Under the pieces are notes generated by a model, which made no database searches, was not told the DNA's origin, and saw nothing but the letters and a program-made list of their open reading frames with translations. A stretch of 57,065 nucleotides of DNA, taken from Thermotogota bacterium. GTDB lineage: Bacteria > Thermotogota > Thermotogae > Petrotogales > Petrotogaceae. This document shows positions 1-57,065 of the stretch, piece by piece; the first letter of the stretch is position 1, and each line of letters opens with the position of its first letter. The DNA is taken from contig JBNJGY010000006.1 in the NCBI GenBank assembly GCA_051748045.1, positions 1-57,065 of the forward strand, read 5' to 3'. Made by a program: the position numbers and the translations under genes.

Positions 1-85
1 CTTGGAGTACTTTTATATTTTCCTCAGCAAGTCTGTCGAAAGAATTTTTCATAATATCTTTTCTCATTTGTTCTCTTTTCATCAT
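1..85 (-). CDS. 5' end of a hypothetical protein running off the left edge (MMKREQMRKDIMKNSFDRLAEENIKVLQ...)
   Basis: Minus-strand SD AAAGGAGG precedes ATG at 85; frame is open to the window edge; consensus promoter upstream. Confidence 0.7.
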   Translation of the reverse strand, partial: MMKREQMRKDIMKNSFDRLAEENIKVLQ

Positions 86-175
86 TTCAATTCCTCCTTT
101 TGATTTTTTAATATTTGAATAAATTTTTTGTTTAATATCTTTAATTTAAAACTTAATTTTTTTAATTTCATTATT

Positions 176-204
176 ATTATATACCTTATTTTTTTATTTG
201 TCAA
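176..204 (-). promoter_or_regulatory. Consensus sigma70/sigmaA promoter
   Basis: Minus strand TTGACA (204-199), 17-nt spacer, TATAAT (181-176). Confidence 0.75.
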
Positions 205-333
205 GTATAAATTCAATATTTTTTATATTTTTTTTAATATTTTTTATTTTTTGCTAGATTTTATTAAATATTATTATTTTTTATGGTTATTATAGTTATT
301 TTATTAATAATTTTGATGTTTATATTAATATAT

Positions 334-364
334 AAAAAAAGATAAGCTCGAAAGCTTATCTTTT
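334..364 (-). terminator. Rho-independent terminator of the hcpR-OMP transcript
   Basis: AAAAGATAAGCT-CGAA-AGCTTATCTTTT; the A-run at 334-340 gives the U tail on the minus strand. Confidence 0.8.
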
Positions 365-380
365 GTTATTTTTATATAAT

Positions 381-1241
381 TTATTTTATTTCAAATCCCA
401 GAGTGAATGTTGCTGTATTTAAAAAATTATTTGAATAAATCCCTTGTTCTCCAGATTGACTCCAATATGAATTCTCATATTGTGATACACCTTCAGAAGT
501 ACCTCCTAGATATCTAATATTAATAAAAGTATTTAAGGATTCTTTCAATTTAAAACCTATTCTACCAGAAATATCAAAAATTGATCCTGTAAATTCAAAG
601 TCAGCCCCATTAAAAAATTTGCTACTGGCATAAAAACCATCTGAATCTGTTTCTATATAAATTCCATTATCAAAGAAATAAGCTGCTTTTAATTTTATTA
701 TCGGTACTGGTCCTAAGTTTTGATTTACGGTTACTTTACTACCATCATAATTTTCAAATATAATGGATGCATTTCTAAGTTGTAATGATAATCCAGCTGA
801 TAAATAATAATTTTCATCTTCTAAAAAATCATATAAATATGATACTCTCCAAAATGGAAATCCATATTTTACATTCAAAACAGATTCTTCATTAGTTGCA
901 GTTGCGAAAGTTGTATCGTTAAATATCAATTCTTCTCTTTGTTGAACTTTAGTTTCTACTGTCAATGGTTGATATAAGAATACAATATGATGTTTACTAA
1001 AAAGCTCTAAATCAGCTGTAAACCTCTCAAAAGGGAATAATATATCTTGTCCGCCTTGCTCAACAAAATCAAACTCTGTTCCGTTTTCACCAAACTGTAG
1101 AGTGTGACTTAAAACACTTACCCAACCGTTTTCGTATTCAAGATTGAGATTATAAACGTTATTTTCATCATTTAAAAATGTTGAAAAGGACAAAAGCGAA
1201 ATCAATAAAACTGCAACTGTAATTAAAATGGTTTTTTTCAT
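381..1241 (-). CDS. Secreted hypothetical protein, putative outer-membrane beta-barrel
   Basis: Signal-peptide-like MKKTILITVAVLLISLLSFS; aromatic/Gly-rich alternating strands; ends TATFTLGFEIK. Start moved to ATG 1241 using SD GAGGTG. Confidence 0.6.
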   Translation of the reverse strand: MKKTILITVAVLLISLLSFSTFLNDENNVYNLNLEYENGWVSVLSHTLQFGENGTEFDFVEQGGQDILFPFERFTADLELFSKHHIVFLYQPLTVETKVQQREELIFNDTTFATATNEESVLNVKYGFPFWRVSYLYDFLEDENYYLSAGLSLQLRNASIIFENYDGSKVTVNQNLGPVPIIKLKAAYFFDNGIYIETDSDGFYASSKFFNGADFEFTGSIFDISGRIGFKLKESLNTFINIRYLGGTSEGVSQYENSYWSQSGEQGIYSNNFLNTATFTLGFEIK

Positions 1242-1279
1242 AATTATCACCTCTTTATTAATTTATAAAACCATTTTAA

Positions 1280-1975
1280 TTATATCATATCATTATCATG
1301 TTGTTTCAATTTATCTATATTCAATTTAATTCTTTTACCTTCTCTTTTAAAATAGTTATCTTGTTCTAATTTAGAAAAAGCCCTTGATAGTGATGGTCTT
1401 GTTACCCCAAAAAGCATTGACAACTCTTCAATTCTAATAGGCATTTCATACTCAGAACTATGGTTATTTTGATTATAGAGTTGTAATAAATAAAATAATA
1501 TTTTTTCTTTAATAGTTTTTAAAGAAGTCATCCACAGTTTTTGAGATAAGAAATTCATTTTACTTCCTATATGATTTAGTAAGTTTTCTAAAAACTCTTT
1601 TTTCTCGCAAGAAAATTGCAAAAGAGTTTGTTTTTGAATAAAGAGAATACTACTTTTTTTTGTCGTAATTATATCTACTGGTAATATATTATTTTTTTGA
1701 AAAACAAAACCAATAGCTAACATAGTTGGTGATTTTAATTTTTCAATTTGAATAAATTTCCCGTTAAAATCTGACATTTGAGTCTTAACTTCACCATATA
1801 TCAATATCATCAAATGGTCTAATTTTTCACCTCTACTTTTTATCAAACTATCTTTATCATAATCTACTGTTTTAAATGAACTGTCAATAGTTAAACTTTT
1901 TATTTCTTCAATAGTTAAATTTTCAAACAAAGAAATTTTAGAAATTTGATTCAAAACTGGATGTATATTAATCAC
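1280..1975 (-). CDS. hcpR: Crp/Fnr-family transcriptional regulator, HcpR-like
   Basis: N-terminal cNMP-type domain, C-terminal HTH (ELSMLFGVTRPSLSRAFSKL); divergent from the hcp operon. Start codon uncertain. Confidence 0.8.
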   Translation of the reverse strand: MINIHPVLNQISKISLFENLTIEEIKSLTIDSSFKTVDYDKDSLIKSRGEKLDHLMILIYGEVKTQMSDFNGKFIQIEKLKSPTMLAIGFVFQKNNILPVDIITTKKSSILFIQKQTLLQFSCEKKEFLENLLNHIGSKMNFLSQKLWMTSLKTIKEKILFYLLQLYNQNNHSSEYEMPIRIEELSMLFGVTRPSLSRAFSKLEQDNYFKREGKRIKLNIDKLKQHDNDMI

Positions 1976-2019
1976 CTCCTATTTCATATTATACTATATT
2001 AGTCGGTTTTTATAAATTA

Positions 2020-2035
2020 AGTAACATATGTTACT
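2020..2035. promoter_or_regulatory. Palindromic HcpR-type operator
   Basis: Perfect 16-bp palindrome AGTAACATATGTTACT between hcpR and the hcp operon; fits the GTAAC-N4-GTTAC-like HcpR motif. Confidence 0.7.
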
Positions 2036-2090
2036 GTTTTTATTTTAAAAAAATTATAGAATATAAATGAAAATAAAAGGAGGAAATAAA

Positions 2091-3278
2091 ATGAGTGAAT
2101 TATTTAATAAAAATGAATATTTAAAAGAACTTATAATAAAATCAAAAAAAGATAATACTGAACAAATAAAGAAAAAACTAAAAGAAGCTATTAAAAACTT
2201 GTCCGCAGATGAAATTGCAAAAGTTGAACAAGAATTGATCGATAGTGATTCAATAAATGTTGATGACATTCAATCAGTATGTGATGTTCATCTTGAACTT
2301 TTTAGAGACTATATAAAGCAAGAAGATATAAATGTACCTGAATGGCATCCTATAGATATTTTGATGAAAGAACACGATTTTTTACTTTATAAATCTAATA
2401 ATTTAAGAAATTTAGTAAAAGATGTAATTAACAGAAAAGAGTTAGATTTTAATAAGCTTAAAGAAATAGGTAAAACAATAGAAGATATCTCAGACGCAGA
2501 AAATTATTTTATAAAAGAAGAAAATGTACTTTTTCCTTACTTAGAAAAATATGGAATAGAACAACCACCTGCAATAATGTGGAAAGAACATGATCAATTG
2601 AGAGAATTAATTAAAGATATCAAAAATACTTTAGATAAAAGAGATATGAAAGTATTAAATGATGATTTCTTAAAAAAGATTATTGTTTTAAATGAAATGT
2701 TTGCAAATCATATTTATAAAGAGCATTCTGTTTTATTCCCAACAGCTTTAAAGCTTTTAGAAGAACAAGAATGGTATGACGTAAGAAATCAGTTTGATGA
2801 TTTTAAATATATTGCCCACGAACCTGAAAAATTAGATATTAAAAGAGAAGAAGTTACTGAAATAAGTGGTGGTTCATTGAAATTGCCTTCAGGTTCTTTT
2901 AACGCTGAAGAATTAATGAGCGTTTTAAATACAATACCCTTTGATATAACTTTTGTTGATGCGAATGATAGAGTGAAGTATTTTTCTGAAGGAAAAGAAA
3001 GGTTTTTCCCAAGAAGTCGGGCTATCATAGGAAGAAAAGTTGAAAACTGCCACCCAAAAAAATCAGTTGATATAGTAGAAAAAATAGTATCTGATTTTAA
3101 GTCAGGAAAAAGAGATAATGCTGATTTTTGGATAAAATTAGGCGATAATTTTGTTTATATTAGATATTTTGCAGTTAGAAACCCAGATGGTGAATATCTT
3201 GGAACTGTTGAAGTGGCTCAGGATATAAAACCTATCCAAGAAATTGAAGGAGAAAAAAGAATTTACGACGAAAAATAA
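2091..3278 (+). CDS. DUF438 / hemerythrin-like / PAS domain protein
   Basis: CDVH motif; [10 protein letters not shown]...KEENVLFP...EHD...HIYKEH hemerythrin-like pattern; C-terminal PAS (FDITFVD...[11 protein letters not shown]). SD AGGAGG before ATG 2091. Confidence 0.8.
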
Positions 3279-3309
3279 AAATCATAATTTTATGGAGGTG
3301 TTTGTTTCT

Positions 3310-4974
3310 ATGAACATGTTTTGTTATCAATGTGAAGAAGCAGCAAAAAACGAAGGTTGTACAGTTGTAGGAATGTGTGGTAAACCAGCAGATGTAGCTA
3401 ATTTACAAGATATGCTAATTTGGTCATTGAAAGGATTATCTTACTGGTTATTAAAAGGTAAAGATCTTGGAATAGTTGATGAAGAAAAAGATCTTTATGT
3501 AGCAGAAGGTTTATTTTCTACAATTACAAATGCTAATTTCTCATCTCAAAGAATAACTGAATATATAGAAAAAGCTTTAAAGTTTAGAGATGATGCGAAA
3601 GAGAAATTTTTATCTAAATATCAAGAAAAAAATGGTTCACCATTCTCTGAAGAAGTTCCAGAAGCTGCAACATGGAATAAAAAAGGTGGAATGGATATTT
3701 ATGAATTGAAAGGTTCAGAAGTTGGGGTACATGTAAAAGAAAATGAAGATATAAAATCATTAAAAGAATTTCTAACTTATGGAATTAAAGGTATCGCTGC
3801 ATATGCAGATCATGCTTATGTATTAAATTTTTCAAATGATGACATATTAGCTTTCATTGAAAAGGGATTGACCGAAACATTAAGATCAGATATAACTGTT
3901 GACGAACTAATAGGCTTAGTAATGGAAGCTGGTAAAGTTGCTGTAGATACCATGGCATTACTAGATGAAGCAAATACAACAACATATGGAAATCCTGAAA
4001 TTACTAAAGTATTTACTGGAATTCATAAAGCTCCTGGTATATTGATATCAGGTCACGATTTATTAGACCTTGAAGAATTATTAAAACAAACAGAGGGTAC
4101 TGGTGTAAAAGTATATACTCATGGTGAAATGCTTCCTGCAAATGCTTATCCTGAACTGAAAAAATACAAACATCTAGCTGGTAATTGGGGAGGATCATGG
4201 TGGAGACAAAAAGAAGAATTCGAAGAATTCGGGGGCCCAATCCTTATGACAACAAATTGTTTAGTTCCCCCAAAGGAAAGCTACAAAGATAGAGTTTTCA
4301 CTACAGGTTTAGTTGGATTTGATGATGTATCTCATATACCAAATAGAGTAGATGGTAAACCAAAAGATTTCTCTAATATTATTGAGAAAGCAAAAGAAAT
4401 AGGAAATTTAACAGAAAGAGATGGTAAAGAATTAACTATAGGTTTTGCTCACAACCAAATAGCTCAAGTTACTGATAAAGTTATAGAGGCTATTAAAAAT
4501 GGAGATATAAAGAAATTCTTCGTAATGGGTGGTTGTGATGGTAGACATAAAGAAAGAGAATACTACACAGATTTCGCTGCTCAATTACCAAAAGATAATG
4601 TGATTTTAACAGCTGGTTGTGCAAAATATAGATATAATAAATTAGATCTTGGAGATATAGGCGGTATACCAAGAGTCTTAGATGCTGGCCAATGTAATGA
4701 CTCATACTCATTAGCAGTTACAGCCTTAAAACTAAAAGAAGCTTTTGAATTAGATGATATAAATGATTTACCAATTGAATACAACATTGCTTGGTATGAA
4801 CAAAAAGCTGTTACTGTATTACTAGCACTTCTTTATTTAGGAGTAAAAGGTATAAAATTAGGTCCAAAGCTACCAGCATTTTTATCAGAAAATGTAGCAA
4901 AAGTAGTTATTGAAAAATTCGAATTAACCACAATAAATTCTGTTGAAGAAGACATAGAATCAATGACAAAATAA
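3310..4974 (+). CDS. hcp: Hybrid cluster protein (hydroxylamine/NO reductase)
   Basis: MFCYQCEE...GC...GMCGK (C-x2-C-x8-C-x5-C), SGHDL, THGEMLP, GGCDG, GQCND, WYEQKA. SD GGAGGTG before ATG 3310. Confidence 0.96.
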
Positions 4975-4979
4975 CATAT

Positions 4980-5015
4980 AAAAAGAGGAGCTATACAAAG
5001 ATAGCTCCTCTTTTT
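4980..5015. terminator. Bidirectional terminator between hcp and the HD-GYP gene
   Basis: AAAAAGAGGAGCTAT-ACAAAG-ATAGCTCCTCTTTTT between convergent genes. Confidence 0.85.
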
Positions 5016-5019
5016 ATTT

Positions 5020-7251
5020 TTAAAAATTATTCCATAAATCATCTATTTCATTTTCATGATTATTTATTATTTCTAATATTTCCGGATTAAAGTGTTTTCT
5101 ATTAGTTCTTTCGCCATCACTAAAAATAATTTCAAGCGATTTCTCGTGGCTATATGCATTTTTATAAGGCCTTTTTGACCTTAAAGCATCATAGACATCT
5201 ACAATTGCTACAATTTGAGCTTCAATTGGTATTTCATTTTCTTTCATTCCATTAGGGTATCCAGTCCCATCATACTTTTCATGATGGAATAGGGCAATAT
5301 TTAAAGCTACTTCAAACTTTTTATCTCCTTCTAATAAACGTTTTGCTAAAATTGTATGTTTTTTCATTATTTCCCATTCTTCTTCAGTTAATTTTCCATT
5401 TTTCTTCAAAATACTATTTGGGATAAATATTTTTCCTATGTCATGCAAAGGTGCAAAATCTTCTATTTCTCTTATTTTTTCTTCTTTTAAACCTAATTTT
5501 TCTGCTATAAAAGCTGACATCTTTCCAACTCTTATTATATGATTTCCAGTTTCATGATCATGAGCTTCAGCTATTGTTGCTAATTTATTCGCAAAATTTT
5601 TATAAGAATTTCTAATATCTTCTCCATAATTTTTTGTAGATAAATACAATTCTATTATTTCAGAGAAAAAGTTTGCAAATTTAATTGTTTCTTCAGAAAA
5701 TTCTTTATTGGGTTCTAAAATATTCAAAGTAATCGCACCATATCTTTTATGATTACTTTTTATCGGTATATATAGAGAATACGCAACAGGATAAATCAAT
5801 TCTTTTAGTTTTTCGTATTTTTCTTCTGGTATGTTAGTATATTTAATTGTTCTTATTTCTGGATTATTACCTTTAATAATTGTTATTCCATCCAATCCTA
5901 CATAATTATCAGTTGAAATTTCCAAATTATTTATTTTTTCAATTTCATATCCTTTTGCATCGACTACTCTTAGAAAGTCATAATCTAACCTTATCAGTAA
6001 CCCAGTATCTGAAACAGGTATGAAATCAAACATCATATTAAATATTTCAGAAAAAATTTCATCATCTTTTTTATAGTTTTTTATTTCCACTACTAGTTTG
6101 GTCAATTTATTCATTTTCTCAATTAAGTGCTCATTGTTTTTATAATATTCCTCTAATTGTTCATTCATAGCTTTTAAAACTTCAAAACTGGCGTTAATTT
6201 CTTTTGAAAGAGCCATATACCTTTTTGATATGATATCTATTTCATTAATTCCAGTATAAGTATAATCAAGTTGTGAATCACTTTCCTTTTTAAAAAAAGT
6301 CATATCTTTCGCGATATCAGAAACCACTGAGCTAGATTTATTAATTTCTTTCAAGATTTGATTTCTTAAATATTTTAAATAAAAAATTAGAAATACAATA
6401 GAAATTATTACTACAGATAAAACACCTAAAATATAATTATTAGTAATATTAAACAAAATATACTTATTACCATATTCTGATTTAATTGTATAATAATATT
6501 CGTCCTCAAATAATCCTTTATTTAAAACCAATTCTTGAGATATAAGAGATTCTTTAAAAAACTCTTTTTGTTTATCAGTTACATCTCTTTCTGTATTTAA
6601 AATTGAGATAAAGTAAGAACTAAAAATATTTATATCTACAATTCTATTATTCAAATTTTCTTTTAAATCTTCATAAAACAGATGTATGTTTTCAAAAGAT
6701 AACCCTAATTCAAATATATCTCCATTATTTAGCTTTAAGTATGAATACAATCTATTTCTACCTGTTCTTATTTCTTCAGCTATAGTATCCAAATAAACTT
6801 CACCAGGATTTAAATTGATTAATTTATCCCAAAGATCTGCGGCATTTTTTATGTCTACCCCTATATCTTTTTCAAAATCTGATTCATATATAATTCCATT
6901 TTTATTTATATAATAATAATTTACATCTTCGACTATCAATTCTTCTTTATTAGAAGAACTAAGATAATCATCAGCATAGAGCATGAATTCTTTGATGTTA
7001 CCTTCCCAATCATTATAAAAGGTAGATAATAAATCTGAAAGAAGTTCATTGTAATGCTCTTCAGATTCTAAAAAAAAGTATTTTGTTTGTTGCGTTAAAT
7101 AATTTGTTAATGTTTTTACATTAGATCTTTCTAAAATATCATTTCTTATTATGAAAAAAGATAAAACTAAAGTAATTAATATTAAAAAGCTAATTATAAC
7201 TATTGTACAAATTTTTATAATCTTTGACCTTATAAATTCTTTTAATTTCAT
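5020..7251 (-). CDS. Membrane-anchored HD-GYP cyclic-dinucleotide phosphodiesterase (extracytoplasmic sensor, coiled coil, GAF-like, HD-GYP)
   Basis: Two TM segments flank a sensor region; LHDIGK, HHEKYDGTGYP, DVYDAL motifs. Confidence 0.85.
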   Translation of the reverse strand: MKLKEFIRSKIIKICTIVIISFLILITLVLSFFIIRNDILERSNVKTLTNYLTQQTKYFFLESEEHYNELLSDLLSTFYNDWEGNIKEFMLYADDYLSSSNKEELIVEDVNYYYINKNGIIYESDFEKDIGVDIKNAADLWDKLINLNPGEVYLDTIAEEIRTGRNRLYSYLKLNNGDIFELGLSFENIHLFYEDLKENLNNRIVDINIFSSYFISILNTERDVTDKQKEFFKESLISQELVLNKGLFEDEYYYTIKSEYGNKYILFNITNNYILGVLSVVIISIVFLIFYLKYLRNQILKEINKSSSVVSDIAKDMTFFKKESDSQLDYTYTGINEIDIISKRYMALSKEINASFEVLKAMNEQLEEYYKNNEHLIEKMNKLTKLVVEIKNYKKDDEIFSEIFNMMFDFIPVSDTGLLIRLDYDFLRVVDAKGYEIEKINNLEISTDNYVGLDGITIIKGNNPEIRTIKYTNIPEEKYEKLKELIYPVAYSLYIPIKSNHKRYGAITLNILEPNKEFSEETIKFANFFSEIIELYLSTKNYGEDIRNSYKNFANKLATIAEAHDHETGNHIIRVGKMSAFIAEKLGLKEEKIREIEDFAPLHDIGKIFIPNSILKKNGKLTEEEWEIMKKHTILAKRLLEGDKKFEVALNIALFHHEKYDGTGYPNGMKENEIPIEAQIVAIVDVYDALRSKRPYKNAYSHEKSLEIIFSDGERTNRKHFNPEILEIINNHENEIDDLWNNF

Positions 7252-7352
7252 ATTAAAAACCTCTTTTATTGAGTATAAATTAATTATACCATTTTAATAA
7301 ACCTATATAAAATAATCTGTTATAATTATTAAAAAGGAAGGAGATGATTTAA

Positions 7353-8237
7353 TTGGAAATATTTTTTAATTATACAGAAGAAACTTTAGGAGTACCAAAA
7401 GAAATTACATCAAATATTTTTTCCACAATTATTTTATTTTTTATAATATTCATAATCAAAATATTAGTTGATAAAATAATAGAAAAAAATATTAATACAT
7501 CTAAATTAAAATATACTCTTGAAAAAACATTGAATTATATACTTTATGGCATATCATTTATTATTTTAATAAGAATTTGGTTTAATGGATTTCAAGGTTT
7601 TTCCACTTTCATAGGTTTATTCACTGCTGGACTTGCAATAGCTTTAAAAGACCTTATTATAAACATAGCTGCTTGGATGTTTATAATTTGGCGTTCACCT
7701 TTTAAAATAGGAGATAGAATAGAAATTGATGGTCATAAAGGTGATGTTGTGGATATAAGAATTTTTAATTTTACTATAATGGAAATTGGAAATTGGGTTG
7801 ATGCTGATCAACATTCTGGAAGACTATTGCATTTACCAAATAAATTTGTTTTTGATAAAACACTGTCTAACTACGATATAGGATTTAGTTTCATATTCCA
7901 AGAAAACAAAATTTTAATAACCTTTGAATCTGATTGGAAAAAAGCAAAACAAATTCTTTTAGATATTTTAAGAATACATTTCAAAGAATTTTATGAAAAT
8001 ACCTCTGATCAATTCAAGATAAATGCAAAAAAATATTTTATAGATAACTCAAATTTCAAGCCTGATGTATTTACAACTGTCTTAGATTCCGGGGTACTCT
8101 TAACTATGAGATACTATTGTAATCCGAGAGATAGAAGAAAAATGGATATGAAAATTTGGGAATCAGTTTTGAATGAATTTGACAAAAATGAAAATATAGA
8201 CCTCGCATACCCTACATATAGAATATACAAACAATAA
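7353..8237 (+). CDS. Small-conductance mechanosensitive channel (MscS family)
   Basis: N-terminal TM helices, GLAIAL, PFKIGDRIEIDGHKGDVVDI. Confidence 0.9.
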   Translation: MEIFFNYTEETLGVPKEITSNIFSTIILFFIIFIIKILVDKIIEKNINTSKLKYTLEKTLNYILYGISFIILIRIWFNGFQGFSTFIGLFTAGLAIALKDLIINIAAWMFIIWRSPFKIGDRIEIDGHKGDVVDIRIFNFTIMEIGNWVDADQHSGRLLHLPNKFVFDKTLSNYDIGFSFIFQENKILITFESDWKKAKQILLDILRIHFKEFYENTSDQFKINAKKYFIDNSNFKPDVFTTVLDSGVLLTMRYYCNPRDRRKMDMKIWESVLNEFDKNENIDLAYPTYRIYKQ

Positions 8238-8252
8238 AAAAGTTTTTCTAAA

Positions 8253-8293
8253 AATTAACTGCTCCTTGTCTAGAAGACAAGGAGCAGTTAATT
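8253..8293. terminator. 19-bp stem hairpin between convergent mscS and HD-GYP genes
   Basis: AATTAACTGCTCCTTGTCT-AGA-AGACAAGGAGCAGTTAATT. Confidence 0.7.
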
Positions 8294-8298
8294 ATATT

Positions 8299-10248
8299 TC
8301 AACTATTATTTAAGTATTCTATGAATTTTTCAACTAATTCTTTATCAAATTGTTTATCTTTGTTTTTAATCAATTCATTTAAAGCTAACTCTTTATCCAA
8401 AGCTTTTCTATAAGACCTATCTCTTGTCATTGCATCCCATGTATCAACAAGACACAAAATTTTAGATTCTAATGGAATTTGTCCATCTTTTAAATTGTCT
8501 GGATAACCTTTACCATCTATTCTTTCATGATGATGTTTTACAATATGAGAAATATCTCTTAAATTATCAATTTCATTTAATACTTCAAAAGCATAAACAG
8601 GATGTTTCTTAATTAAATCATATTCATCATGAGTTAATTTTGACGGTTTATTTAAGACATCTTGAGGAATAATTATCTTACCAACGTCATGAACCATTCC
8701 TGCCCAATAAATTTTGTTGTTAAATTCAGAATTATGTCCTAAAAATTTACTGAAATCCTCAGCTAAATTCGCTACATTCTGAGAATGTCCTCTAGTATAT
8801 GTATCATGATGCTCCATCATCTTAATTAAAGCAACTATAATTTGTTTTTGAATATTTGATTCAAACTCATTCATATTTTTTATAGTGAGAAAAAGGCTAA
8901 TTAATTTAGAATAATAAACAGCAATTCTAAAGGATTCATTTGAAAATTCTGAATCTCCTCTACTATGTAAAACCAAATTACCAATTTGTTTTTTATAACC
9001 AAGCAATGGAATGTATAAAGATTCATTAACACTTCCAACTAATTCAGACAGAGTTTGATTATCTCTCTTACTTAATTTATCATGATGTATGGTTTTTATA
9101 TTTTTTGATTTAAATACATTTTTATAGGTAATATAGTTATTTATATTTAATTTAATAGAATTAAGTTTGGTTTTATCGATGTTTCTAGAACATATATATT
9201 CTACATCATTGCCTTTTATAAGACCTAATACTCCTGAAGAAGATTCTGGAATAAGGCTATAAAGATTATCAAATGCATTTTTCAAAAAATCTTCTTCGTT
9301 TTCTTCATCTAATATTTCTGATGTTTCATCTAATAAAAGATTCATTTTTTCTATTATCATACTATTCTCTGAATTTAGTGATTCAATTTCTTCGTTCAAC
9401 CCCTGAAGTTCTTGAATATATGCAGTTAACTCTTCACTTAAATCTGAAAAAGAATTATCTATTTCAGAAATTTCTTTTATCCTAGTTTCATTATTTTTAT
9501 TCACTATTTCCATATTATTTGCAAAATATTTCATTTTATCGTTTAAGTTAGATAGTGGTTTGGTAATTTTTTTAGAAATATAAAACAATAATGGAATCAT
9601 TAATATTGTTAAAATTATACCTGTAATAATAAAAGAATTTCTACTTTCATCAAAATATACGCTCAAATCTTTTTCATAGGTAGTTGCAACTACTACCCAT
9701 TCCCAAGGTTCAAAATATTTTATATAACTAATTTTTTCTCCTATTTTATTAGGGTCATTCGGATACTGCCAATTATAAGTATAAAATCCACTTCCTTTTT
9801 CAAGGGCCATTTCAATTTGTTCTCTAACTAGATACCTGGAATCATCCAGTGGATCAGTAACATCATACACATTTTGACCCTCTAACCTAGGATGCATTAT
9901 TTCATCTCCTTGAAGAGAATAAATAATAAAATATCCATTATCACCTAAATAAAAGTTAGATTCCATTGTTCTAGAACCATCATCCATTTTTTCACCTGAT
10001 AAAATATTTTTTACTTGTTCTTTAGCTTCTTTAAAATCTAAGCCTCTGTTTTTATAACCTTCATGCTTCATTTCTATTACAGTGTAAGCATGCATAACAG
10101 CATTTTTCAATATCAGCTCTCTTTGAGTTTCCATTTGTTTATTATGAAAAATATTATTGAAAAATAGTATTATAAAAACAAAAATGGATAATATTAATAT
10201 AAAACTTATAAAAAATATAGTTCTAATAGAAAATTTACTATCCAACAT
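8299..10248 (-). CDS. Cache-HAMP-GAF-like-HD-GYP phosphodiesterase
   Basis: Cache domain (GYFIIY...MHP...YFEPWEWVV), HAMP (ITKPL), HDVGK, HHERIDGKGYP. Confidence 0.87.
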   Translation of the reverse strand: MLDSKFSIRTIFFISFILILSIFVFIILFFNNIFHNKQMETQRELILKNAVMHAYTVIEMKHEGYKNRGLDFKEAKEQVKNILSGEKMDDGSRTMESNFYLGDNGYFIIYSLQGDEIMHPRLEGQNVYDVTDPLDDSRYLVREQIEMALEKGSGFYTYNWQYPNDPNKIGEKISYIKYFEPWEWVVVATTYEKDLSVYFDESRNSFIITGIILTILMIPLLFYISKKITKPLSNLNDKMKYFANNMEIVNKNNETRIKEISEIDNSFSDLSEELTAYIQELQGLNEEIESLNSENSMIIEKMNLLLDETSEILDEENEEDFLKNAFDNLYSLIPESSSGVLGLIKGNDVEYICSRNIDKTKLNSIKLNINNYITYKNVFKSKNIKTIHHDKLSKRDNQTLSELVGSVNESLYIPLLGYKKQIGNLVLHSRGDSEFSNESFRIAVYYSKLISLFLTIKNMNEFESNIQKQIIVALIKMMEHHDTYTRGHSQNVANLAEDFSKFLGHNSEFNNKIYWAGMVHDVGKIIIPQDVLNKPSKLTHDEYDLIKKHPVYAFEVLNEIDNLRDISHIVKHHHERIDGKGYPDNLKDGQIPLESKILCLVDTWDAMTRDRSYRKALDKELALNELIKNKDKQFDKELVEKFIEYLNNS

Positions 10249-10260
10249 GAAAAATCACCC

Positions 10261-11547
10261 TCAAAAAAAATATCTTAAATTTATATATATCAGCGAAATT
10301 ATTAAGGTCATTAAAGTTATTATAAGTCCATAAAAAATAAATTTTTTAAAAGAAATATTGTCACCTTTAAACTGTTTTATTAAAGCTATACCAATAATGT
10401 TTGCTGATGCCCCAATTGGAGTTAAATTCCCACCTAAACATGCCCCTAAAGCTAGAGAATACCATTGTGGATTTAAATTTATAAAAACACTTGGATTAAT
10501 TTCATTTAAATTGCTAACTACTGGAATCATAGTAGCTGTATAAGGAATGTTATCAACAAACCCAGATAAAATACCTGAACTAACTATGAGAAAGCTAGCA
10601 AAAAATTGTGCAGATCTACCTGCAAAATCTACAAGCATCATACTAAACTCATGTAAAACACCTGTTTCTTCCAAAGCTCCAGTGACTACAAAAAGACCTA
10701 TAAAAAATAAAATACTTTCCCATTCTACTTCCTTAATAGTTTTTTCGATATCATGTGGTTCCATAATCAATAAAGCAAAAAAACCTGCAAATAAAGCTAT
10801 TATAGAACTTTCAACACCAATTTGATGTTGGAAAATGAAAGATATTATAACCCCAAAAAGAAGCAATAAAGAAAGTCTAAATCTCTTTTTATCTTCAATG
10901 ATTTTTGATTTATTCATATCATTTATTATTTCTTTATTAAATTTTTTGAATAGTTGTTTTCTAAAAATAAATACAAAAACTAAATCCATAAAAATAAGAT
11001 TTACTACTGAAACTGGAAACATGACACTAAAGAATTCACTGAAAGAAAAACCAGCAGCCGAAGAAATCATAATATTTGGGGGGTCCCCAATTATAGTAGA
11101 AGCTCCACCAATGTTAGAAGCCATTATTTCTCCTAAAACATATGGAAAATAATTTATCTTAAGTGTATCTGTAATAGCAAGAGTAATTGGAATAAAAATA
11201 AGAATCGTTGTTACGTTATCTATTATTGAAGAAGAGAAGGCAACTAATGCCGTTAAAATTAAAAAAAGCCAAACACCATTTTTCCCAAAAAAAGACAGGG
11301 TTTTAATACCAACAAAAGTGAATATCTTGCTTTTTTTAATTACATTTACAAAAACCATCATACCAAGCAATAAAAAAATAGTATTAAAATCCAAATAATG
11401 CTGAAATGCATACATCTGTGTAGGGAAAACTTGGAATATAATAAGTAATGTTGCACCCAACATGGCTGCAACAGTACGATTTATTTTATGAGATACTATC
11501 AAACCTAATGTAATCAAAAAAACCACGATAGATATAATTTCTTTCAT
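10261..11547 (-). CDS. ArsB/NhaD (IT superfamily) ion transporter
   Basis: Polytopic; DNVTTIL, SNIGGASTIIGDPPN, DNIPY, GGNLTPIGASAN. Confidence 0.85.
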   Translation of the reverse strand: MKEIISIVVFLITLGLIVSHKINRTVAAMLGATLLIIFQVFPTQMYAFQHYLDFNTIFLLLGMMVFVNVIKKSKIFTFVGIKTLSFFGKNGVWLFLILTALVAFSSSIIDNVTTILIFIPITLAITDTLKINYFPYVLGEIMASNIGGASTIIGDPPNIMISSAAGFSFSEFFSVMFPVSVVNLIFMDLVFVFIFRKQLFKKFNKEIINDMNKSKIIEDKKRFRLSLLLLFGVIISFIFQHQIGVESSIIALFAGFFALLIMEPHDIEKTIKEVEWESILFFIGLFVVTGALEETGVLHEFSMMLVDFAGRSAQFFASFLIVSSGILSGFVDNIPYTATMIPVVSNLNEINPSVFINLNPQWYSLALGACLGGNLTPIGASANIIGIALIKQFKGDNISFKKFIFYGLIITLMTLIISLIYINLRYFF

Positions 11548-11717
11548 ATTTTCACCTTGCTTTTTAAAGTATATAGTTTTAATGATTTTCTTTAATATTA
11601 GTATAACACATTTTCTTTTTACACACTACAATACTTAATAAAATCTGAAAATGAGATTTTTTATTGTAAACATTATTTTATTTTTCTATATACTCTTAAC
11701 TACTTTAATGTAACACT

Positions 11718-11746
11718 TTGCTATTATTTTATTATTTTGTTATAAT
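11718..11746 (+). promoter_or_regulatory. Candidate sigmaA promoter for the opuA operon
   Basis: TTGCTA, 17 nt, TATAAT with extended TG. The AT-rich context lowers specificity. Confidence 0.45.
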
Positions 11747-12149
11747 TATCTTGAGACCATCTTATTTTGTTACATTTTTAATTATTAGTATAACTTACTA
11801 AAAAGACTTCATTTGTGAGATTATTATTTAATTTGTGATTATTATTGTTAACATTAGATTTCTTGAAATTAGAACACCGCAAAAATGCTTTTTTAATAAA
11901 CATATCATAATTTTTTTTATTAATAATTTATTAAACTAAATAATGTATCATGAATATGTGGTTGTTGTTCGATCTTGCTTTATTATCCACGATTTACATT
12001 GTTTAAAAACAAAATACTTCATTTTTCATTCAGTACACCTGCACAAATACATTATAATAAACCAAATAAAAAATAAATCAACTATAAAAAATTTGATTCA
12101 TAATTCACTATTAATGATCAAAATATTTTTTAGTTAAGGGAGGTATAAA

Positions 12150-13349
12150 ATGGCCGAAGATAACGGTTATAAAATGGTGGTCAAAGATGTCACCAAAATA
12201 TTCGGAAATAGTCCAAAAAAAGTTGTCCCTTTATTAGAAAAAGGTATGTCAAAAGATGAAATTTTAGAGAAGACTGGTAATACCGTTGGAGTGAACAAAG
12301 TTTCTTTTAATGTAAAAAATAAAGAAATTTTTGTTGTAATGGGATTATCTGGTTCTGGAAAATCAACTTTAATTAGATGTTTAAACAGACTTATAGAACC
12401 TACTAGTGGAGAAATTTATGTGGATGGAGAAAATGTTCTTACTGCTAATAAAGAAAAATTAAGAGATTTTAGAAGACTTAAGATGAATATGGTTTTCCAA
12501 AACTTTGCTTTATTTCCTCACAAAACTGTTTCAGAAAATGTAGAGTTTGGACTAGAAGTTCAAAAAGTAGAAAAAGATGAAAGAAAGAAAAAAGCTTATG
12601 AAGCTTTAGATATGGTTGGTCTAAAAGGATATGAAGAACAATATCCAAATGAACTCAGTGGTGGTATGCAACAAAGAGTTGGTTTAGCAAGAGCTCTCGC
12701 AACAGACCCTGACATTTTATTAATGGATGAAGCTTTTAGTGCTTTGGACCCTTTGATAAGAAGAGATATGCAAGACCAATTATTAGAATTGCAAGAGAAA
12801 TTACATAAAACTATTGTTTTTATAACTCATGATTTAGATGAAGCCTTGAAATTAGGAGACAGAATCGCAATTATGAAAGACGGCCACATAGATCAAATAG
12901 GTACTGCAGAAGAAATACTCACTAATCCTGCAACAAGTTATGTAAAAGAATTTGTTCAAGATGTTGACAGAACAAAAGTAATAACAGCAGAAAATATAAT
13001 GAAAAAACCTATTGATAGGGCTTTTGTAAAAGATACTCCAAGAGTTGCTGTTAGAAAAATGAGAAAAGCAGGTATTGATAGTATTTTGGTTACTGACAGA
13101 GATAGGACACTTCATGGATTAGTTACAATAGAAGATGCTCTCAAATTAGTTGAAGAAGGAAAACAAGATCTAAAACCTATTATAGATTCAGATATCAAAA
13201 AAGTTTATAAAGATACATCTATAATGGATATACTACCTCTTCATATTGACTACAACCATCCTGTTGCAGTAGTAGATGAAGATAATAAATTATTAGGTAT
13301 AATAGTTAAAGTTTCTGTCCTTTCAGGAATTATAGGGGAGGTAGATTAA
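12150..13349 (+). CDS. opuAA: Glycine betaine/proline ABC transporter ATPase with tandem CBS domains (OpuAA/ProV)
   Basis: [40 protein letters not shown]-terminal CBS pair. Confidence 0.93.
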
Positions 13350-13350
13350 T

Positions 13351-14172
13351 ATGATAGATTTAAAAATTGGTTATTTTTTTGAAATAATAGTTAATTGGTT
13401 AAAAGATAATTGGGACGGACTTTTTGAGGCTATAGAAGGGTTCATAAACTTTTTTATAGATAATCTTGAGGGCTTTTTTGGATGGCTACCTTGGTTTGTA
13501 ACCATTATTGTTTTGGCATTAATTGCATGGAAAATAGCAGGAAAAGGTGTTGCTATTTTTACTGTAATTGGTCTTTGGGTTATATATAATATGGATTTAT
13601 GGCCTGAAACTATGAACACATTAGCATTAGTTATATCTGCTACTTTGATAGCCTTATTGCTTGGTATTCCTGCAGGAATATGGGCTTCAAAAAGCGATGG
13701 ATTTTTCAGATTTATAAGACCAGTGCTTGATTTCATGCAGACTCTACCCGCTTTTGTTTATCTAATACCAGCAGTTTTATTCTTTGGATTAGGTAAAGTA
13801 CCAGGCGCAGTAGCTACTGTTATTTTCTCAATGCCTCCAGCTGTTAGATTTACTAACTTAGCTATAAGGCAAGTACCAAAAGAAGTTGTTGAAGCCAGTG
13901 ATTCATTTGGGGCAACTCCTATGCAAAAGTTGCTAAAAGTAGAATTACCAATTGCAACTCCAACTATTTTCGCAGGAATAAACCAAACAATAATGTTGGC
14001 CTTATCAATGGTTGTTATTTCAGCTATGATTGGTGCAGGAGGTTTAGGTAAACAAGTCTTAAACGGTATAACTCAATACAAGATTGGCTTAGGTTTTGAA
14101 AGTGGTATTGCTGTAGTTGTATTGGCTATGGTTTTAGATAGAATTACACAAGCGTTAGGTGATAAAAAATAA
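13351..14172 (+). CDS. opuAB: Glycine betaine ABC transporter permease (OpuAB/ProW)
   Basis: RPVLDFMQTLPAFVYLIP, EAS-x2-FGA loop, GINQTIMLALSMVV. Confidence 0.93.
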   Translation: MIDLKIGYFFEIIVNWLKDNWDGLFEAIEGFINFFIDNLEGFFGWLPWFVTIIVLALIAWKIAGKGVAIFTVIGLWVIYNMDLWPETMNTLALVISATLIALLLGIPAGIWASKSDGFFRFIRPVLDFMQTLPAFVYLIPAVLFFGLGKVPGAVATVIFSMPPAVRFTNLAIRQVPKEVVEASDSFGATPMQKLLKVELPIATPTIFAGINQTIMLALSMVVISAMIGAGGLGKQVLNGITQYKIGLGFESGIAVVVLAMVLDRITQALGDKK

Positions 14173-14189
14173 TTAGGAGGGATTTTTTG

Positions 14190-15023
14190 ATGAAAAAGTT
14201 ATTAGTATTATTAAGTGTTTTGGTTTTAAGTATTGTTATTTTTGCTGCAGGTACAGTTAAGGTTGCTTATGTTAATTGGGCTGAAGGTATTGCTATGACA
14301 AATTTAGCAAAAGTTGTTTTAGAAGACGAAATGGGTTACGACGTAGAAACTACTATGGCAGATCCTGGCTTAGTTTTTGCTTCATTAGCTCAAGGTGATC
14401 AAGATGTATTTATGGACGGATGGTTACCTGTTACTCACGAAAGCTATATGAACCAATTCGGAGAAGACTTAACAGATTTGGGTTATAATTTTAAAGGTGC
14501 AAGAATTGGTTTAGTTGTACCTTCATATGTTGATATTGATTCAATCACAGAAATGAATTCTGTAAAAGACAAATTCGATTCACAAATCGTAGGAATTGAC
14601 TCAGGAGCTGGTATCATGGCAGCAACTGAAAGAGCAATTGATGCATACGATTTAGATTTTGATTTAAGAGAAAGTTCAGGACCAGTTATGACAGCTACAT
14701 TAGCAGATGCTATTGATAATGACGAATGGGTAGTTGTTACAGGTTGGGCTCCACATTGGAAATTTGCTAGATACGACCTTAAATTCTTGGAAGATCCTGA
14801 AGGAACATACGGAGCAGTAGAAAATATTCACTCTATTGCTAGAAGAAATTTCATAATAGATATGCCAGAAGTAGCACAATTCTTCACTCATTTCTTCATG
14901 TCAGGTACAGAATTAGCTGAATTAATGGGAGTAATTGCTGATAGCAATGACCCAGAAGATGCTGCAAGAGAATGGAAAAATAATAACATGGATATCGTAG
15001 AAAAATGGATTCCTAATAACTAA
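14190..15023 (+). CDS. opuAC: Glycine betaine ABC transporter substrate-binding protein (OpuAC/ProX)
   Basis: Signal peptide without lipobox; YVNWAEG, GWLPVTH, GWAPHW aromatic-cage motifs. Confidence 0.92.
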   Translation: MKKLLVLLSVLVLSIVIFAAGTVKVAYVNWAEGIAMTNLAKVVLEDEMGYDVETTMADPGLVFASLAQGDQDVFMDGWLPVTHESYMNQFGEDLTDLGYNFKGARIGLVVPSYVDIDSITEMNSVKDKFDSQIVGIDSGAGIMAATERAIDAYDLDFDLRESSGPVMTATLADAIDNDEWVVVTGWAPHWKFARYDLKFLEDPEGTYGAVENIHSIARRNFIIDMPEVAQFFTHFFMSGTELAELMGVIADSNDPEDAAREWKNNNMDIVEKWIPNN

Positions 15024-15039
15024 TAAGTTTTAGATATAT

Positions 15040-15073
15040 AAAAAGCGGATGATTTAATCATCCGCTTTTTTTT
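15040..15073. terminator. Bidirectional terminator opuAC/MFS
   Basis: AAAAAGCGGATGATT-T-AATCATCCGCTTTTT; the right arm overlaps the last MFS codons. Confidence 0.8.
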
Positions 15074-16182
15074 AATACATTACTTAGTGTTGCTATAATT
15101 AATATGGTTGTTATAGGTATTATATAAGCCATTTTTATATTTATATCTCCAATTAATCCCATGAAATACGTTATAGATATTCCTCCTATACCCGTAGAAA
15201 AATATAAAATTCCGCTAAATACGGATAATTCCCTTTTTGGAATTCTTCTATTTGAGGCTTTTTGTAATGCAGGAAAAATAGGCCCTATAGATAATCCTGC
15301 CAAGATATAAAAGATCCAATGATTAAAAGATAAAAGCATAATTAAAAATAAAAGTGCTGAAAAAGAGGAAATAACTACTAACTTAATTTCACCTATCTTT
15401 TTACTTATATTATCTGTTAATAATCTGGCTATTGTAAAAAATATCCATAAAGTTGAAATCAAAAAAGCTGAAAAACTCTGTGTATATTCAAATCCATCTA
15501 CAAACAAATTTGAACTCCAAGTAATGATACCTTTTTCAGTTCCCGCATAAAGTAAAAAAATAACTATTGGTATAATTACAATCTTTTTTCCAATAATATT
15601 TGGAATTTCAGAAAAATGTATTGGGTCATATTCAGTATTTTCAAATATGCTTTTTTTGAAAATAATAATAGCGATAAAAGTCATAAAAACTGCATGAGAA
15701 ACTAAAAGATATTTTGGAGATAAATCTTGGTTTAAAATTAGACCTACAATTATTGGTGAAACAATTCCTCCAACGCCAAACATACCATGAAAAACCCCAT
15801 AATTTTGTAGTTTATCATCAAAGTGAGTGAAAATTGCAGTTAAAACTAATATAGTAGAACTAACAGCTACACCAAGAACAAATCCTGCCAAAGATAATAG
15901 TAAGAATGATGTTGAAAAAGCAAAAAGAAACATTCCAACTATACCTAAAATATAAGCAAATAAAAAATATTTTCTAAAATGAAACTTTGATAATAAAAAA
16001 CCTCCAAATATATTTGATAATAAAGCACCAGCTGAATTTAAAAGAGGTAAAGCTGATGATTGAGAAATACTTATATCATAATTTACCTGAAAATATTTCA
16101 TAAGTGGTGGGATGAAATTTGGTATCATAGAAGTAATTATCATAATAAAAAACAATATACTCCTTGTATTTTTTTGTGTCAA
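15058..16182 (-). CDS. Major facilitator superfamily transporter
   Basis: About 12 hydrophobic segments; HGMFGVGGIVSP, LYAGTE, GPIFP (FucP/TsgA-like flavour). TTG start with SD GGAAGGTG. Confidence 0.85.
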   Translation of the reverse strand: MTQKNTRSILFFIMIITSMIPNFIPPLMKYFQVNYDISISQSSALPLLNSAGALLSNIFGGFLLSKFHFRKYFLFAYILGIVGMFLFAFSTSFLLLSLAGFVLGVAVSSTILVLTAIFTHFDDKLQNYGVFHGMFGVGGIVSPIIVGLILNQDLSPKYLLVSHAVFMTFIAIIIFKKSIFENTEYDPIHFSEIPNIIGKKIVIIPIVIFLLYAGTEKGIITWSSNLFVDGFEYTQSFSAFLISTLWIFFTIARLLTDNISKKIGEIKLVVISSFSALLFLIMLLSFNHWIFYILAGLSIGPIFPALQKASNRRIPKRELSVFSGILYFSTGIGGISITYFMGLIGDINIKMAYIIPITTILIIATLSNVLKKSG

Positions 16183-16393
16183 AATATCACCTTCCTATTT
16201 TTTTCTTAACTATTCTAAATCAATGAGATGTATTTAACAATAAGTAATTTTGAATTTTTTATAAAAATATATAATTACATTTTTAATTTTTTATTATATT
16301 TTAGGGTATTTTATCTTAAAATATAATATATATTTACATTCATAAAGTATTATAGAATAAATAAATAAATATAATAATTTGGGGGAAATAAAG

Positions 16394-16948
16394 TTGAAAA
16401 ATAAAGAAATAATTACAATAAATTATAAAAAGTCTAATCACAATAAAAAATTAAGCTATATATTAAAAAGAAAAAATAGTTATTATCTAAAAGATGAAGA
16501 GAAAAATACAATCTGTAAATTATTAAATAGTTCTAACGATGAATATATATTATATATAAAAGAAAAAAATAAATGGGTTGAGAAAGGAAAAAATAATATA
16601 AATAATGTTTTTGACTATTTAAAAAAAGATGTAAAAAAAACAATATGTTTTAGCTCAGATGAGAGAAAGAGATTAGAAAGAGGAATATATAGATACATAG
16701 AGTCAAAATGTGATTTCTTAGCTAATAAAGAATTTGAACCTAAAGTAAGGTTTGGTAAAATATATTTTGATTTTTATGTTGATGATATTTTTAGAATTAA
16801 TTTTTTCGATAAACAATATAATGAATGTATATTAGATAAAAAACAAAATAAAGGATGGAAAGAATTAAAAAAAGGATCTTTTGATGAAGTCATGTCTTTT
16901 TTAAACAAATATTTTAAAAATCATTATATAAATGATGAAATAATCTAA
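16394..16948 (+). CDS. Hypothetical basic protein with an internal two-fold repeat
   Basis: Long ORF; SD GGGGG before TTG 16394; ungapped internal repeat (see findings). Confidence 0.6.
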   Translation: MKNKEIITINYKKSNHNKKLSYILKRKNSYYLKDEEKNTICKLLNSSNDEYILYIKEKNKWVEKGKNNINNVFDYLKKDVKKTICFSSDERKRLERGIYRYIESKCDFLANKEFEPKVRFGKIYFDFYVDDIFRINFFDKQYNECILDKKQNKGWKELKKGSFDEVMSFLNKYFKNHYINDEII

Positions 16949-16956
16949 GGTGATCT

Positions 16957-18297
16957 ATGAAAAAGTTTTATAAAACAACACTCACTATTGCTTTACCTGT
17001 AGCTGTTCAACAATTTATTTCCACTAGTGTGAACTTTGTTGATACTTTGATGATAGGACAACTTGGGGAAAATAGTATTGCAGCTGTGGGTTTATCAAAT
17101 AAAATATTCTTTTTATTTAACCTCTTGCTATTTGGTCTTGTTAGTGGTGGAGCTATTTTTTTGTCACAATATTGGGGTAAGAAAGATGATTTTAACATAT
17201 CAAAAACAACTTCACTAATAACTGGTTTATCAATTATATTTTCATTTATATTTTTTATACCCAGTTTTTTCTTTACTGAAAATGTTATGAAAATATTTAC
17301 TCCTGATCCAAATGTTGTTTCAATAGGTATAGAATATCTAAGCATTATCGCTTTAACTTTTCCTGTTATGGCTTTTGTTTTTTCTTTTGAGGCGAGTTTA
17401 AAAAGCACAGAAAAAACTATCATTCCAATGTATTCTAGTTTAATAGCAATGGGAACAAACATATTTTTAAATTATGTTTTAGTTTTTGGTAAATTTGGAC
17501 TACCCCAGTTAGGAGTTAAGGGGGCTGCTATAGGAACTCTAATATCAAGAGTCTTACAACTTTCTATTTTACTTATTATAATGTTAAAAATAAATCATCC
17601 AGGTTTATTTAGAATTAAACATATTAAAGCTCTAGATTTAAAATTTATTAAATATTTTTTTAGCTATACTATTTCTACTATAGGACAAGAATTTTTCTGG
17701 GGTTTGGGAATGACAACATATTCTATTGTTTATGCACATATGGGAACTGATATAATCGCAGCAAGAAATGTAATGGAAACAATAGAAAATCTGGCGTTTA
17801 CTGTATTAATTGCTCTTTCAAATGCTACTGCAATTATGGTGGGAAAACATTTAGGTTCTGATAATATAGAGCATGCAATTTTAACTGCTAAAAAACTTTT
17901 AAAACTTAACTTTATTATTTCATTTTTTGTTGGGATTTTAATAATTATTTCTTCAAGATATATTATTTTGTTGTTTAATGTCTCAGAAAACGTTGAAAAT
18001 CTAATATTAACTGCTTTATTAATCGCAGCTTTTTCTATACCAATTAGAACTATCAACTTAATGAATGTAGTGGGTATATTGAGAGCAGGTGGTGATACCA
18101 AATTTTCTTTTTTTGCTGAAGTAGGTACCTTATGGGGAATCGGTATCCCTTTAGTTGCTATAAGTGGTTTAATAATAGGTTGGTCTTTTCCAATTGTATA
18201 TACTATTTCTTTAATTGAAGAAGTTGTAAAAGCTTTTATTTTCATGAGACGTTATTTTTCTAAAAAATGGGCAAGAAATATTGTTGATTCTATTTAA
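16957..18297 (+). CDS. MATE family efflux transporter
   Basis: VDTLMIGQLG...IAAVG, PQLGVKGAAIGTLISR, GILRAGGDT. Confidence 0.92.
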   Translation: MKKFYKTTLTIALPVAVQQFISTSVNFVDTLMIGQLGENSIAAVGLSNKIFFLFNLLLFGLVSGGAIFLSQYWGKKDDFNISKTTSLITGLSIIFSFIFFIPSFFFTENVMKIFTPDPNVVSIGIEYLSIIALTFPVMAFVFSFEASLKSTEKTIIPMYSSLIAMGTNIFLNYVLVFGKFGLPQLGVKGAAIGTLISRVLQLSILLIIMLKINHPGLFRIKHIKALDLKFIKYFFSYTISTIGQEFFWGLGMTTYSIVYAHMGTDIIAARNVMETIENLAFTVLIALSNATAIMVGKHLGSDNIEHAILTAKKLLKLNFIISFFVGILIIISSRYIILLFNVSENVENLILTALLIAAFSIPIRTINLMNVVGILRAGGDTKFSFFAEVGTLWGIGIPLVAISGLIIGWSFPIVYTISLIEEVVKAFIFMRRYFSKKWARNIVDSI

Positions 18298-18310
18298 GAG
18301 GAGGCAAAAT

Positions 18311-18868
18311 ATGGAAGTACAAAAAATAATCACTGAAAATTATGGAACTAATTCTTATATTATAGATAATAATTATGTTGTAGATCCTGGACTAGGTATA
18401 GGAAAATTTATAAATGAAAAGATAGATATTTTGTTAACACATGCTCATTTTGATCATTTACTAGGGATTAACGAATTAAATTACGGAAAGATTTATTTAC
18501 ACCCAGATGATTTCGAAATGATTAAAAATCCTGATCTTAACCTTTCAAATATGATAGGAAAACCAATACAAATTAAAGATAATTTATATGATATTTCAAA
18601 AAAATTTGATATTCTACATACACCTGGTCATACAAATGGAAGTGTTGTTATAATTTTCAAAAATCATATTTTTACAGGTGATACTGTTTTTTCTAATTCA
18701 ATTGGTAGAACAGATCTTCCTGGAGGAGATCAAGAGAAAATTGGTAATTCATTAAAAACTTTAAAAAATTATTTTTTGAAAAACGATAGAAATATAAAAA
18801 TCCATCCAGGCCATATGGATGAAACGACAATAGGAAATATTTTAGAAGATAATCCTTATCTTCTTTAA
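18311..18868 (+). CDS. MBL-fold metallo-hydrolase (glyoxalase II-like)
   Basis: THAHFDH, HTPGHT, FTGD, HPGH. SD GAGGAGG before ATG 18311. Confidence 0.9.
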   Translation: MEVQKIITENYGTNSYIIDNNYVVDPGLGIGKFINEKIDILLTHAHFDHLLGINELNYGKIYLHPDDFEMIKNPDLNLSNMIGKPIQIKDNLYDISKKFDILHTPGHTNGSVVIIFKNHIFTGDTVFSNSIGRTDLPGGDQEKIGNSLKTLKNYFLKNDRNIKIHPGHMDETTIGNILEDNPYLL

Positions 18869-18886
18869 TATAAAGGTGGTATAAAA

Positions 18887-20203
18887 ATGGATCAAATACA
18901 TATTGAAAAATTAATAAACGGTGGATATGGAATGGGATTTAAAGATGGAAGAGTCTACATGGTTGAAAACTCATATCCAGATGAAATTGTTGAAGTTGAA
19001 GTATTAAAAGATACTAAAAAAGTAGTATTTGCGAAAACAATAAATGTAGTTAAATCATCAAAAAATAGAATAGCTTCAGTTTGTAATCATTTCCCAAAAT
19101 GTGGAGGTTGTCAATGGATCAACTATAAATACGAAAAACAGATAGAAGCAAAACAAAAAATTGTCAAAGAACAATTGAAACGACTTGCAAATATTGATAT
19201 AAAAATAGAGGATATTGAACCTTCATCATCACAATATCAGTATAGAAATAAAATGGAATTTTCTATAAAAAAAAATAACGTATTAACTGTTGGTTTAAAT
19301 AAAAAAAATTCATCAGAAATATTGAATATAGAAAGTTGTCCAATTTCTCCAAATATCTTTGATAAAATTAGAAATAGAGTAAAAGGAATAATAAATAGTT
19401 TAGATATCCCAATCTATAATTTTAAAACAAAAAAAGGAGTATTAAAACATATAATCCTTAGAAAGTCTTTTTCTCAAAATAAAACCATGTTGATAATTGT
19501 TACTAATAGTGAAAACATCCCAAAAGAAAACGCTCTAAAAAGTGAATTAAGAAGCTTACCTGTTGATTCAATCATACATGTTATGAATTCATCTGATAAA
19601 GTAAAACTAAGAGGGCCTTATAAAACCTGGAAAGGTGAGGGAGTTCTTCTTGAAGAATTCGATGGATTCACTTATCAAATACCTCCAACATCTTTTTTTC
19701 AAACAAATTATGAAATAACTTCTAAAATGTTGAAACATATATTAGATTATTTGAAAACAAAAAAAACTGATAATAAAAGCTTATTGGATTTATACTGTGG
19801 AGTAGGTTTATTTTCTGTATACTTCTCTCCACTTTTTAAAGATATAAAAGGGGTTGAATTTTCAAAAATATCTATAAAAGCAGCAAACGCAAATAAAAAT
19901 ATAAATTTCTTGAAAAATACAACATTTTATGTAGAAGATGCTATTAAATATCTAAAAAATTCTAAAAATAATTTTGATTATATAATAATTGATCCTCCAA
20001 GAGCTGGCTTAGGAAAAGACGGTGTAGAATTATTATCGAAAAAAATTAATAACACACTTATATACATATCTTGTGATACGTCAACATTAGCAAGAGATCT
20101 AAAAGGATTAACTGAAAAAGGCTTTAAAATCAAATCTATAAAACCTTTTGACATGTTCCCGAATACGTATCATGTTGAAAATATAGTTATACTAGAAAAA
20201 TAA
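18887..20203 (+). CDS. rlmD: 23S rRNA (uracil-C5)-methyltransferase
   Basis: TRAM domain, C-x5-CGGC Fe-S motif, SFFQ, LDLYCGVG, DPPRAG, YISC, DMFP-x-T-x-HVE. Confidence 0.92.
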   Translation: MDQIHIEKLINGGYGMGFKDGRVYMVENSYPDEIVEVEVLKDTKKVVFAKTINVVKSSKNRIASVCNHFPKCGGCQWINYKYEKQIEAKQKIVKEQLKRLANIDIKIEDIEPSSSQYQYRNKMEFSIKKNNVLTVGLNKKNSSEILNIESCPISPNIFDKIRNRVKGIINSLDIPIYNFKTKKGVLKHIILRKSFSQNKTMLIIVTNSENIPKENALKSELRSLPVDSIIHVMNSSDKVKLRGPYKTWKGEGVLLEEFDGFTYQIPPTSFFQTNYEITSKMLKHILDYLKTKKTDNKSLLDLYCGVGLFSVYFSPLFKDIKGVEFSKISIKAANANKNINFLKNTTFYVEDAIKYLKNSKNNFDYIIIDPPRAGLGKDGVELLSKKINNTLIYISCDTSTLARDLKGLTEKGFKIKSIKPFDMFPNTYHVENIVILEK

Positions 20204-20247
20204 TATTAACAAATAAATTTTGAAATTTTTTCATTGTAAAATAACTT

Positions 20248-20278
20248 AAAGACAAATCTATATGGATTTGTCTTTTTT
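20248..20278 (+). terminator. Rho-independent terminator after rlmD
   Basis: AAAGACAAATCTA-TA-TGGATTTGTCTTT followed by T-run. Confidence 0.8.
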
Positions 20279-20380
20279 AACAATTAGACTATTAGGAGGA
20301 TTTTTATGGAAAAGAAAATGTCGAGCAAATTATAAAAAAGTGAAATAAAGTATAATATAATTAGATGATTTTGAAAGGGG

Positions 20381-21340
20381 ATGGTGAAAATATTAAAAAT
20401 CATTAGTTTCACTATATTAATTATTGTAATTCTAATAGCTTCATTTATATTGATTTCTTTAATAAATCATATGAAAAAACTAAAAAAAGAAAAGTTAGAA
20501 AATTCTCCTTTAGGTAAACTAGTAAAGGTAAATGGAAAAAATATCCATATTTATGCTGAAGGTGAGGGGAAAAATACAATAGTTTTTTTAGCAGGGCACG
20601 GAACTAATTGTCCAACATTAGATTTTAAAATTTTGTGGGAAAAAATGTTGGATGATTATAGAATTGTTGTTGTAGAAAGATCAGGTTATGGATGGAGTGA
20701 TATTTCTAATAATCCAAAAGATATAGATTCTCTTCTTGAAGAAACAAGAAAATCTTTAAACTTAGCTGGAGAAACAGGACCTTTTATATTATTTCCACAT
20801 TCGATGTCGGGATTAGAATCGATATACTGGGCACAAAAACACCCAAATGAAATTAAGGCTATAATTGGTTTGGACGCTTGTGTTCCAGAAACTTATGACA
20901 TTTTACCTAAAGAAAATAAAGCCAAACTGTTATTTACTTATGTAATTTCTAGAATAGGTATGTCTAGATTTATGCCTGGCTCAGATTTAAAAAAATATTT
21001 CCCCATTTTGAAATCTAGCATTTTAAATGATGAAGAAAAGAATAAATACATTAAGATTTTTTATAAAAACTCATTCTCAAAAGATATGTTAAGAGAGACA
21101 AAATATATGAAAAAAAATTCTAAAAAAATAAGAGAGCTAAACCCTCCGGTAAATACCCCCATGTTATTTTTCATATCAAAAAAACAAGATAGTTCTATAA
21201 AAAATTGGGGTAAAGTTATCATAGATTACCTTTCAAAAATCCCCAAAAGTAAATATTATTATTTAGATACAGATCACTATGTACATTATCATAAATCAGA
21301 TATAATAGTTGAAAAATCTAAATCTTTTTTGAAAAAATAA
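20381..21340 (+). CDS. Membrane-anchored alpha/beta hydrolase
   Basis: N-terminal TM; VFLAGHG, RSGYGWS, nucleophile elbow PHSMSG, C-terminal DHYVH. Confidence 0.85.
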   Translation: MVKILKIISFTILIIVILIASFILISLINHMKKLKKEKLENSPLGKLVKVNGKNIHIYAEGEGKNTIVFLAGHGTNCPTLDFKILWEKMLDDYRIVVVERSGYGWSDISNNPKDIDSLLEETRKSLNLAGETGPFILFPHSMSGLESIYWAQKHPNEIKAIIGLDACVPETYDILPKENKAKLLFTYVISRIGMSRFMPGSDLKKYFPILKSSILNDEEKNKYIKIFYKNSFSKDMLRETKYMKKNSKKIRELNPPVNTPMLFFISKKQDSSIKNWGKVIIDYLSKIPKSKYYYLDTDHYVHYHKSDIIVEKSKSFLKK

Positions 21341-21363
21341 AATATAAATTTCTGAGGTGAAAA

Positions 21364-21924
21364 ATGATAAAAGTTAAAAAATCTTCTGAAAAAGCTTCTC
21401 CATTTATAAGACTAGTTGGACTTTGGTTAATGCTCATTGGAATAGTAATTCTGATCTCTCTTTTGATTGGAGGAAAATTCTTTTTAAATCCTTTTGTTTT
21501 CATGATTGGATATTCCCTTAGCATTTATATAGTGGAATTTAATGTATCAATTAGAAAAAAATTTATATTAAAAGGCGAGTTAAGTAAATTTCAAAAGAAA
21601 ATGTCTAAATATGGAGATATATCGCTTTTTCCTCTTATATTTATATTTGGTGGATCATTTATCCCAACAGGAGATTGGAGATTAGTGTGGTTGAATGTAT
21701 TTTTGGCTACTGGCATTCATTTCTTATTTTTTCTTCCAGTCAATGGTAAAATAATGCTTTACCTCAGTTTATTATGTACATTAAACCCTTTAATAGGTAT
21801 TATATTTGATGATACACCTTTTATAATATTTGGTTTATTAGATTTTATTATAAAATTTTCTTTTGGTATTTATATATTTATTAAACATAAACCAAAAAAT
21901 AGGAAGGAGCTTTCTTTTGAATAA
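21364..21924 (+). CDS. Hypothetical integral membrane protein (DUF6609-like)
   Basis: About six hydrophobic segments; W-L-x2-FLATGIHFLFF-x2-V-x-G motif. Confidence 0.6.
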   Translation: MIKVKKSSEKASPFIRLVGLWLMLIGIVILISLLIGGKFFLNPFVFMIGYSLSIYIVEFNVSIRKKFILKGELSKFQKKMSKYGDISLFPLIFIFGGSFIPTGDWRLVWLNVFLATGIHFLFFLPVNGKIMLYLSLLCTLNPLIGIIFDDTPFIIFGLLDFIIKFSFGIYIFIKHKPKNRKELSFE

Positions 21925-23014
21925 AACTAAAATTAGGCAAGAAAAAAAATTGTACTTCTTGAAAACTGGGAAAAATATAGAAGTTGGTAATATTCATAAT
22001 TTACCAATAAGCTTAGAAGAAATTAAAAACATTGATAAAAATTCAAAATATATAAGAGAAATACATAAAGACGGATTGACAGCTGAGGTATTCAAAATTG
22101 AGATAGAAGGAGAATTCTATAACTTAAAAAAGAAAAGAAAGGAAATACTCGTCAAAAATGTAGATGGACAAACATCTTTTTTAAATGAAGTACAAAGAAG
22201 AAGAGATTTTGAAAAATTGAGAATAGAAAATGAAGTTTTAGATAAAGGTATTATAAAAACAATATATGCAAATTTAAACGATGGTTTTATTCTTTCTGAA
22301 TGGATAGAAGGAAATTCTATTAAAGAATATAATAGAGATATTTTCAAAAAGCTTTTCAAATTGTTGGTAAATATAGAATTAAATGGAATAATGGAATGGG
22401 ATGTTTGTAGTGGAAATATTCTCATGGATAAAAAAAGTGAAATCAAACTTTTTGATTTTGGATATACTTATCTCTTTAACCCTCTAAAAGAGTTTAATTC
22501 AGAAGGGAAATCAGAACCTTTGTTTCACAGTGTAGAGAGATTTGAAACAAGAACATTTATGCAATACCTTTTGGATAAAGAAATGGAAACAAACAGTGAA
22601 AAAACTCTAGAATTATATAAAGTTGAAAAAGAAGAGGCTATTGATGCTTATAATTACAAAATTAGATGGCTAAGAGACAATAGCGCTGATTTAGATGTAA
22701 TAGATTATTTTGAAAATCTTGTTAAAAAATGGAAAAAAGGTATTCAAAATAAAGATTCCTTAAATAACCTTTATGATTTAGAAAGATTCAGATCATATAT
22801 CTTAGATGTTAATGATGACATAAGCGGAAAAAGCTGTACAAAAAAAACTCTTCAAAAATCTGACATTATTTTAGATATAATAGAAACTAAACACTCTTTT
22901 TTAGAAAAACACAATGGTTATCTTTGGGATGATAAAAAATTATATAAAGAAGACTTATTAAATAAATATAATGTTATAAGAAATAAAGTTATTGAATATC
23001 AACTGAAAAATTGA
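21917..23014 (+). CDS. Protein-kinase-like phosphotransferase
   Basis: GLTAEVFK, YNLKK, ILSEWIEG hinge, WDVCSGN catalytic loop, KLFDFG. TTG start after SD GGAAGGAG. Confidence 0.75.
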   Translation: MNKTKIRQEKKLYFLKTGKNIEVGNIHNLPISLEEIKNIDKNSKYIREIHKDGLTAEVFKIEIEGEFYNLKKKRKEILVKNVDGQTSFLNEVQRRRDFEKLRIENEVLDKGIIKTIYANLNDGFILSEWIEGNSIKEYNRDIFKKLFKLLVNIELNGIMEWDVCSGNILMDKKSEIKLFDFGYTYLFNPLKEFNSEGKSEPLFHSVERFETRTFMQYLLDKEMETNSEKTLELYKVEKEEAIDAYNYKIRWLRDNSADLDVIDYFENLVKKWKKGIQNKDSLNNLYDLERFRSYILDVNDDISGKSCTKKTLQKSDIILDIIETKHSFLEKHNGYLWDDKKLYKEDLLNKYNVIRNKVIEYQLKN

Positions 23015-23031
23015 TAAGGGGATGAAAAATC

Positions 23032-23790
23032 ATGAAAATAGGTATAGCGTTAGGGGGCGGAGGAACAAAAGGATTTGCTCATTTAGGAGTACTAAAAGCT
23101 TTAGAAGAAAAAAGTATTGTTCCAAACGTGTTTTCTGGAACTAGTGCAGGAGCTATTGTAGCAGCTTTACTCTCTTTTAATAAAAAACCCGATGAAATAT
23201 ATGAGATATTAAAAGATTTAAAATTAATGGACGCTGCAAAACTTAAATTTCCAAAAAAAGGATTTGCAAGTTTAGAAAAATTAAAAGAAAAATTAGAAAA
23301 AATTTTTGATAATAAAAATATTGAAGATTTAAATCATCCACTTTTTATAGGTGTAACTAACCTTAACACAGGGAAAGCTGAGTATCTTAATAAAGGTAAC
23401 ATAACAAAAGCTATTCAAGCTTCATCTTCAATTCCAATTCTCTTCACTCCAGTTGAAATTAATGGAAATCAATATATAGATGGAGGTTTAGTTGACAATG
23501 TTCCCATAAATCCTTTAACAAAAATTTGTGATAAAATAATTGCTATAGATATTATGCCAACAAAAGAAGTTAGAGATTTTAATAATATAGGAGACATAAT
23601 AAACAGAATTTTTGACATAAGTATTAGTATGCAAGGGCAATATAAAAAACAATGTGATTTATTAATAGAATTAGAAAAATTACCTGAAAACAATATCTTA
23701 GATACTAGTAAAAATGAAAAAATGTTTGAAATTGGCTATAAATATGTAAAAAACATGAGCGAAGAAGAATTCAGCAATATATTAAGCTAA
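23032..23790 (+). CDS. Patatin-like phospholipase (RssA/NTE type)
   Basis: LGGGGTKG, GTSAG, DGG. Confidence 0.92.
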   Translation: MKIGIALGGGGTKGFAHLGVLKALEEKSIVPNVFSGTSAGAIVAALLSFNKKPDEIYEILKDLKLMDAAKLKFPKKGFASLEKLKEKLEKIFDNKNIEDLNHPLFIGVTNLNTGKAEYLNKGNITKAIQASSSIPILFTPVEINGNQYIDGGLVDNVPINPLTKICDKIIAIDIMPTKEVRDFNNIGDIINRIFDISISMQGQYKKQCDLLIELEKLPENNILDTSKNEKMFEIGYKYVKNMSEEEFSNILS

Positions 23791-23822
23791 CAAATATCCC
23801 CTTCTTTTGGGGATATTTGTTA
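23788..23822 (+). terminator. Hairpin terminator after patatin
   Basis: TAACAAATATCCCC-TTCTTTT-GGGGATATTTGTTA. Confidence 0.75.
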
Positions 23823-23823
23823 T

Positions 23824-23852
23824 TTGAATTTAATTAATTATAGTGATATTAT
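23824..23852 (+). promoter_or_regulatory. Candidate sigmaA promoter of pyrR
   Basis: TTGAAT, 17 nt, TATTAT with extended TG. Confidence 0.5.
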
Positions 23853-23882
23853 CAAGATACAAAAAGAAAAGGAGAGATAACA

Positions 23883-24419
23883 ATGAATATAAAAAAGAAA
23901 ATTATGGAAGAAAAAGACATTAAAAGAACACTAATGAGATTAGCTCATGAAATAACAGAAAAACATAAAGGTGTAGAAGATATAGTTTTAGCAGGTATAA
24001 AAACAAGAGGTGCATTTATAGCAGAAAGAATTAGAGAAAATTTGATTAAAATTGAAGATTTTAAGGTACCAGTTATAAAATTAGACGTAACCCCTTTTAG
24101 AGATGACGAAAAAAAATCTAATAATGACACCTCAGAATTTGATGTAGAGGTTAAAGATAAAACTTTAATTTTAGTAGATGATGTTTTGTTTACAGGAAGA
24201 ACTATTAGAGCAGCAATGGATTCGATAATCTCAAGAGGAAGACCCAGTCAAATTGAACTTCTTGTATTAGTGGATAGAGGACATAGAGAATTCCCTATAA
24301 AAGCAAATTTTATTGGAAAAAATCTACCTACATCCAAGACTAATGAAGCTGTTGAGGTGAAATTAGCTGAAATCGACAAATATCAAGAAGAAGGAGTATA
24401 TATTTACGATAACGTTTAA
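23883..24419 (+). CDS. pyrR: Bifunctional pyrimidine regulator / uracil phosphoribosyltransferase
   Basis: RLAHEI-x-E, GIKTRG, LVDDVLFTGRTIRAAMD, DRGHRE-x-PI. Confidence 0.95.
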   Translation: MNIKKKIMEEKDIKRTLMRLAHEITEKHKGVEDIVLAGIKTRGAFIAERIRENLIKIEDFKVPVIKLDVTPFRDDEKKSNNDTSEFDVEVKDKTLILVDDVLFTGRTIRAAMDSIISRGRPSQIELLVLVDRGHREFPIKANFIGKNLPTSKTNEAVEVKLAEIDKYQEEGVYIYDNV

Positions 24420-24435
24420 TTATCTCTGTATTAAC

Positions 24436-24463
24436 TTGATTTTCAAGTTTTTTTTGATATAAT
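24436..24463 (+). promoter_or_regulatory. Candidate sigmaA promoter of glgP
   Basis: TTGATT, 16 nt, TATAAT with extended TG. Confidence 0.5.
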
Positions 24464-24511
24464 GTATTGGAAGATAGCTCAAAGAGTAATTATTTGGAGG
24501 GAGGATATCCT

Positions 24512-27079
24512 ATGAATTTTTTAAACAAAGTAACGGTGGTACCAAGTTTACCGGAAAAAATCAAAGGATTAAAAGATTTATCCAGAAATATGTGGTGGAC
24601 TTGGAATTATGATTCTCAAGAACTTTTTGAAGAAATAGATCCTAACTTATGGAAAGAAGTTAACAGAAACCCTGTTATTTTTTTAAAACAAGTTAGTCAA
24701 AAGAAACTTGAGGAAAAATCAAGTGATAACAAGTATTGCGAAAAATATGAAAATGTTATGAAAAAATTTGATCAATACTTAAATGAAGAAAACACTTGGT
24801 TCAGCTCCACACATAAAGACTATTCACAAGGCGAAATAGCCTATTTTTGTGCTGAATATGGTATTCATGAATCATTACCAATCTATTCCGGGGGATTAGG
24901 TATTTTAGCAGGAGACCATGTAAAATCAGCAAGCGATTTAGGTTTACCTTTTGTAGCAGTAGGATTTTTATATAGAGAAGGTTACTTTATACAGCAAATC
25001 GATAAACATGGTCAACAACATTCTCATTATGAACATTTTGATTTCTCGAATTTCCCTGTTGAACCAGCAAAAGATGAAAACGGGGATGAAATATTTGTTA
25101 ATATAAAAATATTAGGAAGATCAGTTTATGTAAAGGTTTGGGAATTAAAAGTAGGAAGGATAACCCTATTCTTACTAGATACTGATATAAAACAAAATGA
25201 TCCTGAAGATAGAAGATTAACTCATAGACTTTATGGTGGAGACCATGAAATGAGAATTAAACAAGAAATGCTTCTAGGAATAGCAGGAGTTAGAGCATTA
25301 AGAAAAATGAAAATAAATCCTTCTGTATGGCATATGAATGAAGGGCATGCAGCATTTTTAAGTCTTGAAAGAACCAAAGAATATGTTCAAAATGAAAATT
25401 TAACTTTCAAAGAAGCTACCGAAATCACAAGAGCTGGTTCAGTTTTCACAACTCATACTCCAGTTCCAGCAGGAAATGATGCATTTGATTTTCATTTGAT
25501 TGAAAAATATTTTAGTGATTATTGGCCAGCATTAGATGCAACTAGAGATGAATTTTTTGATTTAGGAAGAGAACAAAGACCCGATGGTTCACAAGCATTC
25601 TCTATGACTATCCTTGCTTTAAAAATGGCTGGTAGGGCTAATGGTGTTTCTGAATTACATGGAAAAGTTTCTAGAGGATTATGGAAACATGTATGGGAAG
25701 GACTTGAATCTGTTGAAGTGCCTATATCTCATGTTACTAACGGAGTACATAGTGAAACATGGATAGCAAAAGATTTACAAGATTTATTCACAAATGAATT
25801 AGATAAAAATTGGGTTTCAAAATTAGATGATCCAGATATGTGGGCTAAAATAGATAATATTTCAAATGAAAAACTTTGGAATACTCATGTAGAATTAAAA
25901 GGTAAATTAGTTGATTTCATTCATGATAGAGTGAAAGCTCAAAGAGAAAGACATGGTGAAACAGTAGAACAATTGCAAGAAATCAAAACAATTGGAGATA
26001 AAAACACTTTAACATTAGGTTTTGCCAGAAGATTTGCCACTTATAAAAGAGCGACATTAATATTTAGAGACTTAGAGAGATTAGAAAAAATATTAAATAA
26101 TCCAGAAAAACCAGTCCAAATTGTTTTTGCTGGTAAAGCTCATCCAGCTGATAAACCTGGACAAGAATTAATAAAAAGAATTTACGAAATTTCAAGAATG
26201 CCTCAATTCAAAGATAAAATAATAATTTTAGAAAACTATGATATGAATATGGCTAGATATCTTGTTTCTGGAGTAGATATATGGTTAAACAACCCTAGAA
26301 GACCTCATGAAGCTTCTGGTACTTCAGGAGAAAAAGCAGGAATGAATGGTGCAATGAATTTCTCAGTTCTAGATGGTTGGTGGGTTGAAGGTTATAATGG
26401 TGAAGAAGATAAAAGAAATGGTTGGGCAATTGGAGATAATAGAGACTATGAAGATAAAGATCTTCAAGATAGAATTGACAGTGTTTCAATTTATAATACT
26501 TTAGAAAATGAGATAATACCAGCTTATTACTCAAAAGATAAAACAAAATGGATCAATATCATGAAAAATTCTATCTCATCAACAGCTGAATTCTTCAACA
26601 CATCAAGAATGTTAAAAGAGTACACACAAAAATTATATATGCCAGCGGCTGTACAAGCTAAGAAGTTCTTTAAAGAAGAATATAAAGTAACAAAAGATTT
26701 TGCACGTTGGAGAGATATACTAGAAAGAAACTGGCAAGCAATTAAAATAAAAGTTCTTTCTAACCAAAATATGGACGAACAATTTGAAGTTGGTAAAGAA
26801 GTAGAAATAGAAGCAGAAGTGTATTTACCAGGAATTGGTCCGGATTCAATTGAACCAGAAATAGTTTTGGCAAGAATACAAAATGAACAAGTAATGAACT
26901 TAAAAACATTTAAAATGAAATTGACCAAAGAAGCTCAAAAAGATACTTACATTTTCAAAGGTTCTTTTGAAATTGATGAAAGAGGTTATTATGGATATAA
27001 TGTTAGAATTTCAGCAAGTCATCCATACATGCCACACAAGAATTATTTAATGGGATTAGTTAAACACCCAGCGTTTTAA
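24512..27079 (+). CDS. glgP: Alpha-glucan (glycogen/maltodextrin) phosphorylase
   Basis: YSGGLGILAGD, HMNEGH, FARRFATYKR, PLP site EASGTSGEK. SD GGAGG before ATG 24512. Confidence 0.94.
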   Translation: MNFLNKVTVVPSLPEKIKGLKDLSRNMWWTWNYDSQELFEEIDPNLWKEVNRNPVIFLKQVSQKKLEEKSSDNKYCEKYENVMKKFDQYLNEENTWFSSTHKDYSQGEIAYFCAEYGIHESLPIYSGGLGILAGDHVKSASDLGLPFVAVGFLYREGYFIQQIDKHGQQHSHYEHFDFSNFPVEPAKDENGDEIFVNIKILGRSVYVKVWELKVGRITLFLLDTDIKQNDPEDRRLTHRLYGGDHEMRIKQEMLLGIAGVRALRKMKINPSVWHMNEGHAAFLSLERTKEYVQNENLTFKEATEITRAGSVFTTHTPVPAGNDAFDFHLIEKYFSDYWPALDATRDEFFDLGREQRPDGSQAFSMTILALKMAGRANGVSELHGKVSRGLWKHVWEGLESVEVPISHVTNGVHSETWIAKDLQDLFTNELDKNWVSKLDDPDMWAKIDNISNEKLWNTHVELKGKLVDFIHDRVKAQRERHGETVEQLQEIKTIGDKNTLTLGFARRFATYKRATLIFRDLERLEKILNNPEKPVQIVFAGKAHPADKPGQELIKRIYEISRMPQFKDKIIILENYDMNMARYLVSGVDIWLNNPRRPHEASGTSGEKAGMNGAMNFSVLDGWWVEGYNGEEDKRNGWAIGDNRDYEDKDLQDRIDSVSIYNTLENEIIPAYYSKDKTKWINIMKNSISSTAEFFNTSRMLKEYTQKLYMPAAVQAKKFFKEEYKVTKDFARWRDILERNWQAIKIKVLSNQNMDEQFEVGKEVEIEAEVYLPGIGPDSIEPEIVLARIQNEQVMNLKTFKMKLTKEAQKDTYIFKGSFEIDERGYYGYNVRISASHPYMPHKNYLMGLVKHPAF

Positions 27080-27091
27080 TCAATAAAAATC

Positions 27092-27123
27092 AACGACCTT
27101 TCTTTTCAGAAAGGTCGTTTTTT
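27092..27123. terminator. Terminator between convergent glgP and the nrdJ operon
   Basis: AACGACCTTTCT-TTTC-AGAAAGGTCGTT plus T-run. Confidence 0.8.
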
Positions 27124-27124
27124 A

Positions 27125-27670
27125 TTATTCAAAAATGGGAAATCTTAATCCAGAAATATACTCGTCATCTTTATTGTACTCACCAGAATAATCATCTATT
27201 TGTTTACCTGTTTCATAATCCATGACACTCATATAACAACTTCCATCTGGCGCCTCTGTAAATATTGAAGGAAGATATTCTAATTCTTCTTCTGTTTTTC
27301 CTTCATCATCGTCCATAGCAACCTCTGAAAGAACTGAATAAGCATGTACCTTTGATATTTGAGCTATATTATGAAGAAAAAGGCTTAAATTTTTTAATTC
27401 TTCTTCGCTTTCTACTTCAAAAGGAAAATAAATTGGAATTATATTTTCTTGTATATCATAAAAATCCATATATTCTCTTAATTCTTCTTCATAATCAGGA
27501 TCATTTTGTTTAATAAAATTTAAAAACTCTTCTTTTTTTTCTTCTGTTTCAAAACTCATCCACAAAAGAAAAACAGGATGAATATGATCGCCATGTAAAA
27601 AACCTTCATTTTTCACATTTTTTAAAAATGTATCATGAAATTTTTTATAACCTTTAAAATCTTTACTCAT
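27125..27670 (-). CDS. Acidic hypothetical protein downstream of nrdJ
   Basis: 181-aa ORF with SD AGGAGG, 15 nt after the nrdJ stop. Confidence 0.75.
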   Translation of the reverse strand: MSKDFKGYKKFHDTFLKNVKNEGFLHGDHIHPVFLLWMSFETEEKKEEFLNFIKQNDPDYEEELREYMDFYDIQENIIPIYFPFEVESEEELKNLSLFLHNIAQISKVHAYSVLSEVAMDDDEGKTEEELEYLPSIFTEAPDGSCYMSVMDYETGKQIDDYSGEYNKDDEYISGLRFPIFE

Positions 27671-27685
27671 AAAATGCCTCCTATC

Positions 27686-30193
27686 TTAAGAACATTTAGA
27701 CCATCCACAAGTCTTACAAGAAGTACAACCTGATTCCATAATAAGAGAATTTTTATTTAAACAACTTGGACAATATGTATTCCCTTCTGAATCAACATAT
27801 ACACCTTTATCATATTTTAGCCCATTAACGTGTACAAACTTTTCTATTTCTTCTTTAGATTTTGGTTTACCTGTTTTATATACTTCATAAGAATCAATTT
27901 CTTCTTTCCACAGTTCTGCAAAATCCTCAATAGCTTTTCTAACCTCTTCTGCTAGATTTTTACAATATCCACCTTTTACTTTTTTAAGCTGTTCTATAAT
28001 TTCATCAGATGAAACTCCAGCCCTCAAGGCGATTGAAGATAGTCTTCCTATAATTTCTGTTGTTTCAGTCCCATCAGATAAGAAAACTTCTATTGCTTCT
28101 CCATTATCATCAAAAGAAAGTGTTATATAAACAGTGCTTTCATCAAATTTGAATTTTCTTGTAACACTTCTTAGTGTTTCTTTTCTTGGCCTTGCTCTTA
28201 ATTTATGTTTTTCATCTAATACAAAGAAAGTTACTTTTTTGTCTTCCTTTTTATCTTTATTTTTTTCTAGAACTTGAGTCTGTAAACTTCCATCTCTATA
28301 TATAGTTATTCCTTTTATATTTAAATCAAGTGCCTTTTCATAGATATTATAAACCTCATCAACAGTAATTTCTTTGTGCATATTTATTGTTTTCGAACAA
28401 GATGCATCTAAATAACTTTGTATAACATGTTGCGCTAAAAGATGATCTTCAGCGCTAATATCCATTGAAGTAACGAAAATATTTTTATAATCTTCAGAAA
28501 TATCATCAATATTAGTAAGACTTCCATGTTCGATAACTTCTGCTTCTAAGCTTTCTGTTAAATCATCTCCCATTTTATCAACTAAAATAGAATTTATATA
28601 TGGAAGAGGAACACGATTTCCTTCTTTATCTGTCATATACCTTATATAAGCCAACATGAAATTTGGTTCGATACCAGAAGAAGTATCAGCTATATTTGAT
28701 ATAGAACCAGTTGGAGCTACTGTATTGGTTTGTACATTTCTTTTAAATTTAGTTGCTGTTTTCGTAAAGTGGTCTCTTAATTTTTTGTTCCATGTTTTGA
28801 TATCATCATCAAAAGAATCATCTAACATAGGAATTGGGATGAACCCCTTAGGATATTTAGACTTTTCAAAATCGGGAAAATTCCCTCTTTTTTCAGCTAA
28901 TTTAGAACTTGCTACATGAGAAAAATATGCTAAAGATGCTGTAGCTTTAGCCATGAAATTTCTTCCTTCTTTAGAATTATAGGCTAAAGATTTTTTATAT
29001 AATGCATCTGCTAGTCCCATTATACCAAGACCTATGAATCTCTGTTTCTTAGAAATTTCATCTATTTGTTTTAATGGATAAACGTTTATATCAATAACAT
29101 CATCTAAAAATCTTGAAGCCCAATAAACTATATCTTCAAAAACTTTTAAATTTTTATCATTTGGATTTCCAATATCTACAAAATCGATAAGTTTTGCTAT
29201 ATCAATAGATCCTAAATTACAGCTTCCAAAAGGTGGCAAAGGCTCTTCTCCACAAGGATTAGTGGCTTGAACGGGAGTTTCATGACCCATTGCATAATAT
29301 TCGTTATGTTTTCCTAAAAATAACAAACCAGGGTCTCCAGATTTCCAAGCATTTTCACTTATTTTCCTTAAATATTCTTTTGCGTTTAATTTTGATGTTT
29401 TATCAGAATAAGGATGTTCAAGAGTTATCTCTTCTTCATTTTTCAATTTAGTTTTGAAATTATCAACATCATCTATATTAATTGAGATATTAAAGTAATT
29501 TAATACACTGTTACCATCATTATCTTTCTTCGAATTAATAAAATCCAAAACATCTGGATGATCATATTTCATAACAGCCATTTGAGCAGCTCTTCTTGCT
29601 CCACCTTGTTCAATGGTGGATGCTGATGTGTTAAAAACATGCATAAAACTAATTGGCCCAGACGACTTACCGCCAGTCCCAGCGATTGATGTCCCTCTAG
29701 GTCTCAGTACAGAAAAGTCATATCCTACTCCACCACCATATTTCATTATCAGTGCAGATTGCTTCACTGATTCAAAAATACCGTCCATTGAATCGTCCAT
29801 CGGAACAACAAAACAAGCTGAAAGCATATTATGCTTACTTTTTGAATCATATATTTTTTGATAATCTTCAAATTTCATCTTATCTATCTCTTTTTGAAAA
29901 AGATCCAGAGGCATAGCTTTTCCAGAATTAAAAATAGTTGGACTATTTGGTAAAAATATTCTAGATTTTATTAAATTATAATATTTTTTTTCTATATCTT
30001 GAATTTCTTTAACATCTGAGGTATAATTTACTTCCGCAGATACAACATGTCGAGCTATTCTTTTACTTATATCAGCCCAATTTTCTTCTAAATAATTACC
30101 TTTAGCATCTTTCATTAAATACCTATCTTTTAAAATGGTATTAGCATTTTTAGAAGGTCTTACATCAATATACTTATTTAGAACCTTTTCCAT
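27686..30193 (-). CDS. nrdJ: Class II (adenosylcobalamin-dependent) ribonucleotide reductase
   Basis: FLPNSPT, LSACFV, TNPCGEEPL, SCNLGS, VAPTGSIS, GITIYRDGS; C-terminal TSCPD-like domain and Cys-rich tail. Start at ATG 30193 after SD AAAGGGGG. Confidence 0.92.
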   Translation of the reverse strand: MEKVLNKYIDVRPSKNANTILKDRYLMKDAKGNYLEENWADISKRIARHVVSAEVNYTSDVKEIQDIEKKYYNLIKSRIFLPNSPTIFNSGKAMPLDLFQKEIDKMKFEDYQKIYDSKSKHNMLSACFVVPMDDSMDGIFESVKQSALIMKYGGGVGYDFSVLRPRGTSIAGTGGKSSGPISFMHVFNTSASTIEQGGARRAAQMAVMKYDHPDVLDFINSKKDNDGNSVLNYFNISINIDDVDNFKTKLKNEEEITLEHPYSDKTSKLNAKEYLRKISENAWKSGDPGLLFLGKHNEYYAMGHETPVQATNPCGEEPLPPFGSCNLGSIDIAKLIDFVDIGNPNDKNLKVFEDIVYWASRFLDDVIDINVYPLKQIDEISKKQRFIGLGIMGLADALYKKSLAYNSKEGRNFMAKATASLAYFSHVASSKLAEKRGNFPDFEKSKYPKGFIPIPMLDDSFDDDIKTWNKKLRDHFTKTATKFKRNVQTNTVAPTGSISNIADTSSGIEPNFMLAYIRYMTDKEGNRVPLPYINSILVDKMGDDLTESLEAEVIEHGSLTNIDDISEDYKNIFVTSMDISAEDHLLAQHVIQSYLDASCSKTINMHKEITVDEVYNIYEKALDLNIKGITIYRDGSLQTQVLEKNKDKKEDKKVTFFVLDEKHKLRARPRKETLRSVTRKFKFDESTVYITLSFDDNGEAIEVFLSDGTETTEIIGRLSSIALRAGVSSDEIIEQLKKVKGGYCKNLAEEVRKAIEDFAELWKEEIDSYEVYKTGKPKSKEEIEKFVHVNGLKYDKGVYVDSEGNTYCPSCLNKNSLIMESGCTSCKTCGWSKCS

Positions 30194-30236
30194 GGAACAA
30201 TTCCCCCTTTTTGATCTGTTCGTTTGTTTAACGCGA

Positions 30237-30283
30237 CAACAATATATACGCATATCCAATGATAACACATCTATATCTAGTAT
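30237..30283. promoter_or_regulatory. Tandem NrdR boxes
   Basis: Cores CAATATATAC (30240-30249) and CTATATCTAG (30271-30280), 31 bp apart, directly upstream of nrdJ. Confidence 0.75.
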
Positions 30284-30392
30284 GATAGTTAATTTTTTAT
30301 TAAAAAATTATAGGGAATTTTCCAATGGATAAAAGGATTTTCAAATAAAATTAATCAAGACGTCAGATTAAAAATAAAATTAATATATCAAA

Positions 30393-31628
30393 TTATTTCA
30401 TGAAATTTTCAATCTCTTCTATTTCTTTAATAATATCCTTTGATAAATTTTCACATCCATCTTCAGTAATCAAAAGATCATCTTCAATTCTAACGCCAAT
30501 ATTTTCCTCTGGAATATATAATCCTGGTTCATTAGTTATAACCATTCCAGGCTTTAATACAGCGTCTCTAGCACCTACATCATGTGTATCCATTCCCATA
30601 AAATGCCCTATTGAATGAAAATAATATTCAAAAATATCTTCTTCTTTTTCTATTAGGCCTAATTCTATTGCTCCTTCAGCCAATCTCTTTTTAGATATTT
30701 CATGTAGTTCTTTCATACTGATACCTGGTTTAGCATTTTTTTCAACTTCTTTCATGGTATCAAGAACAACAGTATATATTTCTTTTTGTCTTTCTGTAAA
30801 TTTACCATTCAAAGGAAAAGTTCTTGAAATGTCAGCAGAATAATTCCCCCATTGAGCCCCTAAATCAAATAAAATCATATCTCCATCTTTTGCTTCAGAA
30901 TTGTTTTCTTCATAATGTAATATAGCAGCATTTTTACCAGATGCTGCAATTGTTTTAAAAGCATAATCTTTTACTCCACTCTGTTTTAAAACAAAATCAA
31001 AAAAAGCTTCTATTTCGTTTTCTTTCATTCCTGGTTTCATATGCTTAACCATATTGTATATTCCATTTTTAGTAATAGTTATAGCTTTTTTAATATTTTC
31101 TATTTCTTTTTTATCTTTTATAGTTCTTAAATCAGCAATTTGATGATAAATATTTTTAATTCTCATACTTGGATATTTATTTTTAATATCTTTAGCTAGT
31201 TCTAATGATACAGTTGTTACAGGGTCATCCCATCCTTGTTTTTCTAAATCAAGATATATCCTTTCATATTTTTGAGATAAAACTCTTCCTAAATCATTTT
31301 TGAAATTTTCAATAAATTTAATATCTTCAATTCCAGAAGTTTCCTTTGCTTCTTCAACAGACATTTTATGTCCCATCCATTTTGCCATTTGAGGATCATC
31401 TTTTTCAATATATAATGTTTCAGAAATCTTTTCACCATCTTTTTTTACTAATAATACAAAATTCTCTTTTTCTAATCCTGTTAAGTATAAAAAGTTTTTG
31501 TTTGGTGTAAATGGATATTTCTCATCTCTAGATTTATAAGGTGCAACTCCTGAAAATAACACCATAATTGATTTGTCATCTAAAGAATAATTCAATTTCC
31601 TTCTTCTTTCTTTTAAACTCTCTATCAT
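30393..31628 (-). CDS. pepP: Xaa-Pro aminopeptidase (M24B)
   Basis: N-terminal AMP_N (NFLYLTG), ILHY, DLGA...ADISRT, HSIGHFMGMDTHD, EPGLY, GVRIEDD. Confidence 0.9.
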   Translation of the reverse strand: MIESLKERRRKLNYSLDDKSIMVLFSGVAPYKSRDEKYPFTPNKNFLYLTGLEKENFVLLVKKDGEKISETLYIEKDDPQMAKWMGHKMSVEEAKETSGIEDIKFIENFKNDLGRVLSQKYERIYLDLEKQGWDDPVTTVSLELAKDIKNKYPSMRIKNIYHQIADLRTIKDKKEIENIKKAITITKNGIYNMVKHMKPGMKENEIEAFFDFVLKQSGVKDYAFKTIAASGKNAAILHYEENNSEAKDGDMILFDLGAQWGNYSADISRTFPLNGKFTERQKEIYTVVLDTMKEVEKNAKPGISMKELHEISKKRLAEGAIELGLIEKEEDIFEYYFHSIGHFMGMDTHDVGARDAVLKPGMVITNEPGLYIPEENIGVRIEDDLLITEDGCENLSKDIIKEIEEIENFMK

Positions 31629-31722
31629 ATTTACTCCTCCTTAATTGATTATAATCCTCTATCATTATATAATAAAATGTTATAATACAAAAAGATGTAT
31701 TTACTTACTTAGGAGTGTTTAA

Positions 31723-32199
31723 ATGAGAATATTAGGTATAGATCCAGGATACGGAAGAATTGGTTACGGAGTATTAGATAAAACTGGAAATCGATTTAAA
31801 ACTATTGATTATGGTGTTATATACACAGATAAAGATAAAGACTTACCTTTAAGACTATTTGAAATTAAACAAAAAATAACTCTATTAATAGAAAAATACC
31901 AACCTGATGAATCTTCAGTAGAAGATTTATTTTTCTTTAGAAACGTAACAACTGCTATTCAAGTTGGAGAAGCAAGAGGAGTCATCTTAGTAGCTTTAGT
32001 AGAAAATGAAGTCCCTATTTACGAGTATACTCCTTTTCAAATTAAACAAGCTGTAACTGGTTACGGTAGAGCAGAAAAAGGACAAATTCAAAGAACATTG
32101 AAACTATTATTAAATCTCAAAAAGAACCCAACACCTGATGATGCTGCTGATGCTTTAGCTGCAGCGTTTTGTCATGGAAATTTTAGGGGGGTAGTTTGA
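31723..32199 (+). CDS. ruvC: Holliday junction resolvase
   Basis: ILGIDPG, VEDLFF, GEARGV, GYGRAEK, DDAADALAAA. Confidence 0.96.
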   Translation: MRILGIDPGYGRIGYGVLDKTGNRFKTIDYGVIYTDKDKDLPLRLFEIKQKITLLIEKYQPDESSVEDLFFFRNVTTAIQVGEARGVILVALVENEVPIYEYTPFQIKQAVTGYGRAEKGQIQRTLKLLLNLKKNPTPDDAADALAAAFCHGNFRGVV

Positions 32200-35100
32200 T
32201 GGATTTAAAAAGGTATTTTGATGAAAACATAGGGTACATTCCTTTTGATTTAGACGGAGAAGTTGAAATAACAAAAGGTCTAGTTAAAGTTAAAATAAAA
32301 AATAATTTCAATGAAAGTATGGAAAGTTCATTGAAAAAATTCTTTTTAAGAAATTTAAAAACAGAAGTTATGGTAGAACCTATTGGAGACAACAAACCAG
32401 AATATATAGTAAACAATTGGCAAAAAATAATAATTGGACACAAATTAGATGATTATTTAAGTTTATTATTACCAGAGTTAAAAGGTGATGTCTTAGTTTT
32501 CAAGAGTCATTCAAAGTTGGTAATTCAAAGAATGAAAAACTCTAAAGAAATTTTAAATGATATTATAACAAGACACTGTGGGATGAAAATAGAATTTTTA
32601 TTAGAACTAGATAATACACTTAAACCAGATTTTGATGATACTTTTGGACACGATTATGTTGATTTTGATAATTATGAACAACAAAATAAAGAACCTTTAC
32701 AAGATAATAAAACGACTAACAAAAAATCTAAATCTAAAATTATATTAGGTAGAAATTTTAAAAAAGTTCCAATAGATCTTGATAATGTCCCTACTGTTGA
32801 AGGAAGTATATTAGTAGTAAAAGGACAAGTATTTTATAAAGACTATAATGATAAATCAAATATTAGTACTCTTTTTATAACGGATAAAAAAGACTCTATT
32901 GTAATAAAACATTTCTTCGACAAAGGAGAAATAATGCATAAAAATGTAAATGTAGGTGATTTTATAGTTGCTGAAGGTAGTTTATTTTATGATAGTTTTA
33001 TAAACGATTTTTCAATAAAACCTTTTAACCTTAAAAAAATACAACCAGATCAATTAAAAATGGACAATAGTCAAGAAAAAAGAGTAGAACTACATACTCA
33101 TACTAAATTGAGTCAAATGGATGGAATAATGGAAGTAAAAGATTTAGTAAAAAGAGTTAAATCTTGGGGACATAAAGCTGTTGCAATAACTGACCATGGA
33201 GGTATTCAAAACATACCTCAATTTTATGATATAGCTAAAGCTGAAGGGATAAAACCGATCTTTGGTTTAGAAGGTGATGTAGTTGATGAGTATATTGAAA
33301 TCATAAATATTTTTGGAGATGGAGAAAAATCTTTAAAAGATACTGAATATGTAGTTTTTGATTTTGAAACTACAGGAACTCAACCAGATGTAAATGAAAT
33401 AATTGAATTTGGGGCTGTAAAAGTAAAAGATGGTGAAATAATAGATAAATTTCATGAACTGGTAAAACCTGAAGAAGAATTACCGGAGATAACCACTGAA
33501 ATAACAGGTATAACTCAAGAGATGCTTAATGACAAACCACCTATTCATAAAATAATGCCAAAATTTTTAGATTTTATCGAAAACACTGTTTTAGTAGCTC
33601 ATAATGCAATATTCGACTTTAGATTTTTAAGATCCTGGGTATCAAAATTATATGATAGAACATTTGAACAAACATATATTGACACTTTATCAATGGCAAA
33701 ATCTTTATTGACAATAAAAAGATTCTCTTTAGATAAAGTTGTAAAAGAGTTAGGTTTAAGTGACTTCAATCACCATAGAGCTGATGAAGATGCTCATGTA
33801 ACAGCATTAGCTTTTATACGATTACTTGATATGGCTCACAACAGAGGAATGGAAACATTAGCAGATTTAGACAAATTAAGAAAGTTTATTGATTATAAAA
33901 GAATTTTTCCAAAACACATGAGTATACTTATAAAAAATAAAATCGGATTAAAAAATTCTTATAAATTAGTTTCAAATGCACATACAAAATATTTTTATAT
34001 GCATCCTAGAATTTTAAAAAGTGAATTAGAAGCTTTGAGAGAAGGTCTTTTGATAGGCTCTGGTTGTGAAAATGGAGAATTAGCTGATGCATTTATAAGA
34101 GGGGCTACAAAAGATGAGATGAAAGAAATTGCAAAATTTTTTGACTATTTAGAAATAATGCCAATAGATACATTGGAGACTCGAGAAGAGCTTTCTAAAG
34201 AAAGAATTATTGAAATGTATCAAACAATATATGAAATAGGAAAAGAGTTAGATAAACCTGTAGTTATGGTGAGTAACTCTCATTATTTAGATGAAACAGA
34301 CATGAAATTCAGACATGCATTAAAAGTAGCAGATAAGAAAAAATCTTATAATTCAAATCGCCATTTAAGAACTACTGATGAAATGCTAAAAAATGCCATG
34401 GAAATTTTTAACAATGAAGAAATATCTAAAAAAATTGTTATAGAAAACACTAATTTAATTGCAGAGAAAATAGAAGATATAGTTCCTTTGAAAAAAAAGC
34501 TAAACCCACCTAATATTGAAAATGCTGATAATGAAGTCAGAGAAACAACATATAAAAAAGCACACGAAATATATGGAAAAATATTACCAGAAATAATAGA
34601 AAAAAGAATAGAAAGAGAATTAGATTCCATAATTAAACATGGATATTCTGTACTTTATCTCATGGCAGAAAGAATAGTCAAAAAATCAAATGAAGACGGT
34701 TATCTAGTTGGATCCAGAGGTTCTGTTGGTTCTTCATTGGTAGCTTTTTTAATGGGTATTACAGAAGTTAATCCTATGCCTCCACACTATGTTTGCCCAA
34801 AATGTAAAAAATCAAAATTTTTTACAAAAGGTGAATATGGCTCAGGTTATGACCTGCCCGATAAAAAATGTCTAGAGTGTGAAGTTCAAATGATAAAGAA
34901 TGGACAAGATATTTTATTTGAAACTTTTATGGGTTTTGAAGGAGACAAGATACCTGATATTGATTTGAATTTTTCTGGAGAATATCAATCTAGAGCTCAT
35001 AAATATGTAGAAAAATTATTTGGAGAAGATCATGTATTTAAAGCTGGTACTATTTCTACAGTAGCTGAAAAAACAGCTTTGGAATACGCCAGAAAATATT

Positions 35101-36371
35101 CTGAAACTGCTGATTTTGTAAGACAATGTGAACAACAAAGAATAGCAAATGCCATAACTGGGGTAAAAAGAACAACAGGACAACATCCAGGCGGCCTCAT
35201 GATTGTCCCAAAAGAATTTGAGGTATTTGATTTTACACCAATACAATTTCCTGCAAATGATACAAAATCTGACGTACAAACCACTCATTTTGATTATCAT
35301 GTTATTCATGATGATTTAGTTAAACTTGATGCACTTGGACATGATGACCCCACTTTTATAAGAATGCTTGAAGATTTAACTGGTGTAGATGCTTTGAAAA
35401 TACCAATGGATGACAAAGATACAATGTCAATTTTTTCAAGTACAAAAGCTTTAAAAGTTGACTTAAAATCAGAATTAGATACGACAGTTGGAGCATTAGG
35501 AATACCTGAATTTGGAACGAATTTTGTGCGAAGAATGCTAGATGATACAAAACCTAGTACTTTTGCAGAACTTGTTAGAATCTCAGGTTTATCACACGGT
35601 ACAAATGTTTGGGTAGGAAATGCAAAAAACATTATAGATAGAGGAGATGCTACACTTAATGAAGTTATATCCTGTAGAGATGATATAATGAATTATCTCA
35701 TACACAAAGGCGCAGATCCAAAAAAATCATTTTTCATAATGGAAAAAGTTAGAAAAGGTAAAAGTTTAACAGATGATGAAGAACAATTAATGAAAGATGT
35801 AGGGGTTCCTAATTGGTTTATGGAATCTTGTAGAATAATATCTTATCTATTTCCAAAAGCACACGCTGCAGCTTATGTTAGTATGGCTTTTAGAATTGCT
35901 TGGTTTAAAGTTCATAAACCTTTAGCATTTTATGCTACATATTTTTCTGTAAAAGGTGATGAGTTTAATCTACCTGTTATTTTAAAAGGGAAAAATTCTA
36001 TAAAAAGAAGACTTATGGAAATAAAAGGAGAAAGAGATGTAAAATTAAAAAAAGAAAGAACAGTTTTAGAAGTGGCATATGAAATGCTTTTAAGAGGTTT
36101 TAATTTTATTAATGTTGATTTATATAAATCAGATTCAAAAAAATTCATCATACAAGGTAAGGGATTATTAATCCCATTTATAAAAATCCCAAACCTTGGA
36201 GAAAAAGCAGCTGAAAGTGTTATTGTTGAGAGAGAAATTGAACCTTTTCAATCAATCGAAGAACTTGTTGCTAGAACAGCAGTAAATAAATCAAACACAG
36301 AAATATTAAAGGAATTAGGAATATTAAAAGGTTTACCAGATAAAAACCAAATGTCATTATTTGGAGGATAA
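32199..36371 (+). CDS. polC: DNA polymerase III alpha subunit, PolC type
   Basis: OB fold, PHP (HTHT...TDH), embedded DEDD exonuclease (VVFDFETTG), CPKC/CLEC Zn site, PDIDLNF, C-terminal clamp-binding motif QMSLF. TGATG overlap with ruvC. Confidence 0.96.
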   Translation: MDLKRYFDENIGYIPFDLDGEVEITKGLVKVKIKNNFNESMESSLKKFFLRNLKTEVMVEPIGDNKPEYIVNNWQKIIIGHKLDDYLSLLLPELKGDVLVFKSHSKLVIQRMKNSKEILNDIITRHCGMKIEFLLELDNTLKPDFDDTFGHDYVDFDNYEQQNKEPLQDNKTTNKKSKSKIILGRNFKKVPIDLDNVPTVEGSILVVKGQVFYKDYNDKSNISTLFITDKKDSIVIKHFFDKGEIMHKNVNVGDFIVAEGSLFYDSFINDFSIKPFNLKKIQPDQLKMDNSQEKRVELHTHTKLSQMDGIMEVKDLVKRVKSWGHKAVAITDHGGIQNIPQFYDIAKAEGIKPIFGLEGDVVDEYIEIINIFGDGEKSLKDTEYVVFDFETTGTQPDVNEIIEFGAVKVKDGEIIDKFHELVKPEEELPEITTEITGITQEMLNDKPPIHKIMPKFLDFIENTVLVAHNAIFDFRFLRSWVSKLYDRTFEQTYIDTLSMAKSLLTIKRFSLDKVVKELGLSDFNHHRADEDAHVTALAFIRLLDMAHNRGMETLADLDKLRKFIDYKRIFPKHMSILIKNKIGLKNSYKLVSNAHTKYFYMHPRILKSELEALREGLLIGSGCENGELADAFIRGATKDEMKEIAKFFDYLEIMPIDTLETREELSKERIIEMYQTIYEIGKELDKPVVMVSNSHYLDETDMKFRHALKVADKKKSYNSNRHLRTTDEMLKNAMEIFNNEEISKKIVIENTNLIAEKIEDIVPLKKKLNPPNIENADNEVRETTYKKAHEIYGKILPEIIEKRIERELDSIIKHGYSVLYLMAERIVKKSNEDGYLVGSRGSVGSSLVAFLMGITEVNPMPPHYVCPKCKKSKFFTKGEYGSGYDLPDKKCLECEVQMIKNGQDILFETFMGFEGDKIPDIDLNFSGEYQSRAHKYVEKLFGEDHVFKAGTISTVAEKTALEYARKYSETADFVRQCEQQRIANAITGVKRTTGQHPGGLMIVPKEFEVFDFTPIQFPANDTKSDVQTTHFDYHVIHDDLVKLDALGHDDPTFIRMLEDLTGVDALKIPMDDKDTMSIFSSTKALKVDLKSELDTTVGALGIPEFGTNFVRRMLDDTKPSTFAELVRISGLSHGTNVWVGNAKNIIDRGDATLNEVISCRDDIMNYLIHKGADPKKSFFIMEKVRKGKSLTDDEEQLMKDVGVPNWFMESCRIISYLFPKAHAAAYVSMAFRIAWFKVHKPLAFYATYFSVKGDEFNLPVILKGKNSIKRRLMEIKGERDVKLKKERTVLEVAYEMLLRGFNFINVDLYKSDSKKFIIQGKGLLIPFIKIPNLGEKAAESVIVEREIEPFQSIEELVARTAVNKSNTEILKELGILKGLPDKNQMSLFGG

Positions 36372-36373
36372 AA

Positions 36374-37435
36374 ATGGAAGGCTATATTACCTTTTCACAT
36401 TTAAATAAAGTAACAGAATTTTTAGATAATTTTTGTGGAACAGTAGAACCTTCCACAAGAAATGCTTATTTCTTTTATGATAACGGATTGAAAATTTATG
36501 CCTCTGATAATTGTGGCAGTATGATAATGAATTTCACAAGAGATTTCCTACCTTTTGATGGAGTAGCAGTAATCCCAATTCAATACTTAAAAGGATTAAC
36601 AAGAGGAAAAAACAAAAAATCTGATCAAATTGTAAAGATCACTATTAACAAAGATCATGTATTATTCTCATTTGAAGAAATGAATTTATCAACTGAAATA
36701 AAAAAGGAAGAATCACACCCAGAAATAATAAAAGATTTTGAAAATTTATCAATAGATTCTTTAAATGAGTTTATTAAAAAAATTGATTTTGTTTCAGCCT
36801 CAGCAAACGAAGGAGATCTAATAAATATATTTACTAGGAATCAATCTATTAAATTCAGTTATATTTCTGATTATTACTATACAGAATCTGAATATTCTAA
36901 TTCTGAAAAAAACTTTTCTTTGTCTATTCCATACGTTACAATTAGACATATTGTAAAATCATTAAAAAAATTAAGAAAAAATTCAAATATTTCATTAGGT
37001 TATGAAAATAATAAATTGATTTTATTAGCTCCAGGTGTTATAATCAATCTCTGTACATCAAAATTTAATGCTGATGTTATAGAGATAGAAAACTTCAAAA
37101 TTGAAGAAGAATTAAGAATTAAATCAAATAACCTAAAAAAAGCTTTAGATAAAATGTATATCTCTTTCAAAAAAAATAATATAGCTTATATTGTTTTAAG
37201 CACAAAAGGATCATACATATACAAGGAAGAAAATGATTCTCATTTATCTTGGAAACTAGATATAAAATCTAAACATAAATATTTAGTTAAAATTCATATC
37301 AGAAAAATGAGGTCAATACTGACAAGACTTCCAGAGAACTTATTATTAAAAATTACAGAATCAAAACTGATAATCACCGACTTAAAAAACAAAAAAATGG
37401 CTATTTTTCAAATACAAAAATCATCAAAGCAGTGA
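36374..37435 (+). CDS. Hypothetical protein; putative highly diverged beta sliding-clamp (DnaN-fold) paralogue
   Basis: 353 aa with three approximately 115-aa units showing the clamp helix/strand pattern; starts 2 nt after the polC stop with its SD inside polC. Fold call is by eye. Confidence 0.55.
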   Translation: MEGYITFSHLNKVTEFLDNFCGTVEPSTRNAYFFYDNGLKIYASDNCGSMIMNFTRDFLPFDGVAVIPIQYLKGLTRGKNKKSDQIVKITINKDHVLFSFEEMNLSTEIKKEESHPEIIKDFENLSIDSLNEFIKKIDFVSASANEGDLINIFTRNQSIKFSYISDYYYTESEYSNSEKNFSLSIPYVTIRHIVKSLKKLRKNSNISLGYENNKLILLAPGVIINLCTSKFNADVIEIENFKIEEELRIKSNNLKKALDKMYISFKKNNIAYIVLSTKGSYIYKEENDSHLSWKLDIKSKHKYLVKIHIRKMRSILTRLPENLLLKITESKLIITDLKNKKMAIFQIQKSSKQ

Positions 37436-37443
37436 GGTGTTAA

Positions 37444-38322
37444 ATGCAAAATAAAACTAAAGGACTAATATTTTTATCCATAACAGTAGTACTTTGGGGA
37501 ATATCATTTGTAGCTACATCAGTAGTCGTAAGATACATTCCCCCTATAATAGCAGGATTTATAAGATTTAGTATAGCTTCAATTTTTTTAATGATATTTG
37601 TTAGAAAAAATGTAAAATATACAAAAAAAGAAGTTTTTTATCTAATAATGACAGGTTTTTTTGGAATAACAGCATATTTTATATTTGAAAATACTGCTTT
37701 GATGTATACAACACCCAGCAATAGTTCATTAATAATATCATCTACGCCTATCTTTTTTTTAATAGTTAATGATATAATTCAAAAAAAATTATCTAATAAA
37801 ATTCGATACCTAGGAACTTTAATTGCTTTTACAGGAGTCACACTTTTAATATTAAATGGAAAATACATATTAGAGTTGAATCCCATAGGAGACTTGCTAA
37901 TGATGATACCTGTTTTTAGTTGGATAGTTTATACAATCTATCTAGAAAAACTAAATGTGAAGCATTCTAACCTCATCATAACAAGAGATATGACTATGTA
38001 TGGAGCTATATTTTTTGCACCATTTGCTATATTAGAAATGTTAAAAGCAGACAGTTGTCCTGTTTATGAATTATGGTTACAACCAATGGTAATAATATCT
38101 CTATTATTTTTGGGAATACTTTGTTCTGCAATTGGTTATATTTTCTGGAATTATTCAGTAAAACTAGCTGGTTCAAAGACAACGATAAATGGAATTTATT
38201 TTATACCTATGGTCACTTTAATAGCTGATTCAATTTTTCTAAAAAATATACCAAATGTATTCACTTTAATAGGCGCAATACTAATTATCTCAGGAACTTA
38301 CATAGCTGAAAAGAAATTTTAA
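37444..38322 (+). CDS. DMT/EamA family transporter
   Basis: LWGISF, RF motif, about 10 TM segments in two EamA repeats. Confidence 0.9.
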   Translation: MQNKTKGLIFLSITVVLWGISFVATSVVVRYIPPIIAGFIRFSIASIFLMIFVRKNVKYTKKEVFYLIMTGFFGITAYFIFENTALMYTTPSNSSLIISSTPIFFLIVNDIIQKKLSNKIRYLGTLIAFTGVTLLILNGKYILELNPIGDLLMMIPVFSWIVYTIYLEKLNVKHSNLIITRDMTMYGAIFFAPFAILEMLKADSCPVYELWLQPMVIISLLFLGILCSAIGYIFWNYSVKLAGSKTTINGIYFIPMVTLIADSIFLKNIPNVFTLIGAILIISGTYIAEKKF

Positions 38323-38370
38323 CGAAATGAATATAAACATATTATAATTGAAAAAATAATCATATATAAT

Positions 38371-38404
38371 ATAAATGGTTGCATTTGCAACCGTTTATTT
38401 TTTT
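38371..38404 (+). terminator. Probable terminator of ruvC-polC-hypothetical-DMT
   Basis: ATAAATGGTTGCA-TT-TGCAACCGTTTAT plus T-run. Confidence 0.65.
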
Positions 38405-38453
38405 ACTTTTTATCTGACAAAATTTATCCTATTTTAAAATAAGGAGGCCATAT

Positions 38454-39062
38454 ATGAAAAATAATAACGTTTTTGTAGATTTTATAAATATTTTTAAAAA
38501 TTTAAAAGCTGACATGAAGATGTTCAAGAAAAAAGATCCAACTGCTAACTCAGGTTTTTTTGTTTTTTTTACATCCATCGCCTATCATTCTTTAATATCT
38601 TATAGATTTGCTCATTTTTTAAACACCCATAAAATGAAATTTATAGGTTATATTATTTATACTTTTAGTAAAATTTTTCATCATGTAGATATTCATCCTT
38701 CCGCTTTATTGGAACCGGGGATAGTTATAGACCATGGTTTTGGAATAGTAATAGGAGAAACAGCTAAAGTTGGAAGTGGAACCTTAATATATCATGGCGC
38801 TACACTAGGTGCGAAAACAGTAACAAAAGGCAAAAGACATCCTGATATAGGAAAAAATGTTATGATAGGAGCAGGTGCAAAAATTTTAGGTCCTGTAATA
38901 ATTGGAGACGAATCAGTTGTAGGAGCAAATAGTGTTGTTCTTATGGATATTCCACCAAAGTCTGTTGCAGTTGGAATTCCAGCAAAAATCAAAAAATTCA
39001 ATTGCCCATCATATAATTTCATGGATATAGACAAAAAAATAAACAATGATTTTGTTATTTAA
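38454..39062 (+). CDS. cysE: Serine O-acetyltransferase
   Basis: VDIHP, IDHGFGIVIGETA, KRHP, hexapeptide repeats; next to cysK. Confidence 0.92.
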   Translation: MKNNNVFVDFINIFKNLKADMKMFKKKDPTANSGFFVFFTSIAYHSLISYRFAHFLNTHKMKFIGYIIYTFSKIFHHVDIHPSALLEPGIVIDHGFGIVIGETAKVGSGTLIYHGATLGAKTVTKGKRHPDIGKNVMIGAGAKILGPVIIGDESVVGANSVVLMDIPPKSVAVGIPAKIKKFNCPSYNFMDIDKKINNDFVI

Positions 39063-39079
39063 AATAGGAGGTTTTAGAT

Positions 39080-39976
39080 ATGCTTGATTCAGCGTTAGGC
39101 AATACCCCAATGGTAACTTTATCAAATATAATAGAACCAGGAAGAATTTTTATAAAACTAGAAAAAAATAATCCCGCTGGTAGCGTCAAAGACAGACCTG
39201 CTTTCTTCATGATTAAAGATGCTGAAATAAAAGGTTTATTAGGTGATCATCAAAAAATGATTGTTGAACCTACTTCTGGTAATACAGGAATTGCATTAGC
39301 AGCTATTGCAAGAAGTAAAGGATATAAAATTATATTGACTATGCCAGAAAGCATGAGTATAGAAAGAAGACAAATTTTAAAATTATTAGGTGCAAAAATA
39401 ATACTAACCCCAGCTGAAAAAGGAATGAAAGGAGCAATTGAAAAGGCAAAACAACTAAAAAAGAAACACAATGCTTTTATGCCTAATCAGTTTGATAATC
39501 CTTCTAATCCACAAGCGCATGAATTCACAACTGGACCTGAAATATTAAAACAAATGGATTTTAATGTTGATGCATTTGTAGCTGGCGTTGGAACGGGAGG
39601 CACTATTACAGGAGTTGGAAAAGTTTTAAGAAGAACTTTTAAAGAATGTGTGAAAATATTCCCTGTTGAACCAATAAACTCTTCAGTTATTTCTGGAAAT
39701 GAACCAGGTAAGCATAAAATCCAAGGTATAGGAGCAGGATTCGTTCCAAATAATTTAGAATTATCTTTATTAGATGAGCCAATAAAAATCTCAGATGAAG
39801 AAGCATATGAAATGACAAAGAGATTAGCAGAAGAAGAGGGATTATTCTTGGGTATATCAAGTGGTGCAAATGTAGCAGCATCAATAAAAGCAGCTAATCT
39901 TTTGGGAGAAAACAAAAGGATTGTTACTATTGGTTGTGACTCAGGAGAGAAATATATTAGCTTATTAGGCGAATAA
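39080..39976 (+). CDS. cysK: Cysteine synthase A
   Basis: NPAGSVKDR, EPTSGNTG, GVGTGGT, HKIQGIG, GISSGA. Confidence 0.95.
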   Translation: MLDSALGNTPMVTLSNIIEPGRIFIKLEKNNPAGSVKDRPAFFMIKDAEIKGLLGDHQKMIVEPTSGNTGIALAAIARSKGYKIILTMPESMSIERRQILKLLGAKIILTPAEKGMKGAIEKAKQLKKKHNAFMPNQFDNPSNPQAHEFTTGPEILKQMDFNVDAFVAGVGTGGTITGVGKVLRRTFKECVKIFPVEPINSSVISGNEPGKHKIQGIGAGFVPNNLELSLLDEPIKISDEEAYEMTKRLAEEEGLFLGISSGANVAASIKAANLLGENKRIVTIGCDSGEKYISLLGE

Positions 39977-40073
39977 ACCCTTTTGTAAAGTATTTGTTAT
40001 TTAATATTACTTAAAAAATGTTAGTATATTTTATTGGAACCATAATTAAACACAATACGGGAGGAATTATTTA

Positions 40074-41315
40074 ATGAGTAATAAAGAATGTTCATTTTGC
40101 GGGAAACCACAATCCGAAGCAGAAGCGTTGATAGCAGGTCCAAATGGCATATACATATGTGATGAATGTATTGAACTATTTGATGACTTAATAGAAGAAA
40201 ACAAAAATAAAAATACTAAAAATGGTGAAAAAGAAACAAAAAAAGAATTCAAATTACCAACACCAAGTAAAATAAAAGATTTTTTAGATCAATATATAAT
40301 AGGACAAGAAAGTGCTAAAAAATCAATTTCAGTTGCAGTTTACAATCATTATAAAAGAATTTTTTCTTCTCATAAATTAAAAGATGTAATGCTTGAAAAA
40401 TCAAATGTTTTAATGCTTGGACCAACAGGTGTAGGAAAAACATTGATTGCAAAAACATTGGCAGATATTTTAGATGTACCCTTTGCAATTGCAGATGCAA
40501 CTCCATTAACAGAAGCAGGATATGTTGGTGATGATGTAGAAAACATAATATTGAGATTATTACAATCAGCTGATTTTGATGTAGAAAAAGCAGAAAGAGG
40601 AATTATATATATAGATGAAATTGATAAAATAACAAGAAAATCATCAAACCCATCTATAACAAGAGATGTTTCTGGAGAAGGGGTACAACAGTCTCTTCTA
40701 AAAATTGTTGAAGGTACAGTAGCAAATATACCTCCACAAGGTGGAAGAAAACACCCTTATCAAGAATTTATTAAAGTTGATACCTCAAAAATATTGTTCA
40801 TAGCAGGTGGGGCTTTCGATGGACTTGTAGATTTAATAAAACAAAGAACAGAAACTTCTTCACTTGGTTTTGGTGCTGAAATAAAATCAAAAGATAAAAT
40901 TAGAGACGGAGAAGTTCTGAAAAAAGTTACCCCAGATGATTTGGTTCATTATGGTATGATACCTGAATTTGTAGGTAGATTCCCAGTTGTTTCAACACTC
41001 TCAGATCTAAATGAAGAAGAGCTTGTTTCCATAATTAAAGAACCTAAAAATGCTATTTTAAAACAATATGAAGCATTACTAGACCTTGATGACATAAAAC
41101 TTACTATAACTGATGAAGGTCTTTTTGAAATAGCTAAAAATGCTTTAACAAGAGGTACTGGAGCAAGAGCACTTAAAAGTGTTTTTGAAGATATAACTTT
41201 AGATATAATGTATGAAGCTCCAGATTTAAAAGATGAAATTGACGAAATTATAATAGACGAAGAAGTAGTAAGAGGAGAAAAAGAGGTTATAAAAAAATAT
41301 AAAAAAACAGCTTAA
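40074..41315 (+). CDS. clpX: ATP-dependent Clp protease ATP-binding subunit
   Basis: C4 Zn finger (CSFC...CDEC), [17 protein letters not shown] loop, LGF loop, GAR. Confidence 0.97.
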
Positions 41316-41331
41316 ATAAAGGATGGTTCTC

Positions 41332-42324
41332 ATGAAAGACCCAATAATATTATCAATAGAAACTTCATGTGATGAAACAGCCATTTGTATTTTAAAAGGA
41401 AAAGATAAAATATTATCTAATATAGTTTTATCTCAAATAGATATTCATAAACTATTTGGTGGTGTTGTACCTGAAGTCGCAGCAAGAAAACATATAAAGT
41501 TTATGAATGAGATAACAGAAAAAGCTATAGAAGAGGCTAAAATAAAATTAAATCAAATAGATGCAATAGCAGTAACAAAAGGCCCTGGTCTAGTCGGGGC
41601 TTTATTAATAGGTATAAATTTTGCTAAGGCTTTATCTTTAAACTTAAATATCCCATTAATAGGTGTAAATCATTTAATGGGGCATATTTATGCCAATTTT
41701 CTTTCATTCCCTAAATTAAAACCTCCTTTTGTAACTCTCTTAGTATCAGGTGGGCATACTATGATTTTGGATACAAAAGATTATTTAGAGTTTGAAATAA
41801 TAGGACAAACTAAAGATGACGCTGCAGGAGAAGCATTTGATAAAGTTGCAAGAATGCTGGATCTTGGTTATCCTGGTGGTCCAATTATAGATAAATTATC
41901 TAAAGCTGGTAAAAAAATATATAAATTTCCTAAACCATTATATAATAAAGGCTATGATTTTTCTTTTTCTGGATTAAAAACTTCAGTTTTATATTTTAGA
42001 AAAGATAACCCTGAAGCAAAAATAGAAGATATTGCAGCTTCTTTTCAAGAATCTTTAATAGATACCTTAATACATAAAACCACAAAATACGCCAGAAGGA
42101 ACAATAGAAAAAAAATTGTAATAGCAGGTGGGGTAGCAGCAAATTCAACATTAAGAGAAAAACTAAAAGATCTAAAAGATCTTGATATATATTTCCCAGA
42201 AATGAATTTATGTACAGATAATGCAGCTATGATAGCAAGAGCAGCCTACCAAAAATTTATAAAAAATGATTTTTCCAATTTTGATTTAGACGCTATTCCG
42301 AATTTAGCGCTAAAAGAGCTTTAA
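41332..42324 (+). CDS. tsaD: tRNA N6-threonylcarbamoyltransferase
   Basis: IETSCDET, GGVVPEVAARKH, HLMGH, VSGGHT, CTDNAAMI. Start at 41323 or 41332. Confidence 0.96.
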   Translation: MKDPIILSIETSCDETAICILKGKDKILSNIVLSQIDIHKLFGGVVPEVAARKHIKFMNEITEKAIEEAKIKLNQIDAIAVTKGPGLVGALLIGINFAKALSLNLNIPLIGVNHLMGHIYANFLSFPKLKPPFVTLLVSGGHTMILDTKDYLEFEIIGQTKDDAAGEAFDKVARMLDLGYPGGPIIDKLSKAGKKIYKFPKPLYNKGYDFSFSGLKTSVLYFRKDNPEAKIEDIAASFQESLIDTLIHKTTKYARRNNRKKIVIAGGVAANSTLREKLKDLKDLDIYFPEMNLCTDNAAMIARAAYQKFIKNDFSNFDLDAIPNLALKEL

Positions 42325-42379
42325 TTAAACAACAATAATTTGATATAATATAATAAATTAAACCATAGGGGGTGTGGCA

Positions 42380-44887
42380 ATGAAAAAGTTTTTAAAAGTT
42401 GTGGCAACGTTTTCATTTCTTTTTCTGATAGCAGTTTCAACATTAAATGCTGCTGATTGGAGTAATGAAAGAATTTATTTCATTATGATAGATAGATTTG
42501 AAAATGGAGATAAAACAAATGATGTTCAAACTGAAAGTGGTATTGATTTTGGTATAGTCAATTCCAAATATAACGGTGGAGATATACAAGGACTTATTGA
42601 TAGACTAGACTATATTAAAGAAATGGGATTTACTGCAGTTTGGGTTACTCCACCGATAGCTAATCAATGGTGGGATGGTTGGACTAATTATGGTGGATAC
42701 CACGGTTATTGGGCAAGAGATTTCAAAAAAATAGATGAACATTTCGGAGATGAAGAATTATACAAAAAATTTGTAGATGAAGCTCACGCAAGAGATATAA
42801 AAGTTATTCAAGATATAGTAACAAATCATACTGCAAATTATTTTGAACTTATAAACGGAGAATACATTATAAATGATAAGATAATTCCAGGAAAACCTAT
42901 TCAATATCCTTTTAATAATTTTAATTATAACGATCCTGAACAAAGAGAAGTAAATGCTTTCCATTGGGAAACTGAAATTGAAAATAAAAATGTTTTTAAC
43001 ACAGCTTATAATGAGTTGGACGACATCAACACAGGTAATCCTGAAGTAGTAAAAGTTCTTAAAGATTCTCATACTTATTGGATAGATTATGCGGGTATAG
43101 ATGGGTTTAGAATAGATACTGCGAAATATGTTGAACCTGAGTTTTGGAGAGATTTTTTAAATGGTGAAAATGGAGTTTATGAAGTAGCAAATGAAAATTC
43201 GAAAGAGGATTTTTTAGTATATGGAGAAGCTTGGATAGGAAGCAATCCTTATGATAATTCTGGAGAAAAAGATATAGTTCAATACTATGATTATGGTTAC
43301 AATTCAATGCTTGACTTTCCTTTACAAACAGAACTTAAAAGAGTTTTTAAAGAGGGAAAACCTACAAGCTATATAGGTTACAGACTAGAGCAAAGACAAG
43401 AAATATTCGATCCATCTACTTTGGTAACTTTTATTGACAATCATGACATGGATAGATTTTTAAAAAATTCAAATACAACTTCAGTTAAACAAGCTTTGGG
43501 AATTATTTATACAATACCTGGTATTCCGACAGTTTACTATGGAACTGAACAATCATTTATAGAAACAAGAACAGCAATGTTCGCTGAAGGATTTCAGGCT
43601 GGTGGAGAAGATCATTTCGATACATCAGCTCCAATGTTTAAATATATAAAAGAATTAAATGAATTGAGAAACAATCACCCAACATTCAGAAATGGGAAAA
43701 TAAATGTACTTTATTCTGACAATCTTGGTCCTGGTCCTTTAATCTATTCAATTAAAGGAGAAAAAGACTATTTAATAATGATCAACACAAATTCAAAGAG
43801 AAAGTACGCAACAGGAATAGATTTAGGTTATGAAAAAGGCACTGTATTAGAACCAATATATTTGATGAATATAATTGATAAATCTATAACATATGAAGGT
43901 GAATTTAACCTATTATTAAACGGTAGTTCTTTTGGGATATACGAAATAACTGATACAACTAAAGATGTAAAAGAAAACAAGATAAAAGCTGAAATAACAA
44001 GCTTAAATGAAAACAACTCTTTCAAAGAAAATTTTACACTAAAAGGTACAGCCTCAAACTCCAAAAAAATCAAAATTATAATTGATGGAAAAGAAGAAGA
44101 TTATAAAGAAGTTAAACTTAATATGGAAGAAAACGAAGAATGGAAAGCAGAAATAAATTTAATGGATTTTACTCCAGGTAAGCATACAGTTTTTGTTAAA
44201 GCTTACGGAAGAATTCCAATTTACTCTAACTACTCAGATACATACGAATTTGAAGTAGACATACCATCTGTTGAAATTATGTCAGTATCAGACCCAAAAG
44301 GTGACGATCATGGACCTAATGGTAACTATACTTATCCAAAAGACTTGACATTCAAGAGACAAATGGATATAACTGGAGCCAAACTTTCAAAAGTTGGACA
44401 ACTTTTGAAATTAACAATGAAAATGAGAGAAGTAACTGATAGTTGGTCTCCTTCTAAAGGTTTTGATCATGTAACCTTTCAAATTTTTATAGACGATCCA
44501 AATGAAGAGGGATTGAAAATTCTTCCTAACCAAAACGCTGAAATGCCAGAAGGTTTGGATTGGAATTATGAAATATACGCCACAGGTTGGGGAATAACTC
44601 TCCATAATACAAACGAAGCTACAAAAGAAAGACTTGGAGAAGGAATAACCCCTTCACCATCAGCGGATGTAAACAAACAACTCGGTGAAATTACTTTTTC
44701 AATACCTTACAGCGTACTAAACACTAACGATCTTTCAGGATGGAAATTTTATGTAACAACATTTGACTATGATGGAATTGAAGCAGTATTAAGACCTATA
44801 ACACCAGAGGCGGAGCAATGGTCTTTCGGTGGTGGTGATGAAAATTCACCAAAGATTATGGATGATTTAATAATTGAAATAGAATAA
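42380..44887 (+). CDS. Secreted GH13 alpha-amylase-family glycosidase with Ig-like and glucodextranase/DOMON-like C-terminal domains
   Basis: Signal peptide; GGDIQG, YHGYW, DGFRIDTAK, GEAW, FIDNHD; C-terminal DPKGDDHGPNG-x-Y-x-YP. Confidence 0.9.
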   Translation: MKKFLKVVATFSFLFLIAVSTLNAADWSNERIYFIMIDRFENGDKTNDVQTESGIDFGIVNSKYNGGDIQGLIDRLDYIKEMGFTAVWVTPPIANQWWDGWTNYGGYHGYWARDFKKIDEHFGDEELYKKFVDEAHARDIKVIQDIVTNHTANYFELINGEYIINDKIIPGKPIQYPFNNFNYNDPEQREVNAFHWETEIENKNVFNTAYNELDDINTGNPEVVKVLKDSHTYWIDYAGIDGFRIDTAKYVEPEFWRDFLNGENGVYEVANENSKEDFLVYGEAWIGSNPYDNSGEKDIVQYYDYGYNSMLDFPLQTELKRVFKEGKPTSYIGYRLEQRQEIFDPSTLVTFIDNHDMDRFLKNSNTTSVKQALGIIYTIPGIPTVYYGTEQSFIETRTAMFAEGFQAGGEDHFDTSAPMFKYIKELNELRNNHPTFRNGKINVLYSDNLGPGPLIYSIKGEKDYLIMINTNSKRKYATGIDLGYEKGTVLEPIYLMNIIDKSITYEGEFNLLLNGSSFGIYEITDTTKDVKENKIKAEITSLNENNSFKENFTLKGTASNSKKIKIIIDGKEEDYKEVKLNMEENEEWKAEINLMDFTPGKHTVFVKAYGRIPIYSNYSDTYEFEVDIPSVEIMSVSDPKGDDHGPNGNYTYPKDLTFKRQMDITGAKLSKVGQLLKLTMKMREVTDSWSPSKGFDHVTFQIFIDDPNEEGLKILPNQNAEMPEGLDWNYEIYATGWGITLHNTNEATKERLGEGITPSPSADVNKQLGEITFSIPYSVLNTNDLSGWKFYVTTFDYDGIEAVLRPITPEAEQWSFGGGDENSPKIMDDLIIEIE

Positions 44888-44894
44888 AAATATT

Positions 44895-44922
44895 GCCCTC
44901 TTATAATTATAAGAGGGCTTTT
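44895..44922 (+). terminator. Terminator after the amylase
   Basis: Perfect palindrome GCCCTCTTATAATTATAAGAGGGC followed by TTTT. Confidence 0.75.
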
Positions 44923-44953
44923 AAATAAAGTATAAAAAGATGAGAGGTGGAAA

Positions 44954-45862
44954 ATGTTTTTTTTGAAGAATAAAGTCGGTCTTGCACCGTTAGCTGATTA
45001 TTCTGATTATCCTTTTAGAAAAATAGTCAGAGAGTTCGGAGCTGATTTCACATATACAGAAATGGTTTCTTCTGATGCATTGGCACAAAGAATTAAAAAG
45101 ACTTTTAAATATTTACCAAGACCAGATGAAAAAAACATAGGCATACAATTATTTGGTCACGAACCAAAGAATTTTTCTGATTCAGCAAAATTTTTAAAAG
45201 ATATGGCACAATGGATAGATATTAATGCTGGGTGCCCTGTCAAGAAAGTAGTTAGGAGAGGTGCTGGCGCAGCTTTATTAAAAGATTTAGATAGATTCAA
45301 GGAAATAATTTATGCTGTGAAATCCCAGGTAGATGTACCTGTTGGTGTTAAAATAAGAGTGGGCTATGAAGAGAATGATGTTGAAAATATAGTTAATTCT
45401 TTAAAAGATTCAAACCCAGATTATATAATAATACATGGTAGAACAAGAGAAGAATTTTATACTGGTAATGCAAGAAGAGAATATTTTAGAAATCTAAACT
45501 TTTCACCTCTTGGAGCATCAGGAGATATTTTTTCTCAAGAAGATATAGATTATTATTTCAACGAGCAAAAAGTTGATTTTATGGTTGTAGCTAGAGGCGC
45601 CATCGGAAACCCTTGGATTTTTAATAATACAACTCCAACTATAGACGAAATATACGATATCACACTTAAACATTTGAGTTTGATAGTCAAAGAATACGAA
45701 GAAGTTAGAGCAATTAACAAGTTCAAAAAGTTTTTAGTAGCCTACACAAAAGGAATATATGGAGCAAAAGAACAACGAAAAAAATTATCTAGTTTAAAAA
45801 GAGAAAAAGATGTAATTGAATACATGGATGATTTGATAAAAAAAAATAAAAAGCGAATTTAA
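44954..45862 (+). CDS. dus: tRNA-dihydrouridine synthase (DusB-like)
   Basis: LAPLA, TEMVS, DINAGCP, VKIR, HGRT, ARGAIGNPW. Confidence 0.92.
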   Translation: MFFLKNKVGLAPLADYSDYPFRKIVREFGADFTYTEMVSSDALAQRIKKTFKYLPRPDEKNIGIQLFGHEPKNFSDSAKFLKDMAQWIDINAGCPVKKVVRRGAGAALLKDLDRFKEIIYAVKSQVDVPVGVKIRVGYEENDVENIVNSLKDSNPDYIIIHGRTREEFYTGNARREYFRNLNFSPLGASGDIFSQEDIDYYFNEQKVDFMVVARGAIGNPWIFNNTTPTIDEIYDITLKHLSLIVKEYEEVRAINKFKKFLVAYTKGIYGAKEQRKKLSSLKREKDVIEYMDDLIKKNKKRI

Positions 45863-45880
45863 TAAATTCGCTTTTTATTT
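45844..45880. terminator. Bidirectional terminator dus/flaG
   Basis: AAATAAAAAGCGAATTTA-A-TAAATTCGCTTTTTATTT. Confidence 0.75.
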
Positions 45881-45882
45881 TA

Positions 45883-46257
45883 TCATGCCTCTTCGTCAAA
45901 TAAAATTCCCTCTAGATCGTTTAAGGCCTTTGCGAGTTTTATAGAAGCTTCAGAAGGGATTTGTCTTAAAACCTCTTCTGATTCTTTGTCAATTATCTTG
46001 ACAACAACCATATCAGCTTCATTGTTTACTTCGAATCTTGCTTCACCTGTAAATAATTTCTGAATTCTATCTAGTTTGTTCTTAAGAACATCTGTTATTT
46101 TTTCCATGTCAACATTTTTGTTCTCTTTTTCCTCATTAGCATTTTGAAAGGTTTCAGCTGAGTTTACAGGTTTAGATTGTTTAGCAGAAACTGCTCTTCC
46201 TTGTTGCGGTTGCTGCTGTTGTTGAACATAATTGGAATTAACATCCCTGATTTCCAT
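45883..46257 (-). CDS. flaG: Flagellar protein FlaG
   Basis: VVKIIDKESEEVLRQIPSE...GILFD signature. Confidence 0.9.
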   Translation of the reverse strand: MEIRDVNSNYVQQQQQPQQGRAVSAKQSKPVNSAETFQNANEEKENKNVDMEKITDVLKNKLDRIQKLFTGEARFEVNNEADMVVVKIIDKESEEVLRQIPSEASIKLAKALNDLEGILFDEEA

Positions 46258-46298
46258 AGTTCACCCCTCCTTGGACAATACAATCATTATCACATTTT

Positions 46299-46326
46299 AT
46301 ATCGGTTAAAAACCTTTATTTCTTTA
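46299..46326 (-). promoter_or_regulatory. Sigma28 (FliA/SigD) promoter of flaG
   Basis: Minus strand TAAA, 16 nt, ACCGATAT, about 40 nt upstream of flaG. Confidence 0.7.
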
Positions 46327-47143
46327 ACCCATATTCAATTTCATCAAAAGTCTGTTCATTAACTGAATAACTCATGTTAACAAAAGGCTTATTAAAACCA
46401 TGATAATCTGACCCATAAGAAATCAAAAGATCTTTTTTATTAGCGAGTTCATATAAATATTTTGTATAATCCAATGAATGACTATAATGCATTATTTCTA
46501 TTCCATCTAATCCATAATGAATCAATTCATCTAATAAAGATTCTAATTGTGTTTTCTTTATTCCGAGTTTAGCAGGATGAGCTAAAAAAGCTTTACCTTG
46601 AGACTTTTTTATCATTTCTATACTTTCTTTTGGAGAATATCTTATACGTTCTACAAAACATTTTCGATCTCTAGATAAATGTCCATTCATGAGCTGTGAA
46701 ACTGAATTTCCATAACCTTTTTTGATCAATATTTTTGCTATATGAGGTCTTCCAATAGTTGTAGAATCATATTTTTCTTCTAATTCATCAAAAGATATAT
46801 TGAAACCTTCTTCTGCTAATAATTCAACCATTTTTTTGTTTCTAAGTTTTCTAAATATTTTAATTCTATCTAAGAATTCTATTAATTCTTCATTATAAAT
46901 ATCTATTCCATAACCCAGTATATCCATTAGCTGTGGATATACTACATTAATTTCAACACCTGTGATATAATTCATTTCATATTTTGACGCTATTTCAACA
47001 GCTTCATATTGAGAAGTTATTGTATCATGATCTGTTATAGAAAACAGTTCTATACCCATTTCTTTTGCTGTTTTCATAAGCCATTCTACTGAAAAAGAAC
47101 CATCTGAATGATTAGAATGTACATGTAAATCAATAAGATTCAT
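46316..47143 (-). CDS. PHP-domain phosphoesterase (YciV/TrpH-like)
   Basis: DLHVHS-x2-SDG, ITDHD, GVEI, GRPH, LAHP, GSDYH. Confidence 0.9.
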   Translation of the reverse strand: MNLIDLHVHSNHSDGSFSVEWLMKTAKEMGIELFSITDHDTITSQYEAVEIASKYEMNYITGVEINVVYPQLMDILGYGIDIYNEELIEFLDRIKIFRKLRNKKMVELLAEEGFNISFDELEEKYDSTTIGRPHIAKILIKKGYGNSVSQLMNGHLSRDRKCFVERIRYSPKESIEMIKKSQGKAFLAHPAKLGIKKTQLESLLDELIHYGLDGIEIMHYSHSLDYTKYLYELANKKDLLISYGSDYHGFNKPFVNMSYSVNEQTFDEIEYGLKK

Positions 47144-47166
47144 ATAAATTTAACACCTTTCGAAAA

Positions 47167-50100
47167 TTATTCTTCAAAAACAGTTATTCGATCTTTACCG
47201 TTATTTTTTGATTTATATAGGGCTTCATCTGCCATGGATATTAATTTCTTATAATTGTTATCTGAGATCTTTTCTGAGGAACATACACCTATTGAAACTG
47301 AAACTTCATATCCAAATATCTTTTTTGAATTTTGTTTTATTCTTTCTTGAATTCTTTCTAAAACTAAATTTGTATCTTCGACATTAATCTTAGGTAAGAT
47401 TAGAACAAATTCTTCTCCTCCATATCTGCCTAAAATATCTAAATTTCTAATATTGTTATTGATAGTATCAACAAAGAATTTTAAAACTCTGTCACCCTCT
47501 TTATGACCATGTTTATCATTAACTTTTTTAAAATCATCTAGATCAAACATCGCTACAGTAAATATACTGTTTTCTCTTAATGATTTTAAATATTCTTCTT
47601 CCAACCTTAAATAAAGATATCTTCTTGAATATGCTCCAGTCAAATAATCTTTAATACTATTTTGTTGATGTATAAGCCTATTTAAAGTAGCAGAAAGATA
47701 TTCGTCTAATAATATAATAGTATCAAAAATGCTCTCAAAAAGATTTAAATTTATCATTAAATTTTTATTTTTCATATAATATTTAATATTAAAATCATTA
47801 TATTTGGAAACATAAAAAACTTCTAAAGGTTCTATTGAGAAGACTTCTTCTGATGGTACTAAAAAATCATATGAAGTAGAAGACTGAGATTCAAACATAT
47901 CTGTCTCAACTCTTAAAAAAACATCGTTCACAGGAAATTTATTCTTCAAGAAGTTTAATGTTTTATCTAGTATTTCTTGTATGTTGTCTAGTGATATTAT
48001 CTTTGTAGATATGTTGATTATGTCATCATAAAAATGTTTATTTAATTTAATTTTTTCTTTTTCATCAGTAGAAGTAGAATTAGAAGAACTAAATTTTATC
48101 ATTTTATAAAAATAATCTTCTAATTTTTTCACCTTTTCTTCTAACCCTAAATTCCTAAAATTAATTATAGCAAGCCTCAAATATTTGAAAGACCTTAAAT
48201 AATCTTCTTGCAAAGCAAAAAAGTTTGAAATACCTTCATACAAAATAGAAAGGCTAAGTCGATAACCGTTTTCTTTCAATATTTTTATTAAATCTGCTGC
48301 TTTTACAATGAATAATTCTTTTAATTCTTTGGTTCTTAAAAATTTATCGTTTAAAAGATACATCATTTCTTCTAGATTTATATCGTTTTTGAAAAGAAAT
48401 TCAGTATTTTTTACTATGGTTTCTTTATCCTCGGATAAAAATATTTTGTTTAAATAATTAATGTGATTTAATTCAGGAAAAGATTCATCAATAATTTTAC
48501 TAATTTTTTTAATTTCTTCTTTGTTCTTATCTCTTAAGTAATACAATGAACTTAAATAATAATAATAATATTTTGCTCTATTCTTAAGCCTTTTATAATC
48601 TAATTTCATGAAATTTTTAATTTTCTTTATTTGAGAATGAATATTTTCTTTGTCATCAACATAAAAATAGTAAAAAGCTTTAAAACCATAAGCTCTTAAC
48701 TCAATTAGTTTATTATTTAAAATATTAGAATATTTAATTGATTCATTTATATTAAAAAAGAAATTATCTATATTCCCTTTATAAAGATGCATATAAGCTT
48801 TATTTAAATAAACTTCTGGAAGTTTGCTTAAATCATTTGAACTTTTGGATAAAGAAATAGCGTCTTCTGTAAGACTTTCATACATATAAGAATTGTCCAA
48901 ATAGTCATGAGCAGTTAAAAGAGAAATATTTAAAATATGTTTTTTCATGTTATAATTTTTGGCTATAGTTAAAGTATTACTATTAACAATTTGAGATTCT
49001 CTTTTATTAACAGCTTGTAGATAATATCCATAATCAGTAACAAAACTTAGATATAAATCCACAAATGGTTTATTATCTTTATTTTTCTCAAATAATTCAT
49101 CAATTTCATTTTTTAATTTTTTTAAAGATTCAAAATCTTCAAATTTTGAATTTATAAGTATTGTTCCTTTAATTATTTTTAGATAAAATTTTTCATATGG
49201 ATTTTTAACTACATCTATACTTTCCTCTACCTTTTCTAATGTTTGTACTGGTTCAGTTTCTGCCAATATTCTAAACTTATAAATATTCATCCATTTTTTA
49301 TTCAAATACTTTAAATATTTTTTAGCTTTTGCAAAGTTACCAGAAAAAATCAAATATTTAATATAATAGATCAATATAGTATCGCTTTTTATATTCATAT
49401 TATCTATTTCTTGATAAGATTTTTGAATAATATCTATATAAGACCAATTCTCATAAGCATCTTTTATCCTTATTATGTAATCATATATAATTTGTTTATC
49501 TCGATTTACCTGTTTTAAATGCCATATCTTTTTCTGAAAATTATAAGACCTTTCATATAATTTACAATGGTATTTTTCCAAATCTTGTTTATTAATTTTG
49601 TTATGAAATTGTTCCCAATAATCCATATTGAAAAAACGATAATAGCTATTTTCTTTTTGTATTACTTTAGTAGCTAGAACTTTATCTAAATCATATTCTT
49701 TCTGAGTTAGTTCTGAAAGTGTTTTAATTTCAGAACTTGTAAATGAATTCCCCAAAAGAGAAAAATCAATAATATCTTTTTTGATATTTCTTTTTATATT
49801 TTTTAGTTTTAACTCTACAAAATCGTTAAAATTTTTCATTTTAATATTAGTTTCATCAATATGCCATTCACTATTTTTAAAATAAATAAATTTATTACTG
49901 TAAAGTTCATTCATAATTTCTTCAATATTACCAGGCAAACCCGCTGAATGATGATAAATATTTTCCACAAAATATTGGTTTTCTTGAACAAAATCTCTAC
50001 TCATCATAGAAGAAATCATTTCTTCGACTTCCGAAAAATCAAATTTTGCAATTTCAACTTTTTTAAACTCATTAAATTTTTCTTGATCTTGTATTGTACT

Positions 50101-51144
50101 ATCATGTGTTATGATTATTAAATTAAAATTCAAAGTGAAATTTGATTGTGAAAGCAAATCGATAAAATTTGAAAATTCTTCTTCTACTTCTTGATAATCA
50201 TCTATAATAATGACAATTTTTTGACTATTTTTTTCTTGAAGAAAATAGATTTTTTCTAAAATATTTAATTCTATACTTTTTTGTTGTGAACTACTATCTA
50301 CATATTCAGACAAATTATCATTTAATTGTTCTAAATTTCTAACATTAAATATTCTAAAAGACATTATTGTATTTAATTTATTAGATATATTTTGAATGAA
50401 ACTGGTTTTCCCAACTCTTTGTTGACCATAAATCAACATCTTTGAGGGTTTTTCTTCTTTTATTTCATTAACAACCTTTTCCATCAAAGTTGATCTACCT
50501 ATATAATGAGGCTGTCGAATATTTATTTTATTCTCATAATCAAAAAAACTTTCAAAATGCTTATTTAAAGAAGACACACAATCAATTTCTTCGTTTATAA
50601 TAAATCTAAAAAAATCAACTAATTTATCATTACCATTTTCTTCGAATTTTAAAAACTCAAATATTTTTTGTAAAACCTTTATAAGATTTTCTTCATTAAT
50701 ATCTTTTAGCTTATAGATTTTGTCTTTGGTAAGATCTTTAAATATTGGTGCTATATAATAATAATTCTTTTTGTTATCAATAAGAAAATCTTCAAGATCT
50801 ATACAGTTTGGAACAAAATTAATATTATGAACAAAATTATCAAAAAGATTTATCATAAAAGAAACCAGACTAACAGTAGTATTATCTTTTATATCAATTC
50901 TTTCTTCATGAAAATAAGGATAATAAAGTTCGGGTGTTTCTTTTTTTAAATCTATAAATTCTGGAAACATAATTCCAGAAGAATTCAACATTCTAAAATC
51001 TTTTTCATATTTAGACAAAATATCTATATCCAAAAATTTAATAGAACTTAATCTTCTTAACCTGTAAAAATTCCCCTCTAACAGTATTAAGAAGTCAGTA
51101 AAATTGTTATTTTCATGTAATTTCTTCACTACAGTATAATTCAT
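47167..51144 (-). CDS. Large multidomain diguanylate cyclase (kinase-like remnant, STAND-type P-loop, helical/TPR-like region, GAF-like, GGDEF)
   Basis: IGR, GQQRVGKT, IIIDD, GLP; C-terminal DYLTG, DLDDFKKVND-x-HGH-x2-GD, RNLD I-site, RYGGEEF. Confidence 0.85.
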   Translation of the reverse strand: MNYTVVKKLHENNNFTDFLILLEGNFYRLRRLSSIKFLDIDILSKYEKDFRMLNSSGIMFPEFIDLKKETPELYYPYFHEERIDIKDNTTVSLVSFMINLFDNFVHNINFVPNCIDLEDFLIDNKKNYYYIAPIFKDLTKDKIYKLKDINEENLIKVLQKIFEFLKFEENGNDKLVDFFRFIINEEIDCVSSLNKHFESFFDYENKINIRQPHYIGRSTLMEKVVNEIKEEKPSKMLIYGQQRVGKTSFIQNISNKLNTIMSFRIFNVRNLEQLNDNLSEYVDSSSQQKSIELNILEKIYFLQEKNSQKIVIIIDDYQEVEEEFSNFIDLLSQSNFTLNFNLIIITHDSTIQDQEKFNEFKKVEIAKFDFSEVEEMISSMMSRDFVQENQYFVENIYHHSAGLPGNIEEIMNELYSNKFIYFKNSEWHIDETNIKMKNFNDFVELKLKNIKRNIKKDIIDFSLLGNSFTSSEIKTLSELTQKEYDLDKVLATKVIQKENSYYRFFNMDYWEQFHNKINKQDLEKYHCKLYERSYNFQKKIWHLKQVNRDKQIIYDYIIRIKDAYENWSYIDIIQKSYQEIDNMNIKSDTILIYYIKYLIFSGNFAKAKKYLKYLNKKWMNIYKFRILAETEPVQTLEKVEESIDVVKNPYEKFYLKIIKGTILINSKFEDFESLKKLKNEIDELFEKNKDNKPFVDLYLSFVTDYGYYLQAVNKRESQIVNSNTLTIAKNYNMKKHILNISLLTAHDYLDNSYMYESLTEDAISLSKSSNDLSKLPEVYLNKAYMHLYKGNIDNFFFNINESIKYSNILNNKLIELRAYGFKAFYYFYVDDKENIHSQIKKIKNFMKLDYKRLKNRAKYYYYYLSSLYYLRDKNKEEIKKISKIIDESFPELNHINYLNKIFLSEDKETIVKNTEFLFKNDINLEEMMYLLNDKFLRTKELKELFIVKAADLIKILKENGYRLSLSILYEGISNFFALQEDYLRSFKYLRLAIINFRNLGLEEKVKKLEDYFYKMIKFSSSNSTSTDEKEKIKLNKHFYDDIINISTKIISLDNIQEILDKTLNFLKNKFPVNDVFLRVETDMFESQSSTSYDFLVPSEEVFSIEPLEVFYVSKYNDFNIKYYMKNKNLMINLNLFESIFDTIILLDEYLSATLNRLIHQQNSIKDYLTGAYSRRYLYLRLEEEYLKSLRENSIFTVAMFDLDDFKKVNDKHGHKEGDRVLKFFVDTINNNIRNLDILGRYGGEEFVLILPKINVEDTNLVLERIQERIKQNSKKIFGYEVSVSIGVCSSEKISDNNYKKLISMADEALYKSKNNGKDRITVFEE

Positions 51145-51176
51145 ATAAAATTCTCCCCCGAGATAATATCCTTATA

Positions 51177-52409
51177 TTATATAATAAAATTATTAAAAAA
51201 TAAAAACATGAAATAGCTGACTACTGCAGCAGCTGGCACAGTTAATATCCATGATAAGAATATTTCTTTTATTATTCCAGTATTTATAGACCCAACACCT
51301 CTTGCAAGACCAACACCGATTACAGATCCTATAACAGTGTGTGTGCTAGAAATAGGAATTCCTAGATTAGAAGCACCTAAAACAGTAGAAGCTGTTGAAA
51401 AATCGATTGCAAACCCTCTTGAATTATTCAATTCAGTAATATCACTACCAACAGTTTTCATAACTCTTCTACCCCATATTGCAACACCGAGTGCTATTCC
51501 AATTCCACCGAAACCAAGAATATATCTTGGGATTTCAACAGAAGAACCTACAGTTCCTGAAACAGCTGCAGCATATATAGCTGCTACTGGTCCAATTGCA
51601 TTTGCAACATCATTTGCTCCATGAGCAAGAGCTACATAACAAGAGGTAACAACTTGCGACTTTCTAAACATCTTTTCAACAAATTCTCTTGGGTCTTGAG
51701 TTGTTTTTCTTGTTTTTAATAAAACATAAAAGAAAACAATAAGCCCACCTAATGACCCAGCTAAGGCAGCCCAAATTAAAATTTTGTATGTCATGTCCAT
51801 ATGCATCGCTTTTGTAAACAAGGACAAAGTGATGATAAAAAATGTCATACCTAAAAATATTGGTATCCATACTTTAACACTTTTTTTGAGATTTTCACTA
51901 TGTAAAGTTGTTTTTGAAATCACTTTAAACATAACAAAAGACATTACTACACCTAATAAAGGCGCTATGAACCAACTTGCAATAATTGTAAAAACTTTTG
52001 ACCAAATAATAGTACTGAATCCCCCAACAGCAACTCCATATCCAATCATCCCTCCGACAATTGAATGAGTTGTTGAAACTGGCCATGAAAAATAAGTCGC
52101 AACAACTAGCCATAAAGTAGCACCTATTAGAGCTGCCATTGATCCCCAAATAACTATTTGTGGATCTGTGATCATTTCTAAATCAACAATTCCTTTTCTT
52201 ATAGTTTCAGTAACTTGACTACCGAAAAAAGTCGCACCAACAAATTCCAAAGTACCAGCAATAAAAACCGCTTGTTTTGGAGTTATAGCTTTTGCTCCAA
52301 CAGCTGTAGCCATAGAATTAGCTACATCATTAGCTCCAATAGCCAATGACATGGCAAACCCAATTGCCAAACCAATAACCAACGCAATGCTCAAAACTAT
52401 CACTCCCAT
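51177..52409 (-). CDS. pit: Inorganic phosphate transporter (PiT family)
   Basis: GANDVAN twice, PVSTTH and PISSTH. Confidence 0.93.
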   Translation of the reverse strand: MGVIVLSIALVIGLAIGFAMSLAIGANDVANSMATAVGAKAITPKQAVFIAGTLEFVGATFFGSQVTETIRKGIVDLEMITDPQIVIWGSMAALIGATLWLVVATYFSWPVSTTHSIVGGMIGYGVAVGGFSTIIWSKVFTIIASWFIAPLLGVVMSFVMFKVISKTTLHSENLKKSVKVWIPIFLGMTFFIITLSLFTKAMHMDMTYKILIWAALAGSLGGLIVFFYVLLKTRKTTQDPREFVEKMFRKSQVVTSCYVALAHGANDVANAIGPVAAIYAAAVSGTVGSSVEIPRYILGFGGIGIALGVAIWGRRVMKTVGSDITELNNSRGFAIDFSTASTVLGASNLGIPISSTHTVIGSVIGVGLARGVGSINTGIIKEIFLSWILTVPAAAVVSYFMFLFFNNFII

Positions 52410-52449
52410 TAGAAAGATTGATTTCCAAAATTAAAAATAATAAATAATG

Positions 52450-53118
52450 TTATTCATTAATCAAAATATGAATTCTATCAGTTACATTTTGCGAAAGATC
52501 AGCAATATCTGATAAAGAAAGAACTAATTTTCTTAAAAATAAAAGGTCAATTGGATTCATAGTATTTTTTTGTTGATAAATCCATCTACCAAAATCAAAT
52601 ATTTTTTCATCAATATCTTTTTCAAACCATTTCATTTCTGTTATATCATTTTCTTCATGTTGTATTGTGTCTTTTGAAAAATCTGAGTCGATTATTTTGT
52701 TCAAATATTTTACAGATCCCTTAAAAAGATCCAGCATATTTTCAACTTCGTTTACTATAGCAAGAATTTTATCCTTTGAAGAATCTTCGAGTTCTACTTT
52801 GTTTAAGGTCATCATCTTAGCTAAATCTTCTATTTTATCTGCAATTTTATCTTGAATTTCGATAAAATTCAAAAGATCAACTCTTTCAAATCTATACATA
52901 TAACCTTTTTTTAAATTTTTTCTTATATTATTTTTAATGTCGTCTGCATCATCTTCTAATTTATCTATTTCTGAAACCATTTGTGTAATGTCTTCACCGT
53001 TCAAATATTTATAGAATAAACTAGGTAAATAATCAGAAGCGTGTTCAACAACTCTAGCATGTTGAATGATTTCATGAATTGGATTAAATTTTTGAAATAC
53101 TCTACCCCATAAGCTCAT
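52450..53118 (-). CDS. DUF47 / PhoU-like phosphate transport regulator
   Basis: E-x2-AD-x-IK and D-x-IAD repeats; directly upstream of pit. Confidence 0.88.
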   Translation of the reverse strand: MSLWGRVFQKFNPIHEIIQHARVVEHASDYLPSLFYKYLNGEDITQMVSEIDKLEDDADDIKNNIRKNLKKGYMYRFERVDLLNFIEIQDKIADKIEDLAKMMTLNKVELEDSSKDKILAIVNEVENMLDLFKGSVKYLNKIIDSDFSKDTIQHEENDITEMKWFEKDIDEKIFDFGRWIYQQKNTMNPIDLLFLRKLVLSLSDIADLSQNVTDRIHILINE

Positions 53119-53133
53119 TTTTATTCCTCCCTT

Positions 53134-54144
53134 TTATTTTAATATCATTGCATCTCCAAACGAAAAGAATCTATAATTATTCTCTTTTGCTTTTTCATAG
53201 GCATTCATGATTATATCTTTGTTGGAAAAAGCTGAAACAAGAAGAAGTAATGATGATTTTGGTAAGTGAAAATTTGTTATTAATATATCTATCATTTTGA
53301 ATTCGTAAGGTGGATAAATATATATATTCGTTTTTCCCATTAAAATATCATTTCTAACAACTGATTCAAGAGTTCTCACGACAGTAGTACCTACTGCAAT
53401 TATATTTTTCCCATCTCTTTTTGCCTTTTTTATTTTATCGTATGTTTCTTTTTTAATCTCATAATATTCTTCATGTATTTCATGGTCTCTAATATCCTCT
53501 ACATCTATAGGTCTAAAAGTGCCAAGACCGACATGCAAAGTAACTTCTTCTATTTCAATGCCTTTATTCCTTATTTTTTCAAGTAACTCTTCAGTAAAAT
53601 GTAGTCCTGCAGTAGGCGCTGCTACAGCTCCATCTTTTTTTGCATATTTTGTTTGATATTTACTATCATCATCTATCTTATTAGTTATATAAGGAGGAAG
53701 TGGTGTTTCTCCAATTCTGTTTATTTCATCCCATATATTATCTCCAACAAATTTAATAATTCTAGAACCATCATCATTATGATGTGTAATCAAACCTCTT
53801 AATTTTTCTGAAAAAATTATTTCATTACTTTTTTTTATTTTACTACCTGGTTTAACCAAACATTTCCATGAATCATCTTCTTCAGTTTTTTCCATCAATA
53901 AAATTTCAACTTTTGCCCCAGTAGTTTTCTGCCCATATATTCTAGCTGGAATAACCTTTGTATTATTGACAACAAGAATATCACCCGGGTTCAAATAGTC
54001 TATAATATCTTTAAAAATTTTATTTTCTAATTCTCCTGATTTTTTATCTATTGCCATCAATTTACATTCATCTCTGGGTTCTACAGGAGTTTGAGCTATC
54101 ATTTCATCAGGTAAATGATAGTCATAATCACTAATTTTATACAT
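53134..54144 (-). CDS. queA: S-adenosylmethionine:tRNA ribosyltransferase-isomerase
   Basis: YDYHLP...IAQ-x-P, PLPPYI, AAPTAGLHF, TLHVGLGTF, TNFHLPKS, YRFFSFGDAM. Start at ATG 54144 after SD GGAGG. Confidence 0.96.
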   Translation of the reverse strand: MYKISDYDYHLPDEMIAQTPVEPRDECKLMAIDKKSGELENKIFKDIIDYLNPGDILVVNNTKVIPARIYGQKTTGAKVEILLMEKTEEDDSWKCLVKPGSKIKKSNEIIFSEKLRGLITHHNDDGSRIIKFVGDNIWDEINRIGETPLPPYITNKIDDDSKYQTKYAKKDGAVAAPTAGLHFTEELLEKIRNKGIEIEEVTLHVGLGTFRPIDVEDIRDHEIHEEYYEIKKETYDKIKKAKRDGKNIIAVGTTVVRTLESVVRNDILMGKTNIYIYPPYEFKMIDILITNFHLPKSSLLLLVSAFSNKDIIMNAYEKAKENNYRFFSFGDAMILK

Positions 54145-55132
54145 TAACAAACCTCCGTATATCAAATAACTTGTTTTTATCAAATTGATACTCACTGAAT
54201 TTATCATTAGAAATCATATAATACCCCATTTTATTAGATAAATAAGTTATTAGCTCATCAGCTGGCGAATTATAATAAACCCTTTTTCTTTCTGATAATT
54301 TTTTCAGTATTTCTCTGTCTTCATATCCAAGATAATATTCAATGTTGCGATCAAAAACAATTACAGCTGGGAAAAATGTTAATTCATCTACAAACAAACT
54401 ATCAAGCATATTGAGTAAGAGATCAATTTTATTTCTGTTTTCATATCTAATAACATTACTTCCATCAATGATTATTCCTCTTGGATTAGAACTGTTCATT
54501 AGCTTATAATGATAAAAAGAAATATTTCTTAACTGTAAATTCAACATCTGTTTTTCATAATCATCAAAAGCAACGAAAATATCCTTTAATTTTCTATAAT
54601 AAGATTTTTTTGTTTCCAAAACATTTATAGAAAGAACCTCATCCAAGAATTCTTGTATAAAAGGACTCTTTTTATCCAAAGGAACATAGTTCATCAATGC
54701 AAATAAATCTGTATAATCCTTAAATTTAAATTTTTTCAAAATAACTCTGGCATCATAAAATTCAACACCGAATTTTTTAAGATATTTATTATAGTTTCCT
54801 GGTGGATGTTTTTGAGGATAAAGAATAAATTTCAAAGTCTGTATAGTTTCATCTTTCAATTTATAAAATTTTTGCATTTCTCTGAACCTATTATCCGATG
54901 GTTTTTTCATTATATGCATTAGTAAAAATTGGAAATCATTAATGTGTTTTCTCACAATTTTCCTCTCTGCATCTCTTCCTAACACTCTAAAAACCCAAAA
55001 CATTTTTCTATCATTTAATGTCTTGGGATTTTTTAAAACAGATCTCGCTCTGTTTATCATATTTTTCATTTTTTCCTTATGTGTTTCAAACTCTTTTTCA
55101 TTTATAATATTGTTTATAGTGTTTATAGACAT
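54137..55132 (-). CDS. Protein with C-terminal NYN/PIN (Zc3h12a/Regnase-like) ribonuclease domain
   Basis: IIIDGSNV, IVFD, PADELI, MISNDKFSEY acidic catalytic pattern. Confidence 0.7.
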   Translation of the reverse strand: MSINTINNIINEKEFETHKEKMKNMINRARSVLKNPKTLNDRKMFWVFRVLGRDAERKIVRKHINDFQFLLMHIMKKPSDNRFREMQKFYKLKDETIQTLKFILYPQKHPPGNYNKYLKKFGVEFYDARVILKKFKFKDYTDLFALMNYVPLDKKSPFIQEFLDEVLSINVLETKKSYYRKLKDIFVAFDDYEKQMLNLQLRNISFYHYKLMNSSNPRGIIIDGSNVIRYENRNKIDLLLNMLDSLFVDELTFFPAVIVFDRNIEYYLGYEDREILKKLSERKRVYYNSPADELITYLSNKMGYYMISNDKFSEYQFDKNKLFDIRRFVNV

Positions 55133-56214
55133 TATGAATTAGCCCTTATTTCTAAAATGTCACCATCTTCAACTATTTCTTCTTTTCCTGCTAATTTTAC
55201 AAGACCTTTCTCTTTTAATGCTTGTTCTGACTTGTGTTCTATTAAATCTTTGTATTTCATTACTTGAGCTTTAATAAAGTTTTTTGATAATGCTGTGTGA
55301 ATCGCACCTGCTGCTTCTTTCATGTTTGTATTTTTCTTTATAGTCCAAGCTCTAACTTCGTCTTCTCCTACTGTGAAATATGAAATAAGACCTATATGAT
55401 CATAAACAACTGTAGACAATCTATCAATACCTGAACTTTTAATGTTTAGTTCTTCCATAAATTCTTTTTTCTCTTCTTCATCTAGTCCGTTGATATCTGC
55501 TTCTATCTTTCCAGATATTTCAAGGTAGGCGAGATCTAAATCTTTAACTATATTTAAAACTTCTTCTTTCCCCTCAAAATCATTGTTCACAAATTGATCT
55601 TCATCTACATTGACAACAACTATAATAGGTTTTAAAGTAAAAAGAGATAAAGAAGAAATGAGTCTTTTTTCCTCTTCAGATAAATCAATATCTTTAGCAA
55701 ATTTTTCTTCATTTAATACTTCACTGATTTTTGTAATTATTTCATATTCTTTTTGTTCCTCTTTAGTTGCCTTGTTTTTCTTTATTGCAATATCTAATCT
55801 CTCTATTCTTTTTTCTACAACCTCTATATCTCTGAAAATCATTTCTGAAATCAAAGTATTCAACTGTTTTAAAGGGGTTTCATTTTCTTCTGGAAATGGA
55901 ACCTGATCGTTTTCAAAAGCCCTTAAAACTAAAACCATAGCATCAACATTTTGAATCATCTGCAAAATCCTTGATTTTTCTTTAATATCAGCTTTAGCAT
56001 CAAAGCTTGGAATATCCACAAGATTTATTGTCGCATATGTAGTCTTTTTAGGATTATACATTTTTGACAAATTAGTAATTCTTTCGTCTTTCACTAAAGC
56101 TACTTTTTCTTCTGCTTCTGATTTATAACTTGGGTCAAAATCTTGTTCTGTAAGCAGAGAGAACATTGTTGTTTTTCCACTCATGGGTAATCCAAAAATC
56201 CCTATTTTCATCAT
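55132..56214 (-). CDS. ychF: YchF/Ola1-family ATPase, divergent
   Basis: GLPMSGKT, V-x-DER...YNPKK, NVDE (G4), SYFTVGEDEVRAWT, AAGAIH, TGS domain. Confidence 0.85.
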   Translation of the reverse strand: MMKIGIFGLPMSGKTTMFSLLTEQDFDPSYKSEAEEKVALVKDERITNLSKMYNPKKTTYATINLVDIPSFDAKADIKEKSRILQMIQNVDAMVLVLRAFENDQVPFPEENETPLKQLNTLISEMIFRDIEVVEKRIERLDIAIKKNKATKEEQKEYEIITKISEVLNEEKFAKDIDLSEEEKRLISSLSLFTLKPIIVVVNVDEDQFVNNDFEGKEEVLNIVKDLDLAYLEISGKIEADINGLDEEEKKEFMEELNIKSSGIDRLSTVVYDHIGLISYFTVGEDEVRAWTIKKNTNMKEAAGAIHTALSKNFIKAQVMKYKDLIEHKSEQALKEKGLVKLAGKEEIVEDGDILEIRANS

Positions 56215-56669
56215 TCAACCTCCTGGTTTATCGCTTCATATATATCGATATCATTATTTATTTTAATTTTTAAATCTCTTTTACTAATATCTTCATTTGA
56301 ATAATCTATAAATATTTCAATGTTTTTTTCGGGTTTTAAATAATCTAAATAATCTGCCCATTCTATTAAGTAAATATCTTCTTTATCTGCAAAAAGATCT
56401 ATATATTCTATCTCATATGGATCCTGAATCCTATATAAATCTATATGATGAATTCTTGGTCTTTCTCCATATATATTTTCGATTGCAAAAGTTGGAGAGG
56501 TTACCATAGCGTTTTTTATTCTACTTCCTATAAAATATTTTGAAAAAGTTGTCTTTCCTGTTCCAAGATCACCATATAATAAAATAACATGACCATCTCT
56601 CAAATTATTAGAAAGAGCTTTTGCAATTTTAGATATTTTTATCTCGTCAATATTTTTAAATTCTAAAAT
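56211..56669 (-). CDS. tsaE: tRNA threonylcarbamoyladenosine biosynthesis ATPase
   Basis: GDLGTGKT, VTSPTF, HIDLYR, IEW. Start proposed at ATT 56669 after SD GGAGG; the ORF track start is TTG 56603. Confidence 0.88.
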   Translation of the reverse strand: MLEFKNIDEIKISKIAKALSNNLRDGHVILLYGDLGTGKTTFSKYFIGSRIKNAMVTSPTFAIENIYGERPRIHHIDLYRIQDPYEIEYIDLFADKEDIYLIEWADYLDYLKPEKNIEIFIDYSNEDISKRDLKIKINNDIDIYEAINQEVE

Positions 56670-56681
56670 AACTCTTCCTCC

Positions 56682-57065
56682 TCAACCTTTTACAACATTT
56701 TTAGCTTCTTTTCCAGCTAAAACTGCATCGATATCCCTTGCTACCATCATAGACATTTCATCTCTCGTTTCTTTAGAAGCACTACCTATGTGTGGAGCAA
56801 CTACAACGTTGTCTAATTCAAGAAGTTTTTCGTTCACTTCAGGCTCAAATTCAAAAACATCTAAGCCTGCAGCAGCAATCTCTTTTTTCTCTAATTTTTC
56901 TGCAAGATAAGATTCATCTATAACTTTCCCCCTTGATGTATTAACTAAGACAGCATTTTTCTTTATTTTATCTAATTTTTCTTTATCAAGCATATGATCT
57001 GTTTCAGGTGTTAAAGGTACATTCAAAGAAATAAAATCAGCATTTTCAAGTATTTCATCTACTTC
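56682..57065 (-). CDS. C-terminal part of a D-2-hydroxyacid (glyoxylate/D-glycerate) dehydrogenase, truncated by the window edge
   Basis: ADFISLNVPL, VNTSRG, GLDVFEFEP, APHIGSA. Confidence 0.9.
   Translation of the reverse strand, partial: EVDEILENADFISLNVPLTPETDHMLDKEKLDKIKKNAVLVNTSRGKVIDESYLAEKLEKKEIAAAGLDVFEFEPEVNEKLLELDNVVVAPHIGSASKETRDEMSMMVARDIDAVLAGKEAKNVVKG

Follow-up and report, generated by a model that had tools for sequence, protein, structure and literature searches.

A diverged, basic paralogue of the DnaN sliding clamp in Thermotogota, linked to polC in one order

The literature that we searched treats DnaN as the one sliding clamp of bacteria and as a hub for polymerases and repair proteins. 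Extra DnaN copies occur in some bacteria, e.g. DnaN2 of Bacillus anthracis and the griselimycin-resistance DnaN of Streptomyces; these are easily identified as DnaN and retain its peptide pocket. The clamp-fold proteins UL42, UL44, BMRF1 and PF-8 bind DNA by a basic surface and do so without a clamp loader. Concerning the polymerases, PMC3919608 describes a QLSLF-type C-terminal tail in 98% of PolCs, making it a near-universal PolC feature, lists PolC also for Firmicutes, Fusobacteria and Tenericutes, and characterizes DnaE3 of Thermotogota as strongly reduced and without recognisable OB and C-terminal domains.

Here we analyse a gene, called X, that lies directly behind polC in a stretch of 57,065 nucleotides from a Thermotogota bacterium (the window). 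An earlier note made from the sequence had proposed X as a candidate second, highly diverged clamp.

The ruvC-polC-X block

The features of the locus are listed in Table 1. The ruvC stop codon overlaps the start region of polC, where an ATG at 32199 comes after the TTG. PolC carries PHP, RNase_T, DNA_pol3_alpha, finger and HHH_6 domains according to Pfam and its C-terminus reads ...KNQMSLFGG. The polC stop codon TAA (36369-36371) is followed by AA and then by the ATG of X at 36374, leaving a gap of 2 nt. Thus the junction is as the earlier note had described it, including GGAGG in the last polC codons and the QMSLF tail, and a tight ruvC-polC-X block was likewise found: in a pattern scan the first terminator-like site 3' of polC, X and eamA is the one at 38371, and all 12 sampled relatives are alike, with ruvC directly 5' of polC, X behind it and -1 to 12 nt between polC and X (the 8–11 nt at four loci were read from the upstream sequence). 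The eamA gene follows X directly in just 3 of these 12 relatives and is a variable passenger of the operon. Promoter-like sites were found 63 times in the window DNA versus 50 expected; since such sites are common in AT-rich DNA, the one 5' of ruvC is weak evidence for an operon start.

Table 1. Features of the ruvC-polC-X locus
Feature	Position	Strand	Basis or remark
Promoter-like site TTGATT-17-TATAAT 5' of ruvC, candidate operon start	31645..31673	+	consensus scan, 10/12 matches
ruvC, Holliday junction resolvase	31723..32199	+	Pfam RuvC, E 1.2e-49
polC, PolC-type DNA polymerase III alpha, 1391 aa from TTG	32196..36371	+	Pfam
Codons for QMSLF, PolC C-terminal clamp-binding-type motif	36348..36362	+	translation; consensus QL[S/D]LF from PMC3919608
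GGAGG, Shine-Dalgarno for X	36363..36367	+	inside the two terminal Gly codons of polC, ending 6 nt 5' of ATG
Gene X, diverged basic beta-clamp paralogue, 353 aa	36374..37435	+	ATG start; stop 37433-37435
Clamp domain I of X (aa 1-120)	36374..36733	+	AF2 secondary structure and conservation
Clamp domain II of X (aa 121-240)	36734..37093	+	AF2 model and hhalign
X signature P-Y-x3-R-H-x2-K-x-L (aa 186-197), second helix of domain II	36929..36964	+	conservation; helix from AF2
Clamp domain III of X (aa 241-353), strongly basic, pI 10.0	37094..37432	+	charge count and conservation
EamA-family transporter gene	37444..38322	+	Pfam EamA, E 6e-37; 8 nt 3' of X
Terminator-like hairpin, 12-bp stem and T-run	38371..38398	+	pattern scan

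We also looked for transcripts in RNA libraries. Four runs from two studies (X1-X4) yielded letter-identical contigs of 151–169 nt, which covered a share of 0.06–0.11 of the window. One contig (37205-37371) lies within X and two (37384-37534 and 37390-37540) span its 3' end into eamA; none was placed at the polC/X junction in the four runs with their small window share. As such libraries can contain DNA, these contigs are at most a weak hint that X is expressed and do not bear on its co-transcription with polC.

Homology to DnaN and predicted fold

Curated family models miss X. The protein gave no DNA_pol3_beta match in Pfam even at E<=10 and no match in NCBIfam, and lies below the cut-offs of the DnaN models (PF00712, PF02767 and PF02768; NCBIfam dnaN), while the genome's own DnaN reaches 116, 76 and 96 bits on the three Pfam beta models. 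All 30 relatives scanned were without a Pfam match at E<=0.01, and among 12 orthologs one passed the PF00712 cut-off and four more showed sub-threshold matches to beta domains. Pairwise BLASTP of X against the genome's own DnaN returned nothing, a first profile (A1) had 0 matches to PDB sequences at E<=10, and X of the window had no match in PHROGs; P0079, a distant ortholog 25% identical to X, matches phrog_947 ('DNA polymerase processivity factor') over its full length with E 3e-6. The relationship is detectable when families are compared. A global hhalign comparison of 35 X-family members with 30 Thermotogota DnaN proteins gave 99.5% (E 9e-22) over 345 collinear columns, and the local comparison 98.6% (E 7e-16) with 0.8% for the reversed-alignment control. 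By these profiles the X family is truly homologous to DnaN.

The AF2 model of X (pLDDT 88.8, pTM 0.86) consists of three repeats of (beta-alpha-beta-beta-beta)x2. Foldseek found at least 500 PDB matches with this model at E<=0.001, and the 36 among them that were listed are all beta/DnaN sliding clamps, with a best E of 2.2e-20, TM 0.77–0.84 and 9–14% identity. With the independent aligner VIA, DnaN structures occupy ranks 1–16 (Z 24.9–27.6 over 332–345 residues) and the superposition of X on DnaN has an rmsd of 3.0–3.7 Å over ~340 residues. The two-domain chains of PCNA and 9-1-1 reach Z ~14–16 with ~210–230 residues aligned, and herpesvirus processivity factors reach 10.6–12.8. For P0079 (AF2 pLDDT 94.4) the top structural match is T. 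maritima DnaN, chain 1vpk_A, with Z 29.1 over 346 residues. Both modelled proteins carry three tandem clamp domains in one half-ring chain, unlike the two-domain protomers of the PCNA and 9-1-1 (hetero)trimers, and are thus predicted to be full-length three-domain beta-clamp folds. The protomer curvature of X matches that of DnaN; a ring would be consistent with this match but is not proven by it. Predicting the complex of two copies of X (alignment A2) gave scores of 0.29 and 0.24 against a mark of 0.42, which weighs neither way on dimerisation.

The earlier note had divided the 353 residues by eye into three similar units, paired each with a DnaN domain and proposed a clamp fold homologous to DnaN. 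The three repeats of the model, the structural matches and the profile comparison agree with this, and the pairings coincide with the hhalign register, in which LKIYASDNCGS of X stands opposite LNIFATDLQTG of DnaN.

Charge, conservation and occurrence in the phylum

X is basic. Its pI is 9.2 versus 4.8 for the DnaN of the same genome, and the median is 9.06 for the X family (n=35) compared to 4.76 for DnaN (n=30). Domain III, already noticed as strongly basic, contains 26 K+R versus 11 D+E; across the family it has a pI of 9.3–10.9 and a net charge of +4 to +15 in 35 of 35 members, whereas the DnaN median is -3.5. The net positive charge of this domain is conserved although most single K/R positions are not. 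Twelve positions are K, R or H in at least 70% of the family, nine of them in the six helices and three in adjoining loops. Judging from helix periodicity and clamp architecture, the conserved basic residues would sit on the channel-lining helices of clamps. In DnaN, an acidic protein, basic residues are restricted to the helices that line the channel. X does not follow this pattern as a whole; it appears to keep the channel part of the DnaN charge pattern and not the acidic exterior.

Conserved residues occur in all three domains: G22, E25, P26, R29, D45-G-C47, P68, K73 and L105 in domain I, the invariant R191 and K195 with H192 (97%) in domain II, and K260, K267, K311, R313, S314 and R318 in domain III. 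The i, i+1, i+4 spacing should place the side chains of R191, H192 and K195 on one face of the helix. In the residue-level mapping to DnaN, which is a profile alignment at 13% identity, D45 aligns with the Asp of the DnaN 'ATD', P26 with a conserved Pro, and L105 (91% conserved) with a 97%-conserved Phe, whose E. coli counterpart lies at the dimer interface. The same alignment bears out that the pocket motifs of DnaN are missing. The DnaN segments D181-G-F-R-x-A-L187, F252-P-x-Y-x2-V-x-P260 and M372-P-x-R375 (numbering of the genome's own DnaN) are 80–100% conserved versus 17–43% for the X columns; the D-G-F-R-x-A-L strand falls on unconserved columns of domain II, and the N161-L-N-G164 loop has no aligned counterpart in the X family. 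At the sequence level X thus lacks the QxxLF pocket that DnaN has between domains II and III, and a differently built pocket is possible.

Another contig (C18) of the genome carries a canonical dnaN, whose product has the three Pfam beta domains, so X is a paralogue and not an odd primary clamp. We detected the X family in 141 and DnaN in 143 of 151 Thermotogota genomes; the lists of genomes missing one or the other do not overlap, so both are present in 133 of 151. This phylum-wide spread had escaped the earlier note. PolC, like X, is present almost throughout the phylum. All named X-family members are from Thermotogota, with none from Firmicutes, Fusobacteria or Tenericutes; the protein search with profile A2, which scored 8000 word-sharing candidates and brought back 15 known members, is silent on members beyond the phylum. 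Some residues of X are invariant across the phylum. Among the rows listed only one genome (G074) has stop codons inside the X match, and another (G094) has a 197-aa partial copy beside the full one. X and dnaN are never linked. Between the two polC-linked families X is 23–28% identical, compared to 37–43% for DnaN and 50–55% for PolC, and this fast evolution fits a less constrained, accessory role. X is a phylum-wide, vertically conserved companion of canonical DnaN. We found no paper describing the family in the literature, although supplementary tables of PMC3919608 and Thermotoga omics papers may list the gene. UniRef automatically names a few members beta-subunit, and the T. maritima ortholog (THMA_1424 at NCBI), a thermostable 350-aa protein, is annotated as hypothetical.

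Synteny of ruvC-polC-X in relatives, which the earlier note had proposed to check, holds within one order. Two families of it (f1 and f2) include 50 genomes with X, and manual comparison found the block in 41 of these. In the other nine families no polC-X adjacency was seen. X and polC share a contig in 24 genomes of these nine families and are at least ~36 kb apart there, and even inside a polC-linked family six genomes of one genus (g6) have lost the adjacency. Linkage to polC is consequently not general but order-specific. Outside this order the neighbours of X are alaS, tsaD, ychF, NFACT and ddl, which are unrelated to replication and several of which are translation-related. The X loci showed no phage or defence context in neighbouring genes or PADLOC; a defence-system clamp was rejected given the housekeeping neighbours and the absence of a PADLOC match for the two proteins scanned. 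A phage origin was also considered; viral clamps match X no better than cellular ones, and a tree would be unreliable at ~13% identity.

Possible roles and comparison with known clamps

On balance we favor the view that this diverged DnaN paralogue is an auxiliary clamp that binds DNA and has partners other than the canonical ones. X would bind nucleic acid, most likely DNA, through K12, K73, R191/H192/K195, K260 and K311/R313 on the channel helices, and R29 and R318 in adjoining loops together with the cationic domain III may add to the contact. Since the half-ring of X superposes on DnaN protomers, the most economical arrangement is a DnaN-like one, in which X would encircle DNA as a head-to-tail ring or at least embrace it as a crescent. 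X could then be an accessory clamp, or tether DNA, in replication or repair. The QxxLF-binding pocket of canonical clamps is not conserved, so that the docking site for partners is probably elsewhere on X, and the strongly conserved loop cluster G22-E25-P26-R29 / D45-G-C47 of domain I would be the first choice for it. In the Petrotoga-type order a single transcript presumably encodes X, RuvC and PolC. This suggests work at forks or in recombination and not an exclusive partnership with PolC.

A more specific proposal, which we consider possible but tentative, is a two-clamp system of Thermotogota. DnaN would be accompanied by a cationic ring, either X2 or X-DnaN, that docks its partners on another surface and serves a lineage-specific part of the unusual replisome (e.g. 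PolC in the Petrotoga-type order, or the reduced DnaE3) or fork and Holliday-junction processing with RuvC.

A net-positive clamp is atypical, and since X is basic and DnaN of the same genomes is acidic, X might grip nucleic acid instead of sliding, or bind RNA. X would then be a non-sliding clamp-fold protein, either a static tether or scaffold comparable to UL42 and UL44, with a basic face and no loader, or an RNA-binding factor. The maintained charge of domain III at varying K/R positions, the lost pocket signature, the translation- or RNA-linked neighbours in several lineages and the structural matches to herpesvirus factors are consistent with such a protein. We nevertheless regard it as doubtful, as the invariant and near-invariant basic residues map to channel-lining helices and the whole three-domain half-ring geometry is kept (Z 27–29), for which there would be little reason in a surface binder.

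The earlier note had also suggested a PolC-dedicated factor. In such a scheme PolC would ride an X ring via QMSLF, and DnaN would serve DnaE and repair enzymes. The 2-nt gap with the Shine-Dalgarno sequence inside polC, the block in 41/50 genomes and 12/12 sampled loci, and the nearly phylum-wide presence of both proteins fit this suggestion, but it was not supported. Adjacency is confined to one order, being unseen in nine families and lost in six genomes of g6, with ddl, alaS, tsaD, NFACT or ychF as neighbours elsewhere; according to PMC3919608 the tail is near-universal in PolCs, and PolC is also listed for phyla without a named X member; and the segments that would bind the motif are poorly conserved or, as the N-L-N-G loop, missing. 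Dedication to PolC is thus not shown and appears unlikely.

X and DnaN might instead pair head-to-tail, similar in logic to heterotrimeric crenarchaeal PCNA or 9-1-1. The ring would be asymmetric, DnaN contributing a canonical pocket and X a novel face. Their co-occurrence in 133 of 151 genomes, their equal three-domain size and curvature and the alignment of L105 with the interface Phe speak for this, and their opposite net charges could favor pairing; against this, the genes are never linked and X evolves faster than DnaN, and we hold a heterodimer to be improbable. A chance ORF or decaying duplicate, to which the missing curated match and the broken copy in G074 might point, is effectively refuted by the conservation of X, given homologs in 141/151 genomes, invariant residues, confident folds and, as a weak point, the short identical RNA-library contigs.

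If X is the auxiliary clamp that we favor, it would add a new replisome or repair player in a deep-branching, PolC-using phylum. A two-clamp system, if true, would be the first case in which a bacterial phylum has a functionally distinct second sliding clamp in its conserved core. An entire branch of the clamp superfamily goes undetected by curated family models here, and the T. maritima ortholog with its thermostability offers an easy experimental handle on the family.

Compared to known clamps X is closest to DnaN, including T. maritima chain 1vpk_A among the solved examples. Like DnaN (~350–370 aa) it is a single chain of three clamp domains (Z 25–29 over 332–346 residues) with collinear full-length profile homology, sharing the 'ATD' Asp, the Pro after helix 1 and the hydrophobic L105/Phe position. 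It differs by its low identity (9–14%), its basic character (pI 9.1 vs 4.8), the absence of curated-model matches, the unconserved pocket segments and missing loop, its own P-Y-x3-R-H-x2-K signature and a locus apart from dnaN. Like the extra DnaN copies of other bacteria, X is encoded in addition to a housekeeping dnaN and has a clamp fold. The fit of phage beta clamps to the model equals that of cellular ones (TM 0.77–0.81, E ~3e-20), and they are the nearest clusters by language-model features. In contrast to both groups the X family is basic, lacks the pocket signature and has been kept vertically across an entire phylum. Crenarchaeal PCNA1-3 and Rad9-Hus1-Rad1 share with X the domain fold and the idea of a specialised second clamp in one cell, but they are trimers of two-domain protomers, while X has the bacterial three-domain layout. 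The herpesvirus factors UL42, UL44, BMRF1 and PF-8 are two-domain proteins with much weaker structural similarity than DnaN and no detected sequence relation to X, but a cationic clamp might work in a way analogous to theirs.

The polC operon in the window

The gene directly behind polC, here called X, had been described in an earlier note as starting two nucleotides after the polC stop, with its Shine-Dalgarno sequence inside polC and the motif QMSLF in the PolC tail. The sequence confirms this description; translated PolC ends in ...KNQMSLFGG. A pattern scan of the window detected no terminator-like sites between polC, X and eamA. Since a promoter-like site precedes ruvC and no terminator-like site follows until 38371, the transcription unit should by sequence logic be ruvC-polC-X-eamA. 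The polC frame opens at a TTG at 32196, and the ruvC stop TGA overlaps by its A with an ATG at 32199 (TGATG; window 32196–32201), so that ruvC and polC are translationally coupled as well; the ATG may be the real polC start instead of the TTG. A 180-aa ORF at 27125–27670 (-), beside a class II ribonucleotide reductase gene, is without Pfam family at E≤1e-5.

Features of the polC-X locus in the window
Feature	Position	Strand	Remarks
Promoter-like site upstream of ruvC	31645–31673	+	pattern scan
RuvC gene	31723–32199	+	Pfam
PolC-type polymerase gene	32196–36371	+	Pfam
GGAGG upstream of X	36363–36367	+	inside polC, in its two final Gly codons
polC stop TAA	36369–36371	+	two bases, then X ATG
X ORF	36374–37435	+	353 aa, ATG start
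EamA-family transporter gene	37444–38322	+	Pfam; 8 nt downstream of X
Terminator-like hairpin	38371–38398	+	12-bp stem with T-run; pattern scan

Clamp fold and homology to DnaN

The X protein of the window has no significant Pfam match at E≤10 and no NCBIfam match, a family profile found zero matches among PDB sequences, and BLASTP found nothing between X and DnaN of the same genome. The AlphaFold2 model (14-sequence alignment; pLDDT 88.8, pTM 0.86) is built from three repeats of (beta-alpha-beta-beta-beta)x2, and Foldseek returned at least 500 PDB matches at E≤0.001. All 36 matches listed are bacterial beta/DnaN sliding clamps, the best E among them being 2.2e-20, with TM 0.77–0.84 and 9–14% identity. 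In an independent all-against-all aligner DnaN chains took ranks 1–16 (Z 24.9–27.6, 332–345 residues, rmsd 3.0–3.7 Å) and T. maritima DnaN 1vpk_A was among the matches (Z 27.4), whereas the two-domain PCNA and 9-1-1 chains reached only Z of about 14–16 and herpesvirus factors 10.6–12.8. The distant ortholog P0079, 25% identical to X and folded as a cross-check (pLDDT 94.4, pTM 0.90), again matched 1vpk_A best (Z 29.1, 346 residues). X thus has the three-domain clamp fold that had been proposed.

We also compared 35 X-family members with 30 DnaN sequences from Thermotogota genomes by hhalign. The global alignment gave a probability of 99.5% (E 9e-22, 345 collinear columns) and the local one 98.6% (E 7e-16), against 0.8% for a reversed-alignment control. 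A single X ortholog among 12 scores above the Pfam PF00712 cut-off (26.1 vs 24.4 bits), four more have sub-threshold beta-domain matches, and P0079 aligns along its whole length with phrog_947, 'DNA polymerase processivity factor' (E 3e-6). The likeness is one of homology, not convergence.

Distribution and linkage to polC

The claim that X is a paralogue depends on another dnaN in the genome, and a canonical one indeed lies on contig C18 (370–377 aa), carrying all three Pfam beta domains at 76–116 bits. Among 1.84 billion representative proteins phmmer found only 34 at E≤0.001; one is a 1707-aa Calx-beta repeat protein without relation to X, and the 30 others scanned had no Pfam family at E≤0.01. 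All publicly named members are Thermotogota (Petrotoga, Thermotoga, Pseudothermotoga, Thermosipho, Fervidobacterium, Mesoaciditoga, Athalassotoga and MAGs). Within the phylum a family profile (A1) detects X in 141 of 151 genomes, including 111 of 117 of high quality, and in 47 of 48 genera. DnaN (PF00712) is found in 143; no genome is missed for both (ten for X, eight for DnaN), so the two occur together in 133 of 151. Genomes at least 90% complete account for six of the X misses and for three of those of DnaN, so some absences may be real. Directly behind full-length X, genome G094 has a partial X-like match (C1:11558–13037; 197-aa frame, profile positions 177–328) that looks like a tandem partial duplicate. 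Extra canonical-type DnaN N-domain matches occur in G012 (C8 and C15), G129 (C23 and C3) and G068 (C1:1818024–1818317), the last broken by two stop codons.

Places of X and of the PolC C-terminus were compared by eye, genome by genome. In the window's family, f1, polC lies directly upstream of X in 18/26 genomes; X is away from polC in six, all of genus g6, and the other two were not placed. For f2, the sister family, the proportion is 23/24, the one exception being a contig edge. The listing for the nine remaining families has 87 places of X, and X and polC are separated by about 36 kb or more in all 24 genomes with both on one contig; the remaining genomes, with the two on separate contigs, are individually uninformative. 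In twelve loci fetched from these lineages and from g6, the gene before X is ddl, alaS, clpX-tsaD, an NFACT gene or a ychF block, or X stands alone. The ruvC-polC-X synteny suggested earlier holds in f1 and f2 (12/12 sampled loci, polC stop to X start -1 to 12 nt); polC adjacency was not seen in the nine other families and is absent from g6. Because these 12 loci were picked from 41 with polC-X adjacency, they add information on ruvC alone; in three of them X is followed by eamA. The operon of X with ruvC and polC is order-specific.

In the window clpX-tsaD lies at 40074–42324, about 2.6 kb downstream of X, and in two f9 loci (L035 and L041, X proteins under Fervidobacterium at NCBI) directly before X, perhaps left over from an earlier gene neighbourhood. 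An additional PolC-like open frame (about 965–1025 aa, 45–47% identity to the C-terminal 399 aa of PolC) is present in the window's own genome outside the window (G000:C9:44987–46177) and in G069, G070, G067, G068, G082 and G085. It may be the extra exonuclease-less PolC copy that PMC3919608 mentions for one Thermotogae genome.

Divergence from DnaN and possible function

The X family is basic (median pI 9.06, range 6.1–9.7, n=35) and Thermotogota DnaN acidic (4.76, 4.4–5.5, n=30). The strongly basic domain III noticed earlier recurs in all 35 members (pI 9.3–10.9, net charge +4 to +15; DnaN median -3.5). At twelve positions K, R or H makes up at least 70% of the residues (K12, N19, R29, K73, R191, H192, K195, K260, K267, K311, R313, R318); nine of these fall within the six helices, the other three in loops next to them. 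By established clamp architecture these helices line the DNA channel. The signature P-Y-x3-R-H-x2-K-x-L contains the invariant R191 and K195 and the 97%-conserved H192; their i, i+1, i+4 spacing would place the three on one helix face.

Thermotogota DnaN has 100 positions conserved at 80% or more; 94 of them have an aligned column in X, where median family conservation is 0.31 vs 0.29 overall and the top residue is common in only 18. The absence of the DnaN peptide-pocket motifs is likewise borne out: the three pocket-forming segments, assigned after the E. coli structure, align with X columns conserved at 17–43%, and nothing in the family alignment corresponds to the N-L-N-G loop. Between f1 and f2 identity is 23–28% for X, 37–43% for DnaN, 50–55% for PolC and 58–61% for RuvC. 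C47 (domain I) and C227 (domain II) of X are conserved in 83–86% of 35 sequences (alignment A2) and at least 90% of 33 (A3), with no cysteine at the aligned DnaN positions; if near each other in the fold, the two might form a disulfide or a metal site.

We infer that X binds DNA via the helices of the channel together with its basic domain III, probably acting as a DnaN-like ring or crescent, and that it would dock partners on a surface other than the QxxLF pocket, a candidate being the conserved domain-I cluster G22/E25/P26/R29/D45-G-C47. Heterodimerisation with DnaN, also raised earlier, is possible, as is a non-sliding or RNA-binding protein. The proposal of a PolC-dedicated clamp binding the QMSLF tail is weakened, because polC synteny is restricted, the canonical pocket is lost, and PMC3919608 reports the tail motif as near-universal among PolCs. 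The X loci examined show no defence or phage context.

X proteins are 'hypothetical' at NCBI, and a literature search of article texts found no paper on the family. In UniRef, automatic naming labels some members from Fervidobacterium, Thermosipho and Pseudothermotoga as 'DNA polymerase III subunit beta' or as 'beta sliding clamp central domain-containing protein'; the clamp likeness had therefore already been caught in places. The interest of X lies in its phylum-wide conservation, the model organism T. maritima included, and its direct testability. Phage clamps match X as well as cellular ones do, so it may be of either origin. X is a strongly diverged form of the beta clamp.
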